Translations under genes and position numbers: made by a program | NCBI GenBank assembly: GCA_963665325.3 | Contig: OZ224045.1 | Coordinates: 1,824,001 to 1,888,000 of the forward strand | Source of the DNA: Alphaproteobacteria bacterium | Lineage (GTDB): Bacteria > Pseudomonadota > Alphaproteobacteria > Bin95 | DNA: 64,000 nt | Direction of reading: 5' to 3' | Shown: one piece after another, positions 1 through 64,000 of the stretch | Numbering within the stretch: the stretch's first letter is position 1 | Layout of the letters: each line of letters begins with the position of its first letter | Notes under the pieces: generated by a model | Told to the model about the DNA's origin: nothing | Databases searched by the model: none | What the model saw: the letters and a program-made list of their open reading frames with translations, nothing else

Positions 1-1
1 C

Positions 2-499
2 GACCGCCGGCCTGGCCTCGCTCTCATGCCACTTGCGCCGGCGCTTGCGTACCAGCCCGCGAGCCCGCATCGCCCGGGTCAGCGTCGCGTAGGACGGTAT
101 CGGGCCGAGCTCGGGATCGGCCTCGACCCGCGCGGCCAGATTCTCGTGATGAAGCTGCGCCGACCACGACGGATGCGCCCGGTACTGCTCGTGCAGCGCC
201 TCGATCAGCGTCGGCGACATCGCGCGCGGGCGCCCGGCATCGGCGCGCGGGCGCCGCTTGAGCGCCCCCACCGGATCGTTGTCCGCCGCCCGCGCCTGGT
301 AGTACCAGCGCTCGATCGTGGACACCGCGAAGCGCACCCGGCCCTTGCCGGACGGGTGATCCCACTCGCGTTCGGCAAGCCGCTCAAGCTCGGCGTGCAG
401 CCGCCCCGCCGGCGGCGGCGAGGCCAGAAGCGGCCCGACCACCGCGAAGCGCAACCGCGCCCACCGGTCGCGACGCTCGCTCCCGTCGTTGCTGTTCAT
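2..499 (-). CDS. DDE-type (Mu/IS481-like) integrase/transposase, N-terminal part; runs off the window edge
   Basis: Manual translation from the ATG at 499 gives MNSNDGSERRDRWARLRFAVVGPLLASPPP...RFAVSTIERWYYQAR...RRPRADAG...HPSWSAQLH..., the HTH-bearing N-terminus typical of these transposases. No stop before the window start, so it is absent from the ORF track. Confidence 0.75.
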   Translation of the reverse strand, partial: MNSNDGSERRDRWARLRFAVVGPLLASPPPAGRLHAELERLAEREWDHPSGKGRVRFAVSTIERWYYQARAADNDPVGALKRRPRADAGRPRAMSPTLIEALHEQYRAHPSWSAQLHHENLAARVEADPELGPIPSYATLTRAMRARGLVRKRRRKWHESEARPAV

Positions 500-547
500 T
501 CCGGCATCCCCCTCGCTGCTTCGTGGAGGTGCCGATGATGCGGTGCC

Positions 548-1162
548 CTATCCGTGCATCATAGAAACGCTTTCTGCGGGCGAAGCCGGACCTGCGCCGA
601 GCGCGCAAAAGCCGGTCCACGGCATCAGCCAGACCAGGCTCCGCAGCAGCCGCGAGCGGAAGCCACGGCCCCGCATGATGCGCAGCAGCCGGCGCAGCGG
701 CGCCTCTTCGGGCGGCGCCGCCAGCTCGCCCCGTCTCGCCTGCCACTCCCGGGTCAGCGGGAAGGCTTCCAGCCACCAGCGCCGCCAGCGCTTCAGCGTC
801 GAGGCCGGAACCCCGCACCGCCGCGCGATCGTCTGCAACCGCGCGCCGCCGGCCACAGCCAGCGCACTCACCACAAGGAACAGCGCCCCGACGTAAAAGC
901 GCCTGCCGAAGAAACGCACCGACGGCGGCTTCACGCGGCGTCGGCACACCGAACAGCACAGGCTGAAGCGCCGAACGTCGTTCCGAAGATTCGCCGCCAG
1001 ACCGTGCGGCTTGCGCGGGTAGCTCGCGCTGTGAAGCGCGCCGCCGCAGCGCGGGCAACCCGCCGCCCGGCACGCCTCCGCCTCGGCCGCGTCGACCTGC
1101 TTCAGAAAATCCCAAACCCGGGCGTTGGAGAGATTGGAGTGCCGGAACAGCTTGTGCGACAT
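548..1162 (-). CDS. Transposon accessory protein with Cys-rich Zn-finger and HTH (DUF6431-like)
   Basis: CPRCGG, YPRKP, RFSLCCSVCRRR, PPSVRFFGRR and TLKRWRRWW motifs; lies directly upstream of the transposase. Confidence 0.65.
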   Translation of the reverse strand: MSHKLFRHSNLSNARVWDFLKQVDAAEAEACRAAGCPRCGGALHSASYPRKPHGLAANLRNDVRRFSLCCSVCRRRVKPPSVRFFGRRFYVGALFLVVSALAVAGGARLQTIARRCGVPASTLKRWRRWWLEAFPLTREWQARRGELAAPPEEAPLRRLLRIMRGRGFRSRLLRSLVWLMPWTGFCALGAGPASPAESVSMMHG

Positions 1163-1309
1163 TGGGGCCGTCTCAGGTTGATGTCACTGTCACCGAGACA
1201 AGCCCTCCGGCGGCCTTCTTGCAAGATCGCCGGGGGGCACCCAATCCAAAACCTCGATTAATCCGAGCCGATCAGCCCCTGATCGCCGCTGAAAGCCTGC
1301 GCCCGCTCA

Positions 1310-2737
1310 GCCGGGGCGGAAGAGGCGTTCGCCTGGGAATCGGACGGGCACGGCGAGTTCACGATCGCGGAGGCGGAGCGGGAAGCGCGCGGAACCGAGA
1401 TCGTGCTGTATCTCAGGGAAGGCGAAGACGAGTTCCTGGAGCCGGCGCGGCTTCGCTCGGTGGTCAAGACCTATTCCGACCATATCGCCATTCCGGTCGA
1501 GATGGACGGCGAGACGGTCAACGCCGCCTCGGCGCTCTGGACCCGGCCCCGCAACGAGATCGAGCCGGAGCAATATGCCGAGTTCTACCGGCAGGTGGGG
1601 CATGCCTTCGACGAGCCCTGGCTTACGCTGCATTTCCGCGCCGAGGGCGTGATCGAATATTCGGGCCTGCTGTTCGTTCCGACTTCGCGCCCCTTCGACC
1701 TCTTCAACCCCGACCGCAAGTCGGCGCTCAAGCTCTATGTGAAGCGCGTCTTCATCACCGACGATGCGCCGGAACTGGTCCCGGCCTGGCTGCGCTTCCT
1801 GCGCGGCGTGGTCGATAGCGAGGACCTGCCGCTCAACCTCTCGCGCGAAATGCTCCAGCGGAACCCGGTGCTGCGGCGCATCCGCGACGGGCTGGTGCGC
1901 CGAGTGCTGGGCGAACTCAAGACCAAGGCCGAGGCGGACAAGGAAGGTTACGAGGCTTTCTGGGAAGCCTTCGGGCCGGTGCTGAAGGAAGGGCTCTACG
2001 AGGATTCCGGCCAGCGGGAGGCGCTGCTGGAGCTGGCGCGCTTCCGCTCGACCGCTTCGGAGGACTGGACGACGCTCGCGGCCTATGTCGAGCGGATGCG
2101 AGAGGGCCAGGAGGCGATCTACTACATCGCCGGCGAGGAGGGCGCCGCGCTCGCCGGCAGCCCCCACCTGGAAGGCTTCCGGGCCCGCAAGGTCGAGGTG
2201 CTGCTGTTGCAGGACCCGGTGGACGATTTCTGGGTGTCCGCCGTCGGCGAGTATGACGGCAAGGGGTTGGTTTCCGTTTCGCGCGGCGGCATAGACCTGA
2301 GCGCGATTCCGCCGGTCGAGGACGAGTCCCCGAAGGAGGATGCCGACGCGGATGCGGATATCGCCTCGCTGGTCGCGCTCTTCAAGGTGACGCTGGGTGA
2401 GGCGGTCAAGGATGTGCGCGGCTCGGAGACGCTGACCGAGAGCGCTGTGCGCCTGGTGGCGGACGAGGGCGACATGGACCTGCATCTGGAACGCATGCTG
2501 CGCCGCCACGGCCAGATCGACAGCGCTATGTCGCGCCGGGTGCTGGAGCTCAATCCGCGCCACCGGCTGGTGCAGGGCCTTGCGCGCTCCATGGCTGCGG
2601 GCGAGGACCGGGCCGCGCAGCTTGCGCCCCTGCTGCTGGACCAGGCCCGCATCGCCGAGGGTGAAACACCGGACGACCCCGCCGCCTTCGCGCGCCGCCT
2701 CGCCGATGCCCTGGCGGACAGCCTGCCGGGCGAGTGA
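1310..2737 (+). pseudogene. htpG: htpG (Hsp90) 3' remnant lacking most of the N-terminal ATPase domain
   Basis: Frame reads AGAEEAFAWESDG..RGTEIVLYL..ASALWTR..LKLYVKRVFITD..LPLNLSREMLQ. In-frame TGA at 1280; no start codon or N-terminus present. Confidence 0.85.
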
Positions 2738-2743
2738 CGGGAC

Positions 2744-3481
2744 TCAATACCGGACGCGGGTCAGGCAGAGGCCGTGGGGCGGGGCGGTCGGGCCGGCGGC
2801 GGGGCGCGAGGCGGCTTCGAGCGCCGCCGACACATCGTCGGGCGTGCGCTTCCCGACGCCCGCTTCGCGCAAGGTGCCGGCGATAATGCGCATCTGGTGG
2901 TGCAGGAAGGAGCGCGCCTCCGCATAGAGCACGATCTCTTCGCCCTCGCGGCGAATATCGAGGCGGTCGAGCGTGCGGACAGGCGAGTCCGCCTGGCATT
3001 CCGAGGAGCGGAAGCTGGTGAAATCGTGCCGTCCGAGCAGGCGTTTGGCAGCCCGGTCCATCGCGCCGGCGTCGAGAGGCGTGCCGACATGCCAGACCCG
3101 GCCCCGCTCCAGCGCCGGCGGCGCGCGGCGGTTCAGGATACGGAAGCGGTAGGCGCGGCCGGTAGCGGAGAACCGCGCGTGGAAGTCCGGTGCGGCCTCT
3201 TCGGCCTCCAGCACCGAAACCGGCTGGTGGCCCAGATGGTGGTTGACCGCATCGCGCAGCACCGCCGGCCGTCGCGTCCCCTCGAGGTCCAGATGCGCGA
3301 CCTGGCCCTCGGCATGGACGCCGGCATCGGTGCGCCCGGCGCCCTGGACCCGCACCCGTTCGCCGCAGAAGCGGAACACGGCCTCCTCCAGTGCCGACTG
3401 CACCGAGGGGCCGTTCGCCTGGGCCTGCCACCCGACGAACGGCCCGCCGTCATACTCAACGAGAATGCGGTAGCGCGGCAT
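2744..3481 (-). CDS. truA: tRNA pseudouridine(38-40) synthase
   Basis: EYDG..GWQ, GAGRTDAGVHA, FHARFSA, SFLHHQMR, GPTAPPHGL. Confidence 0.95.
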   Translation of the reverse strand: MPRYRILVEYDGGPFVGWQAQANGPSVQSALEEAVFRFCGERVRVQGAGRTDAGVHAEGQVAHLDLEGTRRPAVLRDAVNHHLGHQPVSVLEAEEAAPDFHARFSATGRAYRFRILNRRAPPALERGRVWHVGTPLDAGAMDRAAKRLLGRHDFTSFRSSECQADSPVRTLDRLDIRREGEEIVLYAEARSFLHHQMRIIAGTLREAGVGKRTPDDVSAALEAASRPAAGPTAPPHGLCLTRVRY

Positions 3482-4394
3482 CGGTCAGATCCGTCCCTGC
3501 CGGCAGGGCGAAGCCGCGCAGGAAGGCAGCTGTCTCCATGGCCGAACGCCCCGGCCGCTGTAGGCGCAGCAGGCGCAACACGCCCTCGCCGCAGGCAATC
3601 GCAGCGCCTTCGTCCAGCACGCGGCCGGGCGGCCCGCCGCCGGTTTCGACCGCGGCGGCCTCGACCCTGATGCTCTCGCCCCGAAAGGCGAAGCGAGCGC
3701 CCGGCCGCGGGGCGAAGGCGCGCACCCGCCGCTCCAGTTCGCGCGCCGGGCGGGTCCAGTCCAGAAGGCTGTCCTCCCGCGCGAGTTTCGGCGCCCAGGT
3801 GACGCCGGCCTCCGGCTGCGGCACCGGTTTCAGGCGGCCGCCAGCCAGCCCGGACAGCGCTTCCACGACGGCTTCTGCGCCGAGCTGCGCCAGCCGGTCA
3901 TGCAGGTCCCCGCCGGTCGTCTCCGGCCCGATGGAAATCCGCCGCGCCAGGAACACAGGCCCCGTGTCCAGGCCCTCGTCCATCGCCATGACGGAAATGC
4001 CAGTCTTGCGGTCGCCGGCCAGGATTGCATGCTGAATCGGTGCCGCTCCCCGCCAGCGCGGCAGCAGCGAGGCGTGGACATTCAGGCAGCCGAAGCGCGG
4101 CGCGGCCAGGATTGCCGGCGGTAGCAGCAGCCCGTAAGCGGCGGTAACGGTGGCGTCGAGACCGAGCGCAGCGAAGTCGCTCTGGAGCGCGGGATCGCGG
4201 AGGCTGGCGGGCGTTGCAACCGGAATGCCGCGCGGCTCCGCGAAGGCCTGCACCGGCGAGGGCCGGAGCTTGCGGCCGCGGCCGGCCGGGCGAGGCGGCT
4301 GCGCGTAGACCCGCACGATTTCATGGCCTGCGTCCAGCAGGGCTTCGAGGGCCGGCAGGGCGAAATCCGGCGTGCCCAGAAAGGCGAGGCGCAC
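3456..4394 (-). CDS. fmt: Methionyl-tRNA formyltransferase
   Basis: FLGTPDFA, NVHASLLPRWRGAAPI, MDEGLDTG; def-fmt-truA synteny. Confidence 0.95.
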   Translation of the reverse strand: MRLAFLGTPDFALPALEALLDAGHEIVRVYAQPPRPAGRGRKLRPSPVQAFAEPRGIPVATPASLRDPALQSDFAALGLDATVTAAYGLLLPPAILAAPRFGCLNVHASLLPRWRGAAPIQHAILAGDRKTGISVMAMDEGLDTGPVFLARRISIGPETTGGDLHDRLAQLGAEAVVEALSGLAGGRLKPVPQPEAGVTWAPKLAREDSLLDWTRPARELERRVRAFAPRPGARFAFRGESIRVEAAAVETGGGPPGRVLDEGAAIACGEGVLRLLRLQRPGRSAMETAAFLRGFALPAGTDLTDAALPHSR

Positions 4395-4400
4395 CGGCCC

Positions 4401-4916
4401 TCAGTCCTTCTTGCGGCGCTTCGACTTCTCCAGCCGTCGCAGGATCACGCCGCGCTTGATTGCAGACAGATAGTCCACATGCAGCACGCCGTTCAGATGG
4501 TCGATCTCATGCTGGAGGCAGCGCGCGCGCAGGCCGTCGACCTCGATCTCCTGCGCCGTCCCGTTCTCGTCGAGATAGGCAACCCGCGCAGCCTCCGGCC
4601 GGTCGACGTCCACATAGATTTCCGGCAGCGACAGGCAGCCTTCATTGCCGGTGACAATCTCGTCGGAGCACCAGACGATTTCCGGATCGACCAGCTTCAG
4701 CGGGTCCGGTTCTTCCTCGTCGCGTGCGCAATCCATTACCACGAGGCGCTTCAGCACCCCGACCTGCGGGGCCGCCAGACCGACGCCGGGCGCGGCGTAC
4801 ATGGTCTCCAGCATGTCGTCGAGCAGGCGCCGGGTCGCATCGTCCACCTCGCCCAGGGGAGTGCATTTCGTTCGCAGCCGCCGGTCAGGGGCGATCAGGA
4901 TGTCGAGTTTCGCCAT
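4401..4916 (-). CDS. def: Peptide deformylase
   Basis: GVGLAAPQVG, EGCLS and QHEIDHLNG motifs; start placed at MAKLDIL. Confidence 0.95.
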   Translation of the reverse strand: MAKLDILIAPDRRLRTKCTPLGEVDDATRRLLDDMLETMYAAPGVGLAAPQVGVLKRLVVMDCARDEEEPDPLKLVDPEIVWCSDEIVTGNEGCLSLPEIYVDVDRPEAARVAYLDENGTAQEIEVDGLRARCLQHEIDHLNGVLHVDYLSAIKRGVILRRLEKSKRRKKD

Positions 4917-4978
4917 AGTCCGCAGGTCGTCGATTTCGCGGCGCCTTATGCCACGGCGCGCCGCCTCCCGGAAGCCCG

Positions 4979-5539
4979 CTACACCGCCACCCAGCCGGGC
5001 GGCGGCTCGCGACCGGGATGGATTGCGCCGCATCCGCCGCAAGTCCGGGCGGTTTCGTCGACATAGAACGCATCGAACAGCGGCGGCAAATCCGTGACGA
5101 TGTTGCCGACCGGCAGTTCCACCCGGTGCACGAGGGCGCCGCATTCGAAGCAGAACCACTCGAACCCGTCCAACATACCGCCGACACGGGGCGCCTCGAC
5201 CACCAGCCCGACCGATCCCGGCACCGGGCGCTGCGGGGAATGGCGCACATGGGGCGGCAGCAGGAAGACTTCGCCCGCCCGGATCGGGACATCGTAGATT
5301 CGTCCCTCTTCGGCGACCTTGAGGATCATGTCGCCTTCCAGCTGATAGAAGAACTCCTCGACGGGATCGTCGTGGAAGTCCACCCGCTGGTTCGGGCCGC
5401 CCACCACCATCACCGTCATGCCGGCCTCCTCGAAGACCAGCTTGTTGCCGACCGGCGGTTTCAGCAGGTCGCGGTGTTCGTCGATCCAGCGCCGGAAATC
5501 GAAGGGACTCAGGCGAGGGTGCTGCATATGGCCTGCCAT
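4979..5539 (-). CDS. nbaC: 3-hydroxyanthranilate 3,4-dioxygenase family
   Basis: LKPPVGNK, VGGPNQRVDFH, EEFFYQLEG, HSPQR and two CxxC motifs. Confidence 0.9.
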   Translation of the reverse strand: MAGHMQHPRLSPFDFRRWIDEHRDLLKPPVGNKLVFEEAGMTVMVVGGPNQRVDFHDDPVEEFFYQLEGDMILKVAEEGRIYDVPIRAGEVFLLPPHVRHSPQRPVPGSVGLVVEAPRVGGMLDGFEWFCFECGALVHRVELPVGNIVTDLPPLFDAFYVDETARTCGGCGAIHPGREPPPGWVAV

Positions 5540-5552
5540 CGTGACTCCCCCC

Positions 5553-6527
5553 TTATTCCGCGGCGCTGCGCATCGCTTCGAGCCCGCAACTCTCGAACGC
5601 CTGCCGCGTGGCCTGTTTCTCGGCGTCTGTCAATTCCAGCATGGGCGGCCGCACCGGCCCGCCAACCTGGCCGAGCAGTTCCTGCCAGTATTTCTGGTGT
5701 GCGTGCGGCTTGGCGCCGGGACGGGTTCGCTTCAGGGCCTCCCTCACCGGGTTCAGGCTGTCGCGGACGCGCTTGGCCTGCTCCGCCTCTCCCGCCAAGG
5801 CGAGATCGGTGTAGAGGCGCATCCGGCGGTCTGCGGCCGTCTGCAGGAGATAGGGAGGCGAGGAACACAGGTACAGCTGCCAGCCGAGTTCCAGGATGTT
5901 GTCGAGCCATTCCTCCTCGGACGCCGTGCTGACCAGGATCCGGTCGCCCGCGAGGCGCGTCAGCTGGGCATACATCTCCCTGGGCACGCTGTATTTGATC
6001 GCGACGATATTGGGGAGTTCGGCGATCCGCGCGCAGAGTTCCGGGCTCATCAGGTAGCCGCTGTCGGGATGGCTCCACATGGCGATTCCGATCTCCACGG
6101 ACTCGCTGACCGTTCGGTAATACTCGAAGAGCAGGTCGTTGCGGTCGGTCACGAAGCTCAGCACCGGTGCATGTACGACTATGTAGTCGGCGCCCACTGC
6201 CTGGGCATGGCGGGCAAGGTCGATCACCGTGTCCATGTTCTGGTCGGAGCAGGACATGATGGTGCCTGCTCTGCTGTCCCTCGTCTCATCGACCGCGATC
6301 TCGAAGACGCGCTTACGCTCCTCGACCGACATCGAGAAATACTCGCCCTGCTTTCCGGCGATGAACAGCCCGTCAATCCCGAGGTCATCGACCCAGTGGC
6401 GGATGTTGGCGCGCATGCCCGCTTCGTCTATCGACAGGTCGTCCCGGAAAGGTTGCAGGGCAGCCGCCCAGATGCCCTTCATGTCGGCGTGAGCGTAGGC
6501 CTTGGCCTCGTCCCGGCGATATTTCAC
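5553..6527 (-). CDS. Dihydrodipicolinate synthase family (class I aldolase-like) protein
   Basis: GxxGE-like GKQGEYFSMS..ERK; Schiff-base Lys region NIVAIKYS. Confidence 0.85.
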   Translation of the reverse strand: MKYRRDEAKAYAHADMKGIWAAALQPFRDDLSIDEAGMRANIRHWVDDLGIDGLFIAGKQGEYFSMSVEERKRVFEIAVDETRDSRAGTIMSCSDQNMDTVIDLARHAQAVGADYIVVHAPVLSFVTDRNDLLFEYYRTVSESVEIGIAMWSHPDSGYLMSPELCARIAELPNIVAIKYSVPREMYAQLTRLAGDRILVSTASEEEWLDNILELGWQLYLCSSPPYLLQTAADRRMRLYTDLALAGEAEQAKRVRDSLNPVREALKRTRPGAKPHAHQKYWQELLGQVGGPVRPPMLELTDAEKQATRQAFESCGLEAMRSAAE

Positions 6528-6684
6528 GGTGTCCGTCCTCCGCTGCGCCTGCGGGTCCCTGCCTCAGGAACCCCAGCCAGTATGGAGGCTATCCCGGTAT
6601 TTCGACAACGAATTGCTCGTTGGCCGGCTATCGGCGGGAAGGGCCTTCGGCGCCGGCCGCGCTGCAGGCCCTTGTTGCGCTCCG

Positions 6685-8028
6685 TCAGAAGGCGGCGTCG
6701 CGGCCGCGCGCCTTGGCAACCTCGCGGGCGTTGGGGTTGGCAGAGGGCCGGAAGGGCATTTCGCACACTTCTGCCGCCACCGGCTGTCCCGGCTCTTGGG
6801 CGTAGCAGTCCGGCAGCCAGACCTCATATTCGGTGCCGATGCCCGACTTCTCTACCGGTACATAGCCCATGGATATGTTGCAGCCGAGCTCGGGCGAGTA
6901 CCAGGGCGAGGTAAGATAACCGACAGGCTCGCCGCCGCCCGGCTCCGATACCAGCCAGAAGTCCGGCGCATAGTCGTCGATGGGCTTGCCGCCCATGCGC
7001 AGACCCACAAGCTGCTGACACCAGGGCGGATTGCCTGCCTCCAGCTCAGCGCGCATGCGTTCCAGGGCCGGTTTGCCGATATAGTCCGCGGTCTTCTTGC
7101 GCGGCACCTGGTAACCGAGATTGCACTGGAAGGGGTTGGTCTCGTGGTCGAGATCCTGACCCCAGGAGAGGATACCGGCGGCGATACGGCGCTGGTGGCC
7201 CGGCGCGATCACCATCAGATTGTGCGCCCTGCCGGCTTCCAGCACAGCTTCCCACATGGCGTTGGCGTGCAGGGTGGAGTCGCGCAGGTAAATCTCATAA
7301 CCCTTTTCGCCGGAGAAGCCCGTCTGAGAGATGACGACGGAGCAGCCGCCGACCGCTGCCTCCAGAATGCCGTAGAACGGAATGTCGTAGATTGCAGGAC
7401 CGACCAGGTCGGCCATCAACGCCTCCGATTTCGGCCCCTGGATCTGGACCGGGCAGACGTCGATCTCGTCGATCTCGACATTCATCCGCGCGCCGACATT
7501 GACGCCTTGGAGCCAGAACAGAATGTCGCTGTCCGACAGCGAGAACCAAAACTCGTCCTCGGCCAGTCGCAACAGCACGGGATCGTTGAGTATGCCGCCC
7601 TTCTCATTGCAGAGGATGACATATTTACCGTGCATCGGCTGGATGCGGGCGGCATCGCGGGTGATGACATAGTTCACGAAGCGCTCGGCGTCCGGGCCCT
7701 TCACGCGGATCTGGCGCTCGACCGCGACGTTCCACATCGTCACATGCTTGGTCAGCGCTTCGTATTCGACCGACGCTCCGCCGTCTTCCGGGCGCACATA
7801 GCCGCGCGGGTGATAGACGCGGTTATAGACGGTCGCCCGCCAGCAGCCGGCCTCGTGGCTCAGATGCCAGTAGGGCGATTTGCGGACCCGGGTGGAGATC
7901 AGCAATTCGGTTGGCGTCGGCCCGCTCTGCCTCAGGTTGAAGGGCACGACGCGGTCGGACTGATCTACACTCACCGCCTGGTCCCTGCGGTAGCGGGAAT
8001 CGAGGCTCAGGGTATCATCGAGGGGCAT
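6685..8028 (-). CDS. GcvT/aminomethyltransferase-family THF-dependent demethylase (DmdA-like)
   Basis: VERQIRVKGPDA, GGILNDP, QIQGPKS, SQTGFSGEKGYEI. Confidence 0.8.
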   Translation of the reverse strand: MPLDDTLSLDSRYRRDQAVSVDQSDRVVPFNLRQSGPTPTELLISTRVRKSPYWHLSHEAGCWRATVYNRVYHPRGYVRPEDGGASVEYEALTKHVTMWNVAVERQIRVKGPDAERFVNYVITRDAARIQPMHGKYVILCNEKGGILNDPVLLRLAEDEFWFSLSDSDILFWLQGVNVGARMNVEIDEIDVCPVQIQGPKSEALMADLVGPAIYDIPFYGILEAAVGGCSVVISQTGFSGEKGYEIYLRDSTLHANAMWEAVLEAGRAHNLMVIAPGHQRRIAAGILSWGQDLDHETNPFQCNLGYQVPRKKTADYIGKPALERMRAELEAGNPPWCQQLVGLRMGGKPIDDYAPDFWLVSEPGGGEPVGYLTSPWYSPELGCNISMGYVPVEKSGIGTEYEVWLPDCYAQEPGQPVAAEVCEMPFRPSANPNAREVAKARGRDAAF

Positions 8029-8217
8029 GGGCTTCGCGCCTCCGCAACGGGAATCGGGATACCAGATTCGGCGCGCAGTCGAAGCAGAATGCGCCCGTTC
8101 GCGACGAGTTTCGCGGGCGATACGACAGAAATTAGTTTCCACCGCACACGGAACCGATTGACAAGCCGCCAACGCGGCGTCATTTGGACTTTAGGAACAT
8201 CTTGCCGGAGTCGGCCG

Positions 8218-9243
8218 ATGGCTGGCGATCAGGTCTTCCGCGGAAGCGACGGCGCACCCGTTGAGGTGACACTCCTTCCGATTCCGAACTTCTCACTCTC
8301 GAGTTTCACGGCGCTGGTCGAGCCTTTGCGCCTTGCGAACTACGTTGCGGAGCGTCCGCATTACAGCTGGCGCGTCGTGACGCCCGAGGGCGCGCCGGTG
8401 CGCTCCAGCTGCGGTGTCGCGGTTGCGGCGGATGAGCCGGCCGAACGTCTCCAGCGACCGGAGAATGTCGTCATCTGCGGCGGCGTGGACGGCTGGGCGT
8501 ACGAGGACCCGGCCGCGCTTGCGCTGCTGCGCCGCTGGGCGCGGGACGGTGCGCATGTGGGCGCGGCCTGTACCGGCGCCTATGTGCTTGCGCGGGCCGG
8601 CCTGTTGCGCGACCGGCGTTGCACCATCCACTGGGAGAGCCTGGACGGCTTTGCCGAGCGCTTTCCCGATATCGACCTGCGGGCGGCGCTGTTCGAGATC
8701 GACCGGGACCGGTTCACCTGCACGGGCGGGGCGGCGGCCTGCGATATGGTCCTCCAGGACATTTCGTGGCGTTTCGGGCCCGAGCTCACGGCAGCGGTGG
8801 CCGGCCATCTCCTCCATGACCGAGTCCGCAGCGGCCGCGACGAGCGTTACCTGCCGCACCAGGCCTGGCTCCGGACAAGCCATCCGGTGCTGGTGAAAGC
8901 GCTGACCGCCATGGCCGAGCATCGCGAGGATCGCCTTTCGCTGGTCGAGATTGCCCGCGCGGCCAATGTCTCGCCGCGCCAGCTCGAGCGGTTGTTCCGG
9001 CGCTATCTCGATTCGACGCCGGCGCGCTGGTATTTGCGAATGCGCCTCACGCGGGCGCGCCAATTGCTGATTGAGACGCAGATGCCGGTGACTTGGATCG
9101 CCGTCGCCTGCGGTTTCGGCTCGACCTCGCATTTCTCGAAGAATTACAGACAATTCTTCGGCGTGTGTCCGCGCGAGGAGCGCCGCCAGCGCCGCGCGGC
9201 GCGCGAACCAACGGCCCCGCCGCCACTGAGCCGCGCGGCCTAG
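8218..9243 (+). CDS. GlxA-family transcriptional regulator (DJ-1 domain plus AraC HTH)
   Basis: EPLRLAN, CTGAYVLARAGLL..CTIHWE, SPRQLERLF, ACGFGSTSHFS. Confidence 0.9.
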   Translation: MAGDQVFRGSDGAPVEVTLLPIPNFSLSSFTALVEPLRLANYVAERPHYSWRVVTPEGAPVRSSCGVAVAADEPAERLQRPENVVICGGVDGWAYEDPAALALLRRWARDGAHVGAACTGAYVLARAGLLRDRRCTIHWESLDGFAERFPDIDLRAALFEIDRDRFTCTGGAAACDMVLQDISWRFGPELTAAVAGHLLHDRVRSGRDERYLPHQAWLRTSHPVLVKALTAMAEHREDRLSLVEIARAANVSPRQLERLFRRYLDSTPARWYLRMRLTRARQLLIETQMPVTWIAVACGFGSTSHFSKNYRQFFGVCPREERRQRRAAREPTAPPPLSRAA

Positions 9244-9432
9244 AGGCCGGCCTCCGACAGGACGGGCGCGCAAGCTTCATGCGTCGCGACACGGGGTTCG
9301 AGCGCCTGCTGCCTCCTGCGACAATGGATTTCGACCCCGCAGGCGCTGCCGTTGCGATGCGGTCTGGCCTGCGGACTGAGAGGCGGGCATATTCGCCACT
9401 ATTCGAACCGGTAACGCACACGGAGCTGACCG

Positions 9433-9969
9433 ATGAAGACTGCGGCCGACTTGCTCATGTCGTTTGTACTGGTTGGCGTATTCGCCTTGGCCTCGGTTTC
9501 GGCGACGGCGCAGCATTCACACGGGACCTCGCGATATGCGCATGGACAAAGCGCCGAAATCCCGAGCCTGACGCCTAAGGAGGTTAGCGAACTGCGGAAC
9601 GGAGAAGGCATGGGTCTGGCGAGGCCAGCAGAACTCAACCGCTTTCCGGGGCCGAAGCACCTTCTCGAACTCACGGGGGAAATCGGTCTCACCGGCGAGC
9701 AGTCCCGGCGCATCAAGGCAATTTACAAGAAAATGAAAGAGCGGGCGGTCGCGAAGGGTGAGAACATCTTGATGGTGGAACGGCACCTTGCGGGCCTGTT
9801 CGCCTCGGGAGGGCCGACGGCTGTGAAAGTGACGCAGGTGACCGGGCAACTTGGGATCATGCGGGGGGAGTTGAGGGCAATCCATCTGCTTGCGCATATC
9901 GAGGCGACCCGCGAGCTCACCCCTGCACAGATCGAGGGCTATCAGCGGCTCAGAGGCTACTCGCATTGA
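9433..9969 (+). CDS. Periplasmic Spy/CpxP-like protein
   Basis: Signal peptide; GEGMGLARPAELNRFPGPKH; LTxxQ repeats (LTGEQ, LTPAQ). Confidence 0.7.
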   Translation: MKTAADLLMSFVLVGVFALASVSATAQHSHGTSRYAHGQSAEIPSLTPKEVSELRNGEGMGLARPAELNRFPGPKHLLELTGEIGLTGEQSRRIKAIYKKMKERAVAKGENILMVERHLAGLFASGGPTAVKVTQVTGQLGIMRGELRAIHLLAHIEATRELTPAQIEGYQRLRGYSH

Positions 9970-10041
9970 CCGCAACGGAATGCTTGACCCTCGCTCGGCC
10001 CGTCAGCCCTTGTCCTCGATTCTCGATCGCTAGAAGCCCGG

Positions 10042-12099
10042 ATGGCTGATCTTCGGACGCGGTACCGCATCGGCGTCGATGTCGGCGGCACCTTCACCGA
10101 CCTGATGGTTCTGGATGGGCAGACCGGCGCAGTCTACGCCCTCAAGACCCCGACTACGCCGGCGGATCCGTCCGAGGGCCTGCTCGCGGGCATTGCCGAA
10201 GCGGCGGCACGCGTCGGCTTCGAGCCGGGCGAGGTCGGGTTCATCCTGCACGGCACAACCATCGCCACCAATGCCGTTCTCGAGCGCAAGCTGCCGGACG
10301 GTGCGCTGATCGCCAATGCGGGGTTCGCGGATGTGCTGGAGATCGGCCGCCATGTGCGCCGCGAGCCCTATACGCTGAAGCCGACGCCGCAGACCGTGCT
10401 TGTCCCGCGGGACCGGCGCTACGGCGTCGAGGGGCGGATGCGCTGGGACGGCAGCGAGGAGGCGCCGCTCGACGAGGAAGCAGTCGCGCGTGTCGCGCGG
10501 GACCTGTCGGAGGCCGGCATCGGTGCGGTCGCCATTGCGTTTCTTCATGCCTACCGCGATCCGGCGCATGAACGCCGTGTCGCAGAGATACTGGCGGAGG
10601 CGGCGCCCGGCATTCCCGTGTCGCTCTCCTCGGAGGTCAGCCCCGAGATCCGCGAGTACGAGCGGGCTTCGACCACTGTGCTCAACGCGCTGCTCGTGCC
10701 GGTGGTGCGCGTCTATCTGGAACGGCTGGAGGCAAGGCTCCGCGAGGCCGGACTGGATGCGCGGCTCTATCTCGTCCAGTCCAACGGAGGGGTGACGACG
10801 CCGGCTCAGGCGGCGCGGCTGCCCGTGCGGCTGCTGCTGTCAGGGCCTTCGGGCGGGGCAATGGCGGCGGCCGAACTCTCGCGGAGGCTCCGGCAGCCTA
10901 ACCTGGTGGCGGTCGATATGGGCGGTACCAGCTTCGATGTATCGGTGGTTCGGGACGGCGAGGGCACGGTGGTGACTGAAGGCGAGATCGACGGCCTGCC
11001 GGTGCGCCTGCCGATGGTGGAGATGCGCACCATCGGGGCCGGTGGCGGGTCCATCGCCTCCGTGGCTGCCGGCGGGGCGCTCAGCGTGGGGCCGCGAAGC
11101 GCGGGCGCCGACCCGGGACCCGCCGCCTACGGAAAGGGCGGCGCAGAGCCGACCGTCACCGATGCCAATATCGTGCTCGGCCGGCTGGACCCGGACTTTT
11201 TCCTCGGCGGCGCGCTGAAGCTGGACGCGGGTCTAGCGCGCGCCGCGGTTGCGGAGCGGGTGGCGGGTCCGCTCGGACTCGGCGTGGAGGAAGCGGCAGA
11301 GGGCATCCTTGCGGTCGTCAACGCGCATATGGCGTCCGCTATCAAGCTCAGCCTGTTCGAAAAGGGCGCGGACCCGCGCGACTTCGCCATCGCCGCATTC
11401 GGCGGCGCCGGCGGCCTGCACGCCGTCAGTCTCGCGGAAGAGCTGGAGATCGGCGAGGTGGTGTTCCCGCGCGACCCCGGCACCTTCTCGGCGCGCGGCA
11501 TACTGACCGCAGACATCGCGCACGATGTGGCGCGCTCGCGCCTGCTCGATGCCGATGAGGAGGCGCTGCCGGTGCTGGCCGGCCTTGCGGCAGATCTGGT
11601 CGAGGAAGGCCATGCGTTGCTGGCGGCGGACGGCATTACGGAGGACGCGCGCCAGATCCGTCTGGCGGCCGACATGCGCTATCGCGGCCAGGCCTACGAA
11701 CTGCTGGTTCCTTGGGGCGATGCGAGGCCCGACGGGCCGTCGCTCGCACGGCTGGTCGCCGATTTCCACGATCTGCACCAGGCGCGCTATGCGCATTCGG
11801 ACCCGGACGCGCCGGTCGAGATCGTGACCTTGCGCGCGACTGCAAGGGGATGGCTGCCCAAACCGGCCATAAAGCTGCCCGCCGCAATGGATGTCGTGCC
11901 GAAGGGCGAGCGGCGCGTCTGGATAGGGGGAGGCTGGCGCCAACTGCCTGTCTACGACCGCGACCGCCTGCCGGAAGCGGTCGAGGGGCCTGCCCTCATC
12001 GAGGAGGCCCATGCGACGCTTCTGGCGCCGCCGGGTTGGCGTCTGGAGATGTCGCCGGGCGGCGACCTTGTGGCGCGGCGCAGGGGAGAAGGCGCATGA
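10042..12099 (+). CDS. Hydantoinase/oxoprolinase subunit A
   Basis: GVDVGGTFTD, HGTTIATNA, SGPSGG, DMGGTSFD, GPRSAGADPGP. Confidence 0.92.
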   Translation: MADLRTRYRIGVDVGGTFTDLMVLDGQTGAVYALKTPTTPADPSEGLLAGIAEAAARVGFEPGEVGFILHGTTIATNAVLERKLPDGALIANAGFADVLEIGRHVRREPYTLKPTPQTVLVPRDRRYGVEGRMRWDGSEEAPLDEEAVARVARDLSEAGIGAVAIAFLHAYRDPAHERRVAEILAEAAPGIPVSLSSEVSPEIREYERASTTVLNALLVPVVRVYLERLEARLREAGLDARLYLVQSNGGVTTPAQAARLPVRLLLSGPSGGAMAAAELSRRLRQPNLVAVDMGGTSFDVSVVRDGEGTVVTEGEIDGLPVRLPMVEMRTIGAGGGSIASVAAGGALSVGPRSAGADPGPAAYGKGGAEPTVTDANIVLGRLDPDFFLGGALKLDAGLARAAVAERVAGPLGLGVEEAAEGILAVVNAHMASAIKLSLFEKGADPRDFAIAAFGGAGGLHAVSLAEELEIGEVVFPRDPGTFSARGILTADIAHDVARSRLLDADEEALPVLAGLAADLVEEGHALLAADGITEDARQIRLAADMRYRGQAYELLVPWGDARPDGPSLARLVADFHDLHQARYAHSDPDAPVEIVTLRATARGWLPKPAIKLPAAMDVVPKGERRVWIGGGWRQLPVYDRDRLPEAVEGPALIEEAHATLLAPPGWRLEMSPGGDLVARRRGEGA

Positions 12100-13721
12100 C
12101 CGACCTCAGCCCGATCGACATCGAGATCATCCGCAATGCGCTGGTCGCGGCGGCGGAGGACATGAACGTGACTATCTGGCGCACGGCCCGTTCCACGGTC
12201 GTGCGCGAGACGCTCGACTATTCGACCGCCATATTCGACGCAGACGGACGCAACGTCGCTCAGTCGGCGCGCATTGCCATCCACCTGAATTCCATGGCGA
12301 CCTGCCTCGAAGGCATCCTCGCGGAGCCCATCCCGCTGGACGAGTGGCGCGAGGGCGATGTCATCGTCACCAACGACCCCTATTCCGGCGGCCAGCACCT
12401 GCCCGACATACTGACCTTCAAGCCGGTCTATTTCCGGGGCCGGCGGATCGCGATTACCGGCACGCTCACCCACCACACCGATGTCGGCGGCGGCGCCCCG
12501 GGCAGCTACGACGCCAAGGCGCGCGAGATCTATCAGGAAGGCTTGCGGATCCCGCCCTGCAAGGTCGTGGAGGCCGGGCGGGCCAACAGGGCGCTGCTCG
12601 GTGTCCTCTATGCCAATACCCGCGAGCCGGAGAAGGTGCGGGGCGATTTCGAGGCCCAGCTCGCCTCGCTCGATATCGGCGCGGCCGGCGTGCTGCGCGT
12701 GGCCGAGCGGTTCGGCCCCGACAGGCTGGAAGCCGCCACGGATCGCATTCTCGACCGGTCCGAGGCGGCGATGCGGGCGGCTATCGCGGGCATTCCGGAC
12801 GGCACCTACCGCTTCGAGGATTTCGTGGACGATGACGGCATCACGGAGGAGCCGCGCCTGATTGCCGCCGAGGTCCGGATCGACGGCGAGACGGCGGAAG
12901 TCGATTTGTCCGCTTCGGGCCCGCAGGCGGCGGGGCCGGTCAACTGCACGCTCAACATGTCGAAATCGGCCGTCTACTGCGCCTTCATGTGCGCCGCGGG
13001 GGTCGAGGTCCCGGCGAATTCCGGCGCCTACCGGCCGGTCGAAATCGGGGCGCGCGAGGGCACGATCTGCAATGCGCTGCCGCCCGCGCCGGTGGCGAAC
13101 CGCATGGCGACGGCGCACAGGATCGTCACCACCGTTCTGGGCGCGCTCGGCCGGGCGGCGCCGGAGCGCATATCCGCCGCCTATTACGGGGTCAGCTACG
13201 TCTATGCGCTGGGGCTCAAGGGGCGCTCGGGCCGGCCCGAGGTCTATTTCGACATCGAGGTCGGCGGCTGGGGCGCGCATCCCGACGCCGACGGCGCGAA
13301 CGCGCTTTCCGCCTGCCTGCACAATCTCGCCAACACGCCTATCGAGATGGTCGAGAGCCTGTATCCGCTCACGGTCACCGAATACGGCCTCGCACCGGGA
13401 AGCGGGGGGCAGGGCAGGCGGCGCGGCGGCCTCGGGCTCCGGCGCGAGTTCCGGCTGGATGCGGATGAGGGCATGTTCTCGACCAATTACGAACGTTTCC
13501 GGGTACCGCCCTACGGTCTCCACGGCGGGGGTTCCGGTGCGCCGGGGCGTTCGGTGCTGACGCGAGGCGAGGAGAGAATCGAGCTCGGCTCCAAGGTATC
13601 CAACCTTCCGGTGCGCCGGGGCGACCGCATCCTGCTGCAAACCTCCGGCGGCGGCGGGCACGGGACGCCGGAAGATCGCGACACCCGGGACATCGCCCGC
13701 GACCGGCGGCTCGGCTATTGA
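12096..13721 (+). CDS. Hydantoinase B/oxoprolinase subunit
   Basis: NDPYSGGQHLPD, HHTDVGG, EIYQEG, NTPIEMVE, TSGGGGHG; ATGA overlap with subunit A. Confidence 0.92.
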   Translation: MTDLSPIDIEIIRNALVAAAEDMNVTIWRTARSTVVRETLDYSTAIFDADGRNVAQSARIAIHLNSMATCLEGILAEPIPLDEWREGDVIVTNDPYSGGQHLPDILTFKPVYFRGRRIAITGTLTHHTDVGGGAPGSYDAKAREIYQEGLRIPPCKVVEAGRANRALLGVLYANTREPEKVRGDFEAQLASLDIGAAGVLRVAERFGPDRLEAATDRILDRSEAAMRAAIAGIPDGTYRFEDFVDDDGITEEPRLIAAEVRIDGETAEVDLSASGPQAAGPVNCTLNMSKSAVYCAFMCAAGVEVPANSGAYRPVEIGAREGTICNALPPAPVANRMATAHRIVTTVLGALGRAAPERISAAYYGVSYVYALGLKGRSGRPEVYFDIEVGGWGAHPDADGANALSACLHNLANTPIEMVESLYPLTVTEYGLAPGSGGQGRRRGGLGLRREFRLDADEGMFSTNYERFRVPPYGLHGGGSGAPGRSVLTRGEERIELGSKVSNLPVRRGDRILLQTSGGGGHGTPEDRDTRDIARDRRLGY

Positions 13722-14222
13722 GAATTCCGACGACAAGGGACGGCAGCCTGCAATGACATTGGAAACCGATGGGTTCCGCATCGAACTCGACCCGGAAAAC
13801 GAGCGCGCGGACATCGTGCTCGACCGCCCGCCGCTCAATGTCGTGCGGATGGCACAGCGTCCGCTGCTGCGCGCCGCCTTCGAGGCCTTCGACCGCGACC
13901 CGGCCGTGCGCGTGGTCGTGGTCCGGGGCGCGGGCGAGCATTTCACCAGCGGTGGCGACATTCCGGGCTTCATGGAAGCGAGTCCGGAAACCGTCTCGCA
14001 GCTTCACAAGAACGTCGCCGCCGCTGAGCGTTGTTCAAAGCCGGTGATCGCCGCGATACGGGGTTTCTGCATGGGCGTCGGGTTCGAACTCGCACTCGCC
14101 TGCGATTTCCGTATCGCAAGCGAAACGGCGCGCATGGCGCTGCCCGAGATCAATCTCGGCATGATCCCGGGCTCCGGCGGCTCTGCGCGGCTGCAGCGCA
14201 TGATCGGCATTTCGCGGGCTAA

Positions 14223-16292
14223 CCCAAGTTTAACGTTTTGGTGGCCGATTTTGTCGAGGTTGGCCGGCGCGGTGTCATCAAGCCATTGATATTGCTGGAT
14301 TGAGGTTTCCGGGGGCGCAATGTAGTGCCATAATATTTTCACTTGGGGATTTCGAGACCTTGCGCCCGCTCCTATGCTGTGCGCCATGTTCATTCGCCGC
14401 ACCAGGACCGGAACCGGCGAGCGCGGCGAGGTCTATTATTCCCATCGCCTTGTTCGCTCGGAGCGCGACGGCGGGAAGATCCGCCAGCGCACCCTGCTCA
14501 ACCTGGGGAGCGACTTCCCTGTCGAGCGGCGGCACTGGGCGGTGCTGTGCAGCCGGATCCAGCAGCAGCTCGACCGCCAGGCCGAGCTGGTTTCGCTGTC
14601 CTGTCCGGAGGAGGTCGAGCGGCACGCCCAGCGCATCGCCGCGCAATTGCTCAACAGCGCGCCGTCCGGCGGGACCGGGCGCCCTGACCTGCAGACGGTG
14701 GATGTCGGCTCCCTGGAGCTGATCCGCCCGCGTTCGGTCGGCGTCGAGCATGTCGGGCTGTGGGCCATGGAGCGGCTCGGCCTGGAGGCTTTGCTGGAGC
14801 GCCTGGGCTTCAACGGCACGCAGCGCGCGCTCGCCATGGCCACCGTGATCGCGCGCATGGCGGCGCCGGGCTCGGAGCGCGCCTCCTGGCGCTGGCTGTG
14901 CGAGCGTTCGGCGCTCGGCGAGTTGCTGGGGGTGGACTTCGAGCGCATGAGCATGATGCGCCTGTACCGCGCCTCCGACGCCCTGATGGCGCAGCGCGCG
15001 GCGATCGAGGCGCATCTGTTCGATCGGGCGACGGATCTGTTCGGCCTGCGCCACACGGTGACGCTGTACGACCTGACCAACACCTTCTTCGAGGGCGCGG
15101 CGGCGGCCCAGGCCAAGGCCGAACGCGGCCATTCCAAGGAGAAGCGCTCGGATTGCCCGCTCTTGACCCTGGGGCTGGTGCTCGACGGCTCGGGCTTCGT
15201 GCGCCGCTCCGAGGTGTTCTCGGGCGCGGTCAACGAAGACAGGACCCTGGCGTCGATGCTCGGCGCCCTGGGCGCGCCGGCGGACGCGCTGGTGGTGATG
15301 GATGCGGGGATCGCCACCGAGGCCAACATCGCCTGGCTGCGCGCGAACGGCTACCGCTATCTCGCGGTCAGCCGGGAACGCACCCGCCGCTTCGATCCCG
15401 AGCTGGCGCTGGCCATCGAGACCCGGTCGCGCCAGACGGTCCATGTCCACAAGGCGGTCGACGCCGAAGCTGGAGAGGCGCGGCTCTACTGCTACTCCGA
15501 GGCGCGGGCGAAGAAGGAACAGGGCATCGCAAACCGCTTCGCCGCGCGCTTCGAGGGCGAGATGCAGAAGCTCCACGACGGCCTCAAGCGGCCGCGCACC
15601 CGCAAGCGGCTCGACCATGTCTGGCAGCGGATCGGCCGGATCAGGGAGAAGAGCCGCGGCGCCGCGGCCCACTACGACATCGACGTCATCGCCGACGAAA
15701 GCGGCGAGAAGGCCCGGGCCGTCACATGGGAGCGCCGCCCGCTCGCCGGCACCATGGCCACCCATCCCGGCGTTTACTGCCTGCGCACCAACGTCGAGGA
15801 CTGGGACGAGGAGGCGCTGTGGCGGACCTATACCTCGCTCACCGATGTGGAGGCGGTGTTCCGATCGCTCAAGTCGGAACTCGGCCTGCGCCCCATCTTC
15901 CACCAGACCCAGAGGCGCTCCGACGGCCACCTGTTCATCACCGTGATCGCCTACCAGATGGTGCAGACCATCCGCCGGCGCCTCGCCGAGCACGGCGAAC
16001 ACGCCAGCTGGGCCAGCCTGCGAGCCATCCTCGAAGGCCAGCAGCGGGTCACCGCGACCTTCAGGCGCAAGGACGGACGCACCTTGCATGTCCGCAAGGC
16101 CACACGGGCCGAGCCCGAACAGCAAGAAATCTATCGCGCGCTCGGCATCGACCCCGCCCCTGGAGGCATCAGGAAAATGATCGTCTGATCCCGAACCGGG
16201 CGAAATAACCGAAATGTAGTGCCAGACGCGAAATTATTGCTCCGTAAGGCATTGATAATCAATGATCTTCAAAATGCTCTGTTAAACTTGGG
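14223..16292 (+). mobile_element. IS1634-family insertion sequence (2070 bp)
   Basis: Perfect 12-bp terminal inverted repeats CCCAAGTTTAAC (14223-14234) and GTTAAACTTGGG (16281-16292); CTAA duplicated at 14219-14222 and 16293-16296. Confidence 0.93.
14386..16188 (+). CDS. IS1634-family DDE transposase
   Basis: MFIRRT..QRTLLNLG, YDLTNTFFEG, RGHSKEKRSD, VVMDAGI, VEAVFRSLKSELGLRPIFH. Confidence 0.93.
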   Translation: MFIRRTRTGTGERGEVYYSHRLVRSERDGGKIRQRTLLNLGSDFPVERRHWAVLCSRIQQQLDRQAELVSLSCPEEVERHAQRIAAQLLNSAPSGGTGRPDLQTVDVGSLELIRPRSVGVEHVGLWAMERLGLEALLERLGFNGTQRALAMATVIARMAAPGSERASWRWLCERSALGELLGVDFERMSMMRLYRASDALMAQRAAIEAHLFDRATDLFGLRHTVTLYDLTNTFFEGAAAAQAKAERGHSKEKRSDCPLLTLGLVLDGSGFVRRSEVFSGAVNEDRTLASMLGALGAPADALVVMDAGIATEANIAWLRANGYRYLAVSRERTRRFDPELALAIETRSRQTVHVHKAVDAEAGEARLYCYSEARAKKEQGIANRFAARFEGEMQKLHDGLKRPRTRKRLDHVWQRIGRIREKSRGAAAHYDIDVIADESGEKARAVTWERRPLAGTMATHPGVYCLRTNVEDWDEEALWRTYTSLTDVEAVFRSLKSELGLRPIFHQTQRRSDGHLFITVIAYQMVQTIRRRLAEHGEHASWASLRAILEGQQRVTATFRRKDGRTLHVRKATRAEPEQQEIYRALGIDPAPGGIRKMIV

Positions 16293-16624
16293 CTAAGAAT
16301 GTTGCCATGCGCGGCCGGCGGATCACGGGGCAACAAGCCTTCGACTGGGGCCTCGCCTGCGAACTGGTTGAGGATTCGGAGCTCGAGGCGGCGACGGACG
16401 CGCTGGCCGAGGAGCTGCGCCGCTTCTCCCCGCTCGCCCAGCGCACGCTGAAGCAGGTGTTCAACGCCGGCGAGAACGCGCCGCTCGAACAGGCGATGGA
16501 GATCGAGGGCCAAGCCTACGGACGGCTGCGCATGAGCGCCGATTTCGCCGAGGGCGTCGCCTCCTTCGTCGAAAAACGCCGCCCGCAGTTCACGGGCGAA
16601 TAGCGTCCCCTTCGCTGCCTCGCC

Positions 16625-19207
<2,583 letters not shown>

Positions 19208-19343
19208 ATGTCCGTCTCCGTCTCCAGACGCGAGCCTCTGGCGGGAGGACCGCAACCTGCGCGCCGCTCCCGCTCGAAGACGGATATGGGAACCGCCGCC
19301 GGCGCCTGCAAGAAAATGCGCCGCGTCCGCGTGGAACCGGAAC

Positions 19344-19865
19344 TCAGGCTGCGCCGGCTGCCGCTTCTTCGGCCGAAGCGCTTTCCGCCGCCGGTGTCGC
19401 CGCGCCGGACTCTGCGGCAGCCTCCTCGACCGGAGCATTGCGCTGGCGGCGGCGGCGGCGGGGGCGAACGCCGCCCGCCTCGCTTCCCTCGGCTTCAGAC
19501 GACCTGTCGGCAGCTTCGCGGTCGGGCCGGGCCTCAGCCTCGGCTTCCTGAGCAGAGTCGCCGCTGCGCGAAGCCTCCGCAGGCCCCTGGTGCGGCTGCT
19601 GCTGCGCCGGGGGCGGCGCGAACTGGGCTACAAGGCGCTGATAGTGCTCGGCATGCTGGAACAGGTTTTCCGCTAGAACCGAATCACCGCTGGACTGGGC
19701 GTCGCGCGCCATCGCCAGATAGCGGTCGAGGATCTGCTGCGCAGTGCCGCGCACCCGTCCTTCCGGTCCATTGCTTTCGAGAGCCTGGTTGCGGTGGGCG
19801 GGTGCACGCCCGCTGCGCATATTGTTACGGCCGCGTGAGCGCCGGGGTGGCATGTTTTGTTTCAT
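19344..19865 (-). CDS. DUF4167 domain protein
   Basis: [41 protein letters not shown]; usual position upstream of clpB. Confidence 0.88.
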
Positions 19866-20175
19866 CTGCACTCTGTATCTAGAGGCGGTCATACACGGCG
19901 CCCGGCCAACGGCCTCAAATTCGCACCGTTCCGGCTCCGCTGCTCAAGCTGCATCCCGGAGCCCGACGCCAAGTTAGCCCGGAAGTTGGCTTTTGCAAAC
20001 CCTCCTTGTTGCGGGTGTCGCTGAAGAAGGACAAGCGGCCTCGTTCCCCCGGGAACCCGGACAGACCCACGATATGTCATGAAGTATCGCAACTGCCCGG
20101 GCGGAATGGGTTGGCAGAACGGAGCGGGGCCGACATAATCCTCGTCGCGTCATGCAAACCGGGAGGGGAATAAGC

Positions 20176-21774
20176 ATGGGTAATATCACACGCGCCGCGG
20201 CGTTCGGCCTCGGCGTAGCGATGCTGGCGGGCTATGCCGGCACGGCGCTCGCCCAGAAGGACGGGGGCATCCTGAAATTCTACCACCGGGGCACCCCGCC
20301 CAGCGGCTCGATCCACGAGGAGGCGACCAACTCGACGGTCTCGCCCTATATGGGCGTGTTCAACAACCTCGTCATGTACAAGCAAGACGTGGCGAAGAAC
20401 AGCCTCGACACCATCGTTCCGGACCTCGCGGAGAGCTGGAGCTGGAACGACGATGGCACGGAGCTCACATTCAAGCTCCGCCAGGGCGTCCAATGGCACG
20501 ACGGCAAGCCGTTCACTTCCGCCGATGTCAAGTGCACCTGGGACCTCGTGCTCGGCAAAAGCAAGGCAAAGCTGCGCAAGAACCCGCGCAAGGCCTGGTA
20601 CAAGAACCTAGAGGAAATCACCACGAACGGCGATTTCGAGGCCACCTTCCACCTGAAGCGCCGCCAGCCGGCCTTCATCGCGTTGCTGGCTTCCGGTTAC
20701 TCGCCGGTCTATTCCTGCCATGTGCCGCCGAAGAAGATGCGGACCAACCCGATCGGCACCGGACCGTTCAAGTTCGTCAGCCTGAAGCAGAACGAGCACG
20801 TCAAGTTCACGAAGAACGACAACTACTGGAAAGAAGGCAAGCCGCATCTCGACGGGCATGAGTGGACCATCATCAAGGCCCGTGCGACGCGTGTGCTGGC
20901 CTTCATCGCCGGCGAGTTCGACATGACCTTCAATGTCGATGTGACCGTTCCGCTGCTGAAGGATGTCAGGTCCCAGGCGCCGCATGCGGTCTGCGAACTG
21001 GTCACGACCAACGTCAGCTACAATCTGATCGTGAACCAGGACAACCCGCCTTTCGATAATCCGGACATCCGCAAGGCCATGGTTTACTCGATCGATCGGC
21101 AGGCGTTCATTGACATCATCGCCGACGGGGAGGCTGTGGCCGGCGGAGCGATGATGCCGCCACCGTCGGGCGTCTGGGGCATGCCTCCGGAAGTCTTGGC
21201 GAAGGTCGCCGGCTACGGTCCCGATATCGAGGCGAACCGAGCAGAGGGCCGCAAGATCATGGAAGGCCTCGGCTACGGGCCCGACAACCCGCTCGAAGTG
21301 AAGGTGTCGACCCGGAATATCGCGGTTTATCGCGATGCGGCCGTGATCCTGATCGACCACCTGAAGCATATTCATATCGCCGCGGAACTCGACACGGTCG
21401 AGACCAGCAACTGGCACGCGAAAGTGGCCCGCAAGGACTACATGGTCGGCCTGAACCTGACCGGCTCGGGTGTGGACGATCCGGATGCCAATTTCTACGA
21501 GAACTATTCCTGCGGCTCGCAGCGGAACTATACGGGCTATTGCAAGGAGGAGATGGAGGCGCTGTTCGAGAAGCAGTCGATGATGACCGACCAGGAAGAG
21601 CGCATGAAACTGGTCTGGGAGATCGACAAGAAGCTTCAGGAAGATGCGGCCAGGCCGATGATCATGCACGGCAAAGGAGCCAATTGCTGGCAGCCTTACG
21701 TCAAGGGCTTCGTCACGCACGTGAACAGCCTCTACAACAACTGGCGCCTGGAAGACGTCTGGCTCGACAAGTAG
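20176..21774 (+). CDS. ABC substrate-binding protein, family 5
   Basis: Signal peptide; PDLAESW, FKLRQGVQWHDGKPFTSADV, PIGTGPF. Confidence 0.93.
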   Translation: MGNITRAAAFGLGVAMLAGYAGTALAQKDGGILKFYHRGTPPSGSIHEEATNSTVSPYMGVFNNLVMYKQDVAKNSLDTIVPDLAESWSWNDDGTELTFKLRQGVQWHDGKPFTSADVKCTWDLVLGKSKAKLRKNPRKAWYKNLEEITTNGDFEATFHLKRRQPAFIALLASGYSPVYSCHVPPKKMRTNPIGTGPFKFVSLKQNEHVKFTKNDNYWKEGKPHLDGHEWTIIKARATRVLAFIAGEFDMTFNVDVTVPLLKDVRSQAPHAVCELVTTNVSYNLIVNQDNPPFDNPDIRKAMVYSIDRQAFIDIIADGEAVAGGAMMPPPSGVWGMPPEVLAKVAGYGPDIEANRAEGRKIMEGLGYGPDNPLEVKVSTRNIAVYRDAAVILIDHLKHIHIAAELDTVETSNWHAKVARKDYMVGLNLTGSGVDDPDANFYENYSCGSQRNYTGYCKEEMEALFEKQSMMTDQEERMKLVWEIDKKLQEDAARPMIMHGKGANCWQPYVKGFVTHVNSLYNNWRLEDVWLDK

Positions 21775-21797
21775 CCGGGCCGTTTCGACATGCGACG

Positions 21798-21830
21798 AAC
21801 CGGGGCGTCTTCCGAGGCGCCCCGGTTTTC
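21798..21830 (+). terminator. Stem-loop after the substrate-binding gene (terminator or mRNA stabiliser)
   Basis: AACCGGGGCGTCT-TCCG-AGGCGCCCCGGTT followed by TTC. Confidence 0.65.
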
Positions 21831-21875
21831 CTGTAATCGATCTGCTGGCGAAAGCACGGGGAAGGGGGGCAGTCC

Positions 21876-22823
21876 TTGAGCGCCTATATCGTCAAGCGCT
21901 TCCTGTTGATGATCCTGACGCTTGTCGGGATGTCGATCATCATCTTCGTGCTGCTGCGGCTGATGCCCGGCAATATCGTCGATATCATGTTCGACTCCGC
22001 CGGGTTCGTGGATCCGGCGGAAAAGGCGAATATCGAACGTGAGCTGGGCCTCGACCGGCCGATTCCGGTCCAGTATTTCGACTGGATCCGAGGGCTGATC
22101 GTCTGGGACCTGGGCTTCTCCTATGTGTCGGAAATGCCGGTGGTGGACGAGCTTCAGCCGCGGATCCCGATCACGGCCAAACTCGCCGCGCTCTCGCTGT
22201 TCTTCTCGGTCCTGTTCGGGCTGCCGCTCGGCGTCATCAGCGCCGTGCGCCAGAACTCGGCGATGGACTACATCCTGCGCTGCATATCGCTCAGCGGCCT
22301 GTCCCTGCCGTCCTTCTGGCTGGCCCTGCTGATCCTGATGGCCTTCGTTCAATATACCGGGACGATCCCGATCTACATGAACCCGCCGGAGAATCTCTGG
22401 GACGAACTGGTGCTCTACAGCATACCGGCAGCCGCCGTCGGCTTCCGGTCTTCAGCGCTCATCATGCGGCTTACCCGGTCGTCCATGCTGGAAGTGATGC
22501 GCCAGGATTATATCCGCACGGCGCGATCCAAGGGGGCAACCGACAACTCCGTCAACTACCACCATGCACTGAAGAACGCGGTGCTGCCGGTGACGACGAT
22601 CATCGGCATCGAGGCCGCGTTCCTGATCGGCGGGCTCATCATCACCGAAACGGTGTTCAACATTCCGGGCGTCGCGCATTTCCTGGTCGAGGCGATCCTG
22701 ATGCGCGACTACCCGATCGTGCAGAACCTAGTGATGCTGATTGCGCTGGTGACGGTGCTCATCAACTTCCTGGTGGACATGCTCTACGCGGTGCTCGACC
22801 CGAGGATCAAATATGCTGACTGA
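21876..22823 (+). CDS. ABC permease (OppB/DppB-like)
   Basis: MPGN..LGLDRP..QY; RSSMLEVMRQDYIRTARSKG; DPRIKY. Confidence 0.93.
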   Translation: MSAYIVKRFLLMILTLVGMSIIIFVLLRLMPGNIVDIMFDSAGFVDPAEKANIERELGLDRPIPVQYFDWIRGLIVWDLGFSYVSEMPVVDELQPRIPITAKLAALSLFFSVLFGLPLGVISAVRQNSAMDYILRCISLSGLSLPSFWLALLILMAFVQYTGTIPIYMNPPENLWDELVLYSIPAAAVGFRSSALIMRLTRSSMLEVMRQDYIRTARSKGATDNSVNYHHALKNAVLPVTTIIGIEAAFLIGGLIITETVFNIPGVAHFLVEAILMRDYPIVQNLVMLIALVTVLINFLVDMLYAVLDPRIKYAD

Positions 22824-22858
22824 CCGACACGCCGATCCGGGTTGCAGGGAGCGCGGCG

Positions 22859-23752
22859 ATGGCTGAGATCGACCATCAAGCCGAATTGGGCCGCGCCGGC
22901 GCGCATGTTACCGGGCACTGGAGCCGGCTCCTGTTCTACATGCGCCAACATCCGCTCGGTGCGATCGGCGCCGTCATCGTGATCGTCTTCGTGTTCTCGG
23001 CGTTGTTTGCCGATGTGATCGCGCCGCGCGACCCGCTGCATACTTCCGCTCCGGATTCTCTGAAAGAGCCCGGAACCGCATTCCTGATGGGGGCCGACAT
23101 GATGGGCCGGGATGTGCTGAGCCGCATCATCCACGGCGCGCGCATTTCGCTTACCGTCGGCGTGGCCTCGATCCTGCTCGGCGGCATGATCGGAATCGTG
23201 ATCGGCCTCATGTCGGGCTACCTGCTGGGCTGGTTCGACCTGCTGATGCAGCGCCTGATCGACATCATGCAGGCCCTGCCTCTGCTCGTGCTGGCGCTTG
23301 TCATGGCGGCCTCGCTTGGGCCGTCGCTGGAAAACACCATCATCGCAATTTCGATACCGCTTGTGCCTAACGTGGCGCGCGTCGTGCGTTCCAGCACGCT
23401 TTCGCTCCGGGAGATGCCCTTCGTGGAGGCGGCGCGGGCGGCGGGCATGAGCGAGATCAGGGTCGCCGTTCGCCATGTGCTGCCGAACACGCTGGCGCCG
23501 CTGATCGTGCTGTTCACGGCGCAGCTCGGCGCGGCGATTCTGGTCGAGGCGTCGCTTTCTTTCCTCGGCCTCGGCGTGCCGGAGCCGCATCCGTCCTGGG
23601 GCCGCATGTTGTCCGAATCGGCAGCGGAATATGTACGGGTCGCGCCCTGGCTGGTGGTATTCCCCGGCATCGCGATCAGCCTCGCCGTATTCGGCACCAA
23701 TCTCTTTGGGGACGCGGTTCGCGACATCCTCGATCCGCGGCAACGGAGTTGA
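22859..23752 (+). CDS. ABC permease (OppC/DppC-like)
   Basis: [21 protein letters not shown]; EAARAAG; [10 protein letters not shown]. Confidence 0.93.
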
Positions 23753-24846
23753 GCGGCCATGGGGTTCGAAACATGACCTCCGACATGACGCCCGCCCTCG
23801 AAGACGAGGCTCCCGTCGCGGCCGAGCGGGCTCTGTCGGGGGAAATCGCGCTCGACGTGAAGGACCTGCAAACCTGGTTCTATACCCGCCAGGGAATCGT
23901 GAAAGCGGTGGACGGCCTTTCCTTCGACCTGAAAAAGGGGGAGACGCTCGGGATCGTCGGCGAGTCCGGCTGCGGCAAGAGCATCACCGCGCTCTCGGTG
24001 ATGCGGCTGGTGCCGGACCCGCCGGGGCGCATCATCGGCGGACGGGTGACGCTGGACGGGCGCGACCTGCTCGATCTCGACGAGTCCGAGATGCGGCTGG
24101 TGCGCGGCAACGACATTTCGATGATCTTCCAGGAGCCGATGACCTCCCTCAACCCGGTGCTGACCATCGGCTACCAAATCGCCGAGGCGCTTATCCTACA
24201 CCGGGACATGAACCGCGCGCAGGCGCTTGCGCGGGCAGTCGAGATGCTCGACATGATGCGCATTCCGGAGGCGGCGCAGCGCGCCAGGGAATACCCGCAC
24301 CAGCTTTCCGGCGGCATGCGGCAGCGGGCGATGATCGCCATGGCGCTCGCCTGCAACCCCAAGGTGCTGATCGCCGACGAGCCGACCACGGCGCTCGATG
24401 TCACCATCCAGGCGCAGATACTCGACCTGATCGTCAGCCTGCAGCAGGAGCTCGGCACGGCCGTCATCCTGATCACGCACGATCTGGGCGTGGTCGCGGA
24501 AACGACCCAGCGCATCATCGTCATGTATGCCGGCCGGAAGGTGGAGGAAGCGGATGTCGTGCCGCTGTTCTCCAACCCCATGCACCCCTATACCCACGGC
24601 CTGATGGCTTCGGTGCCGCGCCTTGCCATCATGAGCGGCGCGGACCCGGACGCCGCCGAGCGCCTCGAGGAGATACCGGGCATAGTGCCGCCGCTGAACA
24701 ACCTGCCGCCGGGCTGCGCCTTTGCGCCCCGTTGCCGCTTCGCCGACGACCGCTGCCGGGCCGAATATCCGCCTTATCTGGAAAAGCAGCCCGGCCACTG
24801 GGCCGCCTGCTGGCATTCCGAGCGCCTGTTCGGAGCCGCCTCGTGA
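23749..24846 (+). CDS. ABC ATP-binding protein (OppD-like)
   Basis: [28 protein letters not shown]; start may be the ATG at 23773. Confidence 0.93.
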
Positions 24847-25832
24847 ACGCCGCTCAGGAAAACGGGGCCGGGCCCTCCGTGCTGGAAGTGGAGGGGCTGA
24901 AGAAGCACTTCCCGGTCAAGAAGGGACTGCTCTCCCGCCATGCCGGCAAGGTCTATGCCGTCGATGGCGTCAGCTTCGAAATCGGGCACGGGGAGACGCT
25001 CGGGCTGGTCGGCGAATCCGGCTGCGGCAAATCCACCGTCGGGCGCACCGTGCTGCGCCTGATCGACCCGACCGAGGGCACGATCCGCCTCAGCGGCCGC
25101 GATGTCACGCATCTCAGCAAGACCGACATGCGTCCGGTGCGGCGCGAGATGCAGATCATCTTTCAGGACCCCTATTCGTCGCTGAACCCGCGTATGTCGG
25201 CGGGCGACATTGTGGGGGAACTGCTGCGGGTCCACGGCCTGGGAACCTCCGCCGAGCGGCAGGAGTGGGTAGCCGAACTGTTCGAGCGGGTCGGCCTCAG
25301 CCGCGCCCAGATGGACAGCTTTCCGCACGAGTTCTCCGGTGGGCAGCGCCAGCGTATCGGCATTGCGCGCGCCCTTGCGCTCAACCCGAAGCTGATCGTT
25401 GGCGACGAGCCAGTCTCGGCGCTCGATGTCTCGATCCAGGCGCAGGTCATCAACCTGCTGATGGACCTGCAGCAGGAGTTCCGGCTTTCCTATCTGTTCG
25501 TGGCTCACGACCTCGCGGTGGTCGAACATATCAGCCATCGGATCGCGGTCATGTATCTCGGCCGCATCGTCGAATACACGGACAAGCGGACACTCTTCAC
25601 CGACCCGCAGCACCCCTATACGGAAGCGCTCCTGTCGGCGGTTCCGGTGCCCGACCCGCGTCTTCGGCGGAAGAAGCTGGTGCTGCAGGGCGACGTACCG
25701 AGCCCGATTAGCCCGCCGTCCGGCTGCCACTTCCACACGCGCTGCCCCTATGCCGAAGAGCGTTGCCGGATCGAGTCCCCGCCACTGCGCGAAATCGCCC
25801 CGGGCCACACGGTCGCCTGCCATCTGCGCTGA
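24843..25832 (+). CDS. ABC ATP-binding protein (OppF-like)
   Basis: [29 protein letters not shown]; GTG start overlaps the upstream stop. Confidence 0.93.
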
Positions 25833-25940
25833 GGCGGCGGACGGGCCGCGCCGCCTTGACAGCGCCGCCGCCTAGCAAGCAGTCTGCCCGACTGGAAGAG
25901 GGGAGGGCGTTCGTCCCGATGCGCCGCTGGCGAGAGCCAC

Positions 25941-26903
25941 ATGTATAGCTATATCGTGCGCCGCGTGGCGTTCGGCGGAATCACGGTGTTCGGCGTATCG
26001 ATCATCGTGTTCCTCATCATGCGCGTCATGCCGGGCGATCCGCTCACGGCCATTTTCGGGCCCGAGGGCATGACCAAGCTTACCGAGGCGCAACGGCAGA
26101 GCTACATGGAGGAGCTCGGCCTTGCGGACCCGTTGATCGTCCAGTACGCCAACTGGCTCTGGGATATTGCCAAGGGGGAGCTCGGCCGCTCGTTCTTCCG
26201 CGCCGAGAGCGTCGGCGAGATGGTGTTGCGCCGCGGCCCGCTGACAGCGCAGATCGCCATCCTGTCGGTGATCCTCTCCTGGATCCTTGGCATCCCGGTG
26301 GCGATCATAAGCGCGCTGCGCCCCAATACTGCCGCCGACAACACCGCCCGCGTGATCTCGATCACCTGCCTTGCCGTGCCGGGGTTCTGGCTCGGCATGC
26401 TCATCGTGCTGGGCCTCCTGTTCGGCTTCGGCTACCGCGCGCCGCAGACCGCCGCCGGGGCGGGCCTGTTCGAGGACCCCGGAACCGTCCTGCAGATCAT
26501 CATCGGGCCTGCTTTCGTGCTTGCGCTCGGCCAGGCGGCCTATATCGCGCGCATGGCCCGGTCCAGCCTGCTGGAAGTGATCCGTGAGGACTATGTGCGC
26601 ACCGCTAGGGCCAAGGGGCTGAACGGACGCCTCGTGGTCAGCCTTCACGCGCTGCCCAACGCGCTGCTGCCGGTAATCACGCTGTCGGGCATCCTGCTGG
26701 GCTTCGTGCTGGCCGGCTCGATCCCAGTGGAGCGCGCGTTCGGCACGCCGGGCCTCGGCTACGCCATGTTCACGGCGGTCAATGAGCGCGACATCTTCGT
26801 CATGCAGAACCTCGTCTTCCTCTACGCCGGGGTGTTCGTGATGCTGAATATCGCCGTTGACATCATCATCGCCTGGATCGACCCGAGGATCAGATACCGA
26901 TGA
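25941..26903 (+). CDS. ABC permease (OppB-like), second system
   Basis: MPGDP; RSSLLEVIREDYVRTARAKG; DPRIRY. Confidence 0.93.
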   Translation: MYSYIVRRVAFGGITVFGVSIIVFLIMRVMPGDPLTAIFGPEGMTKLTEAQRQSYMEELGLADPLIVQYANWLWDIAKGELGRSFFRAESVGEMVLRRGPLTAQIAILSVILSWILGIPVAIISALRPNTAADNTARVISITCLAVPGFWLGMLIVLGLLFGFGYRAPQTAAGAGLFEDPGTVLQIIIGPAFVLALGQAAYIARMARSSLLEVIREDYVRTARAKGLNGRLVVSLHALPNALLPVITLSGILLGFVLAGSIPVERAFGTPGLGYAMFTAVNERDIFVMQNLVFLYAGVFVMLNIAVDIIIAWIDPRIRYR

Positions 26904-27811
26904 ATGCGCCGTCCGAATCCCCGGCTGCGGTTCAGCCGGCCGAAGCTGCGCAGTCGTCGCCTCGCGGCGTGGTGGGGGGCCTTCGCCAGTTCGCGCGGCG
27001 CTCGCCGCTGTCGGCATTCTGGGGCTGCATTGCGCTCCTGATCGTGGCCATGGCGGTGGCCGCGCCGATTATCTCGCCTTACCCGCCGCTGAAATCCGAT
27101 TTCCGGAGTATGCAGAAGGCGCCCTACGAAGAGCATTTATTCGGCACCGACCAGATCGGCCGCGACACGTTGAGCCGTATCATCCACGGCAGCCGCACCT
27201 CCCTGATCGTCGCCTTCGCCGCGGTGCTGCTCGGCACGACGCTCGGCTCGCTCTGGGGCCTGGCTTGTGGCTATCTCGGGGGACGGTTCGACATCGTGAG
27301 CCAGCGCATCATCGAGTTCTTGCAGTCCTTTCCCGACTTGATACTCGCGATGGCGATTGCCATGGCGCTGGGCTCCGGTACAGTGACGGTCATCATTGCC
27401 ATTGCGATCACCCGAATACCGTTCGGCGGGCGCGTGATCCGTTCCGTCGTGCTGTCGCTCAAGGAAATGTCCTTCGTGGAAGCGGCGCGAAGCCTCGGCG
27501 CCTCCAATATGCGCATCATGCTGTTCCATATCCTGCCGCAATGCGTGGCGCCTTACCTGATCCTGGCCACGACCCATCTTGGCGTGGCGATCATCATCGA
27601 GGCCTCGCTCGGCTTCCTCGGCGTCGGCATTCCGCCGCCCGCGCCGACTTGGGGCAACATGCTGGCGGACGCGCTCAATGCCGGCATCGTGCCGCCCTGG
27701 TGGCTGGTGCTGTTCCCCGGCGTGGCGATCACCATCACCGTGCTGGCGTTCAACCTGTTCGGCGATGGTATCCGCGACGTTCTCGACCCGCGCCTGCGCG
27801 GCGCGGTCTGA
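26900..27811 (+). CDS. ABC permease (OppC-like), second system
   Basis: FGTDQIGRD; EAARSLGA; EASLGFLGVG. Confidence 0.93.
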   Translation: MNAPSESPAAVQPAEAAQSSPRGVVGGLRQFARRSPLSAFWGCIALLIVAMAVAAPIISPYPPLKSDFRSMQKAPYEEHLFGTDQIGRDTLSRIIHGSRTSLIVAFAAVLLGTTLGSLWGLACGYLGGRFDIVSQRIIEFLQSFPDLILAMAIAMALGSGTVTVIIAIAITRIPFGGRVIRSVVLSLKEMSFVEAARSLGASNMRIMLFHILPQCVAPYLILATTHLGVAIIIEASLGFLGVGIPPPAPTWGNMLADALNAGIVPPWWLVLFPGVAITITVLAFNLFGDGIRDVLDPRLRGAV

Positions 27812-27817
27812 GCCGGA

Positions 27818-28852
27818 TTAGGCGGTCGCGGCGCCCGGCAACGAGGCCGGCTCCGCGCCTGTGCCGTCATGCAGGTGGCAGGCGGCCCAGTGGCCGGCCT
27901 GCACTTCACGCAGCATGGGCACGTCGCTGCGGCAACGCGCCATTGCGTAGGGGCAGCGCGAATGGAAGTGACAGCCGGAGGGCGGGTTGATCGGGCTCGG
28001 CACGTCGCCCTCCAGAATGACGCGCTTGCGGCCCCGGGCGCGCGCCTTCGGCATCGGCACCGCAGAGAGCAGCGCCTCCGTGTAAGGGTGCAGCGGGCTG
28101 TCGAACAGGCTCGTCTTGTCGGTGATCTCGACGATGCGGCCGAGATACATCACCGCGACCCGGTGGCTGATATGCTCGACCACCGCGAGGTCGTGCGCGA
28201 CGAACAGGTATGAGAGGTTCAGTTCGTCCTGCAGGTCCATCAGCAAGTTGATGATCTGCGCCTGGATCGAGACGTCGAGCGCCGAAACCGGCTCGTCACC
28301 GACGATCAGGTCCGGATTGAGCGCTAGCGCGCGGGCGATGCCGATGCGCTGGCGCTGGCCGCCGGAGAACTCGTGCGGATAGGAGTCCATGTAGCGGCTC
28401 CCGAGCCCGACGCGCTCGAACAGCGCCGCGACGCGCTCCTCGCGTTCCTTGCCCTCGGCGACGCCATGAATATGCATCGGCTCGCCGACGATGGAACGGG
28501 CCGGCATGCGCGGATTCAGCGAGGCGTAGGGGTCCTGGAAGATCATCTGCATCCGCTGGCGGTATGGCATCATCGCCACGCCGTCGAGGTCGGTAATGTC
28601 CTCGTCTTCCAGGCGGATCGTGCCTTCGGTCGGCTCAAGAAGCTTCAGCACGGTGCGGCCGACGGTGGACTTACCGCAGCCGGATTCGCCGACGAGGCCC
28701 AGCGTCTCGCCATGACCGATATGGAAGCTGACGCCGTCCACGGCATAGACATGCCCTCCGACCCGCGAGAAGACGCCCTTGTAGATCGGGAAATGCTTCT
28801 TCAGGCCGCGCACATCCAGCAGCGGTGCGGCGTTCTCGGTCGGGGCGTTCAT
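27818..28852 (-). CDS. ABC ATP-binding protein (OppF-like), second system
   Basis: [21 protein letters not shown]; start at MNAPTEN. Confidence 0.92.
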
Positions 28853-29898
28853 GCCGTTCCTCCCAGCAGCCGGTCGGCATGCCAGCACGCGACCCAATGG
28901 CCCGGGCGATAGCGTTCGAGCGGCGGATAGGTTTGCCGGCACTGCTCGCTGGCATAGCGGCATCGGGGCGCGAAAACGCAGCCCGGCGGCAAGTTGGCGA
29001 GCGATGGTACCATGCCTTCGATCTCGTTCAACCGCGCCCTGCCGTCCTCGTTGTGCGCGGCCGTCTCGAGGCTTGGAATGGCGCCGAGCAGGCCCTCGGT
29101 ATAGGGATGGCCCGGATGGTCGAAGAGCTCGTCCACCTCGGCCTCTTCGACCTTGCGGCCGGCATACATCACCACGACCCGGTCGGCATTCTCCGCGACG
29201 ACGCCCATGTCGTGGGTAATCAGTATGACGGCCTGGCCCTGGCTGCGCTGCGTCTCCCGCATAAGGTCGAGGATTTGCGCCTGGATCGTGACGTCGAGCG
29301 CCGTTGTCGGCTCGTCGGCAATCAGCACTTTCGGATTGCAGGAGATCGCCATTGCGATCATCACCCGCTGTCGCATGCCGCCGGAGAGCTGATGCGGATA
29401 CTCGTGCGCGCGGCGCTCCGGCTCCGGGATGTGGACCTCGCGAAGCATCTCCACGGCGCGGTCCATCGCGTCGCGCTTCGAGAGTCCCTGATGCAGCGCG
29501 ATGGCCTCGCTGATTTGCTTGCCGACCGTGAACAGCGGATTGAGCGAGGTCATCGGCTCCTGGAAGATCATCGAGATCTCATTGCCGCGGACATCTTCCA
29601 TTTCCGTCTCGGTCGCATCCAGAAGGTTGCGCCCTTCCAGCCGGATCGCGCCTCCCACGATGCGCCCCGGCGGGTTGGCCACGAGACGGAGGATCGAAAG
29701 CGCCGTCACGCTCTTGCCGCAGCCGGATTCCCCGACCACGCCAAGGGTCTCTCCGCGACGCACGCTGTAGGAGACACCGTCCACCGCACGCACGACGCCA
29801 TCGTTAGTGAAGAAGTGCGTCTGCAGGTTCTCGATTTCCAGCACATTGTCATCCGACACCGCCTGGGCCTCTTGTTCGAGCGGCTCGGTTGGGTCCAT
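28849..29898 (-). CDS. ABC ATP-binding protein (OppD-like), second system
   Basis: [20 protein letters not shown]. Confidence 0.92.
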
Positions 29899-30005
29899 AA
29901 TCGAAGCTCCTTAGAGTGCGGTAGGCTTCCGCGGTGGCGGTGTCGACCGACAGCATATCGCATTAGGGGCCGCAGCGGCCCCCGATTCAGACAGGGAGGA
30001 ACATA

Positions 30006-31697
30006 ATGCCTCGAAACGGTTTCCTTAATCCGCACTGGACCCGGCGGCACTTCCTTCAGGGAAGCGCGGCGGTGGCGGCTGCGGGCGCATACGGCCTGTC
30101 TTCGCGCAGGGCAAGCGCCGCTGTCCCGATGGAATACGATGGCTCGAAATTCCAGCTTGCGGCGACGGAGCCGAACCCGAAGTCCGGCGGCGTGCTGCGC
30201 TACGGCATCGCCATGCGCCCGCCGCATCTCGACTTCCACCAGTCGGGCACGATCAACAATCTCGGCACTCAAGCCTGCATGTACGACAACCTGATCCGTC
30301 GCGACCCGCGCGACAGTGGCCAAACGATCATTCCCGACCTCGCCCATAGCTGGGAGATCGCCCCGGACGGCAAGACCTACACCTTCTTCCTGCGCAAGGG
30401 CGTTGTTTTCTCGGATGGCGCCGAGCTCACCTCCGCGGACGTGAAGGCGACCTTCGACCGCATCACCAAGCCGCCGGAGGGCATCAACATTCCGCGCAGC
30501 GCGCTGTTTACCTCGGTCGAGGAGGTCACCGCGCCGGACAAGCACACCGTCCAGTTCAAGCTGGCCGCGCCGCGCCCGCCGGCCTTCATCATGGGCGCCA
30601 TCGCGAGCGGCTGGAACGGCATCGTCCGCAAGAAGACGCTTGAGGACAACAACTACAACCTGCGAAAGACCCTCGATGTGCCCGGCACCGGGCCGTTCCG
30701 CAGCGTCCGGCGGGTCGAGCAGGAAGTCTGGGTGATGCAGAAGAACCCGGACTACTGGATGGAGGGGCTGCCCTATCTCGACGGCATCGAGTTCTATCAC
30801 GGTGCGCCGTTCTCGCCGGAACTCGGCTCGGCCTTCCTGGCCGGCAATACCGACTATGCCCGGCTGATCGACCCGGTGACGCGCAAGGAAGCGGACGCCC
30901 GCGACGACATGATGGCGACCGACTACTACCAGAGCGTCATTCAGGGGGTCTGGGTCAACAACAACCGCGAGGCCTTCAAGGACCCGAGGGTGCGCCGGGC
31001 CATGCATCTGGTCTTCGACCGGCCGGTGCTGGTGGATGTCGTCAAGGATGTGGCGCCGATGCTGGTCGGCGGCTTCATCTATCCGTTCTCGGACGTGGCG
31101 ACGCCGAAAGAGGAGCTCACCAAGCGCCTCGGCTACCAGCCGGACACGACGGCCTCCATCAAGGAAGCCAAGGCGCTACTGGAGGCCGCCGGCCACGGCG
31201 ACGGCCTCAAGGGGCTCGACTTCGTGGTTCGCGACACTGCGACCTTCAGGCTCTGGGGGCAGGCGATCCAGGCGATGCTGCAGCAGGCACTCAACATCGA
31301 GTGCGAGCTGCGCACCGTGGTTCCGGCAGTCTGGTTCGAGGACACTATCAACGGCAAGTTCGACCTCTCGGTCGGCGCCATCGTCTCGACCCTGATAGAC
31401 CCGTCGGATTACTTCAACGCTTGGTACGGCCCGGGCGGCCCGCAGAACTACTCGCAGTGGGAAGACCCGCGCTTCACCGAACTGCTGACGGCCATCGACA
31501 GCGAGGTCGATCCGGCCAAGCGGCAGGCAGCGATCACCGCGGCCGAGATGGTGATGGAAGAGAACCCGCCGGTGCTCCCGATCTCTTGGGAGAAGATCAA
31601 CGACGGCTGGTACAACTACGTCAAGGGCCACAACCCCTACAACTATTTCGGCATTTACGATGTCGGACGGTTCGACACGTTCTGGCTCGACAAGTAA
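30006..31697 (+). CDS. Tat-exported ABC substrate-binding protein, family 5
   Basis: TRRHFLQ twin-arginine signal; PDLAHSW; GTGPF; ends WLDK like the first binding protein. Confidence 0.92.
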   Translation: MPRNGFLNPHWTRRHFLQGSAAVAAAGAYGLSSRRASAAVPMEYDGSKFQLAATEPNPKSGGVLRYGIAMRPPHLDFHQSGTINNLGTQACMYDNLIRRDPRDSGQTIIPDLAHSWEIAPDGKTYTFFLRKGVVFSDGAELTSADVKATFDRITKPPEGINIPRSALFTSVEEVTAPDKHTVQFKLAAPRPPAFIMGAIASGWNGIVRKKTLEDNNYNLRKTLDVPGTGPFRSVRRVEQEVWVMQKNPDYWMEGLPYLDGIEFYHGAPFSPELGSAFLAGNTDYARLIDPVTRKEADARDDMMATDYYQSVIQGVWVNNNREAFKDPRVRRAMHLVFDRPVLVDVVKDVAPMLVGGFIYPFSDVATPKEELTKRLGYQPDTTASIKEAKALLEAAGHGDGLKGLDFVVRDTATFRLWGQAIQAMLQQALNIECELRTVVPAVWFEDTINGKFDLSVGAIVSTLIDPSDYFNAWYGPGGPQNYSQWEDPRFTELLTAIDSEVDPAKRQAAITAAEMVMEENPPVLPISWEKINDGWYNYVKGHNPYNYFGIYDVGRFDTFWLDK

Positions 31698-31738
31698 GCT
31701 CTAACGGACGGCCCAAAGTGGCCGTGCGGGAGAATTGC

Positions 31739-31772
31739 AAGCCCGCGCCTTCCAGGCGCGGGCTTCTTTCTT
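31739..31772 (+). terminator. Rho-independent terminator
   Basis: AAGCCCGCGCCT-TCC-AGGCGCGGGCTT followed by CTTTCTT. Confidence 0.75.
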
Positions 31773-31854
31773 GAGGACGGGGACGTTGCGGCGATGCCGC
31801 ATCTGGTGATCTTCCTCGGGCTTTGCCTGCTCGGCCTCCTCGTGGGCTGCATCC

Positions 31855-32718
31855 TTGTCTAGGGTGGCCGGCCTTCTCGCTGCGGCGCTTTTCGCGGCGG
31901 CCTGTCAGCCCCTGCCGCAGGTCATGGAACGCGACAAGGCCAGTGCCCTTCTGGCGCTCCCGGAAAGCGTCGGAGTGCGGGTTGGACATATCCACGGCGC
32001 AACCCCTGAACTCGAAGACCGGTTGCGGCGGGACCTCGAGGGGGCGCTGCACCGCCGCGGATTGCCGGCCAGCCGACGCGCAGGCAATCGACTCAGCTAC
32101 CGGGTGACCGGTCGCGTCGAGATCGCGGCAATGCCGGACGGAATCGCTCCGTCGGGCCTCGTCTGGGAACTCCGCGACTGGGGCGGCAGGCTGGCCGGGC
32201 GTTTCGAGCAGCAGGTCGAGGGCGGCCGGCAGGAGGCGCTGGCCGTGCTTCTCGAAGAGCTGGCCGACGAGATTGCCGGGCGGGTTCGCGCCGAAAGCCC
32301 GGGCGAGGGCGATCCTGTTCGGCTGAAAATCTCCATTGCGCCGATTTCCGGCGCCGCTTCCGAAGCGACCGCGCCGCTGCTGCGCGCGCTCGAAGCGGCG
32401 CTTGCAAGCAGCGGCCTGGACGTCGTGCCGCCCGCCGCGCCGAGCCACCTGCATGTATTCGGCAGCGCGGAGGCCGGTCCCGTTCTTGCGGGCCTCCGGG
32501 AGCTGCGGCTCGGCTGGTCCGTTGTCTGGTCGGATGGACGGGAGGTCGGCAGGGTGGATCAGGCCAATGCCGTGCCGGCCGAATGGCTAAAGGGCGCGTG
32601 GACATCGCTTGCTGCTGCGGCTGCCGAGGGGGCGGCCTCGGGCATATCGGACCTTGTGTTCAAAGCGCAGACCGAGCTTCAGCCGACGGGTGGAGCAACG
32701 GGGCGTAACCGGCCCTGA
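31855..32718 (+). CDS. Hypothetical lipoprotein
   Basis: Hydrophobic leader ending in lipobox-like FAAAC; fills the intergenic gap. Confidence 0.6.
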   Translation: MSRVAGLLAAALFAAACQPLPQVMERDKASALLALPESVGVRVGHIHGATPELEDRLRRDLEGALHRRGLPASRRAGNRLSYRVTGRVEIAAMPDGIAPSGLVWELRDWGGRLAGRFEQQVEGGRQEALAVLLEELADEIAGRVRAESPGEGDPVRLKISIAPISGAASEATAPLLRALEAALASSGLDVVPPAAPSHLHVFGSAEAGPVLAGLRELRLGWSVVWSDGREVGRVDQANAVPAEWLKGAWTSLAAAAAEGAASGISDLVFKAQTELQPTGGATGRNRP

Positions 32719-33268
32719 GCGCCCTGAGCGTGGTGGGCGGCGTCAGCACCTCGACCGCGCCGGCGGGGCGTGCGATTGCGGCGTCGTATTCGCCGGGCGT
32801 GTAGCGCAGCAGCAGCGGCCCTGCCACCAGCCAGGCGGACCCGTTGCGGCTCACGAACGCGCCATCGGGAAGCGCTGCGGATTCGCCGACATGGATGCGC
32901 CGCCGGCGTCCGTCGAGGCGTTCGGCATGAAGCACACGGTCCATCTCTCCGGCTCGCGGCCTGCCGCCCCAGCCGGCGGCATAGGTTCTGGCAGCCTCGC
33001 GCCGGCACTCGAAGCATGGCCGGTGCCCGGCGGCGAGCGCCACCGCCTCGTCGAGAAAGAAGAGTTCAGTATAGCGCCCCAGGGCCATGACTTGCCGTTT
33101 CCTGCCCCGGAATTCGGTGACGCAGCAAATCCAGGCCTTGTGCGTCCAGCGCCGCCGGCCGAGCCTGCGGTTCTCGTCATGCAGGATGCCGCGGTTGCCC
33201 ATCATGAGCCCGCGCTCGGGTGTGGCGACAATGTCGCCGAAGGGCGTCACGCGGTTCTGGAGCGCCAT
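32660..33268 (-). CDS. Conserved hypothetical protein with Ada-like metal-binding motif
   Basis: QNRVTPFG, MGNRG, WICC, YTELFFLDEA.ALAAGHRPCFECRR. Confidence 0.75.
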   Translation of the reverse strand: MALQNRVTPFGDIVATPERGLMMGNRGILHDENRRLGRRRWTHKAWICCVTEFRGRKRQVMALGRYTELFFLDEAVALAAGHRPCFECRREAARTYAAGWGGRPRAGEMDRVLHAERLDGRRRRIHVGESAALPDGAFVSRNGSAWLVAGPLLLRYTPGEYDAAIARPAGAVEVLTPPTTLRALRAGYAPLLHPSAEARSAL

Positions 33269-33427
33269 CGGGGGAACCTTCCTGGGTGGTGTCGACAAGG
33301 ACGGGTACTAGGGACAGCGGAGCGTACCCCTCGGACCGGACGGTTTGATGCGGCGTTCTTGACAGGGTTGCGTAAGGCGCCGCCGGCTTGTAGTCGGCGG
33401 TATCGAGCATTGTCTTGGGGAGGGGCC

Positions 33428-34390
33428 ATGACCGGCGTCGATATCATCGATCCCGCAATCGTCGAAGCGGGCAAGCGTGCCGCAGCGGTCTCGCCCCCGC
33501 TCGACCTTAAGGCACTGGTGAATGCGCCGGCCGGAGATATACGCGCCGCCTATGACGCGTCCTCGACCTATTGGAACGCCGACCCACCGCCCGTTGCCTC
33601 GGTCGTCAATCTCGCTCTGGCCGGGCCCCATGGCGAGCTCCGGGTGCGTATCTATCGGCCGCACGACGATCGCCGCCTGCCGGGGCTGCTCTACCTGCAT
33701 GGCGGTGGGTTCATGCTCGGCAGCGTCGAATCGCACGACACGCTCTGCCGCCTGCTGGCGAGGGAAGCCGACGCGGCGGTGGTTTCGGTCGATTACCGGC
33801 TCGCCCCGGAGCACCGGTTCCCGGTTCCGGTGGAGGAATGCATTTTTGCCTGCGACTGGCTGGCGGAGCATGGCGCGGAGGTCGGGGTGGACGCCTCGCG
33901 GCTTGCCGTGGGGGGCGACTCGGCAGGGGCCAACCTGGCGCTCGCGGTGCTGGACCGGCGGCGCGAGGCGCTCAGCACGGCGTTGCTGTTCTACGGCTGC
34001 TACGGCCATATGCCGGAATACGGCTATGAGCTGGGCTCCGCCGCTGCGGCTTACGGGGACGGCCGCTACGGCCTCGGTCTGGATATCATGCGGCGCTTCT
34101 ATGCGGACTATTTGCGCGGCGAGAATGACGGCCGCGACCCGCTGTTCTGCTCGCTGAACATGGACTTCCGCGATCTGCCGCCGGTCCTGCTGACAGCGGC
34201 CGCGCTGGACCCCTTGCGCGATGACGCCGAAGCGCTGGGCCTGAAACTCGCGGCGGCCCATGTGCCGCACCGGTACATTCTCTACCCCGGTGCGCCGCAC
34301 GGCTTCCTGAAGTTGGCCCCGGAAGTGGAGGTCGCGGCCCGCGCCGTTCGCGATGCCGCTGACCACCTGCGGGAGCACTGGGGCGCGTAG
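33428..34390 (+). CDS. Alpha/beta hydrolase (HSL-type esterase)
   Basis: HGGGF, DYRLAPE, GDSAG, DPLRD, HGF. Confidence 0.92.
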   Translation: MTGVDIIDPAIVEAGKRAAAVSPPLDLKALVNAPAGDIRAAYDASSTYWNADPPPVASVVNLALAGPHGELRVRIYRPHDDRRLPGLLYLHGGGFMLGSVESHDTLCRLLAREADAAVVSVDYRLAPEHRFPVPVEECIFACDWLAEHGAEVGVDASRLAVGGDSAGANLALAVLDRRREALSTALLFYGCYGHMPEYGYELGSAAAAYGDGRYGLGLDIMRRFYADYLRGENDGRDPLFCSLNMDFRDLPPVLLTAAALDPLRDDAEALGLKLAAAHVPHRYILYPGAPHGFLKLAPEVEVAARAVRDAADHLREHWGA

Positions 34391-34421
34391 GTCCGCCGGG
34401 CCACCCGGCGCGAGCCATCGG

Positions 34422-35258
34422 TCAGTGATGCACGAACACCGGTGCCGGGCAGTCGTGCAGTAGGCGGCGGGTGGCGGAGCCGACCAGGATATTGTGGACG
34501 AGGTTGTGGTGCCCGAAGGCGCCCATCACGAGCATTCCGGCGCTCATGGCTTCGACCTGCGACAGGATGGCATCGGCAGGATTGCCTCGCGCCGCAATTC
34601 CATGCGCCTCGGCCTCGAAGCCGTGCGACCGGAACAAGCCGGCGCCCTTGTCGGCGGTTTCCAGGGCCGTGGCGCGATCGGTGGCGATGCTGACGACATG
34701 GGCCTCCTGTCCCTTCGCCAGCCCGAGCAGGATATACATGTGCATGGCGCGGGAGGATTCCCGGCTGCCGTCAAAGGCCACCACAACCCGTTCGCCCCGC
34801 TGCGGCGCAGGCGGCACCATCACCACAGGCCGCGGATTGTCGTGCAGCAGGCGCTGGACGACATCGGCAATGTCGTGCTTCTCGACTCCGTGGAAGTTGG
34901 TCTCGCGCCCGATGACGATGAGGTCGTGGCGATCCGCCTCCGCCTCGATCAGCATGTGTGGTACGCCCTCGGCCTCGATGGCTCCGTAGGCTGCGCCGGC
35001 GGCCGCGCAAACAGCCTCGAACTCCCTCAGACGCACCTCGAGCCGTTCGCGCGCGGCCTCGACCAGCGTCTCGTCGCGATGCTCCTTGTAGGCGCCGGCA
35101 CCCATCGGCCGGGCCATGGGTGCGGTGAAGAAAGGAGTATCGAGCACACCGATTCCGACGAGCTGCGCGCCATGGCTGCCGGCAATGGCAAGCGCGAGCT
35201 TTTCCCCCTCCACGCTCGACGGGGACGCATCCACCGCCACCACTATGCTCTTGAGCAT
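34422..35258 (-). CDS. Tandem universal stress protein
   Basis: IVVAVDAS.., VVVAFDGSRES, MGAFGH...VGSATR. Confidence 0.88.
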   Translation of the reverse strand: MLKSIVVAVDASPSSVEGEKLALAIAGSHGAQLVGIGVLDTPFFTAPMARPMGAGAYKEHRDETLVEAARERLEVRLREFEAVCAAAGAAYGAIEAEGVPHMLIEAEADRHDLIVIGRETNFHGVEKHDIADVVQRLLHDNPRPVVMVPPAPQRGERVVVAFDGSRESSRAMHMYILLGLAKGQEAHVVSIATDRATALETADKGAGLFRSHGFEAEAHGIAARGNPADAILSQVEAMSAGMLVMGAFGHHNLVHNILVGSATRRLLHDCPAPVFVHH

Positions 35259-35313
35259 GATGCACGCACCCCCTTGGCCGTCCGCCGGATTGTAGCCGCC
35301 GCTTGCGCGGAGG

Positions 35314-36030
35314 TTAAGCTTCGCGCCGGTGCGCTTCGACCAGTTCCGCCATCGAGCCGAAATGGAAATCCACCTGCACCTCCGTGGGCGGCGGCATGGT
35401 GGCGCCCCAGCCCGGCCGGCCCTTGCGTCGGTCGATCCAGCAGGTCGCGAAGCCCGCGGCCACAGCCGGCACATGGTCGTGGAACAGGGATTGCGCTATG
35501 TGCAGGACGCGCGCCTTTGGCATGCTGCGCGCCTCCAGCCCGGCGACCAGCGCATCGAAATTCGCAGCCGCTGGCTTGTAGGAGCCGACGTCCTGGGCCG
35601 TGAAGACTGCGTCGAAGCGCGTTCCCAGGCGTTCGGCAGAGGCGGCGAAATTCTCCCGGTCCACATTCGACAGCACGATGAGTTCGTAATGCCGGCCCAG
35701 ATAGCCGAGCGCCTCGGGGCTGTCCGGGAATGCCGGCCAGTCTGGCACGGAACGGCCGAAGGAGACCGCGTCGGCCTCGACGGGCGCGCGTCCGAAGTCC
35801 GCGCCCATCCCCATGAACGCCCGCGCGAGCACCTCCGGATAGGGCAGGCCCGGCGTTTCGGCCTGCTGGCGCGATTCGTTGGCAGCGAAGCTTTCGAGCA
35901 CGGCGCCGTCCCCGGCCTCCACGCCCTCCCTTGCCGCCCACGGGCGCCATGCGGCGAGAATGCCGGCTTCCCAGTCGATCAGCGTGCCGTAGCAATCGAA
36001 GCTGAGAGCGTCGAAATCCCGAAGCTTCAT
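35314..36030 (-). CDS. HAD-family hydrolase (haloacid dehalogenase type II-like)
   Basis: FDCYGTLIDWE, LSNVD, GSYKP, AQSLFHDH. Confidence 0.9.
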   Translation of the reverse strand: MKLRDFDALSFDCYGTLIDWEAGILAAWRPWAAREGVEAGDGAVLESFAANESRQQAETPGLPYPEVLARAFMGMGADFGRAPVEADAVSFGRSVPDWPAFPDSPEALGYLGRHYELIVLSNVDRENFAASAERLGTRFDAVFTAQDVGSYKPAAANFDALVAGLEARSMPKARVLHIAQSLFHDHVPAVAAGFATCWIDRRKGRPGWGATMPPPTEVQVDFHFGSMAELVEAHRREA

Positions 36031-37208
36031 GCGCGGACCAGCGTTGTTTCGACCAGGCGCGACCAGTAGGTAGCGCCCCAAGGCAGGGCGTCGTCGTTGA
36101 AGTCGTAATGCGGATTGTGAACGACCACGCCGCCATGCTCGCCCTCGGCGCCGTTGCCGATGCGGACATAGGCGCCCGGTTTGGCGTTGAGCATGAAGGA
36201 GAAATCTTCCGAGCCCATGCCGGGCGGCGAGTCCGTGCGCACATTGTCGGCCCCGAACACATCCGCCGCGACGGCGGCTGCAATATCGACATGCGCCTCG
36301 TCGTTGACCGTCGGCGGGTAGCGGCGCTCATAGCGCACAGCGACTCTGGCGCCGAAGGCTTCCGCGATACTGTCGCAGATGCGCCGCATGCGCGATTCCG
36401 TCAGGTCCTGCACCTCCGGTTTGAAGGCCCGGACGGTGCCGCGCAGGACGACCTTCTGGGGGATCACATTCCAGGTGTCGCCGCCATGCACCTGCGTAAT
36501 CGTCAGCACGACCGAGTCGATAGCGTTGACAGACCGGCTCGCGATGGTCTGGAGCGCGGTGACGATCTGGGCCTGCACGACAACGGTGTCCACGCCCTGA
36601 TGCGGCCGGGCGGCGTGCGTGCCGTAGCCGTCGATCTCGATCTCGAAGATATCGAACCCCGCCATCGCCGGCCCGGCGCGGGTCGTGAAACGCCCAACCG
36701 GCACGCCGGGCGAGTTGTGCATTCCGTAAACGGCATCCGCCGGGAAGCGCTCGAACAGCCCGTCCTCAACCATGGCGCGGCCGCCGCCCTCGTTTTCCTC
36801 GGCCGGCTGGAAGACGAAATAGACCGTGCCGTCGAAATTGCGTGTTTCGGCAAGATATTTCGCGGCTCCAAGCAGCATCGTCGTATGCCCGTCATGGCCG
36901 CAGGCATGCATCTTTCCGGGGTTCCGGGACTTGTAGTCGAAGTCGTTTGCCTCCTCGATGTCGAGCGCGTCCATGTCGGCCCGAATGGCGACGGAACGCT
37001 GGCCGTCGCCCTGTCCCCGCAACACTGCAACGACGCCTGTCTTGGCAATGCCGGTATGGACCGCGTCCACGCCGAATTCCTTCAGCTTGTCGGCGACGAA
37101 GGCGGAGGTCCGCACTTCTTCGAATGCCGTTTCGGGATACATGTGGAGCTCGCGCCGCCAGGCGGTCATCTCCTGGTGGAACTCGGCTATGCGATTGACG
37201 ATGGGCAT
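36027..37208 (-). CDS. M20 amidohydrolase (hippurate hydrolase-like)
   Basis: RADMDAL, MHACGHDGH, FQPAEE, GSEDF, HNPHYDFND. Confidence 0.93.
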   Translation of the reverse strand: MPIVNRIAEFHQEMTAWRRELHMYPETAFEEVRTSAFVADKLKEFGVDAVHTGIAKTGVVAVLRGQGDGQRSVAIRADMDALDIEEANDFDYKSRNPGKMHACGHDGHTTMLLGAAKYLAETRNFDGTVYFVFQPAEENEGGGRAMVEDGLFERFPADAVYGMHNSPGVPVGRFTTRAGPAMAGFDIFEIEIDGYGTHAARPHQGVDTVVVQAQIVTALQTIASRSVNAIDSVVLTITQVHGGDTWNVIPQKVVLRGTVRAFKPEVQDLTESRMRRICDSIAEAFGARVAVRYERRYPPTVNDEAHVDIAAAVAADVFGADNVRTDSPPGMGSEDFSFMLNAKPGAYVRIGNGAEGEHGGVVVHNPHYDFNDDALPWGATYWSRLVETTLVRA

Positions 37209-37273
37209 GAACTGCTCTGCCTTGCCATGGGTGCGGGAATGGGGCCCGATTTCGCCCGACGCCGCCCGGCGGG

Positions 37274-38227
37274 TCAAGCGACGCGGTTGCGCATCTCGCC
37301 GCGCGCCCAGGCTTCCAGGCCCGAAACGAGGCCTTCCACCAGGGCGGCCATCGCCGTCTCGCTCGCCCAGGCGACATGCGGGGTGACGATGACATTGGGT
37401 CGGCCCGCAAGCGCCGGCACGAGGTGGTCTTCGGGCGGTGGCTCGGCCGTGGCGACATCGAAAGCCGCGCCCCGGATGGTTTCCCGGTCCAGCGCCTCGA
37501 CCAGCGCGGCCTCGTCCACGATCCCGCCCCTCGCCGTGTTGACGAGGAAGGGCCGCCGGCGCATCGCCTCGAAGTCAGCCCGCCCGATCAGCCCGCGGGT
37601 CTCGTCGTTGAGCGGGCAATGGATGGAGATGGCGTCGGCGCTTGCCAGCATCTCATCGAAGGCCATCCGGCCGGGGCCGGGCGCCGCGCCCTTGCGCCCG
37701 GCGATGACCGGCTCCATGCCGAAAGCGGCAGCCTTGGCGGCGACGGCGGACCCGATGACGCCGGCGCCGACAATACCCAGCCGCTTCCCCGACAGGTCCA
37801 TGATCGGATAATCGAAGAGGCAGAAACTGCGCGCCTTCGCCCAGCGCCCCTTGGCCACGGCGCGGTCGTAGGCGGGCACCGCGCGCGCCAGCGCCAGCAG
37901 CAGGGCCAACGCATGTTCCGCAACGCTGTCCGCGGCATAGCCGGTGACGTTGGTGACCGGCACACCGGCGGCCCGCGCTGCTTCTTTGTCCACGCAATCG
38001 GTGCCGGTGGCCGAAACTGCCACGAGCTCCAACGTCGGTGCGGCCTCGAACACCGAGGCGTCGATGCGGCACTTGTTGGTGACCGTGACATGGGCACCCC
38101 GCAGCCGTTCCGCCGCCTGGTCCGGCCGGGTCTCCTCGAACTCGACCCACTCATGCGGGAAGCCGGGCCTACGAATCGGCACGCCGGGAGGAAAGGAGTT
38201 GCGCTCCAGAAAGACGATTCTCTTCAT
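37274..38227 (-). CDS. hprA: D-2-hydroxyacid dehydrogenase, hydroxypyruvate reductase-like
   Basis: IVFLERNS..FPHEW.EF, ATGTDCVD, FCLFDYPI, NTARGG, TPHVAW; resembles Methylobacterium HprA from recollection. Confidence 0.75.
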   Translation of the reverse strand: MKRIVFLERNSFPPGVPIRRPGFPHEWVEFEETRPDQAAERLRGAHVTVTNKCRIDASVFEAAPTLELVAVSATGTDCVDKEAARAAGVPVTNVTGYAADSVAEHALALLLALARAVPAYDRAVAKGRWAKARSFCLFDYPIMDLSGKRLGIVGAGVIGSAVAAKAAAFGMEPVIAGRKGAAPGPGRMAFDEMLASADAISIHCPLNDETRGLIGRADFEAMRRRPFLVNTARGGIVDEAALVEALDRETIRGAAFDVATAEPPPEDHLVPALAGRPNVIVTPHVAWASETAMAALVEGLVSGLEAWARGEMRNRVA

Positions 38228-38303
38228 GGTCCTGCCGCCTGCCTCTCGACTTGTTGCCGGCGCGCATTAAATCATGCGATGCAGGATCGGGGAGAGGGGA
38301 TCG

Positions 38304-39290
38304 ATGCGAGCGGCTTGGTACGAGCGCAAGGGACCGGCACGGGATGTGCTGGAAATCGGCGAAATGCCGACGCCGGAAGCAGGTCCGGGCGAAGTGCGCG
38401 TTCGGCTGGCGGCGTCCGGCGTCAACCCGGCCGATGTGAAGTTGCGCGCGGGCACAAGCGACTACGGATTCAATTTCGCGCGCGTGATCCCGAACAGCGA
38501 CGGCGCCGGTATTATCGATCAGATGGGCGCGGGGGTCGATGCGGCCTGGCTGAGCCGGCGGGTCTGGCTCTACAACGGCCAGAGGCTCGGGCGGGCATGC
38601 GGCACGGCGGCGGAATATATCGCGCTCGATGCCGGGCTCGTTCATGCACTGCCCGACGGACTCGGATTTGCAGAAGGGGCAACGCTCGGCATTCCCGCGA
38701 TGACGGCGCATCGCTGCGTCTTCGCCGGTGGGTCGGTGGCGGGCCGGACAGTGCTGGTGACCGGAGGCGCGGGCGCCGTCGGGCACTATGCGGTGCAGCT
38801 TGCGAAATGGGGCGGCGCGCGCGTGCTAGCGACCGTGAGCGGCGAGGCGAAAGCGGCGCATGCCGTGGCAGGCGGGGCCGATGCGACTGTCAATTACCGG
38901 CAGGAAGACGTTATCGCCCGGGTGCGGGAGCTTACCGGTGGGGAGGGCGTGGACCGAATCGTCGAGGTCGATTTCGGTGGCAATCTCGCCATTATGATGG
39001 GCGTGCTGAAGCGCAACGGCGCCGTTGCAATTTATGCCAGCGACGGCAATGCCAAGCTGGAGATCGACGTGCGCGCCCTTATGGGCCTGAACGCCACTCT
39101 GAATTTCGTGGTGCTGAACAGCATCCCTCTGGAAGCGCGCCGGCAGGCGCAGCGCGATGTGACGCGCTGGGCCGCGGCCGGCGAAGGACTGTTTCCTGTC
39201 GCAGCGCGGTTCCCGCTGGATGAGATCGTGGCCGCACATGAGCTGGTGGAAAGTCTGGACAAGCTCGGCACGGTCGTCGTCGAGCCCTGA
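38304..39290 (+). CDS. NADPH:quinone reductase (MDR/zeta-crystallin family)
   Basis: SGVNPAD, PNSDGAG, GGAGAVG. Confidence 0.9.
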   Translation: MRAAWYERKGPARDVLEIGEMPTPEAGPGEVRVRLAASGVNPADVKLRAGTSDYGFNFARVIPNSDGAGIIDQMGAGVDAAWLSRRVWLYNGQRLGRACGTAAEYIALDAGLVHALPDGLGFAEGATLGIPAMTAHRCVFAGGSVAGRTVLVTGGAGAVGHYAVQLAKWGGARVLATVSGEAKAAHAVAGGADATVNYRQEDVIARVRELTGGEGVDRIVEVDFGGNLAIMMGVLKRNGAVAIYASDGNAKLEIDVRALMGLNATLNFVVLNSIPLEARRQAQRDVTRWAAAGEGLFPVAARFPLDEIVAAHELVESLDKLGTVVVEP

Positions 39291-39307
39291 AACAACGAGG
39301 ATCGCAC

Positions 39308-40837
39308 ATGGACCTGCCCTGCACGCTGGCCGACCTGATTGCGGCCCACCCGGTCGACCGTGTCGCCTTGGACGCGCCCGGACGCCCTTCCCTGACCTTC
39401 GGGGCGCTTGGCAGGCAGGCGCACGAAACCGTCTCGTCGCTCAATGCCTTCGGGATCGGCCGCAACGATAGAGTGGCGGTGGTGCTGCCCAACGGCCCGG
39501 AGATGGCGGCGGCCTTCCTGGCAGTCGGCGCCGGAGCTACGGTGGCGCCGCTTAACCCGGCCTATCGGGAAGATGAGTTCCACTTTTACCTAGACGACCT
39601 TTCGGCCAAGGCGCTGATCGTGTCGGAGGAAGAAGACGGGCCCGCGGTCGATGCTGCGGCCCGGTTGGGCATGCCGGTGCTCCGGCTGGTTGGCGACGAG
39701 GAGCAACCGGCAGGCAGTTTCTCGCTGCTCGCCGAGGGCACGGGAGGTGAGAGCACGCCGGTGAAGGGCTATGCGGGCGCCGCGGATACCGCGCTCGTGC
39801 TGCATACCTCCGGCACGACCTCGCGGCCCAAGATCGTGCCGCTCAGCCAGACGAATATCTGCGCTTCGGCGGAGCATATCGAGCAGACCCTCCGGCTGGA
39901 GCCGGCAGATCGCGGCATGAACATCATGCCGCTGTTCCACATTCATGGGCTGATCGCCAACCTGCTTGCGCCGATGCGCGCCGGAACGAGCGTCTATTGC
40001 ACGCCGGGTTTCGATGCATTCCGGGTCTTCGAGTGGTTCGCAGATGCCGAGCCGACCTGGTACTCCGCCGTGCCGACCATGCACCAGGCGATTCTGGCCC
40101 GGGCCCGGCGGAACACCGAGATAACGGACGCCCTGCAATTGCGGTTCGTGCGTTCATCCTCGTCTTCGCTGCCGCCGCAGGTGATGCGGGAGCTGGAAAC
40201 CCTGTTCCGCTGCCCGGTGATCGAGAGCTACGGCATGACGGAGGCCGCCCACCAGATGGCGAGCAACCCGCTGCCGCCCGGGGAACGCCGGGCCGGATCC
40301 GTGGGCATTGCAGCCGGGCCAGACATCGCCGTCATGGACGAGACGGGACGGATGCTGGCGCCCGGCGAGACCGGCGAAGTGGTCATCCGCGGGCCGAACG
40401 TGATGGCCGCCTACGAGAACAACCCGGAGGCCAATGAGAGCGCGTTTTCGGACGGCTGGTTCCGAACCGGCGACCAGGGAATCGTCGATGCGGCGGGCTA
40501 TCTGACGATTACCGGGCGACTCAAGGAGATCATCAACCGGGGTGGCGAAAAGATATCTCCGCGCGAGGTGGACGAGGCGTTGATGGACCACGCCGCCGTC
40601 CAGCAGGTCGTCACCTTCGCCCTTCCGCACCGGACACTCGGCGAGGAGGTGGCCGCCGCCATCGTGCTGGCTGAAGGGGCGGAAGCGAGCGACCGGGACC
40701 TCAAGGAGTTCGCCAGCGCCCGCCTTGCCGACTTCAAGGTGCCGCGCCGGATCGTGTTCGTGGACGAGATTCCCAAGGGTGCGACGGGCAAGCTCCAGCG
40801 CATCGGACTCGCCGAGAAGCTCGGCCTCGCTCCGTGA
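39308..40837 (+). CDS. Acyl-CoA ligase, oxalate-CoA ligase-like
   Basis: LHTSGTTSRPK, MPLFHIHGL, YSAVPTMHQ, RSSSSSLPP, YGMTEAAHQMASNPLP, KGATGKLQR. Confidence 0.85.
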   Translation: MDLPCTLADLIAAHPVDRVALDAPGRPSLTFGALGRQAHETVSSLNAFGIGRNDRVAVVLPNGPEMAAAFLAVGAGATVAPLNPAYREDEFHFYLDDLSAKALIVSEEEDGPAVDAAARLGMPVLRLVGDEEQPAGSFSLLAEGTGGESTPVKGYAGAADTALVLHTSGTTSRPKIVPLSQTNICASAEHIEQTLRLEPADRGMNIMPLFHIHGLIANLLAPMRAGTSVYCTPGFDAFRVFEWFADAEPTWYSAVPTMHQAILARARRNTEITDALQLRFVRSSSSSLPPQVMRELETLFRCPVIESYGMTEAAHQMASNPLPPGERRAGSVGIAAGPDIAVMDETGRMLAPGETGEVVIRGPNVMAAYENNPEANESAFSDGWFRTGDQGIVDAAGYLTITGRLKEIINRGGEKISPREVDEALMDHAAVQQVVTFALPHRTLGEEVAAAIVLAEGAEASDRDLKEFASARLADFKVPRRIVFVDEIPKGATGKLQRIGLAEKLGLAP

Positions 40838-41817
40838 AGGTCGCTATCTACGGCGCGGGGGCGATCGGTTGCCATCTCGCGGCCCTCGTGGCGCGCCAGG
40901 GCGATGCCGAAATCAGCCTGATTGCGCGCGGGCCGCATCTGGCGGCCCTGCGGGCGAACGGGTTGCGCTTCGTTTCCGACGAAGAGGATTTTACGCTGCC
41001 GGTCGCGGCGAGCGAGGACCCGGCGGATTTCGGCGTCCAGAACTTCGTGATCGTGACGCTCAAGGCCCATCAGGCGCCGGACGCCGTCGAGGCAATGCGC
41101 CCGCTGTTGGGGCCTGACACCGCGGTCGTCACCGCGATGAACGGGGTTCCCTGGTGGTATTTCCACGGCATCGACACGGGCTTCCCCGCAGGGCCGGTGG
41201 AAGCGGTCGATCCGGGCGGCGCCCAATGGTTCGGGCTGGGCTCGGAGCGCGCCATAGGTTGCGTCGTCTATCCGGCGACGGAAATCGTCGAACCCGGCGT
41301 CTGTCGTCATATCGACGGCAATACTTATACCCTGGGCGAACCTGACGGAACGCGCAGCGAGCGGGCCTCAGCGCTCTCCCGGCTGCTCATTGCGGCAGGC
41401 TTCCGCGCGCCCGTCAGGCCCCGCATCCGCGACGAGATCTGGGTGAAGCTCTGGGGCAATCTCTGCTTCAACCCGATCTCGGCGCTCACCCATGCGACCC
41501 TGGCTGAAATCGGTGCGGATACCGGTGTGCGACGGCTTGTCGAGGCGATGATGCGCGAGGGGCAGGCCGTCGGCGAAGCGTTGGGCGTGCGGTTCCGCAT
41601 CCCGCTGGAACGCAGGCTCGAAGGCGCTGTCGGCGTCGGCGCGCACAAGACCTCCATGCTGCAGGACCTGGAGCGCGGCCGGCCGATGGAGATCGACGCG
41701 CTGGTGGGCGCGGTCGGCGAGCTCGGCAGGCGCGCGGGCGTCGCGACACCGGCTATCGATACCGTCCTGGCGCTCATCCGCTTGCGCGGGCGCATGGCAG
41801 GCACCTATCCGCTATAA
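40834..41817 (+). CDS. Ketopantoate-reductase family; probable oxalyl-CoA reductase (PanE2)
   Basis: GAGAIG, NGVPWWYF, WVKLWGN..FNPISAL, HKTSMLQD; overlaps the ligase stop. Confidence 0.8.
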   Translation: MKVAIYGAGAIGCHLAALVARQGDAEISLIARGPHLAALRANGLRFVSDEEDFTLPVAASEDPADFGVQNFVIVTLKAHQAPDAVEAMRPLLGPDTAVVTAMNGVPWWYFHGIDTGFPAGPVEAVDPGGAQWFGLGSERAIGCVVYPATEIVEPGVCRHIDGNTYTLGEPDGTRSERASALSRLLIAAGFRAPVRPRIRDEIWVKLWGNLCFNPISALTHATLAEIGADTGVRRLVEAMMREGQAVGEALGVRFRIPLERRLEGAVGVGAHKTSMLQDLERGRPMEIDALVGAVGELGRRAGVATPAIDTVLALIRLRGRMAGTYPL

Positions 41818-41849
41818 GGCGTCGCGAGGAAATCGGGAGGGGGGACACC

Positions 41850-43940
41850 ATGTCCGAAGTCGTCCACTTCAGCAGGCAGGGACCTGTCGGCATCATTACT
41901 GTGGACTATCCGCCTGTGAACGCGCTTGGGCCGGGTGTCCGCGAAGGCATACTGGACGCGCTCGACCGCGGCATCGCTGATTCCGAAGTGCGGGCCATGG
42001 TGCTGATCGGGGCCGGCCGGAGCTTTATCGCCGGTGCCGATATTCGCGGCTTCGGCAAGGGACGCCCACCGGTCACCCGACGCACCCATGACGTGCTGGA
42101 AGCAAGTCCCAAGCCGATTGTTGCGGCGATTCACGGCTACGCGCTCGGCGGCGGGCTGGAGAATGCCCTCGGCTGCCACTACCGCATCGCCGTGCCGGGC
42201 GCGAAGGTGGGCCTGCCTGAAGTCCTGATCGGCATCCTGCCAGGCGGCGGCGGCACGCAGCGCCTGCCTCGCCTGATCGGCCCGGAGGCCGCGCTCGAGA
42301 TGATCGTCTCGGGCCGCCACGTGCCCGCGCCGGAAGCGCTTGCGCTGGGCATTCTCGACGAGCTGGTGGAGGGTGGCGAACTGCGCGATGCCGCCGTTGC
42401 CTTTGCGATGCGGGTGATGCACGAGCCCGTCCTGCCGAGAGCGTCGGAACGGGAGATACCGGAGCACGATCCGGGTATCTTCGAGGCGATGCGGCAAAAG
42501 ATCGCCCGCCGTGCCCGCAATCAGCCGGCGCCCTGGCATTGCATCCGCTGTGTGGAGATTGCGTGTTCCACGCCCTTCGAGGAAGGCATCCGGCAGGAGC
42601 GCGCGCTGTTCGAGGAGTTGGAGAACTCGGAGGAGGCGAAGGCGCTGCGCTATGCCTTCTTCGCAGAGCGTGAAGCACAGCGCTCGCCGGTTGTGCCGCG
42701 CGGAACGCCCGCCCGCCCGGTGGAGGCAGCCGCGGTGGTCGGCGCCGGAACCATGGGCGGCGGGATCGCCATGACCTGCGCCGATGCCGGCCTGCCGGTC
42801 AAGATCATGGACAAGGACCCGGAGACGCTCGCGCGGGGCATGGAACGAATCGGGAAGACCTACGCGGCAAGCGTCGCCCGGGGTTCGCTGGACGAAGCGG
42901 CCATGGCGGCGCGCCTCGCCCTGATCGAACCGGTCGAAACCTACGATGCGATTGCGGATGCCGATGTCGTGATCGAGGCGGTGTTCGAGGAAGTCGGCGT
43001 CAAGCGGGACGTCTTCCGGGCTCTGGACCGGACGATGAAGCCGGGCGCCCTGCTGCTCTCGAACACCTCCGCGCTGGATATCGACGAGATTGCAGCCGCG
43101 ACGGAGCGGCCGGAAGACGTGGCCGGCGCGCATTTCTTCAGCCCGGCCAATGTCATGAAACTGCTGGAGGTCGTCCGCGGCGAGCGGACGTCCGAGGAGG
43201 TGCTGGCCTCAGTCCAGGCGCTGGCGAAGCGGCTCGCCAAGGTAGGCGTCGTCTGCGGCAACTGCGACGGCTTCGTCGCCAACCGATCGCGCGCGCCGTT
43301 CAACACCGAGATGATCATCCTGCTGGAAGAAGGGGCGCTGCCGGAGCAGGTGGACGGGGCAATGGTCGAGTTCGGCTATCTCATGGGTCCGTTCGTGGTC
43401 GGCGACCTCGCCGGACTCGACATCGGCTATGCCGGGCGCAAGCGCAGGGAAGCAGCCGATCCGACGATCCGCCCGCTGCCGATTGCGGACGCCTTGGTCG
43501 AAGCGGGGCGCCTCGGCATGAAGACGGGCGCCGGATGGTACCGTTACGAGCCCGGCGACCGCACGCCGCATCCCGACCCGGAGGTAGCGGCGCTGATCCG
43601 GCAGGTCGCCGGCGAATCGGGCGTCGAGCAACGGGAGTTCGACGACGAGGAGATCTCGCAGCGCCTGCTTTTCTCGTCCGTCAACGAGGCCTGCCGGATT
43701 ATCGAGGAGGGCATGGCCGGACACGCCGTGGAAGTGGACACGATGTGGCTCTACGGATTCGGGTTTCCGCGTTACCGTGGCGGGCTCATGTATTGGGCCG
43801 ATACCATTGGCGTCAGAGCGGTCTATGGCCGGATCGCGGCATGGCACCAGCGCTATGGAGAACGGTGGGCACCGGCGCCCCTCTTGCGGCGCCTCGCCGA
43901 GAGCGGCACACCGCTGAGGGAGGCGGCTTCCGATATGTGA
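41850..43940 (+). CDS. Bifunctional enoyl-CoA hydratase/3-hydroxyacyl-CoA dehydrogenase
   Basis: FIAGADI, GAGTMGGGI, EAVFE, SNTS, HFFSPANVMKLLE. Confidence 0.93.
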   Translation: MSEVVHFSRQGPVGIITVDYPPVNALGPGVREGILDALDRGIADSEVRAMVLIGAGRSFIAGADIRGFGKGRPPVTRRTHDVLEASPKPIVAAIHGYALGGGLENALGCHYRIAVPGAKVGLPEVLIGILPGGGGTQRLPRLIGPEAALEMIVSGRHVPAPEALALGILDELVEGGELRDAAVAFAMRVMHEPVLPRASEREIPEHDPGIFEAMRQKIARRARNQPAPWHCIRCVEIACSTPFEEGIRQERALFEELENSEEAKALRYAFFAEREAQRSPVVPRGTPARPVEAAAVVGAGTMGGGIAMTCADAGLPVKIMDKDPETLARGMERIGKTYAASVARGSLDEAAMAARLALIEPVETYDAIADADVVIEAVFEEVGVKRDVFRALDRTMKPGALLLSNTSALDIDEIAAATERPEDVAGAHFFSPANVMKLLEVVRGERTSEEVLASVQALAKRLAKVGVVCGNCDGFVANRSRAPFNTEMIILLEEGALPEQVDGAMVEFGYLMGPFVVGDLAGLDIGYAGRKRREAADPTIRPLPIADALVEAGRLGMKTGAGWYRYEPGDRTPHPDPEVAALIRQVAGESGVEQREFDDEEISQRLLFSSVNEACRIIEEGMAGHAVEVDTMWLYGFGFPRYRGGLMYWADTIGVRAVYGRIAAWHQRYGERWAPAPLLRRLAESGTPLREAASDM

Positions 43941-44043
43941 TTCGTGTTTGCGAATCGGGCATGAACCGTTATCATAACGGGTGGCCGAACCAGCCGATTG
44001 GCCGCCCGCTACTTCAGACACACGGCAATCGCGAGGAAATAAC

Positions 44044-44886
44044 ATGCTGTCACGGATCACTACCTATATTGTGGTCGGGACCGCTGCGCTTGCGCTCGGA
44101 GGATGCGCGTCGAACCTGAAAGACGCGCAGATGGCCGAGGCGACCGGGTCCGACTTCCAGATGGGATTAATCGAGGGCTACAAGAAGCTCGCAAACATGG
44201 AAGCGGCCGAAGCGGACTGGCAGGACGCTCGGGTCTTCTCCGCCCGCGTGATGGCTGTCGCTAGCGGCGCCGATGTGATGCCCGAGTCGCCCTCCGACCG
44301 CGTTCTTCCGGCTGACGTCAGTTGGGAAGTGGAAATCGCCCAGGCGCGGCTCGAAACCATCTTGGACGGCGGCGGGCGCGAGAAGGCCGGAAAGGCCGCC
44401 GCCATGGCGCAGGTCGGCTTCGATTGCTGGCTGCAGGAGCTGGAAGAAAATATCCAGCCGGACGATATTGCGAACTGCAAGGCGATGTTCGAGGAAGGCG
44501 CGAGCGCTGCGGAAGATGCGCTTCGGCCGCCGCCGCCGAAGCCCGTCGACAAGGGCCCGTGGGAGGTCTATTTCGCCTGGGACAGCGCGGCTATCGACGC
44601 GGCGGCCCAGCAGGCGATCAACACGGCCTACACGGCGCACCGCAAGTTCAAGGGTTCGACCGTGAACATCTCCGGCCACGCCGACACGAGCGGCCCGTCC
44701 AAATACAACCAGAAGCTCTCCGAGATGCGGGCCAAGGCGGTCTATGAGGTGTTCACCCTCGACCTGCTCGTTCCCGAAGAACAGGTCTCGATGAATGCGA
44801 TGGGCGAGGATGGACTGGCGATCTTGACTCCGGACAACACCCGCGAGGTGCTGAACCGCCGGGTCGTGATTCATCTCTCGAAATAG
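44044..44886 (+). CDS. OmpA-family lipoprotein
   Basis: LALGGC lipobox; FDCWLQELEEN; VYFAWDS, GHADTSG, NQKLSEMRA, NRRV. Confidence 0.88.
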   Translation: MLSRITTYIVVGTAALALGGCASNLKDAQMAEATGSDFQMGLIEGYKKLANMEAAEADWQDARVFSARVMAVASGADVMPESPSDRVLPADVSWEVEIAQARLETILDGGGREKAGKAAAMAQVGFDCWLQELEENIQPDDIANCKAMFEEGASAAEDALRPPPPKPVDKGPWEVYFAWDSAAIDAAAQQAINTAYTAHRKFKGSTVNISGHADTSGPSKYNQKLSEMRAKAVYEVFTLDLLVPEEQVSMNAMGEDGLAILTPDNTREVLNRRVVIHLSK

Positions 44887-44921
44887 GCTGGAAGCCGGGT
44901 AACCGGCGGAACGGTCACGGG

Positions 44922-44952
44922 GGCGCCCCGCCGGTAACGGCGGGGCGCCTTG
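44922..44952. terminator. Stem-loop between convergent genes
   Basis: GGCGCCCCGCCG-GTAA-CGGCGGGGCGCC, a 12-bp perfect stem. Confidence 0.65.
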
Positions 44953-44956
44953 CATT

Positions 44957-46156
44957 TCAGGCCTGCAGGACCGTTCCCTCGCGGCAAAGCCGGGCGATTT
45001 CTTTGGGCGAATAGCCGAGCAGTTCCGCAAGGCAGGCTTCTGTGTGCTCGCCGAGCAACGGCGCCCCGGCCGGGGGCCGCACCGGCGTTCCGGAAAGCGA
45101 TACCGGCGAGCGAACAGCCCGCACCTCGCCCAGCGCGCTGTGCGCCTGCGTCACGACCATGCCGCGCAGCTCCATCTCCTCTGACGCGAAGGCTTCCGCC
45201 ACACTGCGCACCGGTCCGCCGGGAATGCCTGCGGCCCGCATGCGCGCGATCCAGCCGTCCCGCGTATCGGCTTTGAGGATGCCGTTCATGGCTGCCGTCA
45301 ATGCTTCGCGGTTCTCCATGCGCGCGGCGTTGGTGGCGAAGGCGGGGTCGTCCGCGAGACCGGGGCGGTGGAAGACCTCTACGGCCAGGCGCCGGAACAG
45401 GCGGTCGGTCGTCACCGCAATCATCACCGGGCCGTCCGAGGCCTCGAACAGGCCGGCCGGCATGGCGACCAGGTTGGAATTGCCCGGCCGGCCGATATCG
45501 ACCCCACCCTCCAGCCAGGCGGTCGCGGCATGGGAGGTCATGGCGACGGCGGTGTCGAACAGCGGCACGTCGATGCGCTGGCCCCGGCCGGTGCGCTCGC
45601 GGGCGACCAGGGCCGCCAGCACCGCCTGTGCGGCATACATGCCGGCCATGATGTCCACCAGCGAGACGCCGGTGCGCATCGGCGGGCCGTCGGGTTCGCC
45701 GGTGAGCGACATGAGGCCGCTCTCGCCCTGCGCCACCGGGTCGTAGCCGGGCCTGTCCGCGAGCGCGCCGCTGCGCCCGTAGCCAGAAACCGAGCAATAG
45801 ACGAGGCGAGGATTCTCCGCCGCCAGCGCCTCATATCCGAGGCCGCGCCGGTCGAGCGCGCCGGTGCGGGCATTCTCCAGTAGCACGTCGGAAATGCGCG
45901 CGAGCCCGCGCACGATCTCGGCGCCCTCGGGCTTGGTGAGATCGACGGCGATGCTCTTCTTGTTGCGGTTGACGGTCAGGAAATAGGTCGAATGGCCGTC
46001 CCGGGCGGGAGAAAGGAAGCTGCGCGTGTCGTCGCCGCCGGCCGGGTTCTCGACCTTGAGCACCTCCGCGCCGAGGTCGGCGAGCTGCATCGTGCACCAG
46101 GGGCCGGACAGCACGCGGGTCAGATCGACGACGCGAATGCCTGCAAGAGCGGTCAC
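44957..46156 (-). CDS. Class III CoA-transferase (CaiB/BaiF)
   Basis: DLTRVLSGP..LADLGAEV.KVE..GDDTR, NRNKKS, GYDPVAQ. Confidence 0.92.
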   Translation of the reverse strand: MTALAGIRVVDLTRVLSGPWCTMQLADLGAEVLKVENPAGGDDTRSFLSPARDGHSTYFLTVNRNKKSIAVDLTKPEGAEIVRGLARISDVLLENARTGALDRRGLGYEALAAENPRLVYCSVSGYGRSGALADRPGYDPVAQGESGLMSLTGEPDGPPMRTGVSLVDIMAGMYAAQAVLAALVARERTGRGQRIDVPLFDTAVAMTSHAATAWLEGGVDIGRPGNSNLVAMPAGLFEASDGPVMIAVTTDRLFRRLAVEVFHRPGLADDPAFATNAARMENREALTAAMNGILKADTRDGWIARMRAAGIPGGPVRSVAEAFASEEMELRGMVVTQAHSALGEVRAVRSPVSLSGTPVRPPAGAPLLGEHTEACLAELLGYSPKEIARLCREGTVLQA

Positions 46157-46189
46157 GGGAGCCGGTCCTTTCTTCTTGCGGGGCGGAGT

Positions 46190-46999
46190 TCAGGAATACA
46201 CCCAGGCGAGCAGCAGCCCGCCGAGCACGACCCGATAGACGACGAAGGGGGTGAAGCTCGACCGGGCGAGCCAGCGCATCATCGCGGCTATCGCCGCCAG
46301 GGCGGCCGCGAAGGCGAGCAGGGCCGCGAGAACTGCTGCCGCGGCAATCGAGGGATCGCCCGTTCGCACGAGGTCGCGGGCCGTCCACAACCCGGCGCCC
46401 AGAATGACCGGGATCGAGAGCAGCAGGGCGAAACGCGCCGCTTCGGCCCGCTCGAAGCCAAGCGCCAGCGCTGCCGTCATGGTGATGCCGGAGCGGCTGA
46501 CGCCCGGCACGAGCGCGAGGACCTGCGCCGCGCCGATGGCGAGCGCATGGGGCAGGCGCAGCGAGTCGAGCCGCTTCGTCCGCCGGCCCCGGCGGTCGGC
46601 GGCCCAGAGAACCAGGCCGAACCCGAGCGTCGTCCAGGCGATGACCTCGATGCTCCGCGCCTCTGCGGCGACGGTGTCCTTCAGGAGCGCACCGGCGGCC
46701 GCGACCGGAACGGCGGCCGCCGCCACCTGCCAGCCGAGCGCCCAGCCCTCCGGCCGGGGGCCGGCAAGCCCGGCGAGGCCCGCCCGGACTAGGCGGGCAA
46801 TATCGCGGCGGAAATAGACCAGCACGGCCCCGAGGGTGCCGAGATGGACGGCGACATCGAGCACGAGCGCGGCGGCTTCCTCCGGGCGGTACTCCCCATA
46901 GGCCGCGTGGACGAGCACCAGGTGCGCCGAGGAACTGACCGGCAGGAACTCGGTAATGCCCTGGACGAGCGCGAGAAGGACGATGAGCAAGAACGGCAA
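46190..46999 (-). CDS. uppP: Undecaprenyl-diphosphate phosphatase
   Basis: VQGITEFLPVSSSAHL, PGVSRSGIT, FVVYR; start uncertain (TTG at 46999). Confidence 0.92.
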   Translation of the reverse strand: MPFLLIVLLALVQGITEFLPVSSSAHLVLVHAAYGEYRPEEAAALVLDVAVHLGTLGAVLVYFRRDIARLVRAGLAGLAGPRPEGWALGWQVAAAAVPVAAAGALLKDTVAAEARSIEVIAWTTLGFGLVLWAADRRGRRTKRLDSLRLPHALAIGAAQVLALVPGVSRSGITMTAALALGFERAEAARFALLLSIPVILGAGLWTARDLVRTGDPSIAAAAVLAALLAFAAALAAIAAMMRWLARSSFTPFVVYRVVLGGLLLAWVYS

Positions 47000-47088
47000 G
47001 GGCGGTCCGGGTCCGGAGGGTCGACGACGGGATATAGCACTGCCGGACGGTTGCGGGTTAAAGTGGCGCATCGATTCAGGGGGCGTAT

Positions 47089-47757
47089 ATGGCGACCCTG
47101 CTTCACCTGCCGCTTTCGCCCTATTGCCGCAAGGTGCGCATCGCTCTGGGCGAGCTCAATATCCCGTTCGCGCTGGAGGAGGAGCCCGTCTGGGAACGGC
47201 GCGAGGCCTTCGTTGCGCTCAACCCGGCGGCAACGGTGCCGGTGCTGCTGCTGGACGACGGCTATGCCCTGGCCGAGAGCCAGGCCATCGTGGAATATCT
47301 GGAGGACACGGCCGAGGCGCCGTTCCTGATGGGCAAGGGCGCGAAGCTGCGGGCGGAAATCCGCCGGCTCGCCCTCTGGTTCGATAACAAGTTCGGCTCC
47401 GAGGTGACCGACTATCTCTACCGGGAGCGGATCATGAAGCGGATGGCGGGGCACGGGCCGCCGAACTCGGAATTCGTTCGCGCCGGCGTCCTCAACCTTG
47501 AGCAGCACCTCCGCTATGTCGACACGCTTCTGGAGGCGCGTCACTGGCTGGCGGGCGACGGGTTCTCGCTGGCGGATATCGCCGCAGGCGCGCATCTCTC
47601 CTCGCTCGACTATATGGGCGCGGTTCCCTGGTCCGACCATCCGCCGGCGCATGAATGGTATGCGCGTTTCAAGTCCCGCCCGTCGGTCCGCCCGCTGCTC
47701 TCCGACCGGGTGCCGGGCTGGCGGCCGGCCCCCCATTACGCCGACCTCGACTTTTGA
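47089..47757 (+). CDS. fzlA: GST-fold FtsZ-binding protein FzlA-like
   Basis: LNPAATVPVL, WFDNKF..EV, SLADIAAGAHLS, KSRPS.RPLL.D and C-terminal HYADLDF as in alphaproteobacterial FzlA. Confidence 0.8.
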   Translation: MATLLHLPLSPYCRKVRIALGELNIPFALEEEPVWERREAFVALNPAATVPVLLLDDGYALAESQAIVEYLEDTAEAPFLMGKGAKLRAEIRRLALWFDNKFGSEVTDYLYRERIMKRMAGHGPPNSEFVRAGVLNLEQHLRYVDTLLEARHWLAGDGFSLADIAAGAHLSSLDYMGAVPWSDHPPAHEWYARFKSRPSVRPLLSDRVPGWRPAPHYADLDF

Positions 47758-47776
47758 CCGGCAGGGCCGGAGACCG

Positions 47777-48592
47777 GTGAGGCTCTTCGTCCACGGGCTC
47801 GGCTATTCCGCCGAACGCCTTGCGCTCCGGCTGGCGGCGGAGGGCTGGGAGATTGCCGGCACGACGCGCGAGGCGGAGAAGGCGGCGCGCTTCGCGGCGC
47901 GCGGCTGGAACCGGTTCGACAGACGGCAAGCGACGCATCTCCTTTTCTCCGCGCCGCCGGGCGAATCGGGCGATCCCTTCCTGCCGGGCTTCGAGCCGCC
48001 GCCGCGGCTCGTATGGGCGGGCTATCTCTCGACCACCGGCGTTTACGGCGACCGGGGCGGCGGCTGGGTGAACGAGGAAAGTCCGCTCCTGCCGACGGGA
48101 GGGCGGGGCCGCCGGCGGGTGGAGGCCGAATCCGCCTGGACGGCGCGCGGCCTGCCGCTGCATGTGTTCCGGATCGCGGGAATTTACGGGCCGGGCCGCA
48201 ATGCGTTGGCGGCCGCCCGCGCCGGGCGGGCGCGGCGGATCGTCAAGCCGGGCCAGGTGTTCTCCCGTATCCATGTCGATGACATCGCGGCGGCGCTGGC
48301 CGCTTCCATCGCGCGCCCCAATCCCGGCCGCGCCTACAATCTCGCCGACGACAGGCCGGCCCCGCCCTCGGAAGTAACCGAGTTCGCCTGCCGCCTGCTG
48401 GACCTGCCGCCGCCCCCGGCCGAGCCCTTCGAGGCCGCCCGACTCTCGCCCATGGCCGCAAGCTTCTACCGCGACAGCAAACGCGTCTCCAACGCCCGCA
48501 TCAAGGCCGAACTCGGCGTCCGCTTGCGCTACCCGGGCTACCGGGAGGGCCTGCGGGCGCTGCTTGAGGCGGGGGAGGGGATGCCGGCATGA
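47777..48592 (+). CDS. Atypical SDR / NAD-dependent epimerase
   Basis: GLGYSA, YLSTTGVYGD, GIYGPGR, FSRIHVDDI, KRVSN. Confidence 0.88.
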   Translation: MRLFVHGLGYSAERLALRLAAEGWEIAGTTREAEKAARFAARGWNRFDRRQATHLLFSAPPGESGDPFLPGFEPPPRLVWAGYLSTTGVYGDRGGGWVNEESPLLPTGGRGRRRVEAESAWTARGLPLHVFRIAGIYGPGRNALAAARAGRARRIVKPGQVFSRIHVDDIAAALAASIARPNPGRAYNLADDRPAPPSEVTEFACRLLDLPPPPAEPFEAARLSPMAASFYRDSKRVSNARIKAELGVRLRYPGYREGLRALLEAGEGMPA

Positions 48593-48624
48593 GATTGTCG
48601 CGGCAGACCTGTGCGCTCTCGCCG

Positions 48625-48822
48625 CCTTTGTTCTTCCGCGATTGGTATACCGAGGCTTGACGGACTATCCCGGTGAACCGCGCCCGCCCGCGCGCGACAC
48701 GCGCAGCAAAGGAGGGCTGCGCCGGGGAGGCGGCCGCGCGGCTGAGATGGAACGAAACGCGATGGAGGAATGGTATCCAAGATGCGGGGTATGACAGAAA
48801 GAAACATTTCATGACGCATCGC
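48625..48822 (+). repeat. Intergenic element family, copy C (divergent, opposite orientation)
   Basis: GAACCGCGCCCGCCCGCGCGCGACACGCGCAGCAAAGG resembles the reverse complement of 53403-53461 and 58798-58854. ATGACA/GAAACA/ATGACG boxes at 48791, 48801 and 48811. Confidence 0.5.
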
Positions 48823-48914
48823 AAGGGGGCCCGAATTTGTAACTCCTGATGACATCGCCGCGCGTCTCGATGAATATAGACCCCGACAGGCCCGAACAGC
48901 GAACCGGAGGCGTC

Positions 48915-49898
48915 ATGACTCTCAATGCCGAGCTCAGCCGCAGGATCTACACGGACATGTGGCGAATCCGCCTCTTCGAGGAGGAGGCTCTGCGCCAGAC
49001 CAACCTCGGCTCCGTGAAAGGAACGCTGCACACCTATTGCGGCGAGGAAGCGATCGCGGTCGCGGTATGCGCGCATCTGCGCGACGACGACTATGTGCTG
49101 GGCACCCATCGCAGCCACGGGCACTGCCTCGCCAAGGGCGCGCCGATGGACCGCATGATGGCGGAGCTGTTCGGGCGCACGACCGGCAGCTGCCGCGCCA
49201 AAGGCGGGTCCATGCACATCGCGGACTTCTCCCGCAACATCCTCGGCGCTAACGGCATCGTCGCCGGCGGCATCGGCCCCGGCACCGGCACGGCGCTCGC
49301 CAGCAAAATCCGCAAGAGTGACCAGGTGTCGGTCGTGTTCTTTGGCGACGGCGCGGCGGCGCGCGGCCCCTTTCATGAGGGTCTCCTGTTCGGTTCGCTC
49401 TGGAAGCTGCCGGTTATCTATGTCTGCGAGAACAACGGCTACCAGCAATGGGTGCCGCGCAGGAATGTCGCCGTGGTGGACTCGGTGGCCGACATGGCGG
49501 CGTCCTACGCCATTCCCGGCGTCTCGGTGGACGGGCAGGACCTGGAGGCGGTCTATGGCGCGGCGGAAGAGGCGGTCGCCCGCGCGCGGCGAGGCGAGGG
49601 CCCGACGCTGATCGAGGCGCGCACCTACCGCTTCTACGGCCACAGCCTGGGCGACATGGAGGAATACCGCTCGCGAGAGGAAGTCGACGACTGGCGCGAG
49701 AACCGCGACCCCATCAAGCTGTTCAGCGCGTGGATGAAGGAGCGCCAGTGGCTCGGCGACGACGAGGACGAGGCGATCCAGACGGAGGTGAAGGCGGAGA
49801 TCGTCAGGTCCGTGGCCTTCGCCGAGGAAAGCCCGCTGCCGAGCCCGGAGGACGTCATGACCGACGTGCTGGATGACGAATGGAGGGTTTCGGCATGA
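48915..49898 (+). CDS. TPP-dependent 2-oxoacid/acetoin dehydrogenase E1 alpha
   Basis: HRSHGH, KGGSMH, FFGDGA..ENN, TYRFYGH. Confidence 0.93.
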   Translation: MTLNAELSRRIYTDMWRIRLFEEEALRQTNLGSVKGTLHTYCGEEAIAVAVCAHLRDDDYVLGTHRSHGHCLAKGAPMDRMMAELFGRTTGSCRAKGGSMHIADFSRNILGANGIVAGGIGPGTGTALASKIRKSDQVSVVFFGDGAAARGPFHEGLLFGSLWKLPVIYVCENNGYQQWVPRRNVAVVDSVADMAASYAIPGVSVDGQDLEAVYGAAEEAVARARRGEGPTLIEARTYRFYGHSLGDMEEYRSREEVDDWRENRDPIKLFSAWMKERQWLGDDEDEAIQTEVKAEIVRSVAFAEESPLPSPEDVMTDVLDDEWRVSA

Positions 49899-50866
49899 GG
49901 ACCATCGCGCTGCGCGACGCGCTCCGGGAAGCGTTGCATGAGGAAATGGCCCGCGATGACAGCGTGTTCGTCATCGGCGAGGACGTGATCGCGCATGGCG
50001 GCCCCTACACCGTCACCCAGGGCATCGTGGACAAGTGGCCGGAGCGCATCTTCGAGACGCCGATTGCCGAGGCGGGCATAGTCGGTCTCGGCGTCGGCGC
50101 CGCACTCGCCGGCATGCGCCCGGTGGTCGAGATCATGTATGTCGATTTCATCACCTGCGCGATGGACGAGGTCGTCAACCAGGCGGCCAAGATGCGCTAC
50201 ATGACCGGCGGGCAGGCGAGCGTGCCCATCGTCATTCGCCTGCCTTGCGGCCCGGCCCGGCTGGTAGCGGCCCAGCATTCGCAGATCATGGAATCCTGGT
50301 TCATGCATGTGCCGGGCCTCCAGGTGGTGGCCCCGAGCACGCCCTACGATGCCAAGGGCCTGATGAAGACGGCGATCCGGAGCCCCGACCCGGTGGCGTT
50401 CTTCGAATACAAGGCGCTCTATGTGAGCGAGGGCGAGGTGCCGGAGGAGGACTATGTGATCCCGTTCGGCAAGGCCGACATCAAGCGGGAAGGCGAGGAC
50501 GCCACGGTCGTTGCCATCGGCGGCATGGTGCCCCGCGCGCTGGAAGCGGGCATCGCGCTTGAGGACGAGGGCTACGACATCGAGGTCGTGGACCCGAGGA
50601 CGCTTGCCCCGCTCGACATGGAGACGATCTGCGAATCCGTGCGTCGGACGGGCCGCGTGGTGGTCTGCGAGATGGACTCCTCCTTCGCCGGCACCGGCGC
50701 AGAGATCGCTGCGGCGCTCGCCGAGCAGTGCTTTCACGATTTGCGCGCGCCGATCGTGCGGGTCGGCAGCCCGCATGTGCCGATGCCGTTCGCCGAGGAA
50801 CTGGTGAACGTCACCGTGCCCGATGCCAAGGCAGTCGCGAAGGCGGTGCGGAAGGTCATGGCCTGA
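49895..50866 (+). CDS. 2-oxoacid/acetoin dehydrogenase E1 beta
   Basis: GEDV, TPIAE, AAQHSQ, DPRTLAPLD. Confidence 0.93.
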   Translation: MRTIALRDALREALHEEMARDDSVFVIGEDVIAHGGPYTVTQGIVDKWPERIFETPIAEAGIVGLGVGAALAGMRPVVEIMYVDFITCAMDEVVNQAAKMRYMTGGQASVPIVIRLPCGPARLVAAQHSQIMESWFMHVPGLQVVAPSTPYDAKGLMKTAIRSPDPVAFFEYKALYVSEGEVPEEDYVIPFGKADIKREGEDATVVAIGGMVPRALEAGIALEDEGYDIEVVDPRTLAPLDMETICESVRRTGRVVVCEMDSSFAGTGAEIAAALAEQCFHDLRAPIVRVGSPHVPMPFAEELVNVTVPDAKAVAKAVRKVMA

Positions 50867-52035
50867 TGGCGGTCCGTCTCAGGCTCGCCGCGCTCGGCCA
50901 CACCATGGAGCGCGGCAAGGTCGTGGAGTGGTATGCGACCGAAGGCGCTCCGGTCGAACAGGGCGCGCCGCTCTATTCCGTCGAGACCGACAAGGCGACG
51001 GTCGATGTCGAGGCGCCGGCCGGCGGCGTGCTGCTGCGCATCGACGCCGATGTGGACCGGGAATACCCGGTCGGCGCCACGCTCGCCTGGATCGGCGAGA
51101 GCGGCGAGGACCTGCCGGAGAAGACGGACGAAACGGTCGCCGCGCCGGCGGCAGTATCGGACGACCAGCGGGTGACGCCCGTCGCGCGGCGTCTTGCGGA
51201 GCGGCGCGGCGTGGACGCCGACCGCTTGGCAGGCACCGGCCCCGGCGGGCGCGTCACCAAGGAAGACGTGCAGCGCGCCACCGACGCGGGCACCGCGCCG
51301 CCGCTGGAGAAGAAGGCGTCCGGCGAGCCCGAGCACGATGTCATCCCGCTGACCCCCATTCGGCGGGTGACGGCCGAGCGCCTCAGCGCCCATTGGGCCG
51401 GCGCGCCGCAGGTGACGGAAGGCATCGACATCGACATGACCGACATGCGCGCCTTCCGCAATGCCAGCCGCAGCGAATGGCGCACCGCCTACGGCCTCGT
51501 CCCCTCGCTCAACGACATCCTGCTGAAGGCGGTCGCGGCCGCGCTGGAGGCGCATCCGGCACTCAACTCGGCCTTCGTCGATGGCGAGGTCCACCGCTAT
51601 CGGGAGGTCAATCTGGGTGTGGCGGTCGATGTCGAGGACGGGCTGGTGGTGCCGGTGCTGCGCAATGCTGCAAAGCTCGGCCTCGGCCAGATCGCGACCG
51701 CCGCAGCCGATCTCGCCGAGCGAGCCAAGACGGGCAAGCTCTCCGTGCCGGATTTCGAGGGCGCGACCTTCACGGTCAGCAACCTGGCGGCGCTCGGCGT
51801 GGACTGGTTCACCCCGGTGCTGAACCCGCCGCAATGCGCCATCCTCGGCGTCGGCAGGATGCGGCGCATGCCCGCCGTCGTGCGGAACGAGGTCGCGGTC
51901 CGCGATATCGCCACTTTCGTTCTCACCTTCGACCACCGCGCGCTCGACGGCGCCCCCGCCGCCCGCTTCCTCGCAAGGCTCAAGCGCCTGCTGGAATCGC
52001 CGGATCCGTCGCTGTTCTCCGGGCCAGGCGGTTAA
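50866..52035 (+). CDS. Dihydrolipoamide acyltransferase E2
   Basis: Lipoyl ETDKA, GTGPGGRVTKEDV, DHRALDG. Confidence 0.92.
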   Translation: MAVRLRLAALGHTMERGKVVEWYATEGAPVEQGAPLYSVETDKATVDVEAPAGGVLLRIDADVDREYPVGATLAWIGESGEDLPEKTDETVAAPAAVSDDQRVTPVARRLAERRGVDADRLAGTGPGGRVTKEDVQRATDAGTAPPLEKKASGEPEHDVIPLTPIRRVTAERLSAHWAGAPQVTEGIDIDMTDMRAFRNASRSEWRTAYGLVPSLNDILLKAVAAALEAHPALNSAFVDGEVHRYREVNLGVAVDVEDGLVVPVLRNAAKLGLGQIATAAADLAERAKTGKLSVPDFEGATFTVSNLAALGVDWFTPVLNPPQCAILGVGRMRRMPAVVRNEVAVRDIATFVLTFDHRALDGAPAARFLARLKRLLESPDPSLFSGPGG

Positions 52036-52066
52036 CACGCACCGCATGCGGCCCTCGCGCTGAACG

Positions 52067-53098
52067 ATGCGGGCGAAGCAGCTAATCCACATTGTGAGCT
52101 GCCATGCTGAGGGTGAGGTGGGGGATGTCATCGTGGGCGGGGTGGCGCCGCCGCCGGGGGCAACGCTCTGGCAGCAGAGCCGGTTCATCGCGGAGGATGG
52201 CTGGCTGCGCGACGTGGTGCTGAACGAGCCGCGCGGCGGCGTCTTCCGCCATGTGAACCTGCTTGTGCCGCCGAAGGACCCGGCCGCGGCCATGGGCTTC
52301 ATCGTCATGGAGCCGGCCGACACGCCGCCCATGTCCGGCTCCAACGCCATATGCGTCGCGACGGTGCTGCTGGAGACCGGCATCGTGGCGATGGAGGAGC
52401 CGGAAACCCGCTTCCTGCTGGAGGCGCCGGGCGGGCCGGTCGAGGTCGTGGCGTCCTGCTGCGACGGCAAAGCGGAGCGGGTGCGGATACGCAACGTCCC
52501 CTCTTTCGCCGACCGCCTCGACGCGCCGCTCGAAGTCGAGGGCCTCGGCACGCTCAAGGTCGATACCGCCTATGGCGGCGACAGCTATGCCATCGTGGAT
52601 GCCCACGCACTCGGCTTCGCGCTCCGCCCGGACGAGGCGCGCGACCTCGCTGCCACCGGCATGCGTATCGTGCGGGCAGCAAACGAGCAGATCGGCTTCC
52701 GCCATCCCGAGCAGGCGGACTGGGCGCATATCTCCTTCTGCCAGTTTGCCGCCCCGCTCCAGTATCGCGAGGGCGTTCCGCACGGCCGCAATGCTGTCGC
52801 CATCCGGCCCGGCAAGATCGACCGCTCGCCCTGCGGCACCGGCTGTTCCGCCCGGCTCGCAACCCTGCATGCAAGGGGCGTTCTCGGCACGGGCGACGCC
52901 TTTGTCGGCGTGTCTCTCATCGACTCCCGCTTCGACTGCCGGATCGAAAGCGAGACGACGGTGGGCGGCCGCCCCGCCATCCTGCCCTCGCTCGCCGGCC
53001 GCGCCTGGATCACCGGCACGCACCAGGTCACGGTCGATCCCGACGATCCCTGGCCGCGCGGCTACCGCCTCAGCGACACCTGGCCGGACTATTGCTGA
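52067..53098 (+). CDS. Proline racemase superfamily protein (Ser/Cys active-site pair)
   Basis: [24 protein letters not shown]. Confidence 0.9.
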
Positions 53099-53179
53099 GC
53101 GGCGTGGCCGTAGAGACCCCCCGCAGATGTCATGAATTGTCATGTTTTGCATGCGCCGGGCGTATATTCCGTAGTCGTT

Positions 53180-53359
53180 TCAGGCATGAAGCTGTCCGCT
53201 CTTCGGCTTCCTCCCGCTTGCATTCACCGTCGCCCCGGCTTCCGAGCCGGAGCCCCCGCTTCCGACGCCGTCGAGACAGCGGGCGAGGGCTTCGGCGGCA
53301 GGCGCCAGCCTTGCGGCCAGCTTCGCCGCCAGTCCGGGGCGGGGGTCGGTTGCGGTCAT
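53180..53359 (-). CDS. Putative 59-aa small protein inside copy A
   Basis: AAGGAAGAGGAGA SD upstream of ATG; MTATDPRPGLAAKLAARLAPAAEALARCLDGVG... Confidence 0.35.
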   Translation of the reverse strand: MTATDPRPGLAAKLAARLAPAAEALARCLDGVGSGGSGSEAGATVNASGRKPKSGQLHA

Positions 53360-53611
53360 CGGGTCTCCTCTTCCTTGTCGGTCCGGGAGCGGGCCGGCGG
53401 TTCCCTTTGCCGCGCGCGTTTCGCGCGCGGGCGTGCGTGCGCGTCGGCGCCGGCGCGGTTCGCGCGCCTGATTGCGCGCGCGAGGCGCAGGGCGCACCTT
53501 TCCTGTCGGCTTCTCGGGGGGTTTCAAAAAGGTGGCGCTGCGCAGCACCGGGGAAGCGGCTCCGGATGCCGCCTTCCCGATACCAGTCTAACACATTTTC
53601 TCACAGATCAA

Positions 53612-53637
53612 GAACATTAAGTGAACAATACAAGAAA
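53612..53637. promoter_or_regulatory. Alphaproteobacterial LexA (SOS) box with a third half-site
   Basis: GAAC-ATTAAGT-GAAC-AATACAA-GAAA in an AT-rich patch; extended -10-like TGTTAGACT on the minus strand at 53585-53593. Confidence 0.7.
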
Positions 53638-53750
53638 ATTCTAAAATGTCCCGTTCAAGCCGAACACCAGCCCCGAATTCGTCGCCCCGGCTTCCACGGG
53701 AACCTGGGTCCTCGCCGCTCGGGGGCGGGGACAGGTGGGCGCCGGGGCGG

Positions 53751-54368
53751 CTATTGCGGACCGGTCTCCCGTCCGAGCAGCAGGCGGAGGCCGAGGCCGC
53801 CGAGGATGAGGGCGGCGGCGCGGTCGATATATCGTTTCGCGCGCATATAGCGTCTCGCGACGGCCTCCGTGCTCATGCAGAAGGCGAGCGCCGAATAGAA
53901 GACGACTTCCACGAGGAAGTGATTGGCGACGATGAACGCGCTGTCCCCGACGCCGAGGCCGGCCGGAAACACGGTGACGAGGACGGCGGCCGCGAAGAGC
54001 ACGGACTTCGGGTTGAGCAGGTTCACCAGGAAGCCTTGCCGGAAGGCGCGCTTCGCCGGCGCGGCTCTCGCCTCCGCCGGTGCGGACGAGTCCCTCCACA
54101 TCCGCCAGGCGAGCCAGATGAGATAGGCGGCGCCTGCGATCTTTGCCGCCGTATGGACCGCCGGGAACAGCCGGAAGACAGCGCCAAGGCCGAGCAGCGC
54201 CATTCCGGTCCACGCCGCCGCCATGGCGCCGAGGCCGATGCCAACCGCGACCCCCGCCCTTCGTCCCGCGCTCAGCGAGGTCTGCACCGCCATCAGCAGC
54301 GCCGGCCCCGGACTGGCGATCGCGGCCGCCAGCACGAGGTTGAAGGCAAGTATCTGTTCCAGCGTCAT
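53751..54368 (-). CDS. LysE/RhtB-family exporter
   Basis: SPGPA, GAAYLIWL, NLLNPK. Confidence 0.9.
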   Translation of the reverse strand: MTLEQILAFNLVLAAAIASPGPALLMAVQTSLSAGRRAGVAVGIGLGAMAAAWTGMALLGLGAVFRLFPAVHTAAKIAGAAYLIWLAWRMWRDSSAPAEARAAPAKRAFRQGFLVNLLNPKSVLFAAAVLVTVFPAGLGVGDSAFIVANHFLVEVVFYSALAFCMSTEAVARRYMRAKRYIDRAAALILGGLGLRLLLGRETGPQ

Positions 54369-54411
54369 GCGCCTTCCCTTTGCCGGTCCGACGGTGCCGC
54401 ATCCTTTGCGG

Positions 54412-54891
54412 TCACAGGTTCCCGTCCGTCCAGCGGCTCATGACCGTCCGCTCCTCGACCCCGTATCCGAGCCCTTCGTAAAACCGGCGCACCGCTTCGT
54501 TGTCCTCGCGGATCATCAGCATGACCTTGGGCGCTCCGGCCTCCGCGAGCCAGGCTTCGGCATGACGCATCAGCTTCTCGCCCAGACCCTGCGAGCGGTG
54601 CTCGGGCGCGACGGCGACATAATAGACCCAGCCCCTATGGCCTTCATATCCGGCCATGACGCTGCCCGCGATCCGTCCGCTGCTCTCTCTGGAGACTGCA
54701 ACGAATATGTCGGACGAGGCATTGGCACGTGCGCTCCCGATGTCTCGGAGCGGGTCGTTCCAGGGCCGCACCAGCCCGCAGGCGCGCCAGAGTTCCGCGA
54801 CCGCCTCCTCGTCTCCGTCGCGGATCGGGCGGATTGCGAACCCGGCCCTGCTCCCGCTTCCTTCGCTGCCCGGCATCGCCCCCTCGCTCAC
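54412..54891 (-). CDS. GNAT acetyltransferase (YpeA-like)
   Basis: LVRPWNDP, GYEGHRGWVYY.AV, GLG, FYEGLGY. Confidence 0.9.
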   Translation of the reverse strand: MSEGAMPGSEGSGSRAGFAIRPIRDGDEEAVAELWRACGLVRPWNDPLRDIGSARANASSDIFVAVSRESSGRIAGSVMAGYEGHRGWVYYVAVAPEHRSQGLGEKLMRHAEAWLAEAGAPKVMLMIREDNEAVRRFYEGLGYGVEERTVMSRWTDGNL

Positions 54892-54994
54892 ACCCGTCGC
54901 GGCCCGATATTACGGCAGATACCGTCCACTGGCGCGCGGGCGCCGTTCGCGGCATCATCCGACCCTTCCCCATTGCCATCCGGAGGTCGGTCCC

Positions 54995-56212
54995 ATGGCT
55001 CGGCGCGGCATGAGTTTCGGCGTCTTCCTCGCTCCCTTCCATGCGCTCGGCGAGAACCCGACGCTTGCCATGGAACGGGACATGGAGCTGATCGAGTGGC
55101 TCGACCATCTGGGCTATGACGAGGCCTGGATCGGCGAGCACCATTCCGCCGGCTGGGAGATCATCGCCGCGCCGGAGATCTTCATCGGCGCCGCCCTCCA
55201 GCGCACCAAACACATCAGGCTCGGCTCGGGCGTGACCTCCTTGCCCTACCACCACCCGATGCTGGTGGCGCAGCGCTTCGTCCAGCTCGACCATATGAGC
55301 CGGGGACGCACCATGCTCGGCTGCGGGCCGGGCGCGCTGGTGACCGACGCCTACATGATGGGCATCGCGCCGACCGACCAGCGCCGGCGCATGATGGAGT
55401 CGCTGGAGGCCGTCATCGCGCTTCTGGAGTGCAAGGAACCGGTGACGATGGAGACCGACTGGTTCACGCTCCGGGAAGCGCGGCTGCATCTGGCGCCCTG
55501 GACCGAGGGCCGCTTCCCCATCGCCGTCGCCTCGACGATCACCCCCTTCGGCATGATGGCCGCCGGGCGCCACGGCATCGGCGTGCTGTCCATCGGGGCT
55601 GGCATTCCGGGCGGGCCGGAGATGCTGGCGAAGCAGTGGCAGATCGCGGAGGAGGAGGCCGCGAAGCACGGCAAGACCATGGACCGCAAGGACTGGCGGG
55701 TGGTCGTCAACATGCACCTTGCGGAGGACGACGAGGAGGCGCTGCGCCAGGTGAAGGCCGGCGAGCGGCTTGAGACCGTGACCTATTTCGAGGAGACGCT
55801 CGGCCGCCCGCCCGGCCGCGCCGACGATCCCGTGCGCGACGGCGTGAAGATGGGCACGACCCTGATCGGCTCGCCGGAGACCGCAATCAAGGGCATCGAA
55901 TACCTCCTCGAACTTTCGAAGGGCGGCTTCGGCGGCATCCTCTTCCGGGCGAACGAATGGGCGAACCGGGAAGACACGATGAAGAGCTACGAGCTGTTCG
56001 CCCGTTATGTGGCGCCTCGCTTCCAGGGCTCGATGGACACGCTCTACGGCTCCAACGCCTTCGTGCGCGAGAACCGGCTGCGCGTGCTGGAAGGCAATGT
56101 CGAGGCGGTCAAGCGCGCCTTCACCGATACCGGCCGCGAAGTCCCCGCCGGCTTCGAGGACCGCACGCTGGGCGCCGGCGACCTGCCGAAGGACAAGGAC
56201 GCGGCAGAGTAG
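54995..56212 (+). CDS. LLM-class flavin-dependent oxidoreductase
   Basis: FGVFLAPFH, WIGEHHSAGWE, SLPYHHP, QLDHMSRGR. Confidence 0.9.
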   Translation: MARRGMSFGVFLAPFHALGENPTLAMERDMELIEWLDHLGYDEAWIGEHHSAGWEIIAAPEIFIGAALQRTKHIRLGSGVTSLPYHHPMLVAQRFVQLDHMSRGRTMLGCGPGALVTDAYMMGIAPTDQRRRMMESLEAVIALLECKEPVTMETDWFTLREARLHLAPWTEGRFPIAVASTITPFGMMAAGRHGIGVLSIGAGIPGGPEMLAKQWQIAEEEAAKHGKTMDRKDWRVVVNMHLAEDDEEALRQVKAGERLETVTYFEETLGRPPGRADDPVRDGVKMGTTLIGSPETAIKGIEYLLELSKGGFGGILFRANEWANREDTMKSYELFARYVAPRFQGSMDTLYGSNAFVRENRLRVLEGNVEAVKRAFTDTGREVPAGFEDRTLGAGDLPKDKDAAE

Positions 56213-56264
56213 CGGTCACGGGGCTCGCACCATCCCCCTGTCGTGAACGGCGGACACAGCACAT

Positions 56265-57059
56265 ATGCCTCTGGCGCGGATCGAAGGCGGCGACATCCAT
56301 TACGAGGAGAGCGGCGGCGGCGCGGCGCTGGCGATGCTGCTGCCGCAAAGCGGCGGGCCGGTCGGCGTGCGTCCGTTCCTCGACCGGATGGCGGAGTGCT
56401 TCCGGGTCGTCCGCTACGATCAGCGCGGTACCGGCCGGAGCGCGCCGGTAGCAGCGCCCGAGGACATGACCATGACGGGCCGCGCCGGAGAGCTTGCCGG
56501 GCTTCTCGATGCGCTCGGGATCGGGAAGGCGCACCTGTTCTGCCATTCCACCGGCTGCGGTATCGGCCTTGCGTTCGCGGCCTCCCGCCCGGAGCGGGTG
56601 GCGGGGCTGGTCCTGGCGAATCCGTGGAGCCATGGCGACGTGCATCTGACGACCATGCAACGCCTGCGGGTGGCCGCCGCGCGTGCGCTCGACCCCTATC
56701 GTTATGCCTGGTTCAACGCCAGCCTGCTGTTCCCGCCCGACTACCGCCGCGCGCACACCGGGGCGTTCGAGGCGCTGGCAAGCAACGCCGCGCCGCAGGA
56801 CGCCGACGGAATCGAGGCCCGTCTGGAGGCGATCCTGGCCTTCGACGCCCGCCCGCTGGCGCCGGGCCTCTCCTGCCCCGTTCTGATAGCGACCGCTGCC
56901 GACGACCAGCTGATGCCGCCCTGGTTCGGCGCGGAGCTGGCGGCGTCGATTCCCGGCGCGGCCCATCTGGCGCTCGACGGCGGCGGCCATATGCTGCCGG
57001 AGACGCGCGCCGATGCGTTGGGCGAAGCGGTTATTGAATTCCTCGACGGCGTCGCCTGA
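56265..57059 (+). CDS. Alpha/beta hydrolase (RutD-like)
   Basis: YDQRGTGRS, CHSTG nucleophile elbow, GGH. Confidence 0.8.
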   Translation: MPLARIEGGDIHYEESGGGAALAMLLPQSGGPVGVRPFLDRMAECFRVVRYDQRGTGRSAPVAAPEDMTMTGRAGELAGLLDALGIGKAHLFCHSTGCGIGLAFAASRPERVAGLVLANPWSHGDVHLTTMQRLRVAAARALDPYRYAWFNASLLFPPDYRRAHTGAFEALASNAAPQDADGIEARLEAILAFDARPLAPGLSCPVLIATAADDQLMPPWFGAELAASIPGAAHLALDGGGHMLPETRADALGEAVIEFLDGVA

Positions 57060-57084
57060 CCCGCCCGGACTCGCGGCCCTCCGC

Positions 57085-58473
57085 TCACGCCTCCGCCACT
57101 TCCTCGCTCAGGCGCACGACCACCGAATCGAGCCGGTCGACCGCCTCGTCGATCTCGCTGCGGTCGATGCAGAGCGGTGGCGCCACCGGGACGACATGGC
57201 CGCCGCGGCCGAGCATCCCGTGTTCCCGCATGAGCCGCACGACGCGCCCGTCCAGCCCGAACTCCTTCGGGAACTGCGCCCGCGTCCCGCGGTCCTTCAC
57301 CAGCTCGACGGCGCAGAGCAGCCCCATGCCGCCGCGCACATCGCCCACGATTTCGTGCTTGCGAAGCGTCTGGAGGCGCTCGAACAGGTAATCGCCCATC
57401 TCGCGGGAGCGCGCCGCCATGTTCTCGCCTTCCATGATGTCGAGATTGGCGAGCGCGGCGGCGCAGGAGGCCGGATTGCCCCCGAAGGTGATGAGATGCT
57501 GGAAGACCCGCTCCTCGCCGCCGGAGAAGGCGTCCGCGACCTTGCCCGTCGCGATCGTCGCGCCAATGGGCAGGTAGCCGCTGGTCAGTGCCTTGGCGAC
57601 GGTGAAGATGTCGGGCTTCACGCCCCACTGCTCCATCGCGAACATCTTCCCCGTCCGGCAGAAGCCGGTGATGACCTCATCGGCGATTAGCAGCACGCCG
57701 TAGCGGTCGCAGATCTCGCGCACCTGGGGCCAATAGTCCGGGTGCGGCACATGGATGCCCGCCGCCGCCGAGATCGGCTCGCCGATGAAGGCCGCCACCG
57801 TCGCCGGGCCCTCGTGCAGGATCGCCCGCTCGACGTCGCGGGCGCATTCCATGCTGCACGAGCCCGCGTCCGCGCACAGGTGGCAGCGCCAGGACGCCGG
57901 TTGGGCCACATGGATATTGCCCGGCACGAGCGGGCCGAAATGCATCGGCACGCTGCCGCCGCCCGGCCCGCCGCGCCCGAGGCTGGTGCAGGCGAGCGTG
58001 GCGCCGTGATAGGAGCCGCGCCGGGAGAGTACCTTCCAGCGCGTCGGCTCGCCGTTCAGGTGGTGGTAGTTCTTGGCGAGCTTGAGCGCCGTCTCATTCG
58101 CCTCCGAGCCGCCGCTCACGAAATAGACCCGCGCCGCTTCGTCCTGGCTGAGGCGGGCGAGACGGCCCGAAAGCTCCGCCGTTGCCGGGCTCACCGTGTC
58201 GCTCGGCGTGAAGGCAAGCTCCAGCATCTGGCGATAGACCGCATCGGCGATCTCCTGCCGGCCGTGGCCGATATTCACCAGCCAGAGCCCCGACATGGTA
58301 TCGAACCAGCGCTCCCCCTCGCCGTCCACCACCCACACCCCCTTGCCATGGGTGACGACCTGAAGGCCGGTCTTGCCCTCGACATTCCCCGCCGGACGGG
58401 AATGCGGCCAGAAATGATCCCTGGCGTCGGCGCGCGCCTTGTCGAGGTCGGGTGCGTTGGCGAAATCGGGCAT
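57085..58473 (-). CDS. Class III PLP aminotransferase
   Basis: [39 protein letters not shown]. Confidence 0.93.
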
Positions 58474-58640
58474 GGCGGGGGCCTCCCTGCTGGCGGCGCG
58501 GACTGTCGGCGAAAATTGCCGGGGGTTCGGGGACGCGCCGGGCCCGGCCCGCGCTCCGCGCTCCGTCGGCGTCCGCGCAGACTGTACCACCCGCCCCGAA
58601 GCCCGAACAGCGCACGTTCCCGTTCCGGACGGAGGAGGCC

Positions 58641-59275
58641 GGGGCCCACTCCAGCGGGATGTCATGAAGTGTCATGTTTCGTCATGGTCCGGTCTCCGCC
58701 TCGGCCGTTTCTGCGGATTCGGGGTCGTGCGCTCGCGGGGCATCGCGCCTCCTTTTCGCCGTCGACAGTCCCGGACACTCCCGCGGCGGCGGAGCGTCCC
58801 TGTTTCGCGCGTAACACGCGCGGGCGGGCGGGCGTGTCAGCGCCGGCGCGGTTCGCGCGCCTGATTGCCCGCGCGCCTGTGCGCGAGGCGGCGAGGGTCC
58901 ACTCCACCGGGATGTCATGTTTTGTCATGTTCCGGTTTCCATCCCCGGGCGTTCGCGCCGGTCCGCGGGTCGTCCATCGTGCATCGCAGCCTCCTTTCAT
59001 CACCGGTTTCCTCCGCTCCCCGGGCCGGGGGCGCGTCCCCGCCTCACGCGTACCGTGTGTGCGGGCCTGCGGGCGGGCGCGCAAGCCAAGCCAGGCGCAG
59101 GGCGCACCCGTCCCGTCCGCTCGCGCCGGGGAATTTGCGGCGCCCGGCCATCGCTTCCCTGCGCAGAAAAGCCGAAAGGCGACCCCGGACGCCGCCTCTC
59201 CCTACGCCCATAATAGCACAGAATTCCTCAGGCCGAGCATGATTTAGGAAATATTACGGGATAATTGTGAACGAA
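58641..59275 (-). repeat. Intergenic element family, copy B (two tandem units)
   Basis: Direct repeat CCACTCCASCGGGATGTCATG...GTCATGKTCCGGTYTCC at 58646-58697 and 58899-58940; 29-bp block 58840-58868; 16-bp block 59093-59108; hairpin homolog 59176-59202. Confidence 0.8.
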
Positions 59276-59430
59276 CCGCTGTAAGTCGTCTCAATCCAGG
59301 TCCTTCCGCCGGGGACGGTCTTCTCGGCGGCGTGTCCCGTGGGAGTCGGTGCGGCAAGGCTCGGCATACAGAAGGAACCTTCGCTCCGAGCCGCAGCTCT
59401 CGAGCGACTACCACATCCGTATGTACTTCG

Positions 59431-59910
59431 TTAGAACCGTTCCATTCTCACGTTAAGAAGGTCGTTAGGAAATGCACGAATCAAAAGAGCCTCCACTGCT
59501 GATATGTGATTGTGTTCCACTTCGTAGGCACTGATGTAGGACGCCAGATCATACAACCTAGTTGACATCTTTTTGACTCTTCGGTGTTGTCTATCTGCTC
59601 GGTGAAATTCACGATTCCTTACATAAGGATGACTAACCAGAAATACTTTCCTCGTGTCGCTATGGCCGAGGTTTCGGTTAAATGCGTTCTTCGCCTCGAA
59701 CCAAAGGCTTCTCTGCTCAGTTTTCCCAACATATAGGGCGCGACCTCTGCTATCGTAAAATAGGTAAATTCCGCTCGCAGCTTCCAGCGCCTGACGGAGG
59801 CCATTGTTATATCTGTATTCGTCTTCATCAGTTGGAAACAGATCGTATGAGCCATTATTGCCAGTCGGTGTTGCATCAAGGAAAAAGAATTCTACTATGG
59901 GTCTTATCAC
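59431..59910 (-). CDS. GIY-YIG nuclease-family protein (AT-richer, possibly 5'-truncated)
   Basis: GIYLFYDSRGRALYVGKT, VEALLIRAF, LLN; visibly more AT-rich than the flanking genes. Confidence 0.7.
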   Translation of the reverse strand: MIRPIVEFFFLDATPTGNNGSYDLFPTDEDEYRYNNGLRQALEAASGIYLFYDSRGRALYVGKTEQRSLWFEAKNAFNRNLGHSDTRKVFLVSHPYVRNREFHRADRQHRRVKKMSTRLYDLASYISAYEVEHNHISAVEALLIRAFPNDLLNVRMERF

Positions 59911-59994
59911 GCCGTCGCTCCTGAAATGTGCTGCTTGATCGGTTGTGATATTTCCCGAACCCAGGTTCGAAAATGGAGATTCTAAAGCTATTTT

Positions 59995-61080
59995 CTACTC
60001 CGCCGCCTCCGCGCGGAATGCCGGCGAGAAGTGCGGGGCGACTTCGCGGGCGAAGCGGGCCATGACTTCCCGTTGCAGGTCCTTGGGCATGCCGGGCGTG
60101 GCGGCGGAGACCAGGGCGTAGTCGAAGCCGAGCGCGGCATAGCCCCTGAGCCGTTCCACGGCGGTCTCGGGCGAGCCGACAAGGTTCATCTCGCAATAGG
60201 GGCCGAGCTCGTCGGGGTCCGTCATCTTGCGCAGATTGGCGAACATGCGGGAGAACTGCTGGTATTCCTCGATGTTCTCCCAGGGGTTTGCGTCGGCTTC
60301 GTAGTGGTCCGCCTGGATTGCGAAATAGGGCGGGAAATAGCGCCGCGCGAGCTTGGTCGCCTCCTCGTCCGTGTCCGCGATCAGCATCTTTATCGAGATG
60401 GCCTTCGAGCGGTCGGCCCCCGGAGGTGCCTGCTCGTCCCAGGTCCCGAGAATCTTCTCCAGCAGGCGCGCAGGAAATGTGGACAGGCAGAGCGGCGGCA
60501 GGGCGAGACCGGCCATCACGCCGGCGCTCTGCGGGCTGCCAATGGCGCCGTAGAACCTGACCGGCTTGTCCACCGGCTCCGGGCGCAGGCGGACCGGGCG
60601 CGGCACCTTGTAATGGGTCCCATCATGGGTGAATTCCTGTCCCGAGAGGCCCTTGCGGATAATGTTCAGCGATTCCGCGAACCGGCCCCGCGCCTCCGGC
60701 ATGGAGACGCCGTAAGCGTCGTACTCCGATTTCGCCGTGCCGCGCCCGAGGCCCAGATGCAAGGTGCCCCGCGTCAGCGAGTTCAGCATCGCGATCTCTT
60801 CGGCGATGCGCACCGGGTGGTACCAGGGCAGCACGAGCACCGACGTGCCGAGCCCGATATCGGGGCAGAGCGCCGCCACATGTGCCATGAACAGGAGCGG
60901 GCTCGGCGTCGGGTAGTAGTCCGAGAAATGGTGCTCCAGCATCCAGACCGATTCGTAGCCGAGCGACTCGGCGAGCTTCACGTCCTCGATCACCTCGTCG
61001 TACAGCACCTTGTCCGATTTGCGGACATCGGTGGAGGGCGCGGTCTGCACGCCGAAGGTCATGGCTCGGACCGTCGTCAT
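59995..61080 (-). CDS. LLM-class flavin-dependent oxidoreductase
   Basis: LGYESVWMLEHHF, VLPWYHPVRIAEE, GLGRG, VGSPE. Confidence 0.9.
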   Translation of the reverse strand: MTTVRAMTFGVQTAPSTDVRKSDKVLYDEVIEDVKLAESLGYESVWMLEHHFSDYYPTPSPLLFMAHVAALCPDIGLGTSVLVLPWYHPVRIAEEIAMLNSLTRGTLHLGLGRGTAKSEYDAYGVSMPEARGRFAESLNIIRKGLSGQEFTHDGTHYKVPRPVRLRPEPVDKPVRFYGAIGSPQSAGVMAGLALPPLCLSTFPARLLEKILGTWDEQAPPGADRSKAISIKMLIADTDEEATKLARRYFPPYFAIQADHYEADANPWENIEEYQQFSRMFANLRKMTDPDELGPYCEMNLVGSPETAVERLRGYAALGFDYALVSAATPGMPKDLQREVMARFAREVAPHFSPAFRAEAAE

Positions 61081-61127
61081 GGGCGCGGGTTCCTCTTGCG
61101 GGGCGTATCCGGGGCGGCGGGCGGAGG

Positions 61128-62790
<1,663 letters not shown>

Positions 62791-62836
62791 TGCCGCTTCC
62801 GAACTCCCGCAGAGGACGACCTGTTACCTCGATACA

Positions 62837-62853
62837 GGCAAATTGCGTGCCGG
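62837..62853 (-). promoter_or_regulatory. Sigma-54 (-24/-12) promoter of amtB-glnK
   Basis: Minus strand CCGGCACGCAATTTGCC fits GG-N10-GC and the GGCACG-N4-TTGC consensus; about 47 bp upstream of the amtB ATG. Confidence 0.7.
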
Positions 62854-62880
62854 AACGCGACAACAGATCCGGCGGGCCGT

Positions 62881-63285
62881 CTATCCCCCCTTTTTGGGCC
62901 GCTCGGCGACCGGGCCGCCGGCTTCCTTCCAGGCGGTAAAGCCGCCTTCGATGTGGGCGACGGGCTCGAGGCCCATATCCTGCAGTGTCTCTGCCGCCAG
63001 CGCCGAACGCCAGCCGCTCGCGCAATAGAGCACGAACTTCTTGCCGTTCGCGAACACATCGCGGTGGTAGGGACTCGCCGGATCGACCCAGAATTCCAGC
63101 ATGCCGCGCGGGGCATGCAGCGCGCCCGGAATCATGCCGTCGCGGTCGAGTTCGCGCACATCGCGGATATCGACGATCTGCACGGACTCGTTGTCCTGGA
63201 GAGCCAGCGCGTCGGCGGCGGATATTTCCTCGATCTTCGCGCGGGCGGCGGCAAGGAGCTGGTCGATGCCCTTCGTGATGGCCAT
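62881..63285 (-). CDS. Rhodanese-domain protein
   Basis: VDIRDVRE, PRGMLEFW, YCASGWRSA, GGFTAW. Confidence 0.9.
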   Translation of the reverse strand: MAITKGIDQLLAAARAKIEEISAADALALQDNESVQIVDIRDVRELDRDGMIPGALHAPRGMLEFWVDPASPYHRDVFANGKKFVLYCASGWRSALAAETLQDMGLEPVAHIEGGFTAWKEAGGPVAERPKKGG

Positions 63286-63314
63286 GGGATGCGGTCGCTT
63301 TCCTGGGTGGCGGG

Positions 63315-64000
63315 TCAGACGATGCCGACGGGATTGGCGGGAGAGCCGACCGCGCCCGGCAGGCGGAGCGGCTGGCAGGTGGCGAAGAAGCGCGTCCGGC
63401 CGAGCTCGCGCAGGCGCCGCGCGAGGTCGCCCAGATACCAGAGTTCGCCGAGCGGCACGCCGAGCTTGAACAGGCAGTGCTGGTGCAGCGGCGAGTTGGC
63501 GTAGCGCTCTCCCGCCATGGGCCGGGCCGGCGATTGTTCCACGGCGTAGTTGTCGGCGAAGAGCGCGGCGACGCCGGTGTCGGTGATCCATTGCAGCAGC
63601 TTGTCGTCGCGCCCGTCGAGCGCGGCGCAGCTGTTGGCGAGGCGCGGGCCGTCCGGCTCCTTCTCCATTTCGAGGATGAGGTCCGCGAAGCCGGTATAGA
63701 AGAAGGCGAGGTCGCCTTCCTCAACGGTGGCGCCGGTCTCCTCCAGCACGCGCATCAGCTCGTCGTAAGTGACGAGATGGCGTCCCTCGCGCCCGAAGAA
63801 GCGCTCGAGGTCTATCAGCACGCCGCGGCCGACCACGCCCTTTTCCGCGAAGGTCTCAATGCCGAGCTTGCGCGCGCCCATCGCTTCCGGACGCGGCATC
63901 TGCGAGCCGTCGGCGTTGTAGTCGACCGGCCCGATAATGTCCTCGCCGCCCTTGAAGCCGTTGTAGAAGCGGATTTCCGGGACGCCGTCGCCATCCGCAT
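63315..64000 (-). CDS. Cyclase (kynurenine formamidase-like) family protein, 5' part outside the window
   Basis: GRGVLIDL, ADNYAVE, PLHQHCLFKLG..LGELWYL, PGAVGSP. Confidence 0.8.
   Translation of the reverse strand, partial: ADGDGVPEIRFYNGFKGGEDIIGPVDYNADGSQMPRPEAMGARKLGIETFAEKGVVGRGVLIDLERFFGREGRHLVTYDELMRVLEETGATVEEGDLAFFYTGFADLILEMEKEPDGPRLANSCAALDGRDDKLLQWITDTGVAALFADNYAVEQSPARPMAGERYANSPLHQHCLFKLGVPLGELWYLGDLARRLRELGRTRFFATCQPLRLPGAVGSPANPVGIV

Follow-up and report, generated by a model that had tools for sequence, protein, structure and literature searches.

Promoter-bearing miniature repeats are familiar from Neisseria, where the Correia elements are small, multicopy and intergenic, encode no transposase, and can alter the expression of neighboring genes. 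The defining marks of Correia elements and MITEs are terminal inverted repeats together with a target duplication, and the RIME, Sm-repeat and REP/BIME families are 40–200 nt long and have no promoter, ORF or decamer array. Phased repeats are also known from phages, in which pac sites often consist of such repeats within or adjoining the small-terminase gene; small terminases are encoded by some phage satellites as well, another setting for small-terminase/pac modules. Two intergenic regions of the present window (the whole stretch of 64,000 nt that was analyzed), here called A and B, are copies of an undescribed dispersed repeat that is confined to one genus of sponge-associated bacteria. We estimate a probability of about 0.6 that they belong to a mobile, self-promoted cassette family, made up of genus-restricted dispersed units of ~0.45–1.4 kb.

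An iterated nhmmer profile finds the conserved core 68 times, on four of the five contigs of this genome. This recurrence far exceeds chance, and bears out the multicopy family proposed by a sequence-only reading of the window against the possibility that only 2–3 copies exist. A phased CATGAC pair lies at most 420 nt downstream in 51 of the 68 core copies, and 14 of the remaining 17 have one 517–2981 nt downstream. Genome-wide, phased CATGACA boxes form 99 clusters and 83 arrays, the latter having two (22 arrays), three (49) or four boxes (12); the CATGAC positions are 98–100% conserved, beyond the ATGA stop/start, and the spacers are AT-rich. The triple box recurs in 13 of the 16 other genomes of the genus, with 7–129 occurrences each, and in none of 24 genomes outside the genus, while the reversed pattern, used as a control, gave no occurrence in any of the 41 genomes. 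The covariance models of Rfam 15 returned no match at E up to 1 (positions 50000–62000, both strands), and comparisons with plasmid, viral and literature sources gave no match to the repeat family, which agrees with the earlier failure to recognize a described one.

Judged from its motifs, the functional orientation of the units would be the minus strand of the window. In this direction, a unit consists of an AT-rich patch, an extended −10, a first hairpin (H1), a second hairpin, a GC-rich core of ~105 nt, a ribosome-binding site with a cargo ORF, two to four CATGACA boxes phased at 10 nt, and a G-rich tail of 20–30 nt, which in most copies resembles YTYC..GGGGG..YCC (Table 1). The units are discrete intergenic blocks that are missing in related species. 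Region A is a single unit, whose tail is the final element DNA ahead of the proline racemase stop and whose TGTCATG boxes lie at 53128–53144. Its core holds a near-invariant 29-mer (53447–53475), a 16-mer with the GTGCGCCCT block (53483–53498), and a hairpin, GCGCGCG-AAA-CGCGCGC, at 53409–53431. The element is indeed present at 53124–53645, the extent first given for A, but the DNA missing from empty sites is wider, at about 53102–53750. The added stretch at 53651–53750, in which a small palindromic repeat rich in GC lies (GGCTTCC..GCTCGGGGGCGGGGAC), also occurs at locus A in G007 but is lacking in G008; elsewhere in this genome (G000) it is matched once, in part. The minus-strand neighbor gene is accordingly the 205-aa ORF at 53751–54368, rather than 53641–54402.

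Region B consists of two units in tandem. All six modules described by the sequence-only reading were found where it had placed them, including the 29-mer that is identical at 53447–53475 and 58840–58868 and the 16-mer that is identical at 53483–53498 and 59093–59108. However, the modules of B, which it took as one ordered set, are split between the two units, and their order derives from this tandem arrangement. The downstream unit, B1 (about 58635–58886), begins mid-core with the 29-mer and has neither promoter nor hairpins. B2 (about 58887–59275) has the promoter, hairpin and 16-mer and lacks the 29-mer; its core falls outside the nhmmer count.

Table 1. Features of the units in regions A and B (window coordinates).
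Unit	Feature	Position	Strand	Remark
A	G-rich 3' tail after final box	53102..53127	-	absent from empty sites of G002, G004, G006, G009, G010
A	Phased decamer array	53128..53153	-	two perfect CATGACA, one degenerate (CATGCA); period 10
A	Shine-Dalgarno (AAGGAAGAGGAG) and 59-aa ORF	53181..53375	-	truncated remnant of 'MTxDPRP' cargo protein
A	Conserved GC-rich core	53413..53514	-	nhmmer match C1:1877514-1877413
A	Second hairpin and U-run, terminator-like	53524..53549	-	terminator-like site 53549-53534
A	First hairpin (H1)	53550..53579	-	just downstream of presumed transcription start
A	Promoter-like region	53585..53611	-	extended −10 TGTTAGACT 53585-53593, 15-nt spacer, −35-like TTGATC 53606-53611
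A	LexA-type box GTTCACTTAATGTTC (53612-53626) and AT-rich upstream patch	53612..53650	-	
A	Non-family DNA, also missing from empty sites	53651..53750	.	
B1	Tail (58635-58659) and three boxes (58660-58686)	58635..58686	-	directly upstream of class-III aminotransferase gene
B1	Shine-Dalgarno AAAAGGAGG and 23-aa ORF	58672..58760	-	ORF end ..HDET* inside boxes
B1	3' two-thirds of core, 29-mer 58840-58868	58802..58886	-	nhmmer match, profile positions 32-107
B2	Tail (58887-58912) and two boxes (58913-58929)	58887..58929	-	repeat families D2, D14
B2	Shine-Dalgarno AAAGGAGG and 19-aa ORF ending in boxes	58925..59000	-	direct sequence reading
B2	5' core part, 16-mer 59093-59108, 29-mer module missing	59040..59125	-	repeat family D10
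B2	H1 then U-run (59174-59200), terminator-like; extended −10 TGCTATTAT (59210-59218)	59174..59218	-	
B2	AT-rich upstream patch, no LexA-type box	59219..59275	-	

Comparison of filled and empty sites, one of the checks proposed earlier, points to insertion as a unit. Locus A is cleanly empty in five relatives (those named in Table 1), with the flanking genes only 7 nt apart, and filled in three; a second locus provides one empty and several filled sites. The initial impression that inverted ends, a target duplication and a transposase are all missing proved correct. Across 65 copies, the best inverted 14-mer between left region and right end follows the control distribution, and GTCATG occurs in only six of the 65 left regions. 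The best 16-mer direct flank match within a copy equals the mismatched-copy control (the 13-of-16 match flanking the insert at locus A is at chance level), and the long copies contain no transposase domain. The boundary on the promoter side is fuzzy, and the inserted block at A includes about 100 nt of non-family DNA. Since the family lacks the hallmarks of known small mobile elements yet is inserted as discrete blocks, its mechanism may be new.

Paralogues are 87–93% identical, same-site copies in other species 78–80%, and their flanks 88–93%, so that copies within a genome are more alike than same-site copies of different species. Gene conversion could be the source of the similarity among paralogues. 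Orthologous copies are older than speciation, and no recent insertion was demonstrated among the compared loci.

Read from its motifs, the extended −10 region would serve as a promoter. The family consensus is TTGACC-N15-(TGTGn)TAGAAT, matched at ≥8/12 in 60 of 67 copies, and the spacer is 15 nt in 34 of these 60; because of this spacing, a standard sigma-70 scan with 16–18-nt spacers misses the promoter and did not call that of A. Of 65 copies examined, 62 had a downstream gene called (by a crude GC3-based ORF caller), and in 42 of these 62 that gene is co-oriented. In A, the −35 is abutted by a GTTC-N7-GTTC box, which we take to be the alphaproteobacterial SOS (LexA) box motif, and the lexA gene of this genome has GAAC-N7-GAAC upstream. 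A LexA box had been named together with the promoter of the family, and SOS induction suggested as a possibility; the box is confirmed for A, but B has none, and it is perfect in only three of the 68 copies (A and two others), with at most one mismatch in 11 of 68, mostly from the subfamily of A.

With a putative promoter and a hairpin directly behind it, the units could instead encode regulatory RNAs or act as cis-acting leaders, in the form of small RNAs, attenuators, or dual-function RNAs that include mini-ORFs; they would then have multiplied by duplication, be maintained by selection, and not be mobile. H1 folds in every one of the 59 aligned copies, at a mean z of −2.2, and its stem variants are compensatory; two subfamilies have terminator-like hairpins right after the start. 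The changes in the core helices are mostly C-to-U, which keeps sense-strand G-U pairs, and the peptides of the short ORFs are poorly conserved. However, the compensatory changes are limited to the first hairpin, and the core is almost invariant: the 29-mer is near-invariant across the aligned copies, most of the 31 invariant columns of the alignment (A1) fall within or adjoin it, and it is kept in related metagenome-assembled genomes, where its changes are mainly of the wobble-compatible C-to-T kind. The core shows covariation at none of 17 RNAalifold pairs, and its pairing is at shuffle level (83.6% of cells paired versus 83.0% in shuffles). The earlier notion of a structured RNA is thus supported for H1, but not for the core. 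Together with the clean empty sites in relatives, the lack of an Rfam match, the convergent gene that faces 20 copies out of the 62 for which a downstream gene was called, and coding cargo of 152–326 aa conserved across species, these results make a purely regulatory origin unlikely.

The cargo falls into at least four classes, namely short ORFs, a protein family of unknown type that is the cargo class of copy A, a protein of 326 aa that has a small-terminase DNA-binding domain, and, in one case, an isochorismatase. This agrees with the sequence-only reading, which had proposed a conserved scaffold with exchangeable cargo and had suggested a search for a copy with a full-length gene; the longer copies do carry such genes. 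The 59-aa ORF of A belongs to a nine-member class, whose full-length relatives of 152–187 aa have no Pfam match, and 88 homologues exist, all of them unnamed or hypothetical. The 326-aa protein has an N-terminal Terminase_2 domain (PF03592, E = 4.6e-12, 47 bits) and matches PHROG small terminases (phrog_51, E = 1.7e-13). Each of the five Terminase_2 genes that this genome has is located within a unit. Such genes are also multicopy in 11 further members of the genus. There are 5–12 copies per genome, each in a 1.4-kb unit. The Terminase_2 family is present in 12 of the 14 box-positive genomes of the genus (it was not found in G009 and G015) and in none of the three box-negative ones, a co-occurrence that is partly circular because the gene is itself unit cargo.

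These observations raise the alternative that the units are dispersed packaging signals, in which the boxes form a pac-like site for the terminase-like protein, which would pass neighboring DNA on to the packaging motor of a phage or transfer agent, and this motor would spread the unit between cells. The position of the boxes at the 3' end of the terminase-like gene and the strong promoter motifs in front of its five copies would fit. However, the PF03592 match is limited to profile positions 2–71 of 141, the remainder of the protein being of low complexity, and there is no large terminase or capsid gene inside the units. The genome has no HK97-type capsid or TerL_ATPase match (PF05065, PF03354), and the only large-terminase gene found is a Terminase_6N gene in a Mu-like prophage (C1:~483–485 kb) far from the units. 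Moreover, viral contigs lack the family, with the core at none of 12 loci, and packaging by itself leaves the new genomic sites unaccounted for; we therefore regard this alternative as quite improbable.

It is very unlikely that the core serves as an orphan transfer origin, its GTGCGCCCT block being a MOBQ-type nick site at which a relaxase acting in trans mobilizes or recombines the units: although the block ranks with the best-conserved columns of the alignment, has GAGAAAC just upstream, and in the terminase subfamily reads GAAGTGCGCCCTCC against a published consensus of NWACCNNTAAGTGCGCCCTYNN (PMC3832669), and although a relaxase-bearing 40-kb island sits inside one unit, that relaxase is of the TrwC type (MOBF), not MOBQ, MobA_MobL (PF03389) and Relaxase (PF03432) have no match in this 100%-complete genome (G000), MobA_MobL occurs in only three of 17 genomes of the genus, no inverted repeat lies immediately 5' of the block (about 35 nt separate it from the end of the nearest hairpin upstream), no plasmid oriT matches (best E = 0.2), and the 9-mer, a likeness spotted post hoc, is expected by chance about 140 times per genome from base composition.

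For the mobile cassette family that we favor, the following model can be envisaged. The long version with the 326-aa terminase-domain protein would be the master form, from which the numerous short units would have decayed into non-autonomous derivatives. The invariant 29-mer, like the helically phased boxes, would be a protein recognition site serving copying, recombination or homogenization, with the terminase-like protein as the best candidate for binding the boxes. The unit promoter may read through to downstream genes, and the subfamily of A may be under LexA repression. In its most far-reaching form, which we hold only as a tentative and rather improbable proposal, the family would be a new kind of mobile element without a transposase or integrase of its own: a promoter-to-decamer cassette that is spread and homogenized within the genome with the help of a domesticated small-terminase-like DNA-binding protein. 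This protein would recognize the helically phased CATGACA boxes, and a relaxase-type nick site in the invariant core may contribute as well. The dozens of copies would also be dispersed entry points from which neighboring chromosomal genes are transferred, and would offer larger islands a landing pad.

If RNA is made from them, the units supply ordinary metabolic genes, in this window including the aminotransferase gene below B, with dozens of strong-looking promoters nearby, along with ribosome-binding sites and stop/start arrays. Gene expression would then be rewired genome-wide in this uncultured genus of sponge symbionts. The repeat family also constitutes a multicopy integration target, as the 40-kb island has the core as its integration site. 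Furthermore, the units explain why this genome has five Terminase_2 genes outside its one identified prophage region, as well as the multiplicity of such genes in the 11 other genomes. For annotation, short ORFs and N-terminal extensions opened by the ATGs of the boxes are likely miscalled.

Among known systems, the MOBQ origins of transfer (RSF1010 family) have a nick region that parts of the core resemble. The nick-region consensus is TAAGTGCGCCCTY (PMC3832669), and a similar Gram-positive consensus has been described (PMC10333310); the terminase subfamily has AAGTGCGCCCTC and most copies have GTGCGCCCT. The core contains (A/C)(A/G)GTGCGCCCT, and one subfamily fits the AAGTGCGCCCTY part of the consensus. 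In contrast to these origins, the units have no adjacent inverted repeat, and the genome has no MOBQ relaxase. Phage small-terminase/pac modules resemble the units in encoding a Terminase_2 domain beside helically phased direct repeats, whereas the terminase-bearing units lack an adjacent large terminase or capsid gene, are present in 5–12 copies per genome, and are absent from viral contigs. Like integron cassettes, the units have a variable ORF between conserved ends reminiscent of recombination sites, carry diverse cargo, and can occur in tandem, as in B. However, such cassettes are normally promoterless, end in an imperfect-palindrome attC, and lie beside an integrase and attI, whereas the units are self-promoted, have a direct-repeat array as their 3' end, and are dispersed on four contigs. 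With Correia elements they share small size, high copy number, intergenic location, promoter motifs and the absence of a transposase, but they have no terminal inverted repeats or target duplication, and carry ribosome-binding sites, a phased decamer array, and cargo ORFs that reach 326 aa. Finally, they are GC-rich, hairpin-forming intergenic repeats of Alphaproteobacteria in the manner of RIME, Sm-repeats and REP/BIME, from which they are set apart by their promoter, ORF and decamer array.

The repeat shared by the intergenic regions A (53124-53645) and B (58641-59275) belongs to a large family. Whole-genome BLAST of A and B gave 200 matches, and an iterated nhmmer profile, run to convergence, counted 68 copies of the core on four of the five contigs of G000, the genome of the window. 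We favor, with a probability of about 0.6 for the general picture, a family of self-promoted mobile cassettes in which the boxes (CATGACA, phased at 10 nt) and the 29-mer of the core act as protein recognition sites. In outline this agrees with the sequence-only reading, which had proposed a multicopy mobile scaffold with exchangeable cargo. All the modules listed there are present in A and B, and it is the minus-strand reading that makes sense of the units. B, however, is not a single ordered element, but consists of two tandem units, B1 and B2, each with its own Shine-Dalgarno sequence, short ORF, and boxes.

Features of the units in regions A and B (window coordinates)
Feature	Position	Strand	Remark
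A, AT-rich patch with GTTCACTTAATGTTC	53612-53626	-	LexA-type box
A, -35-like TTGATC	53606-53611	-	15-nt spacer to -10
A, extended -10 TGTTAGACT	53585-53593	-	
A, first hairpin (H1)	53550-53579	-	
A, second hairpin, then U-run	53524-53549	-	
A, GC-rich core	53413-53514	-	contains the 16-mer and 29-mer
A, strong Shine-Dalgarno and ORF	53181-53375	-	59 codons
A, boxes	53128-53153	-	two perfect CATGACA and one degenerate, 10-nt spacing
A, G-rich tail	53102-53127	-	
B2, unit	~58887-59275	-	promoter motif, H1, 5' part of core with 16-mer; lacks 29-mer
B1, unit	~58635-58886	-	starts mid-core with 29-mer; lacks promoter

Core and boxes form a consistent pair. A phased CATGAC pair lies at most 420 nt downstream of the core in 51 of the 68 copies and 517-2981 nt downstream in 14 of the remaining 17; in one of the last three the boxes are degenerate, and the other two are split by an island. 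Genome-wide, G000 holds 99 phased CATGAC clusters, or 83 arrays if two perfect heptamers are required, with two, three, and four boxes in 22, 49, and 12 arrays, respectively. Across these 83 arrays each of the six CATGAC positions is conserved at 98-100% and the seventh is A in 90%; the spacers are AT-rich, the first being AAA in 51. In 60 of 67 copies the core is preceded by a promoter-like hexamer pair scoring at least 8/12. Its commonest form (34 copies) is TTGACC-N15-TAGAAT with TGTG before TAGAAT, and a conserved AT-rich patch, TTTGTTC...GAAATAATTCC, lies ahead of it. A standard promoter scan, which requires a spacer of 16-18 nt, called no sites at the units because their spacer is 15 nt, and we therefore term the region promoter-like, of the extended -10 type. 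Among the contigs of four DNA runs, which are short pieces, depth in the core bin is about ten times that of the flanks, as fits a multicopy repeat, and none of these contigs spans an empty site. Two other bins, 54937-55203 and 57607-57873, are 5-20 times deeper than their neighbors in all four DNA runs and probably reflect conserved enzyme motifs in common with other community members or paralogues. In one run labelled viral metagenome, 0.37 of the words sampled from the chromosomal stretch 52000-60000 were present.

The suggested SOS control would apply to part of the family only. The motif GAAC-N7-GAAC is the alphaproteobacterial SOS box, and it stands upstream of the lexA gene of G000 itself. 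Copy A has a perfect box of this type abutting its -35, whereas B has none; the box is perfect in just 3 of 68 copies and within one mismatch in 11 of 68, mostly in the cargo class of A. As the 119 perfect boxes in G000 are about what base composition predicts, the argument rests on position and subfamily conservation, not on count.

Clustering of the DNA between core and boxes yields several cargo classes, in keeping with the proposed exchange of cargo on a conserved scaffold. Short cargo (31 copies; 80-360 nt in 28 and 507-2636 nt in three) has a Shine-Dalgarno sequence and a short ORF with a poorly conserved peptide, often ending in HDKT and a stop inside the boxes. Other copies carry full-length genes. 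The nine copies with 'MTxDPRP' cargo, which include A, encode proteins of 152-187 aa when intact; these have no Pfam match, and their 88 homologues, every one unnamed or hypothetical, belong to the same lineage. Five copies were scored as terminase-like, a sixth (C3:720706) being left out because its boxes are degenerate; the ORF of 326 aa is intact in five copies, and a remnant is found in C1:1746072. One intact isochorismatase gene occurs among the several smaller classes and singletons. Leader subtype and cargo class are linked across copies; promoter and cargo therefore move together. A rolling-circle unit extending from a nick-like block in the core to the tail was rejected, since leader type is tied to cargo type.

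Comparison of filled and empty sites shows that the repeat at locus A was inserted as a block. In five relatives (G002, G004, G006, G009, and G010) the whole stretch 53102-53750 is absent, and the proline racemase and convergent LysE-type genes lie ~7 nt apart. Three others (G005, G007, and G008) carry a longer orthologous unit, 72-78% identical to A with flanks at 88-94%; A thus goes back to an old insertion, and its cargo has become shorter since then. Another locus, at ~720 kb of C3, is empty in G011, filled with terminase-type units in G000, G005, and G013, and occupied by an uncharacterized 1.9-kb insert in G016. No clean empty site was found for B across the genus because synteny breaks to its right. 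At the filled locus A, the longest ORF (53641-54402, minus strand, 253 aa) extends into the unit; comparison with relatives identifies the 205-aa ORF at 53751-54368 on the same strand, ending at 53751, as the real LysE-type gene. Its final residues and stop in insert-bearing genomes are unlike those in genomes with an empty site, in which it overlaps the terminal part of the proline racemase gene.

As noted from the sequence alone, the units lack terminal inverted repeats and target duplications: for neither did a rule emerge, and the scores of the copies' own flanks and ends equaled those of controls. The box-side end is sharp, 20-50 nt beyond the last box. The promoter-side end lies approximately 70-80 nt upstream of the -35, and is not fixed to the base because the left flanks of two terminase-type copies are unconserved in relatives. 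The insert at locus A also includes ~100 nt of DNA foreign to the family. A small palindromic repeat rich in GC (GGCTTCCCCGCTCGGGGGCGGGGAC-like) occupies 53680-53745, between unit A and the LysE-type gene, and is also seen at C3:720270-720304 and in the cargo of copy C1:1918778; at locus A it is common to G007 and absent in G008, and so probably constitutes a separate miniature repeat family. Another multicopy repeat, of ~280 bp (C3:84281-84562), adjoins a terminase-type unit and has at least ten matching places in G012 at 90-91% identity.

The proposal of a structured RNA fares well for H1 and not for the core. Of 64 near full-length copies, 60 were taken and one of these, with an atypical upstream region, was omitted, giving an alignment of 59. 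H1 folds in all 59 (mean energy -15.9 kcal/mol, mean z -2.2, z below -2 in 31) with clear compensatory variants (for example GAAGCGGC/GCCGCUUC, GAGGCGGC/GCCGCCUU, and GGACCGG/CCGGGUUC). A terminator-like hairpin is formed by H1 in the subfamily of B2 and by the second hairpin in that of A. The core shows no covariation in this alignment: none of 17 RNAalifold pairs has a double change, and a hand-drawn six-helix model scored close to shuffles in both paired cells (83.6% versus 83.0%, reached in 16 of 500) and covariation (0.074 versus 0.068, 18 of 500). Changes in the invariant core helices are mostly C-to-U, a bias that weakly favors a sense molecule in single-stranded form. The 29-mer hardly varies, either between diverged copies or between species, and this instead points to sequence-specific recognition. 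Pairing of the leader segment CCCCUGAGAAAC with the 3' tail, suggested by a single fold, was rejected, as duplex energies were alike with own tails (-18.9) and those of other copies (-18.5), the own tail being better in 33 of 64.

Neighboring genes were oriented with a crude GC3-based ORF caller for 65 copies, with a downstream gene called for 62: it is co-oriented with the unit in 42 and convergent in 20. B1 lies directly upstream of a class-III aminotransferase gene. In 14 copies a box ATG shares its reading frame with the real gene that follows; box ATGs could serve as new start codons, but the evidence does not support this. Pfam domains in 13 of these copies and B1 begin at residues 23-100 of the box-ATG ORFs and align from profile positions 1-23, which places the native starts inside these ORFs, and base-composition arithmetic indicates that an open frame over 20-70 codons is often expected by chance at 67% G+C.

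The family is confined to a narrow lineage. The triple-box pattern occurs 36 times in G000 and 7-129 times in each of 13 of 16 other genomes of the genus, and in none of eight genomes of two sister genera or 16 from other families of the class; the reversed pattern gave zero in every genome. With one genome per species across prokaryotes, at least 102 stretches match the box pattern, and among those listed nearly all are from metagenome-assembled Alphaproteobacteria or Rhodospirillaceae, several of them with a sponge given as source. Of 85 loci examined, 38 contain the core profile, all in those alphaproteobacterial genomes, and it is absent from all 11 stray box matches in non-alphaproteobacterial records. 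Viral contigs lack the core; they gave ten box matches, in low-G+C contigs, and two distant terminase-domain relatives (32% identity). A distant-mode search of a plasmid collection had a best E of 0.2. Consistent with the view that this is not a described family, Rfam gave no match, and we found no description in the literature on sponge symbionts, Alphaproteobacteria/Rhodospirillales, multicopy terminase small subunits, or intergenic repeats.

The repeat has itself become a target. One unit is split within its core hairpin by a 40-kb tyrosine-recombinase island (C1:777140-817136), which has the direct repeat ACACGCGATAC on its two sides. Another unit is split by a second, 99.7% identical copy, at least 14.4 kb long, that lies at the start of C4 (to ~14395). 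The island thus uses the multicopy repeat as its attachment site, with the core as integration target. The island contains three tandem tyrosine recombinases, type I restriction-modification genes, GmrSD, LPS glycosyltransferases, and a TrwC relaxase of 1808 aa.

One lead on how the cassettes spread is the terminase-like protein. Its N-terminus matches Terminase_2 (E = 4.6e-12, profile positions 2-71 of 141) and is followed by acidic and low-complexity sequence and a basic tail. It has 331 homologues at E ≤0.001, the best 120 of them 65-100% identical. All five Terminase_2 matches in G000 lie within units, and 12 of 17 genus genomes have the domain (2-12 copies): 12 of the 14 with boxes versus none of the three without, G009 and G015 being the two with boxes and no Terminase_2 gene. 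Terminase-type paralogues within G000 are 87-93% identical, compared with 78-80% for their same-site counterparts in other species (flanks 88-93%), and copies have therefore been homogenized or turned over within genomes. That this protein binds the boxes is a tentative and rather improbable idea.

Two known systems serve as further leads on mechanism. A module of small terminase and pac site is attractive as the means of spreading, given that phased repeats adjoin a terminase-like gene, but G000 has no HK97-type capsid or TerL_ATPase match, and its single large terminase sits in a Mu-like prophage. This prophage (C1:474000-493000; Mu portal, Mu F, protease I, GemA, and lysozyme) carries the only Terminase_6N of G000, and its Mu F-like protein (717 aa) has a C-terminal ADP-ribosyltransferase domain. 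The other is an origin of transfer, in which the core would hold a MOBQ-type nick site. The GTGCGCCCT block of the core, which reads GAAGTGCGCCCTCC in the terminase subfamily, resembles the MOBQ nick consensus given in PMC3832669 and PMC10333310. Against this reading, G000 has no MOBQ or MOBP relaxase, just 3 of 17 genus genomes have MobA_MobL, and no inverted repeat adjoins the nick-like block.
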